Origin: Agarivorans albus
GTDB taxonomy: Bacteria > Pseudomonadota > Gammaproteobacteria > Enterobacterales > Celerinatantimonadaceae
DNA: 24,000 nucleotides
Direction of reading: 5' to 3'
Assembly: GCF_019670105.1 (NCBI RefSeq)
Contig: NZ_AP023032.1
Location: 1,148,972 to 1,172,971 of the forward strand
Shown: piece after piece, positions 1 through 24,000 of the stretch
Numbering within the stretch: the first letter of the stretch is position 1
How the letters are laid out: every line of letters starts with the position of its first letter
Program-made: the position numbers and the translations under genes
The notes under the pieces: model-generated
Told to the model about the DNA's origin: nothing
The model's database searches: none
Seen by the model: the letters and a program-made list of their open reading frames with translations, nothing else

Positions 1-2
1 AC

Positions 3-722
3 ATTGATGAAGCGAGATTGTTACATCGCAAGGTCGAGTCAATATTTCTTATCGACGGTAATGTAATGGCGATGCGCACCGACAAGCTGTTAAAGATCCT
101 AGATAAAATAAAAGTGACCTTTCCTGAGCTAAAGCACTTGGCGCTGTATTCGGGCTTTAATGATTTTCGTCGTAAGAGTATGTCGGAGCTAAAAGAACTG
201 CGTTCGGCGGGGCTTACTACTGCTTATTCTGGATTAGAGTCTGGCGATCCTATTGTGCTGGAGCGGATTAAAAAGGGCATGACACGTGAGCATGCAATTA
301 AAGGTATGGAGATGGCGCGTGAAGCAAATATTCAAGTGCTTGCCTCGTTTATTTTTGGTCTTGGTGGCAAAGAGCGTTCTGTTGAGCATGCTAAAAACAC
401 CACTAGTTTGCTTAATATTATGCGTCCAGATGCGATTGCGCCAATGGCGCTTGCTATTCAACCGGGTAGCGAGTTGGAGCGGGAGCTACATCGGGGAGAG
501 TTTGCTCTGCCCACACCGCTACAGATTTTAGAAGAGGAAAAGTACTTGCTGGAAAACATGGATGATTTTCCGTGTTATTACTGGGGTGACCATGGCAACA
601 ACATAGCATCTATGCGCGGGGTTTGGCCCGAGGTTCGCCAATCTTTCTTGCAGAATATTAATCAGCATATCGCGCATAATCCAATGGCGAAGAAAAATGC
701 GATTGAGACCTATGCATGGTAG
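3..722 (+). CDS. Radical SAM domain protein, C-terminal part (5' end lies off the left edge)
   Basis: The reading frame is open from base 3 with no upstream stop, so the listed Met at 18 is internal. The segment FLIDGNVMAM...LYSGFNDF...GLESGDPIVLERIKKGMT...FIFGLGG fits the distal TIM-barrel half of radical-SAM enzymes. The CxxxCxxC cluster would lie upstream of the window. A terminator follows. Confidence 0.6.
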   Translation: MDEARLLHRKVESIFLIDGNVMAMRTDKLLKILDKIKVTFPELKHLALYSGFNDFRRKSMSELKELRSAGLTTAYSGLESGDPIVLERIKKGMTREHAIKGMEMAREANIQVLASFIFGLGGKERSVEHAKNTTSLLNIMRPDAIAPMALAIQPGSELERELHRGEFALPTPLQILEEEKYLLENMDDFPCYYWGDHGNNIASMRGVWPEVRQSFLQNINQHIAHNPMAKKNAIETYAW

Positions 723-770
723 AAAGTTGCCCAGAGATTTAATCTAAAAACATTCAATATCAAGTTAATA

Positions 771-797
771 AGCGGCTGTACTAGAGCCGCTTTTTTT
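771..797 (+). terminator. Rho-independent terminator of the radical-SAM gene
   Basis: Stem AGCGGCT (771-777) pairs with AGCCGCT (785-791) around a 7-nt loop. A T7 run (791-797) follows directly. Confidence 0.75.
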
Positions 798-1148
798 ATT
801 GGTTTAAATAAAGCTTAAAGTAACTTTTTAATGCTAGTTTGCCAATCACCACCACCTGTTATTTCTCAAGGTTTTTCTTATTAAGCGAGTTTCGGTTTGT
901 AGTGATGAACTGCATTTTTTGTGTTCAGGTTAGAAACACTTTTCGACCTGCTGTAGCCATTCATTAATTAGGTTTCTCTTATGTTTAACCTCTATATTGA
1001 TCATTAAATTCAATGGCTTATATTGTTAATCTTTTCTTTATTTAGTTTCGTTTTTTCTTTGATTGTTTAAACAATGAGCTAGGAATACTTTGTAGTTAGT
1101 TATCCACGGGCTGATAACGAAACAATCATAAAATGGAAGGAACTGAAT

Positions 1149-1994
1149 ATGGCTTACCAAGGCTACACAACATTTAGCGCAAAACAAGATGACGCGATTT
1201 TATATGTCACGTTTGATTTTGGAACGGTTAACGTACAAGGTCAGGAGATGCTAGCTGACCTAAATGGTTTGGCGCTGCGTTTAGAACGCGATCGCAGCGT
1301 AAAAGTGGTGGTATTTCAATCGGCAAATCCAGAAATTTGGGTATGTCATTATGATACGGACTTGCTTAAAGATATGTCGACTGAGGCGGTATCTCGCGAA
1401 GACGCAAAACTACTCGACTTACAAGCAGTGCTTGAGCGCATTAGTAAGCTGCCTCAAGCGACCATTGCTAAACTCGAAGGCTTTGCCCGTGGCGGCGGTC
1501 ATGAGTTTGCCTTAGCTTGTGATATGCGCTTTGCTGCACGCGGCAAATACAAATTCATGCAAATGGAAGTGGGCATGGGCATCTTGCCATGCGGCGGAGG
1601 TGCTTCGCGTATGGCTCGCCAAGTAGGTTTGGGCCGCGCTTTAGAAATTGTATTAAGCGCACGTGATTTTAGCGCCGACGAAGCTGAAGCTTACGGCACC
1701 ATTAATAAGGCCTTAGAACCCGATGAAATTGGCCCTTATGTTGATGCGCTCGCGCAACGTATATCTAAATTCCCTGCAGAATCAATTAACGCTTGTAAGC
1801 AGATGGTGTACGAGTCAATCGATAAACCGATAGATGAAGCGCTTAAAGCAGAAGCATATTGGCTATACCAAGCGACTAGTAAAACACCTGCTGTTAAGCG
1901 TTTCCAAATCGCCGACGAGCAGGGCTTAGAGCACGATATCGAGAACCAACGTAACTGGGAACAGTTAGTTATGAATGTTCAAGATATTAACTAG
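1149..1994 (+). CDS. Enoyl-CoA hydratase/isomerase (crotonase) family protein
   Basis: 281-aa ORF. RBS GGAAGGA lies 7 nt before the ATG. Crotonase-fold oxyanion-hole region: VVVFQSANPEIW...GFARGGGHEFALACDMRFAA...MEVGMGILPCGGGASRMAR. Confidence 0.8.
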   Translation: MAYQGYTTFSAKQDDAILYVTFDFGTVNVQGQEMLADLNGLALRLERDRSVKVVVFQSANPEIWVCHYDTDLLKDMSTEAVSREDAKLLDLQAVLERISKLPQATIAKLEGFARGGGHEFALACDMRFAARGKYKFMQMEVGMGILPCGGGASRMARQVGLGRALEIVLSARDFSADEAEAYGTINKALEPDEIGPYVDALAQRISKFPAESINACKQMVYESIDKPIDEALKAEAYWLYQATSKTPAVKRFQIADEQGLEHDIENQRNWEQLVMNVQDIN

Positions 1995-2005
1995 AACAAG
2001 CTAAC

Positions 2006-2054
2006 AAGAAAGCTCCTACGGTTTTAACTCGAAAGAGAAACGCGGAGCTTTCTT
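2006..2054 (+). terminator. Possible terminator hairpin after the crotonase gene
   Basis: Perfect 11-bp stem: AAGAAAGCTCC (2006-2016) with GGAGCTTTCTT (2044-2054). The loop is large (27 nt) and the trailing tract (ATTTCT) is only weakly T-rich. Confidence 0.4.
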
Positions 2055-2136
2055 ATTTCTATAGCTCATCAAGCCAAGCGCTAAAGCGAATAGTTTATTC
2101 ACCCCAATCAACAAAATAAGAGGTTCACTATGCTAG

Positions 2137-2382
2137 GTGAAAGCCATTCATTTACTGCACGAATTTCCCAAGTCTAAAGCAAGTATTTTAAGCTTAGTTA
2201 ACAGCGACGAAAATTTTGCTAAAGATGCTCAGCACTACGAAAACTTAGACAATAAAATTAGAGAGTTAGAACTCAGCAATTCACAGATTGACGATCAAGC
2301 TATGCACCAGTTGAAGCACGATCGCTCCTTGCTAAAAGACTCGCTTTATCAGCGGATCTTGCAAGTGGAAACGGAACAGTAA
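2137..2382 (+). CDS. DUF465 (YdcH-like) small protein; 5' end possibly frameshifted
   Basis: LLHEFPKSK...L...DENFAK....YENLDNKIRELE...DD.AMHQLKHDRSLLKDSLYQRI matches the DUF465 pattern as I recall it. The ORF opens with GTG at 2137. The good RBS (AAGAGG, 2118-2123) instead serves an ATG at 2130 in another frame. Confidence 0.65.
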   Translation: MKAIHLLHEFPKSKASILSLVNSDENFAKDAQHYENLDNKIRELELSNSQIDDQAMHQLKHDRSLLKDSLYQRILQVETEQ

Positions 2383-2397
2383 GAGCAAATAGTTCAT

Positions 2398-2423
2398 AGG
2401 CTCAAGCCTTAGCGCTTGAGCCT
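2398..2423. terminator. Hairpin between convergent genes (possible bidirectional terminator)
   Basis: Perfect 10-bp stem: AGGCTCAAGC (2398-2407) with GCTTGAGCCT (2414-2423), 6-nt loop. There is no clear U-tract on either strand. Confidence 0.45.
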
Positions 2424-2441
2424 ACTGCTGTGATTAGTTGT

Positions 2442-3347
2442 TTAAGGCGCTGGATATTCTTTGATAGCAAACGCTGGTGTTGTTATACCTTTAATATCAT
2501 CAAGTTCTATGGCAAAAACGCCGCCACTTAGCGGATAATCGCGCAGTTGTTGGTCACTCATGCCTTCACGAGCGCTCACTACATATAAGGTGCTTAAGTT
2601 TGGTCCGCCAAAGGCACATTTAGTGACATTAAGTGCTGGAATGGCAATCTGCCGTTCGAGTTTTCCCTCTGGCGTATAGCGGCTTACTCGAGCACCGTTA
2701 TAATGGGCTACCCAAATGTGTTGCTCTGCGTCGATAGTGATTCCGTCGGGGTTGCCAAAGCTGCGGTCAATCTCCAGCCAAGGCTCTAATGTTGATGCAT
2801 CACCATCATCAGTCAACTTGCTACGAAGAATGGTAAAGTTTTCGGTATCTACAAAATATCCGTAGCCCTGTTTATCACAGAAGGTTGGGCCATTGGTGAC
2901 CCAGTATTGCTCACTTAATGAGCTAAGGCTAAGCGCTGGCGTTAAGCGGTAGAACTTTCCTGAGTCTTGCTTAATTTGGCAATCCATTGAACCTAACCAA
3001 AGATCACCATTTGGGGCAACCCAGGCATCATTAAGGCGGTTGTCTGGTAACTGAGGTTCTGGGTCTAGTAAAGGATAAACTGTTCCGTCGCGTAACAGTT
3101 TAACGCCGTCGGCATAGGTGGCGACAAAGGTGGTGCTTTCTCCGGGTATCTGGGTCGGTAAAACTGCGCTAATCATTGGCTTTTGCGACCAGCTTTGTTG
3201 CTCTCCTGAACTTGGCTGATAGCGGTGTAAAGTTTCTTTAAGAATGTCTACCCAATAGAGCGCTTGCTCTTGCTCTATCCATACTACGCCTTCGCCCAAA
3301 CGTGCTTCGGCTGGCCAAATACATTCCACAGTATATTGCTTCGACAT
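2442..3347 (-). CDS. SMP-30/gluconolactonase/LRE family protein (sugar lactonase-like six-bladed propeller)
   Basis: Family motifs: EGVVW...ALYWVDI, RLNDAWVAPNGDLWLGSM, TNGPTF, PDGITIDAEQHIWVAHYNGARVSRYTPEG, TKCAFGGPNLSTLYVVSA. I prefer the start at 3347 (MSKQY) because AAGGAA lies 5 nt upstream of it. The longest ORF begins at 3374. Confidence 0.8.
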   Translation of the reverse strand: MSKQYTVECIWPAEARLGEGVVWIEQEQALYWVDILKETLHRYQPSSGEQQSWSQKPMISAVLPTQIPGESTTFVATYADGVKLLRDGTVYPLLDPEPQLPDNRLNDAWVAPNGDLWLGSMDCQIKQDSGKFYRLTPALSLSSLSEQYWVTNGPTFCDKQGYGYFVDTENFTILRSKLTDDGDASTLEPWLEIDRSFGNPDGITIDAEQHIWVAHYNGARVSRYTPEGKLERQIAIPALNVTKCAFGGPNLSTLYVVSAREGMSDQQLRDYPLSGGVFAIELDDIKGITTPAFAIKEYPAP

Positions 3348-3534
3348 TCTTGTTCCTTTGCTAAACATGCCCACTGAATGGGATTATCTCATCTCATTAA
3401 ACCCTTATCGATGGTAACACTTCGTAGCTTGGGGATGTTTTGTTTCATCGGGTTTCAGCATCTTTGTGAGTTAAGAACAGGTGGAGTTAAGAGGTGCTTG
3501 TAGAAGAGGGCGTTATTATTAAAAGCGCTTTAAA

Positions 3535-3566
3535 CACTTGGCCGAACAGCTATAGCCGGCCAAGTG
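3535..3566 (-). terminator. Terminator hairpin downstream of the AGE-like gene
   Basis: Perfect 10-bp stem: CACTTGGCCG (3535-3544) with CGGCCAAGTG (3557-3566). On the minus strand it is followed by TTTAAAGCGCTTTTAAT. Confidence 0.55.
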
Positions 3567-3576
3567 CTTTAACAGC

Positions 3577-4989
3577 TTATTTCGCTCGCTTAATGCCAAT
3601 ATCTTGGTAGTTAACTTGGCTAATGGCTAAACCCTGCCAGTTATCAAAGGCTCTAGCTTGGCTTGTTTTAGCTTGATAAAAATATGGTTGGCGTAAAGCG
3701 GCTTGTTCTGCAGGCATGGCAAAGTATAAACGGGCACTTTCGCCATTTAGTTGAGCGCTAGTGAGATAGGCGACGAGTGCATGCTCGAGCGCGTGGTAAT
3801 CACTTTTCCAAAGATGAATTTTGAGCCCCTGATTGGCAACCGGATAGGTGCCGCCATCTTCGGCGATAAAACGTTCAAACCATTGTGGATAGGTATTGGC
3901 TAGGTAACGTTTAGCCTTAGGTTCGACTAAAGCTAGGCTTGCCGCTGCTTGGTCTAGTTCTGCATATTCCCACCAAATAGCTGGAGCGCCATTGGGCAGG
4001 CGACGCCATCCGCCTTCGCCTTGTTCAATAAAGGCGGCTTGCAAGGTGGCCTGAAGGCCTTGTTTGCTTTGGCTAACAAGTTGCTGTTGGCCTAAATACT
4101 CGGCGGCTAACCAACTCATCCACCAAGATTTAGCCGTGTGACCAAAATCATTATGCCGAGCAGAGTCCGGTTGGTAATTATCGCCATGCTTGGTTCCCCA
4201 AAAACGAAAATCATCGGGGCGCAAAAACTGCTGCGTGATGGTGTTAAGCAGTTTAGAAAGATCATTATCCCACTGGCTTTTGTGAGGTTCTGGTAGTAAT
4301 GGCGATATTAGCAACATATAGGCGTTTATTTGGTCGAGTTGCGCCACAAGCTCAACTTCTTCTCCAGTACCGTTGGTGGATGCCGCATTTACCCAGCGCA
4401 AGCGCTGTTGTTGCTCGTCCCAATATTTATCAAATATGTAATCTTTAACTTTTAGTAAGTCATTGAGTACTGCTTTATCGCCAGTTAAGTAGTAGTAAAA
4501 GGCCATGCCTAATTGAGCGTAGGCAAGGTCTTGAGTGGTACGTTGTTTAGCTGAAAATTTTGATTGTCCGTTTTCGGTCACACTCACTACCGAGCCTTGC
4601 TCTTCTAATAAATGCGTGCGCAAATAGTCAACGCCAGCCTTGGCGAGTTGCAAGGCCTGTTTATCACCGGTGAGGTGAAAGATCACTCCGTAAACAAAGG
4701 TGTGCCTAGCCTGCATGCGGGTGTAGCTTTCTCCTAAATGGGGTTTCATCCAGCTGGGAGCTGCGTTGAGTTCATAACAGGGGCTAGCTTGAGTAAAAGC
4801 TGAGCCGTCGTTACAACGAAAAGTTGGAAAGTTACCCATCGGAGAGCCATGAGCATCTTGGTGTAACCAAAAAGGAGCCAGCTCGTTTTCTACGCTATCA
4901 AGCCAGCGTTGGGCAGAAGGGATTTGCAAATCGCCCGCTTGGGCATTGCCGTTAGCAATTAAACACACACTGAGTAATACTCGTTTCAC
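3577..4989 (-). CDS. Secreted N-acylglucosamine 2-epimerase (AGE) superfamily (alpha/alpha)6-barrel protein
   Basis: GTG start, with GAGGAA 7 nt upstream. Signal peptide (M)KRVLLSVCLIANGNAQA. AGE-like motif series: RMQARHTFVYGVIFHLTGD, DLAYAQLGMAFYYYLTGD, FGHTAKSWWMSWL, IWWEYAELDQAA, LWKSDYHALEHAL. Confidence 0.55.
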   Translation of the reverse strand: MKRVLLSVCLIANGNAQAGDLQIPSAQRWLDSVENELAPFWLHQDAHGSPMGNFPTFRCNDGSAFTQASPCYELNAAPSWMKPHLGESYTRMQARHTFVYGVIFHLTGDKQALQLAKAGVDYLRTHLLEEQGSVVSVTENGQSKFSAKQRTTQDLAYAQLGMAFYYYLTGDKAVLNDLLKVKDYIFDKYWDEQQQRLRWVNAASTNGTGEEVELVAQLDQINAYMLLISPLLPEPHKSQWDNDLSKLLNTITQQFLRPDDFRFWGTKHGDNYQPDSARHNDFGHTAKSWWMSWLAAEYLGQQQLVSQSKQGLQATLQAAFIEQGEGGWRRLPNGAPAIWWEYAELDQAAASLALVEPKAKRYLANTYPQWFERFIAEDGGTYPVANQGLKIHLWKSDYHALEHALVAYLTSAQLNGESARLYFAMPAEQAALRQPYFYQAKTSQARAFDNWQGLAISQVNYQDIGIKRAK

Positions 4990-5108
4990 AGTCTATTTCC
5001 TCAAGCTAAAACGCCATCGCTTAAGAGTTTATCTGAGCATTGATAGAAAAAATCAGTGTTAGTACACAGTTTTAGGTGACTTATTGATAGATAGGATGGT
5101 TGAAAGAT

Positions 5109-5133
5109 AGGCGATAGCAATGCGCTATCGCCT
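5109..5133 (-). terminator. Terminator hairpin downstream of rsgA
   Basis: Perfect 10-bp stem: AGGCGATAGC (5109-5118) with GCTATCGCCT (5124-5133), 5-nt loop. It sits 8 nt past the rsgA stop. The U-tract is weak (ATCTTTC). Confidence 0.55.
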
Positions 5134-5140
5134 ATAAGGT

Positions 5141-6196
5141 TTACCCGCGTTGTTTCAACTGCTTAACACTGTTTTGAACACGTCGATAAAACTTGCCTAA
5201 GTCTCTATCGGAGGCTCGTCGCTCAGCTACGCTGGCGGCGTTAAACTGTTGCTCACGCATTAGTTTGTGGTAGTTAACTAAGCGCCTTTCATCTAATAAG
5301 CCCTGGCTTATGGCTTGCTGCACTTGGCAGCCGGGCTCACTGTTGTGTTGGCAATCGGCGAACTTACATTGCTCGGCGAGCTCAGTAATATCGTTGAAGG
5401 TGGCATTTACCCCTTCTTCACAATCGCTGAGTTGTAGCTCACGCATACCGGGAGTGTCTAGCAGTAAGCCGCCGTTCTCCATTAGATGCATTGAGCGCGC
5501 CGTGGTTGTGTGCCTGCCTTTACTATCGGCTTCTCTAATTTCCCCTGTTTGGCTAGTTTGTTCACCTAACAGCGTATTAATAAGGGTAGATTTACCCACC
5601 CCAGAAGAGCCCATAAAGGCAACCGTTTGGCCCTGCTTACACCAAGGGTTAAGTTTGGCCACCTCGTTGGCATCCAGCGAGTTGACTGCTTCAACCATTA
5701 ACATGGGATCAAGCTTTTGTACTTGCTGGATAAAGCTGGGTACGTCGTTACAAGTATCGGCTTTAGTTAGCACCACCACTGGGTCTACTTTTGCTTCATT
5801 AGCTAAGGCCAAATAACGTTCAATACGGCTTAGATTAAAGTTATTGTTCAATGAACATACGATAAATACCGTGTCTACATTGGCGGCAATTAGCTGTAGT
5901 TCAGCACGGGTACCTACTGCCTTACGGCTAAATAAGGTAGCGGGTTCGAGTTGCTTTACAAATTTAGCCTCGGGAGTATTGGCTTGCTCTAACAATAACC
6001 AGTCACCTACGGCCATTTTAGGCATATTGGGGTGAATGGTGATGCGTTGTAAGCCAAGTTCACTGGCGACCAAATATTCACTGCGGTGCTGTTCAAATAC
6101 GCGCGCAGCAGTGTACGAACTTAGTTCGTCTAAATTAAGTTGTTGTTGAAAAAAGGGTTTCCATCCAAGTTGAGATAGAGAAAAAGAAATACCCAT
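5141..6196 (-). CDS. rsgA: Ribosome small-subunit-dependent GTPase A (YjeQ)
   Basis: The GTPase motifs are in circularly permuted order: G4 LTKAD comes before G1 GSSGVGKSTLIN and G3 DTPGMRE. The C-terminal zinc knuckle is CKFADCQHNSEPGC. An N-terminal OB-like region is present. Confidence 0.9.
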   Translation of the reverse strand: MGISFSLSQLGWKPFFQQQLNLDELSSYTAARVFEQHRSEYLVASELGLQRITIHPNMPKMAVGDWLLLEQANTPEAKFVKQLEPATLFSRKAVGTRAELQLIAANVDTVFIVCSLNNNFNLSRIERYLALANEAKVDPVVVLTKADTCNDVPSFIQQVQKLDPMLMVEAVNSLDANEVAKLNPWCKQGQTVAFMGSSGVGKSTLINTLLGEQTSQTGEIREADSKGRHTTTARSMHLMENGGLLLDTPGMRELQLSDCEEGVNATFNDITELAEQCKFADCQHNSEPGCQVQQAISQGLLDERRLVNYHKLMREQQFNAASVAERRASDRDLGKFYRRVQNSVKQLKQRG

Positions 6197-6222
6197 TTGA
6201 GATTACCCCAAGCACAGTTGTG

Positions 6223-6342
6223 CTATAAAAAGAATATAGGGGTCGTTGTTACGCCCCGGTAATAACCGGGCTGAGCAGGAGTAACAGAGTTACGCTTGTT
6301 CCTGAGCCCGAGAAGGTGTGATTACAATCATTTTGTATCCTC
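6223..6342 (-). promoter_or_regulatory. Putative leader/attenuator upstream of rsgA (three overlapping hairpins, U-tract, mini-ORF)
   Basis: All on the minus strand. RBS GAGGA at 6342-6338. Hairpins H1 (6310-6267), H2 (6270-6255) and H3 (6257-6239) share arm nucleotides, so adjacent hairpins are mutually exclusive. H3 is followed by UAUAUUCUUUUUAU. Confidence 0.4.
6290..6331 (-). CDS. Candidate 13-codon leader peptide MIVITPSRAQEQA
   Basis: ATG at 6331-6329 lies 6 nt after GAGGA. An in-frame TAG lies just upstream. Stop TAA at 6292-6290 sits in the apical stem of hairpin H1. The 5' arm of H1 is inside this ORF. Confidence 0.3.
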   Translation of the reverse strand: MIVITPSRAQEQA

Positions 6343-6539
6343 GCTATTGACTAAAAATCGGCTAAATAATAGCAAATGATGTGAGCGAACCCCACAATTA
6401 CTTGAATAACTATTGAGACAAATCAGGTCTTGGATCTTTAAGGCTTAACAGCCACACTGTTTAAAACGATCTTATGAATAACTGCGTATAGCTTATTAAA
6501 GCTTAATTACTAACACGAGCAAGAGAAGTGGAGTAGGGT

Positions 6540-7250
6540 ATGCATTATTTTCGACCCGCACGTGAACGCGGAACTGTTGATTTAGGTTGGCTTAAAAGCC
6601 AGCACAGTTTTTCCTTTGCCAATTATTACGACCCCAAACACATGGGGTATTCAGTATTGCGAGTTATTAATCAAGATAGTGTTGCGCCCAGTAAGGGCTT
6701 TGACACCCATCAGCACAAAGACATGGAAATCATTTCCTACGTAACCCATGGTGCCGTTGAGCATAAAGATAGCATGGGTAATCGTTATCAAGTTCCTGCC
6801 GGTGATATTCAAGTCATGAGTGCAGGCACTGGGCTTAGCCATTCCGAGTTTAATTGCTCTGATGTTGATGACTTAGAGTTTTTGCAAATTTGGATTAAAC
6901 CGCAGCAAACGGGTTTGGCTCCTGCCTATCAGCAAGCGCGGATTAGCCAAGGGGAATTACTAACCCCACTTGTCACTCCTGATGGCCGCGATGGTTCGCT
7001 AATTATGAATCAAGACGCTGCTCTCTATCGCCTTGCACTTAAGCCGAATAGCCAATTTGAATTAGAAGTGATGAAAGCGTGTGGCTATTTGCATGTGGTA
7101 AGCGGTGCAGCAAACTTGCAGCAAGCTTCTGGCAGTGCTTATACGGTTCGACCCGGCGATGGGGTAGGTGTATCAGGTGAAGAAGCCTTAAGCATAAAAA
7201 CGGAAAGCTACGCCCTAGAAGCGCTTTGGTTTGATTTGCCCAGTGCCTGA
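6540..7250 (+). CDS. Pirin family protein (bicupin, YhhW/quercetinase-like)
   Basis: RBS GGAG lies 6 nt upstream. Pirin N-terminal cupin metal-site motif GFDTHQHKDMEIISYVTHGAVEHKDSMGN, then MSAGTGLSHSE. Length is 236 aa. Confidence 0.85.
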   Translation: MHYFRPARERGTVDLGWLKSQHSFSFANYYDPKHMGYSVLRVINQDSVAPSKGFDTHQHKDMEIISYVTHGAVEHKDSMGNRYQVPAGDIQVMSAGTGLSHSEFNCSDVDDLEFLQIWIKPQQTGLAPAYQQARISQGELLTPLVTPDGRDGSLIMNQDAALYRLALKPNSQFELEVMKACGYLHVVSGAANLQQASGSAYTVRPGDGVGVSGEEALSIKTESYALEALWFDLPSA

Positions 7251-7323
7251 ACCGCGTAATTGGCAGATTTTATTATCCATTAAGTAATATCTATTTTTTA
7301 GTTAAATCCTTATGTATAGGCGG

Positions 7324-7337
7324 TGTTAGCGTTAACA
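7324..7337. promoter_or_regulatory. LacI-family-type operator candidate TGTTAGCGTTAACA
   Basis: 14-bp near-palindrome with a central CG, located 14 bp upstream of the predicted -35. The same site occurs at the equivalent place upstream of the paralogue (10218-10231). Confidence 0.45.
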
Positions 7338-7350
7338 TTTGTTTATCTTG

Positions 7351-7379
7351 TTCACAAAAAAAACATAAGAACGTACAAT
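7351..7379 (+). promoter_or_regulatory. Predicted sigma70-type promoter of GH8 gene 1
   Basis: TTCACA-N17-TACAAT. The paralogue has TTCACA-N17-TACGTT at the matching position. This implies a 5' UTR of about 180 nt. Confidence 0.35.
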
Positions 7380-16400: not shown

Positions 16401-18887
16401 ACCAATATTTATTGTGATATTAGCCAGCGCGATGAATGCTACAGAAAATTGGCCTTGGGAGAGGAAGTTGCCAATGTTGAAATGAGTTTTAAACGCACCG
16501 ATGGTAGCCAATTTATCGGCTCGGCTAACTACTTAAATACCCAGTTTAAAGACCAACCCGCGGTATTGTTTTGGTGTTACGACATTAGTGAGCTTAAAGA
16601 TCTGAATAATCAGCTGAGCTTGGCCATTGATGAAGCCGACAATGCCAACAAAGCTAAATCTGATTTCTTGGCTAATATGAGCCATGAGATTCGTACCCCA
16701 ATGAATGCCATTATTGGCATGACTCACTTGGCGCTAAATGCGGAGCTGGACCGCAAAACTCGCGGTTATCTAAATAAAGTTTCTCATGCTGCGGCTTCGT
16801 TGCTTGGGATCATTAACGATATTCTCGATTTCTCGAAAATTGAAGCTGGCAAACTAGACATGGAATGCTTAGATATTAGCATTCAAGATATCTTGCAAAA
16901 CCAGCTCAACTTAATCGAATTAAAGGCTCAAGATAAAGGGGTTGAGGTGCTCACAGTGGTCGAGCCTTCGGTGCCGCATAACCTAATGGGCGATCCGCTT
17001 CGCTTAGGGCAAATATTCACTAATTTGGCCAGCAATGCGATTAAGTTTACAGAGCAGGGCGAAATTGCTTTCTCAGTTAAATTATTGGAACAGCAAACTA
17101 ACCGTGCCAAATTGCAGTTTTCGGTGCGCGACACCGGCATTGGTATCTCGCCCGAGCAACAACAAAAACTGTTTCAATCATTCACTCAGGCAGATGCCTC
17201 TACCACCCGTCAATACGGCGGAACCGGCTTAGGTTTAACTATTTGTAAGCGATTAGTTGAGCTAATGGAAGGTGAGATTTGGCTAGAGAGCGCCTTGGGT
17301 GAGGGCACCGAGTTCTTGTTTACTGCATGGTTTAAGCTAAACCATGAACGGCCTGCCATGCGCAGTGCAATTAGCCCAACTAGCTTAGAAAATATGTGCA
17401 TTTTAGTGGTGGATGATAATGAAAGTGCGGCTGAAATTATGGCCTCTATCGTGTCGTCTTTTAGCCCAGAAGTTAGCGTGGTACATGCTGGCTCAGAAGC
17501 GCAGGCCTTAGTGGCTAAACATCCTAACAAATTTGACGTAGCCATTGTTGATTGGAACATGCCAGATATGGACGGCGTGGCCACTTGTGAAGCAATTCGC
17601 CAAGAAGCTGGCAGTCATCCGGTTAAATTTATTATGGTGTCGGCGTATGACCATGCCCGCTTTAAAGCGCAAAGTGAAGATGCTGGCGTTAGTGCATATT
17701 TAGCTAAACCGATTACGGCTTCGGAAGTCTTTAACGCTATAGCTGAAGTAAGTGGGCGCGATGTTGCCTTGTATACGCCACTAGCCAAACTTAGCGACAA
17801 ACTTACTTTAGCTAAACAAAAGTTGCAGGGCGCACATGTGCTGTTGGTGGAAGATAACGAGTTAAATCAAGACTTAGCCATAGAGCTACTTAACAGCATA
17901 GGGGTAAGTTGCGAGTTAGCAGAAAACGGCAAGTTAGCTATAGAGAAGCTACATCAAAGTGCTTTTGATGGGGTATTGATGGATATCCAAATGCCGGTTA
18001 TGGATGGCTACACTGCCACCCAAAAGATCCGAGAGTTTGATTTAGAACTGGTGATTATCGCCATGACCGCGAACGCCATGAGTGGCGATAGAGAGCGAGT
18101 GATAAGCGCTGGCATGAACGATTACATCAGCAAACCGATAGATGTTGAGGCTATGATAAACACCATGGCCGAGTGGATTAGCGCTTCTGGTTTGCAACAA
18201 ACAGCACCTGTTAGTGCGCAGGAAGAACCAGTGCCTTCGGGGATTACCGAAGGCTTAAACCCCGAAATTATCGATCAGGCTGCTGGTTTAGCAACGTGTA
18301 ATGGCAACGCCAACTTATACTTCAAACTGCTGAATAAATTTAGTATTAACCAGCGCAGTTTTGCGGAACAGTTTGAGCAAGCTTGCGGTGAATCAGACTG
18401 GGTATTAGCTACTCGTTTAATACATACTCTAAAAGGCAACGCTGGGAATATTGGAGCGCTTTCATTGCAAGCTGCAGCTGCCGAACTTGAAGCAGTTGCT
18501 GCCAGTATCTTGTCGGCAGAGGGCAGCAACAGTTATAAAAATAGTCACGAACGGATCCAGTCTTTATTGTCAGATGTAAGTACTTTGCTAGAGCTGGTCT
18601 TTCAAGAAATAGACTTGTTATTGCCTAAAGGCACTACTCATGAGATAGCTGAAGACGATAGCCAACAACAAAATAATCTGCAGCAACTTAAGGCTGAACT
18701 GAGCACCCTAGAAGCACAGTTGGAAGAGTGCGACGTTGATGCAGTAGAGCGAATCGATGAACTAGCAGAGCTTGCTTTTCCGCCCGAGGTGAAAAAGCAA
18801 TTGTTGGGCATTAACAAGGCCGCAGCTGAGTATGACTTTGAAGCTGCGAGTGAGCAGTTGCAGAGCTTAAAGTCACTTCTCAGTTGA
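13494..18887 (+). CDS. Hybrid sensor histidine kinase, BvgS/EvgS-like: signal peptide, 3 x SBP_bac_3 (VFT) periplasmic domains, TM, PAS, HisKA/HATPase, REC, REC, Hpt
   Basis: - Signal peptide: MLSRITAAIGAILSLLLTVNAWS.
- SBP_bac_3-like blocks at roughly aa 30-265, 272-495 and 640-875. The first and third start with the typical FTQQEKQWIAEN / FTKEELAWMADNPEV motifs.
- Single TM segment: ISMGALVLIFLTLFW (aa ~883-905).
- H-box SHEIRTPMNAIIGM (H1064, nt 16683).
- N box NLASNAIKFT, G1 DTGIGI, G2 GGTGLGLTICK.
- REC1 VVDDN...IVDWNMPDMDG (D1353)...AKPI.
- REC2 LVEDN...LMDIQMPVMDG (D1497)...SKPI.
- Hpt HTLKGNAGNIGA (H1644). Confidence 0.9.
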   Translation: MLSRITAAIGAILSLLLTVNAWSQSQVEEFTQQEKQWIAENTVVSVAPDANFYPYAFINLQGDFDGVTRSYLDVIEEISGLRFDYKLGMQWKDMLQGLKSGEFSLIPMMYLDSAKQDFVNYSHPFLLHTEYVFTQSDVPTIASVDDLAGKVVAIVEGFEQVNWLKTNFPQLKFKTYPELSHTLQAVADGEAYAAIAELSSALYIKNKLRLSNIKNNSVVLGRKNIPIHMGLAKHSPVLLSIIDKSIKKIDIATRNKIRGRWLTDSSSQQLLPGAFGFGRPPYMYDQSSEVGLELEIVREVLSSIGYQLGDIEQIPTVRAHEILSEDQSLDFSAGLVAKEDGELFYSDNIVQFHNVALTRKTDQLNITKVSQLAEFSVTAFEGASEVLGKPLAGVAKVSSSYQEYGVQEQSLEQFFSGNAQVVIADQSLLEWTIKHSGLTALLQSDFVVHDIFEQADVGYAVAFRNDYYRDIFNQALQEFKQSTDYSKLNDLYAKSDFSNQIKRASLLSDLLAPHIFNDDLKIIKHIVGVFQKNSNIKAIVVSSDSPPKVIFKAQEIDGQLKEVDVLQISHLSKLSKESYFVHNNNPDKVGEVILYFEATSSSQIGSPSIPNISRFTLLNEEQTADLRDSYERHQLSGQQINFTKEELAWMADNPEVAVAVDPSALPYEAFDEGGNYIGIVADYLQLLSVSTGLTLKPVPVESWQDSLKLIQNREVKLVSAALNNKWLELDYHPALPLVESELAYMGLERDGFFGSAEQLAGKKIGIIKGASQTRSIVNRYPDIDWQYPENTEQGFIAVADGEYHGMVDSLLVLNYLIQTRGYSQMAIAADFDREIVSTLFVIKSEPLLHSIINKAIDAVTQQQSDDITLSWVPNKLVEKVDYGLVTQISMGALVLIFLTLFWNRKLASHIKARELAEQKIQQREQLLFDMLNAAPIGVAIVQNNKTVFSNKTCRDMFGVAANELDDFQVTNIYCDISQRDECYRKLALGEEVANVEMSFKRTDGSQFIGSANYLNTQFKDQPAVLFWCYDISELKDLNNQLSLAIDEADNANKAKSDFLANMSHEIRTPMNAIIGMTHLALNAELDRKTRGYLNKVSHAAASLLGIINDILDFSKIEAGKLDMECLDISIQDILQNQLNLIELKAQDKGVEVLTVVEPSVPHNLMGDPLRLGQIFTNLASNAIKFTEQGEIAFSVKLLEQQTNRAKLQFSVRDTGIGISPEQQQKLFQSFTQADASTTRQYGGTGLGLTICKRLVELMEGEIWLESALGEGTEFLFTAWFKLNHERPAMRSAISPTSLENMCILVVDDNESAAEIMASIVSSFSPEVSVVHAGSEAQALVAKHPNKFDVAIVDWNMPDMDGVATCEAIRQEAGSHPVKFIMVSAYDHARFKAQSEDAGVSAYLAKPITASEVFNAIAEVSGRDVALYTPLAKLSDKLTLAKQKLQGAHVLLVEDNELNQDLAIELLNSIGVSCELAENGKLAIEKLHQSAFDGVLMDIQMPVMDGYTATQKIREFDLELVIIAMTANAMSGDRERVISAGMNDYISKPIDVEAMINTMAEWISASGLQQTAPVSAQEEPVPSGITEGLNPEIIDQAAGLATCNGNANLYFKLLNKFSINQRSFAEQFEQACGESDWVLATRLIHTLKGNAGNIGALSLQAAAAELEAVAASILSAEGSNSYKNSHERIQSLLSDVSTLLELVFQEIDLLLPKGTTHEIAEDDSQQQNNLQQLKAELSTLEAQLEECDVDAVERIDELAELAFPPEVKKQLLGINKAAAEYDFEAASEQLQSLKSLLS

Positions 18888-18941
18888 TGCATATCATGAG
18901 AACCAGTGTTTCTGCTGCAAGCGCTCGATTATTCGCTTAGG

Positions 18942-19210
18942 CTAGGGGCTGTTTATCTTTCGCGATTAAATTTTGTTCGTGAAAAAATCGTTTTAGGCGC
19001 GGCAAGGAGTGTGTAGCCTAGCATTCTAAGTAAACAGGCCTTAACAAAGCATAAAACGATTTTAGCCGAACCCTTCGGGCAGCGTTTGTGGCTTATTTCT
19101 ACTGCGTTATCAGCTTCTCATGTAGGCTCACTACACATCAAAGCTTCTGCCTTGTATAAATAGTCCACAAACAGCTGCAAAAATCAGCTCGAAAGATAAA
19201 CAGCCCCTAG
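18942..19210. mobile_element. MITE-like 269-bp imperfect palindromic element with perfect 21-bp terminal inverted repeats
   Basis: CTAGGGGCTGTTTATCTTTCG (18942-18962) is the exact reverse complement of 19190-19210. The interior has nested inverted repeats (AAAATCGTTTTAGGC at 18983 against GCATAAAACGATTTT at ~19049) and a central CCGAA-CCC-TTCGG hairpin (19066-19078). There is no ORF inside. Confidence 0.55.
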
Positions 19211-19238
19211 TAAATCGCATTTGGAAAAGGATAAACCA

Positions 19239-19640
19239 ATGATTAAGCCATTTTGCCTCAGTGTTGTCGCAACGCTTAGTGTGCTAGTGAGTTTGCCAGC
19301 GGCAGCATTTCCACAAGCTTCGGTGTCATCTAATCAGCAATTATTTGCTCAGTCGATTATTTATCATTCACTAAGTGGCCTTTGCGCAGCAAAACCTGGA
19401 AACAAAAGCTTAACCGGTGATTTTCAAGCCTGGCGATTGGGTAATCAAGAAGCAATTAAATTAGGACGAGAAGAAGTTGCCGCTATGGCTCAACAGCAGG
19501 ATAAACCGATGGATTCGGTGGTGTCTAACCTAGTTCACGTTGCGGAGCAGGAGTGGGGCCAACTTGATAGCCAACAGCGTCAGCAAAAATGCCAAACCTT
19601 GCAGGCTTTTCTTACTCAAGCTGAGGCTACTGTTCACTAA
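19239..19640 (+). CDS. Small secreted protein of unknown function
   Basis: ATG at 19239, with AAGGA 7 nt upstream; I prefer this over the TTG at 19221. Signal peptide MIKPFCLSVVATLSVLVSLPAAA. The mature part is Gln-rich with two Cys. I recognise no family. Confidence 0.55.
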   Translation: MIKPFCLSVVATLSVLVSLPAAAFPQASVSSNQQLFAQSIIYHSLSGLCAAKPGNKSLTGDFQAWRLGNQEAIKLGREEVAAMAQQQDKPMDSVVSNLVHVAEQEWGQLDSQQRQQKCQTLQAFLTQAEATVH

Positions 19641-19689
19641 GTTGAGAGTAAGGCCCGTTTAGCCAATTCGCTCTCACGGGCAGTAAGAC

Positions 19690-20589
19690 TTAGATAGAGG
19701 CTAACTGATAGTGCGGGGTAATTTGGCTTTTAGCTATATGCTCTGCAACATCTAAACCACGCAAAAAGCCGTGTTGTGTGACCAGTACGGTTTTAAAACC
19801 CATCGCATTGCCACCCAGTATATCGGTATGCAGAGTATCGCCAATCATCGCTATGCGCTGCGGATTTACTCCACCATAGCTTTGTTTTATTCGGCTGAGT
19901 GCTTCTTCAAATATTGGCGCATAAGGTTTACCAAAACAACGAACGTTAGGGTACAGCTCTTTAGGCAGGGTAAGGGTAAAACTACCCGGCTCTTGTGATA
20001 CACCATCTTCCAGGGGCGCAATTAGGTCAGAGTTGCCCACCCACACTCTGCGAGGGTTGTGATTAAGCTCGGTAATAAAACGCTGTTGCAAGCTTTCGTT
20101 CCAAGCCTGCCCACTTAAAAATAAAAACTCTTCGGCTTGCCAAAACTCTTGGTCCTCTGGGTATAAACAAGGGCGTTGAATATCTAAGCGAAACTCAGGG
20201 AGGGTGATTACCCCTAAGCGTGAGTTGCTGTGTAAATCCATGTATTGCAGTAATACTTCTCGGCTGTTTACGATCTCTTGGTCACTAAAATCAAAACCAA
20301 GTCGAACAAACTTGTCGAACAGTTGCTGCTTGTTTTGGGTTGCGGCATTGGTGACTACCATTACTACTTTGCCAGCTTGTCGTAACTTATCGATTTGCTG
20401 CTTAGCCCCATCTATCGCTGTTCCACCAACGTTTAGTACGCCGTAGGCATCAAATAAGAAAACATCAACATCGTCTACGATATCCGTAATGTTGTTAATG
20501 GTTTGACACTTCTCTACCGGAACATTTTTAGGCATACGCTCAGGAATGCTTAAATAGGCGTCAAATGCCTCAGATGGGCTGTAAAACAT
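19690..20589 (-). CDS. HAD-superfamily hydrolase, subfamily IIA (NagD/TIGR01459-like)
   Basis: HAD motif I FLFDAYGVLN, motif II VVTNA, motif III GKPYAPIFEEAL, motif IV IGDTLHTDILGGNAMGFKTVLV. RBS GAGG lies 7 nt upstream. Confidence 0.8.
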   Translation of the reverse strand: MFYSPSEAFDAYLSIPERMPKNVPVEKCQTINNITDIVDDVDVFLFDAYGVLNVGGTAIDGAKQQIDKLRQAGKVVMVVTNAATQNKQQLFDKFVRLGFDFSDQEIVNSREVLLQYMDLHSNSRLGVITLPEFRLDIQRPCLYPEDQEFWQAEEFLFLSGQAWNESLQQRFITELNHNPRRVWVGNSDLIAPLEDGVSQEPGSFTLTLPKELYPNVRCFGKPYAPIFEEALSRIKQSYGGVNPQRIAMIGDTLHTDILGGNAMGFKTVLVTQHGFLRGLDVAEHIAKSQITPHYQLASI

Positions 20590-20720
20590 GGAAAAACCTC
20601 AGCAAAAAATAGAGCGCTACTTTGGCAGGTTTTAGCAAAGAATTAAATACCAAACTTAGCTGTTGTATGCTGAACAACTAAGATGGTTTGTAAAGCCGAT
20701 TCGACGCAAGGAGTAAAGCC

Positions 20721-21080
20721 GTGGATTACCAACAATTTAACCAGTTTTGTGGTGATTTAGCTGCCAGCACTTACATTGTGCAATGGGGCAACGCTCATGT
20801 TTGGAAAGTTGGTGGAAAAGTGTTTGCGATTGGCGGATGGGAAAAACTTAATCAGCCGGCGTTTACATTTAAAACCTCAGAACTCAATTTTGAGTTTCTC
20901 CGTGAAGAACCGGGTTATCGGCCTGCTCCCTATATGGCCTCGCGTGGTATGAAGTGGATCCAGTTATATCAAAGTGAGCCGGCTTTTGATGAGCAACTTA
21001 TATACTACCTCACTGAATCTCATCGCATTGTTTCTCTTGGCCTAACCAAAAAACTACAGAAAGAACTGGGTTTAAAATGA
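20721..21080 (+). CDS. MmcQ/YjbR family (DUF419-like) protein
   Basis: GTG start, with AAGGAG 7 nt upstream. The pattern W.......VWKVGGKVFAI....(~10)...FTFK......FL.....GYRPAPYMASRGMKWIQL is typical of the YjbR fold family as I recall it. Confidence 0.6.
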   Translation: MDYQQFNQFCGDLAASTYIVQWGNAHVWKVGGKVFAIGGWEKLNQPAFTFKTSELNFEFLREEPGYRPAPYMASRGMKWIQLYQSEPAFDEQLIYYLTESHRIVSLGLTKKLQKELGLK

Positions 21081-21252
21081 ATGTTTACATGATGTCGATT
21101 TTATTAGTCACACTGAAATTCTTTCACATGTTATTTATTTGTTAATAATCGGGGTGGCTTCGATTTTTATTCTCAATTTTTCGAATTTATTTGTTAAAAA
21201 TAAAATTATTACTTGTCTTTAGGTGTTTAGTTATTTCTGTTTATTTACTCTG

Positions 21253-21261
21253 TGATATATT
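21253..21261 (+). promoter_or_regulatory. Candidate extended -10 promoter element (TGATATATT) for the lipoprotein operon
   Basis: TG-N-TATATT lies about 30 nt upstream of the ATG at 21292, within a very AT-rich 210-bp intergenic region. No convincing -35 is present. Confidence 0.3.
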
Positions 21262-21291
21262 CTCGAATTACTTAACAAACTGGATGTTTCT

Positions 21292-22266
21292 ATGAAAAGT
21301 GTACATTACCGAATAGGTTTACCTGTTATCGGCTTGCTATTTCTTTCTGCATGTTCTACTCAATCCCCGCAAGTTGAATCTAAAGAGAATCAGAATTCTC
21401 AACAGCAGCAGCTTGAAGCTCAAAACCAAACTTTGGCTAAGCCTGCACAGCCTTTACTTAAAAGGAAAGTGGCATTAGGTCGTATAACTAATGAAACCAT
21501 TTATGGTAAGAGTTTGCTGAGAGACTCAAAGGGTGATGTGTTAGGTAAGCAAGTAACTGATATGTTGTCAAAGGCTTTAACAGAATCAGGTAGTTATTTG
21601 GTATTTGAACGCCCCGACATCGAACGTTTAAAGGATGAAGCAGAACTCACAGGTGAAAGTATTGAATTAATCGGCGTTGATACGCTGATTATTGGCTCTT
21701 TAACTGAATTTGGCAGAAAAACAGAGGGCGAGTCGGGGTTCTTATCTTCTACAAAGACTCAAGTTGCTCACGCGAAAGTTGACTTACGCTTAGTTGATTC
21801 GAAAACAGGTCATGTCTATCACTCACTTTCTGGTGCCGGCCAAGCTTCTACCGAATCAGCTTCAGTTGCAGGTTTTGGCTCTAAAGCTTCCTATGATGGA
21901 ACACTCAATGATTTAGCTATCTCAAATGCAATCTCTGACGCCGTAAATAAATTGACTGCTCAAATTCAAAAAAGGCCTTGGAAAACAGATATTTTAGCGA
22001 TTGAAGATGGCTTAGTTTATGTCAGCGGCGGTAAAAGCCAGGGGGTTCGTGAAGACATGGAGTTCAGCATTGTTACAAAAGGCAAGGAAATAAAGTCTAA
22101 GCAAACAGGGTTCCTAGTAACGCTCCCAGGTAAGAAAATTGGGGCCATTAAAGTTATTCAATTATTCGGAGAAAGCGAAACCAATGAGGGTGCAATAGCA
22201 GAGGTCGTTGAAGGCTCGATTGATAATTTAGATATTACTACTGTTGATATCATGGAGATAAAGTAA
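21292..22266 (+). CDS. CsgG/HfaB-family outer-membrane lipoprotein with an extra C-terminal beta-rich domain
   Basis: Lipobox LLFLSAC with Ser at +2, followed by a Gln-rich linker. The core KVALGRITNET...LGKQVTDMLSKALTESGSYLVFERPDIERLKDEAEL...TLIIGSLTEFGRK...AHAKVDLRLVDSKTGHV is colinear with E. coli CsgG (VYNIQDETG...MLVTALKDSRWFIPLER...EGSIIGYE...IAVNLRVVNVSTGEIL). Confidence 0.65.
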   Translation: MKSVHYRIGLPVIGLLFLSACSTQSPQVESKENQNSQQQQLEAQNQTLAKPAQPLLKRKVALGRITNETIYGKSLLRDSKGDVLGKQVTDMLSKALTESGSYLVFERPDIERLKDEAELTGESIELIGVDTLIIGSLTEFGRKTEGESGFLSSTKTQVAHAKVDLRLVDSKTGHVYHSLSGAGQASTESASVAGFGSKASYDGTLNDLAISNAISDAVNKLTAQIQKRPWKTDILAIEDGLVYVSGGKSQGVREDMEFSIVTKGKEIKSKQTGFLVTLPGKKIGAIKVIQLFGESETNEGAIAEVVEGSIDNLDITTVDIMEIK

Positions 22267-22592
22267 TGATGAAAGCTACCGTATTTGTTTTATTGTTTAG
22301 TTTTCTTGGTTTAGCTGGTTGTGTTCAAATGCCTACTACTACGAGCACAACTGTTGACAACCGTCCGCAGTTATCTTTTATTGCTGCGTCGGATAATGTT
22401 GTTCTTAGCGAGTATAGAGTGTGGGTTGATGGTTTGGAATCTGGATTGGCTTCCGATTATAAGGCGGACTCAGCAGCGCTGCGACTATTGCCGGGTTCCC
22501 ATGTTATTGAGCTAAAAAGAAATGAAGAGGTGATCCTTAAAGAAAAGATTTACCTAGGTGATGGAGTAACTAAACAGGTGGTTGTTAACTAA
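22266..22592 (+). CDS. Small lipoprotein, PEGA-like beta-sandwich
   Basis: Lipobox LGLAGC with Val at +2. The start overlaps the upstream stop (TAATG). GGAG lies 8 nt upstream. YRVWVDGLESGL....ALRLLPGSHVIELKRNEEVILKEKIYLGDGVTKQVVV resembles the PEGA-domain pattern. Confidence 0.5.
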   Translation: MMKATVFVLLFSFLGLAGCVQMPTTTSTTVDNRPQLSFIAASDNVVLSEYRVWVDGLESGLASDYKADSAALRLLPGSHVIELKRNEEVILKEKIYLGDGVTKQVVVN

Positions 22593-22960
22593 TGAAGTTT
22601 CTTAAACTAGGCGTGATTTTGATTACAACAATTCTTGCTGGCTGCGCATCTACACAAACGACCTTATATGATTGGGGAGGGTATGATGAAGGTATATATG
22701 AGTACTACTATGATCCAGTGGAAGCTGCTAGTTTTCCTGAGTTGGTTGAAGCTCACATTGTCCAGCTTGAAAGTAATAGTCAAACACCTGCTCCTGGCCT
22801 TTATGCGGAGGTTGGAACGTTTAAATTAAAGACGGGCGATATTGAAAACGCAATTACTTATTATAAAAAAGAAGCTTCGACTTGGCCGGAGAGTAAAGCG
22901 TTGATGGATGCTATTGTTCAAAACTTAGAAAGACAAACTGATACAGAAGAGAAAAACTAA
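22592..22960 (+). CDS. DUF4810-like lipoprotein
   Basis: Lipobox TILAGC with Ala at +2. TAATG overlap with the upstream gene. LYDWGGYDEGIYEYYYDP...APGLYAEVGTFKLKTGDIENAITYYKKEASTWPES matches my recollection of DUF4810 (COG4259). Confidence 0.65.
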   Translation: MKFLKLGVILITTILAGCASTQTTLYDWGGYDEGIYEYYYDPVEAASFPELVEAHIVQLESNSQTPAPGLYAEVGTFKLKTGDIENAITYYKKEASTWPESKALMDAIVQNLERQTDTEEKN

Positions 22961-22961
22961 A

Positions 22962-23597
22962 ATGTTTAAAAGAATAATTCCATTTGTCATTCTTATTTTC
23001 GTTAGTGCTTGTCAAACTACTCCAGAAGTTACACAAGAGTTTGATCTTGGAGATCCAAGTTCGATTTTGATTTTACCTGTAGTAAATCATAGCGTAGATG
23101 TAAATGCTCCACTGTCTGTATACAGCTCATTGCCAGTAATGTTAGCTGAGAAAGGTTATTACATATTTCCTATCAATACAGTTAAAACTATATTGGAGTA
23201 TGAAGGACTATACGAAGCAGAAGAGATCCATCAGTTACCTAGCAATACTATTGCTGAAATGTTTGATGCTGACAGTGTTTTGTATGTAACCATCAATCAG
23301 TGGGATACGACTTACTTGTTGCTTGCTAGCACCACCATTGTTGATATTTCCTATGAAATTAGAGGGCGTCAAGGAGAGGTTCTTTGGCAAGCTGATAAGC
23401 ATATGGAATATACACCACAAAACTCTTCTACAGGAAACGCTTTAGCTGACTTAATAGGTGCAGTTATTACGGCGAGCATAAATAGAGCCGCGCCTGATTA
23501 CATGCCTTTAACTCGAACCGCCAATTATCAGGTTTTTTATTCTGACGCAGCTACATACTTACCTAGTGGTCCCTATTTAGTTGATGTAGCAAAGTAG
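22962..23597 (+). CDS. DUF799 (GNA1162-like) lipoprotein
   Basis: Lipobox IFVSAC with Gln at +2. The start is 1 nt after the upstream stop. SILILPVVNHSVDVNAP...LAEKGYYIFPI...MFDADSVLYVTINQWDTTYLLLASTTIVDISYEI...GEVLWQ...YLPSGPY matches the DUF799/COG4380 pattern. Confidence 0.7.
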   Translation: MFKRIIPFVILIFVSACQTTPEVTQEFDLGDPSSILILPVVNHSVDVNAPLSVYSSLPVMLAEKGYYIFPINTVKTILEYEGLYEAEEIHQLPSNTIAEMFDADSVLYVTINQWDTTYLLLASTTIVDISYEIRGRQGEVLWQADKHMEYTPQNSSTGNALADLIGAVITASINRAAPDYMPLTRTANYQVFYSDAATYLPSGPYLVDVAK

Positions 23598-23607
23598 TAT
23601 ATTTACA

Positions 23608-23650
23608 AGGTGTATAAGCGACTAGTTCGCTATACACCTAATATGAATTT
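23608..23650 (+). terminator. Terminator of the lipoprotein operon
   Basis: Stem AGGTGTATAAGCGA (23608-23621) pairs with TCGCTATACACCT (23627-23639): 13 bp with a 1-nt bulge and loop CTAGT. A short T-run (GAATTTTT) follows. Confidence 0.65.
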
Positions 23651-23729
23651 TTAAAAAGTTATTTATATCAATGGTTTAATTTCTTCCTGATATATGCTCT
23701 AGCTTTTGTTCCCTACTCAAAGAACATCT

Positions 23730-24000
23730 ATGCAGTATCTATTGTCGACAACCCTATTGTGGGCTTTTTCTTTTAGTTTAATTGGCGTGTATTTAGCTGG
23801 CCAAGTAGACGCGTGGTTTTCGGTGTTAATGAGAGTTGCACTGGCAACACTGGTCTTTCTACCGTTTTTGAAACCTAAACAAGTTAGCCGAAGCTTAGCT
23901 TTAAAACTAATGTTGGTGGGAGCTATTCAACTAGGTTGCATGTATGGCTTTTATTATCAGTCATTCTTGTTCTTGTCGGTTCCTGAAGTATTGCTGTTTA
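23730..24000 (+). CDS. EamA/DMT-superfamily transporter, N-terminal part (runs off the right edge)
   Basis: This ORF is not in the supplied track because it has no stop inside the window. From ATG 23730 there are 90 open codons: MQYLLSTTLLWAFSFSLIGVYLAGQVDAWFSVLMRVALATLVFLPFLKPK...LVGAIQLGCMYGFYYQSFLFLS. The hydrophobic helices and the WAFSF/R..LA.L.F.PF pattern are typical of EamA repeats. The RBS is weak. Confidence 0.55.
   Translation, partial: MQYLLSTTLLWAFSFSLIGVYLAGQVDAWFSVLMRVALATLVFLPFLKPKQVSRSLALKLMLVGAIQLGCMYGFYYQSFLFLSVPEVLLF

Follow-up and report, generated by a model that had tools for sequence, protein, structure and literature searches.

Positions 21292 to 23597 of the 24,000-nucleotide stretch of DNA that we analyzed (the window) hold a genuine operon of the marine bacterium Agarivorans that encodes four predicted outer-membrane lipoproteins, P1 to P4 (Table 1). 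The locus is an ordinary four-gene member of a cassette family with two cleanly separate classes, one of three genes and one of four; across the family, the small lipoprotein P2 co-occurs with an additional C-terminal domain of the CsgG-like subunit P1. Judged by its sequence and structural model, P1 looks more like a ring beneath the membrane than like a curli-type pore. The reading that we favor, with roughly even confidence, is an outer-membrane-anchored periplasmic ring complex that helps surface polymers to be exported or anchored. Of the Gram-negative envelope clusters still lacking a mechanism, the CsgG-like/DUF4810/DUF799 cassette is one of the more widespread. It is carried by pathogens (Neisseria, Acinetobacter, Ralstonia, and V. 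parahaemolyticus), and it has a medical side, because its component GNA1162 is an antigen in meningococcal OMV vaccines and is immunogenic (PMC6497663). A widespread cluster with one reported role, in the Acinetobacter biofilm matrix, is already known; new here are the class split, the tie between P2 and the extra P1 domain, and the closer likeness of P1 to a non-pore ring protein than to the curli channel.

Translation of the open reading frames gives four plus-strand genes in one tightly packed run. They are joined by TAATG (P1/P2), TAATG (P2/P3), and TAAAATG with a 1-nt gap (P3/P4), and because stop and start codons overlap, P1 to P4 are expected to be translated together. Each protein carries a canonical lipobox behind a hydrophobic N terminus (cleavage contexts LSAC/S, LAGC/V, LAGC/A, and VSAC/Q), and the +2 residue is never Asp, as in Lol-sorted lipoproteins that are not retained in the inner membrane; these signals predict Lol-dependent sorting of all four to the outer membrane. 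A strict motif scan found a recognizable lipobox Cys in 67 to 80 of the 79 to 83 homologues per protein family, and no Asp at +2 among the lipobox-bearing homologues of all four families. Across related loci, the median distance from an upstream stop codon to the next lipobox Cys is 14 to 21 codons, leaving room for a signal peptide only between genes. In 79 of 83 such loci the genes run intact as P1(long)-P2-P3-P4 and overlap or abut at their junctions; together with the conserved lipoboxes and the signal-peptide-sized spacing, this argues that the arrangement is not due to chance. The initial annotation had described a translationally packed, self-contained unit of four lipobox proteins lacking Asp at +2, with these same junctions, and the translations, the homologue scan, and the locus comparison agree with it on these points.

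Table 1. Features of the four-lipoprotein operon, its flanks, and the domains of P1 (nucleotide positions in the window unless given as residues)
Feature	Position	Strand	Description
P1, CsgG-like lipoprotein	21292-22266	+	324 aa; lipobox LSAC, Cys21; Pfam CsgG
P2, small lipoprotein	22266-22592	+	108 aa; lipobox LAGC, Cys19; transthyretin/PEGA-like β-sandwich model
P3, DUF4810 lipoprotein	22592-22960	+	122 aa; lipobox LAGC, Cys18; Pfam DUF4810
P4, GNA1162/DUF799 lipoprotein	22962-23597	+	211 aa; lipobox VSAC, Cys17; Pfam GNA1162-like
AT-rich spacer, presumed promoter region	21081-21291	+	GC 25.6%
Terminator-like hairpin of upstream yjbR-like gene	21147-21165		inside the spacer; terminator scan
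Candidate extended -10, TG-A-TATATT	21253-21261	+	read by eye only
Stable hairpin, 13-bp stem, 10 nt after P4 stop	23608-23639	+	-17.7 kcal/mol, z = -3.8
P1 conserved linker	residues 22-56
P1 CsgG/FlgT-fold α/β domain	residues about 57-228
P1 C-terminal β-domain	residues about 231-324		no Pfam family matched

The operon is more AT-rich than its neighbors, as had been noted by eye, with a GC content of 39.5%; the 12 other open reading frames of the window stand at 45.7 ± 1.4%. The 211-bp spacer on its 5' side, which the initial annotation had also picked out as very AT-rich, is lower still and falls beneath the 31 to 43% of other spacers. A promoter scanner called no sigma-70-like promoter on the plus strand, and an upstream RNA element was rejected on finding no Rfam match at E ≤ 1 over positions 20600 to 24000. 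Downstream, the "strong terminator" of the initial annotation is indeed a stable hairpin (none of 200 shuffled sequences folds as stably), but its U5 run begins about 8 nt past the stem and the terminator scanner made no call there; it is probably a transcript end or an RNA-stabilizing hairpin. H-NS-type proteins probably silence both the operon and its promoter region, which may have been horizontally acquired.

The class comparison covered 163 loci, 83 of the long, four-gene type and 80 of the short, three-gene type from metagenomes. P2 lies downstream of P1 in 82 of the 83 long-type loci and in none of the 80 short-type loci, and the C-terminal β-domain of P1, present in the long type, is missing from all 80 short-type loci. 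The 108-aa P2 therefore co-travels with the other three proteins and, with the four-gene class sampled in both Gamma- and Betaproteobacteria, it defines a class rather than being the lineage-specific addition once suggested. In a single exceptional locus (L019), a long P1 is followed by other genes. The three-gene class (Neisseria, Ralstonia, Aeromonas, and the 80 metagenome loci) has neither P2 nor the P1 C-terminal domain. Its Neisseria, Ralstonia, and Aeromonas members keep the order CsgG-like, DUF4810, DUF799 in tightly packed genes; unlike P1, their CsgG-like subunit is 223 to 229 aa long and ends where the P1 C-terminal domain starts, and no P2 homologue was found in the clusters examined. 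The Neisseria cluster is NMB1164-NMB1162, which includes GNA1162 (PDB 4HRV). Short-type P1 is 65 to 72% identical among Neisseria, Aeromonas, and Ralstonia, and long-type P1 is 53 to 60% identical between Gamma- and Betaproteobacteria. The CsgG-like subunit alone accounts for more than 2,300 clusters at 90% identity, and the distribution of the cassette is patchy.

Clustering of all flanking open reading frames gave no conserved neighbor gene across the 163 loci. Among about 80 long-type loci, no flanking family is shared by more than 5, and the commonest neighbor of short-type loci, present in 16 and by eye a DnaE2-type polymerase, reads as clade synteny; a linked cargo or regulator was rejected on these grounds. 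As the initial annotation had stated, the window contains no curli genes (csgA/B/E/F; csgC is absent too) and no obvious cargo. The linked csgE/csgF and csgBA(C) of a curli (type VIII) system are thus missing from the window, and the 83 and 80 related loci show no conserved neighbor. A role in anti-phage defense was also rejected, as PADLOC gave a chance-level Cmr5 match for P3 only.

P2 has no match in Pfam, and PEGA (PF08308) was not found in it at E ≤ 1 or E ≤ 10; 12 of 100 P2 relatives match PEGA weakly (best 4.9e-5). The AF2 model of P2 (pLDDT 93) is placed by Foldseek among transthyretin/carboxypeptidase-regulatory-like β-sandwiches, so that the earlier label "PEGA-like" holds at the level of fold but not as an HMM match of the window protein. 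A profile search with P2 retrieved 364 cluster representatives as well as Big_13 Ig-like repeats in giant proteins. The idea that P2 is a detached FlgT N-domain was rejected, with no FlgT among the Foldseek matches of its model. P3 and P4 belong to the families first assigned to them, DUF4810 (PF16068; 5.4e-21, 75.4 bits against a gathering cutoff of 34.7) and GNA1162-like/DUF799 (PF05643; 3e-36, 125.2 bits against 25.9). P3 is small and helical; a TPR-like motif spans roughly residues 70 to 103, TPR_8 matches weakly, and consensus TPR designs in the PDB match at E values down to 1.4e-6. P4 has a TolB-N/PelC/LptE-like α/β fold and matches GNA1162 (PDB 4HRV) at 7.2e-22 as a single sequence and at 1.5e-36 with a profile. 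Kinship of P4 to FlgO or FlgP was rejected at the level of sequence, as its profile finds only 4HRV in the PDB.

P1 is a member of the CsgG family, as annotated (PF03783; 3.8e-36, 124.8 bits against a cutoff of 20.8, residues 52 to 231), and its C-terminal domain searched alone gives no Pfam match. Sequence homology to E. coli CsgG itself is marginal, short of the clear homology of a CsgG in the strict sense: phmmer with P1 finds no CsgG chain at E ≤ 1, and an 81-sequence P1 profile reaches E. coli CsgG at E = 0.017. The AF2 monomer model of P1 (pLDDT 81) matches the FlgT/LPHT ring in Foldseek at E of about 1e-12 over 290 to 304 columns (FlgT TM-score 0.46 to 0.48) and the membrane form of CsgG at about 2e-10 over about 200 columns; the best full-length structural match is thus Vibrio FlgT, a non-pore ring protein. 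FlgT (PDB 3W1E and 8Z5N) belongs to the H-ring of the polar flagellar motor, which lies under the outer membrane beside the lipoprotein rings FlgO and FlgP, and like P1 it has an α/β domain, the middle one in FlgT, and after it a C-terminal β-domain. Unlike P1, it is not a lipoprotein, has an extra N-terminal domain, and acts in a flagellar context; P1 contains no FlgT Pfam domain (FlgT_N/M/C), and no flagellar genes lie near the operon in the window. FlgT assembles into a 26-mer, and the lipidated H/L rings are anchored beneath the outer membrane without forming a pore (bioRxiv 10.64898/2025.12.02.691832). Further Foldseek matches of P1 are the ring or plug lipoproteins GNA1162, PelC, PqiC-like, and LptE-like, and also HpaA; the similarity to PelC, PqiC, and LptE is at fold level only (E 1e-5 to 1e-4). 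These last three, all outer-membrane lipoproteins, share the α/β fold class of P1 and P4, and PelC serves Pel exopolysaccharide export. PelC (a 12-mer) and PqiC (an 8-mer) are periplasmic rings serving a separate trans-membrane conduit; in contrast to them, the operon has no linked PelB-like porin or MCE partner.

A genuine CsgG-type (type VIII-like) pore, with P1 as a lipidated, oligomeric β-barrel channel across the outer membrane, P2 to P4 as periplasmic or surface accessories like CsgE and CsgF, and a substrate encoded elsewhere, we consider unlikely. In the curli channel, two amphipathic hairpins per CsgG subunit build a 36-stranded trans-membrane barrel. P1 shares with E. coli CsgG the Pfam family, with a strong score, the α/β fold, including the match to the membrane form, the N-terminal lipid anchor, and a conserved loop (residues 67 to 87) that matches the CsgG constriction loop ("C-loop") in position and length; its monomer model also shows an extension of three long strands (131-148, 152-169, and 175-192), as expected of a CsgG-like pre-pore. 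However, between equivalent anchors its hairpins measure 21 and 26 residues against 27 and 34 in CsgG, 6 and 8 residues shorter than the membrane hairpins, and they are more polar, in a comparison with a CsgG sequence whose first ~190 residues were confirmed by PDB alignment. The three P1 strands that rise from the α/β core contain no aromatic residues and hence no aromatic girdle, and the hairpin residues are nearly invariant family-wide, with invariant charges (R142, K143, and E145/147) and tips that are hydrophobic (GFL and GFG) rather than polar. The best alternating face scores -1.6 to +0.65 on the Kyte-Doolittle scale for P1 and 0.0 to 1.1 for that CsgG sequence, whose own membrane strands are weakly hydrophobic; thin or partial membrane insertion of P1 may still occur. 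P1 also differs from CsgG in its extra C-terminal β-domain. Given also the marginal kinship to CsgG, a whole-length fold nearer FlgT, and no amyloid-like or other cargo gene linked in the 163 loci, the possible pore of the initial annotation finds no support. Caulobacter HfaB, likened here by description, is a CsgG-family lipoprotein outside curli that is tied to polysaccharide (holdfast) anchoring; its partners are the amyloid-like HfaA and HfaD, and such genes are absent at the Agarivorans operon.

Full-text literature searches for DUF4810, DUF799, COG4380, and COG4259 found almost nothing. The only cassette member with deletion phenotypes is the three-gene cluster of A. baumannii UPAB1 (D1G37_12595/12600/12605), which encodes a CsgG/HfaB-family lipoprotein and two further lipoproteins, the last a GNA1162 homologue, in a single operon without curli genes. 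Unlike the Agarivorans operon it has three genes and, known by description, presumably lacks P2 and the P1 C-terminal domain if it is typical of its class. Its repression by H-NS is in keeping with the AT-richness of the window locus; loss of the csgG homologue or of the middle gene lowers Congo-red binding and PNAG production, deletion of csgG also abolishes Cup pili and reduces biofilm, no growth defect was reported for the mutants, and the V. harveyi cluster is noted to have "additional genes" (bioRxiv 10.1101/2021.05.19.444899). The earlier statement that no phenotype is established is thus outdated. The phenotypes are pleiotropic, and indirect envelope stress could be their cause; loss of the extracellular matrix would also fit a CsgG-type pore. 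So would the surface accessibility of Neisseria GNA1162, which PMC6497663 cites as surface-exposed by FACS, a result that, in Neisseria at least, is hard to square with a strictly periplasmic location.

In the ring complex that we favor, whose assembly, subunit contacts, non-pore topology, and function we infer, P1 would oligomerize into a ring, with its C-loop equivalent and hairpin tips turned to the membrane or to a partner. The C-terminal β-domain of P1 would reach into the periplasm, where the P2 β-sandwich would bind it; P4, GNA1162/PelC-like, would form a second ring or collar, and the TPR-like P3 would be an adaptor. The complex would stay under the outer membrane as a ring or scaffold, like PelC, PqiC, and the FlgT H-ring, and would aid the export or anchoring of exopolysaccharide and pili, the phenotype of the three-gene cluster in A. 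baumannii. Indirect signs of an outer-membrane location of homologues are the presence of GNA1162 in meningococcal OMV vaccines and of a DUF799 protein in A. baumannii OMVs. Co-transcription in a relative is suggested by B. thailandensis BTH_I3204-3206, which we liken to the three-gene clusters from a paper's gene table; the genes are given there as a single operon (BTH_I3204->csgG) that oxygen limitation induces (PMC3966863). A bolder version, to which we give little credence, has concentric lipoprotein rings that never cross the outer membrane, as a free-standing counterpart of the flagellar H-ring, with long P1 the evolutionary source or sister of FlgT. P2 would then dock on the P1 C-terminal domain much as MotY of the T-ring does on that of FlgT, and the whole would be a general collar for outer-membrane export porins or ushers; such a docking collar would account for the joint loss of PNAG and chaperone-usher pili. 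Testable predictions are now a contact of P2 with the C-terminal domain of P1, a ring without a barrel, an exopolysaccharide or pilus export phenotype, and H-NS control.

It is improbable that the operon encodes, instead of an export device, a regulator or adaptor that acts in building the cell wall or outer membrane, with lipoproteins that reach from the outer membrane to peptidoglycan enzymes or Bam/Lpt/Lol and tune envelope assembly, and with the matrix and pilus defects indirect. P1 and P4 do fall in the TolB-N/LpoB/LptE fold class, with weak TolB_N and LpoB HMM matches in the operon proteins, and the A. baumannii defects are pleiotropic, PNAG and Cup pili using two different outer-membrane machines. 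H. pylori HP0018 has been proposed to act in envelope maintenance and peptidoglycan remodeling; the homologue in C. jejuni, Cj0089, is encoded first in the cj0089-91 lipoprotein operon, and HP1457, the Cj0091 orthologue, is termed an LpoB homologue (PMC11394524). We rejected LpoB membership, however, with a score far under the cutoff (NCBIfam TIGR02722, 15.9 bits against 110.55), and P1 to P4 have no peptidoglycan-binding or enzyme domain. The patchy, AT-rich cassette is also unlike a core housekeeping locus, and the A. baumannii mutants grow without reported defect. The Campylobacter and Helicobacter proteins, which we know from papers, by description, were set aside as loose analogues only.

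Very unlikely is a cluster of adhesins or surface antigens, in which one or more lipoproteins are flipped outward for direct attachment, a role that has been claimed for Campylobacter Cj0091 and for HpaA of H. pylori: Cj0091 mutants are less adherent (PMC3100323), HpaA is among the P1 fold matches, GNA1162 is FACS-positive and immunogenic, and the P2 domain recurs in Ig-like repeats of giant surface proteins, but the Campylobacter and Helicobacter proteins are only loose analogues, no surface-lipoprotein transporter is linked, and the extreme conservation of both P1 types speaks against exposed surfaces under immune or phage selection.

The four consecutive lipoprotein genes P1 to P4 encode proteins of 324, 108, 122, and 211 amino acids. 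As first claimed, each N terminus carries a canonical lipobox and none of the four has Asp at +2. The junctions also read as those of a coupled operon, namely, TAATG (P1/P2), TAATG (P2/P3), and TAAAATG (P3/P4). The AT-richness that had been judged by eye is borne out by computation: GC content is 39.5% in the operon versus 45.7 ± 1.4% in the other twelve ORFs of the window, and 25.6% in the spacer upstream of it versus 31 to 43% in the other spacers. The "strong terminator" of the initial annotation holds only in part, with a stable 13-bp hairpin present but its U-run shifted about 8 nucleotides away and no call from the terminator scanner. A promoter scan called none on the plus strand. Proteins from Agarivorans sp. 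OAG1 are 100% identical to P1 and P4 and 99% identical to P2.

Features of the lipoprotein operon and of other genes in the window
Feature	Position	Strand	Remarks
470-aa ORF	3577-4989	-	no Pfam match at E ≤ 1e-4
GH8 enzyme 1 (secreted)	7567-10122	+	851 aa
GH8 enzyme 2 (secreted)	10443-13277	+	944 aa
Hybrid sensor kinase	13494-18887	+	1797 aa; directly downstream of the GH8 pair
Candidate extended -10	21253-21261	+	by-eye reading only
P1 gene	21292-22266	+	lipobox LSAC|S
P2 gene	22266-22592	+	lipobox LAGC|V
P3 gene	22592-22960	+	lipobox LAGC|A
P4 gene	22962-23597	+	lipobox VSAC|Q
13-bp hairpin	23608-23639	+	stable; -17.7 kcal/mol, z -3.8

Pfam HMM searches confirmed the family calls for P1 (CsgG, 3.8e-36), P3 (DUF4810, 5.4e-21), and P4 (GNA1162-like/DUF799, 3e-36), and P4 also matches the Neisseria GNA1162 structure (PDB 4HRV, 7e-22). 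The CsgG match is limited to residues 52 to 231 of P1. A phmmer search with P1 found no CsgG chain, and an 81-sequence profile reached the curli channel CsgG at E = 0.017; judged by sequence, kinship to the true curli channel is only remote. The AF2 model of P1 (pLDDT 81) has two domains: an α/β domain (about residues 57 to 228) and a C-terminal β-domain (about 231 to 324) that matched no Pfam family. Foldseek ranks Vibrio FlgT, an H-ring protein of the flagellar motor, at the top (8Z5N and 3W1E, E of about 1e-12). The likeness to FlgT spans 290 to 304 aligned columns, whereas that to CsgG, which ranks next (E of about 2e-10), covers only about 200; GNA1162, HpaA, PelC, and PqiC-like and LptE-like lipoproteins follow.

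P2 has no match in Pfam or NCBIfam and no meaningful sequence match in the PDB. Its AF2 model (pLDDT 93) is a β-sandwich whose best fold matches are transthyretin-like domains, carboxypeptidase-regulatory domains, and the PapC usher C-domain, and 12 of 100 relatives show a weak PEGA match. "PEGA-like" is therefore a fair description of the fold but not of family membership. A P2 profile built from a few close relatives retrieved 364 cluster representatives, mostly proteins of 100 to 115 amino acids, the remainder being repeated domains of giant proteins that Pfam labels Big_13 Ig-like. Five such proteins (P0130, P0159, P0165, P0215, and P0217; 763 to 3775 amino acids) carry 8 to 12 tandem copies of the domain, and the Big_13 label comes from the three scanned with Pfam (P0130, P0159, and P0165). 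Given these tandem repeats, P2 appears to be related to adhesin-type Ig repeats but to consist of a single domain.

We combined 80 loci from a one-genome-per-species scan, Gamma- and Betaproteobacteria included, with three loci fetched earlier. The order P1-P2-P3-P4 occurs in 79 of these 83 long-type loci, counting three printed as P1-P3-P2-P4, an order that we ascribe to ORF starts called too far upstream. In three of the remaining four loci only P4 is missing, and at least two of these run off the contig. The last one, L019, carries a long P1 followed by other genes. P2 thus travels with the other three genes and, rather than a lineage-specific addition as initially proposed, is a subunit that defines its class and occurs in at least 80 species. 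The median distance from an upstream stop to the next lipobox Cys is 14 to 21 codons, indicating that the cassette genes abut or overlap nearly everywhere. Further, a strict motif scan recognized a lipobox in most homologues and Asp at +2 in none.

More distant P4 homologues from Neisseria, Ralstonia, and Aeromonas lie in three-gene cassettes, in which the CsgG-like protein has 223 to 229 amino acids and stops exactly at the start of the C-terminal domain of P1, which it lacks. When metagenomes were scanned with these short proteins as seeds, 80 loci were retrieved, of which 68 have the order P1-P3-P4 and none has a P2 homologue. The short CsgG-like protein ends at model position 236 to 239 of 331 in all but one, a truncated fragment. 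The cassette family therefore has two classes, and gain or loss of P2 goes hand in hand with gain or loss of the P1 C-terminal domain. From this pairing, a physical contact between P2 and this domain is predicted.

Flanking genes vary among Agarivorans, Vibrio, and Psychromonas, and no conserved neighbor was found among the flanking genes of either class. Indeed, no cargo or regulator gene accompanies the cassette in related loci, in keeping with the initial view of it as self-contained. In one Vibrio sp. (L001, 228-1277), the four-gene cassette is preceded, at a distance of about 3.6 kb, by DUF1425 and LpoB genes; the other loci do not show them, so this arrangement is probably a coincidence. 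In L019, unrelated 86-aa and 296-aa ORFs (5940-7200) replace P2-P3-P4, making it the only related locus with a long CsgG-like gene not followed by these genes; as it comes from a metagenome-assembled genome, it may be misassembled or a true orphan. Identity of the short CsgG-like lipoprotein across Neisseria, Aeromonas, and Ralstonia (L084, L085, and L086) is 65 to 72%, unusually high for hosts so distant; this suggests that the cassette is under strong constraint or has spread horizontally. In the Neisseria gonorrhoeae locus L084 (3623-3992), on a 2.17-Mb "plasmid" record that is evidently the chromosome, the DUF4810 match is divided between two ORFs (3623-3913 and 3804-3992) that overlap in different frames, suggesting a frameshift or a phase-variable tract in that strain.

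Full-text literature searches for DUF4810 and DUF799 returned almost nothing. The main exception concerns A. baumannii UPAB1, in which plasmid H-NS represses a three-gene "curli-like" cluster about tenfold. Mutants lacking either the csgG homologue or the middle gene bind less Congo red and make less PNAG, and loss of csgG additionally leaves the strain without Cup pili and with less biofilm (Benomar et al., bioRxiv 10.1101/2021.05.19.444899). Because of these phenotypes, the statement that none is established is out of date. The same authors describe the cluster as widespread, with additional genes in V. harveyi, and propose that a lipoprotein complex anchors PNAG (bioRxiv 10.1101/2021.05.19.444899). 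The AT-rich locus studied here would fit H-NS control. B. thailandensis BTH_I3204-3206 are listed as one operon induced by oxygen limitation (PMC3966863), and GNA1162 is an immunogenic OMV antigen with a TolB/LptE-like structure (PMC6497663). The cluster belongs to a known family; the literature open to search holds no detailed description of the four-gene class, of its FlgT-like long subunit, or of how strictly P2 pairs with the C-terminal domain.

Between the two options first put forward, a pore or a periplasm-facing scaffold, the hairpins of P1 argue against the pore. On the side of a pore, an extended three-stranded sheet is present in the monomer model, and the membrane strands of CsgG are themselves only weakly hydrophobic. 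On the other side, the stretch bounded by equivalent conserved anchors counts 21 residues in the TM1 region of P1 and 26 in its TM2 region, versus 27 and 34 in an E. coli CsgG sequence of which about the first 190 residues are confirmed by a PDB alignment. The equivalent hairpins of P1 are thus left with about 15 and 17 residues, or about 6 to 8 per strand. The three strands rising from the core contain no aromatics and are charged on both faces, the hairpin tips are hydrophobic (GFL and GFG), and the hairpin residues are nearly invariant in the family, the opposite of lipid-facing strands. On balance, a true CsgG-type pore with a trans-membrane barrel is rather unlikely.

We favor, with about an even chance of its being correct, a fixed-stoichiometry, outer-membrane-anchored complex forming a periplasm-facing ring or collar that helps surface-polymer export or anchoring. 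P1 would form a ring with P2 seated on its C-terminal domain, P4 a second, PelC-like ring, and P3 a TPR adaptor, with something else serving as the conduit. PelC and PqiC are precedents for such a collar, as are the non-pore, lipidated H/L rings around FlgT (bioRxiv 10.64898/2025.12.02.691832). That P1-P4 instead regulate envelope biogenesis, the matrix and pilus phenotypes being indirect, seems improbable, and a surface adhesin cluster is more improbable still.

Elsewhere in the window, the two GH8 enzymes are tandem paralogues that have GH8 and Big_9/cadherin-like modules in common and differ in their C-terminal carbohydrate-binding modules (PKD and CBM2 versus CBM6/CBM35). From this domain content, they look like duplicated polysaccharide-degrading enzymes whose substrate targeting has diverged. 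The hybrid kinase combines two periplasmic solute-binding SBP_bac_3 domains with PAS, HisKA, HATPase, two receiver, and Hpt domains, and may sense the substrate of the GH8 pair.
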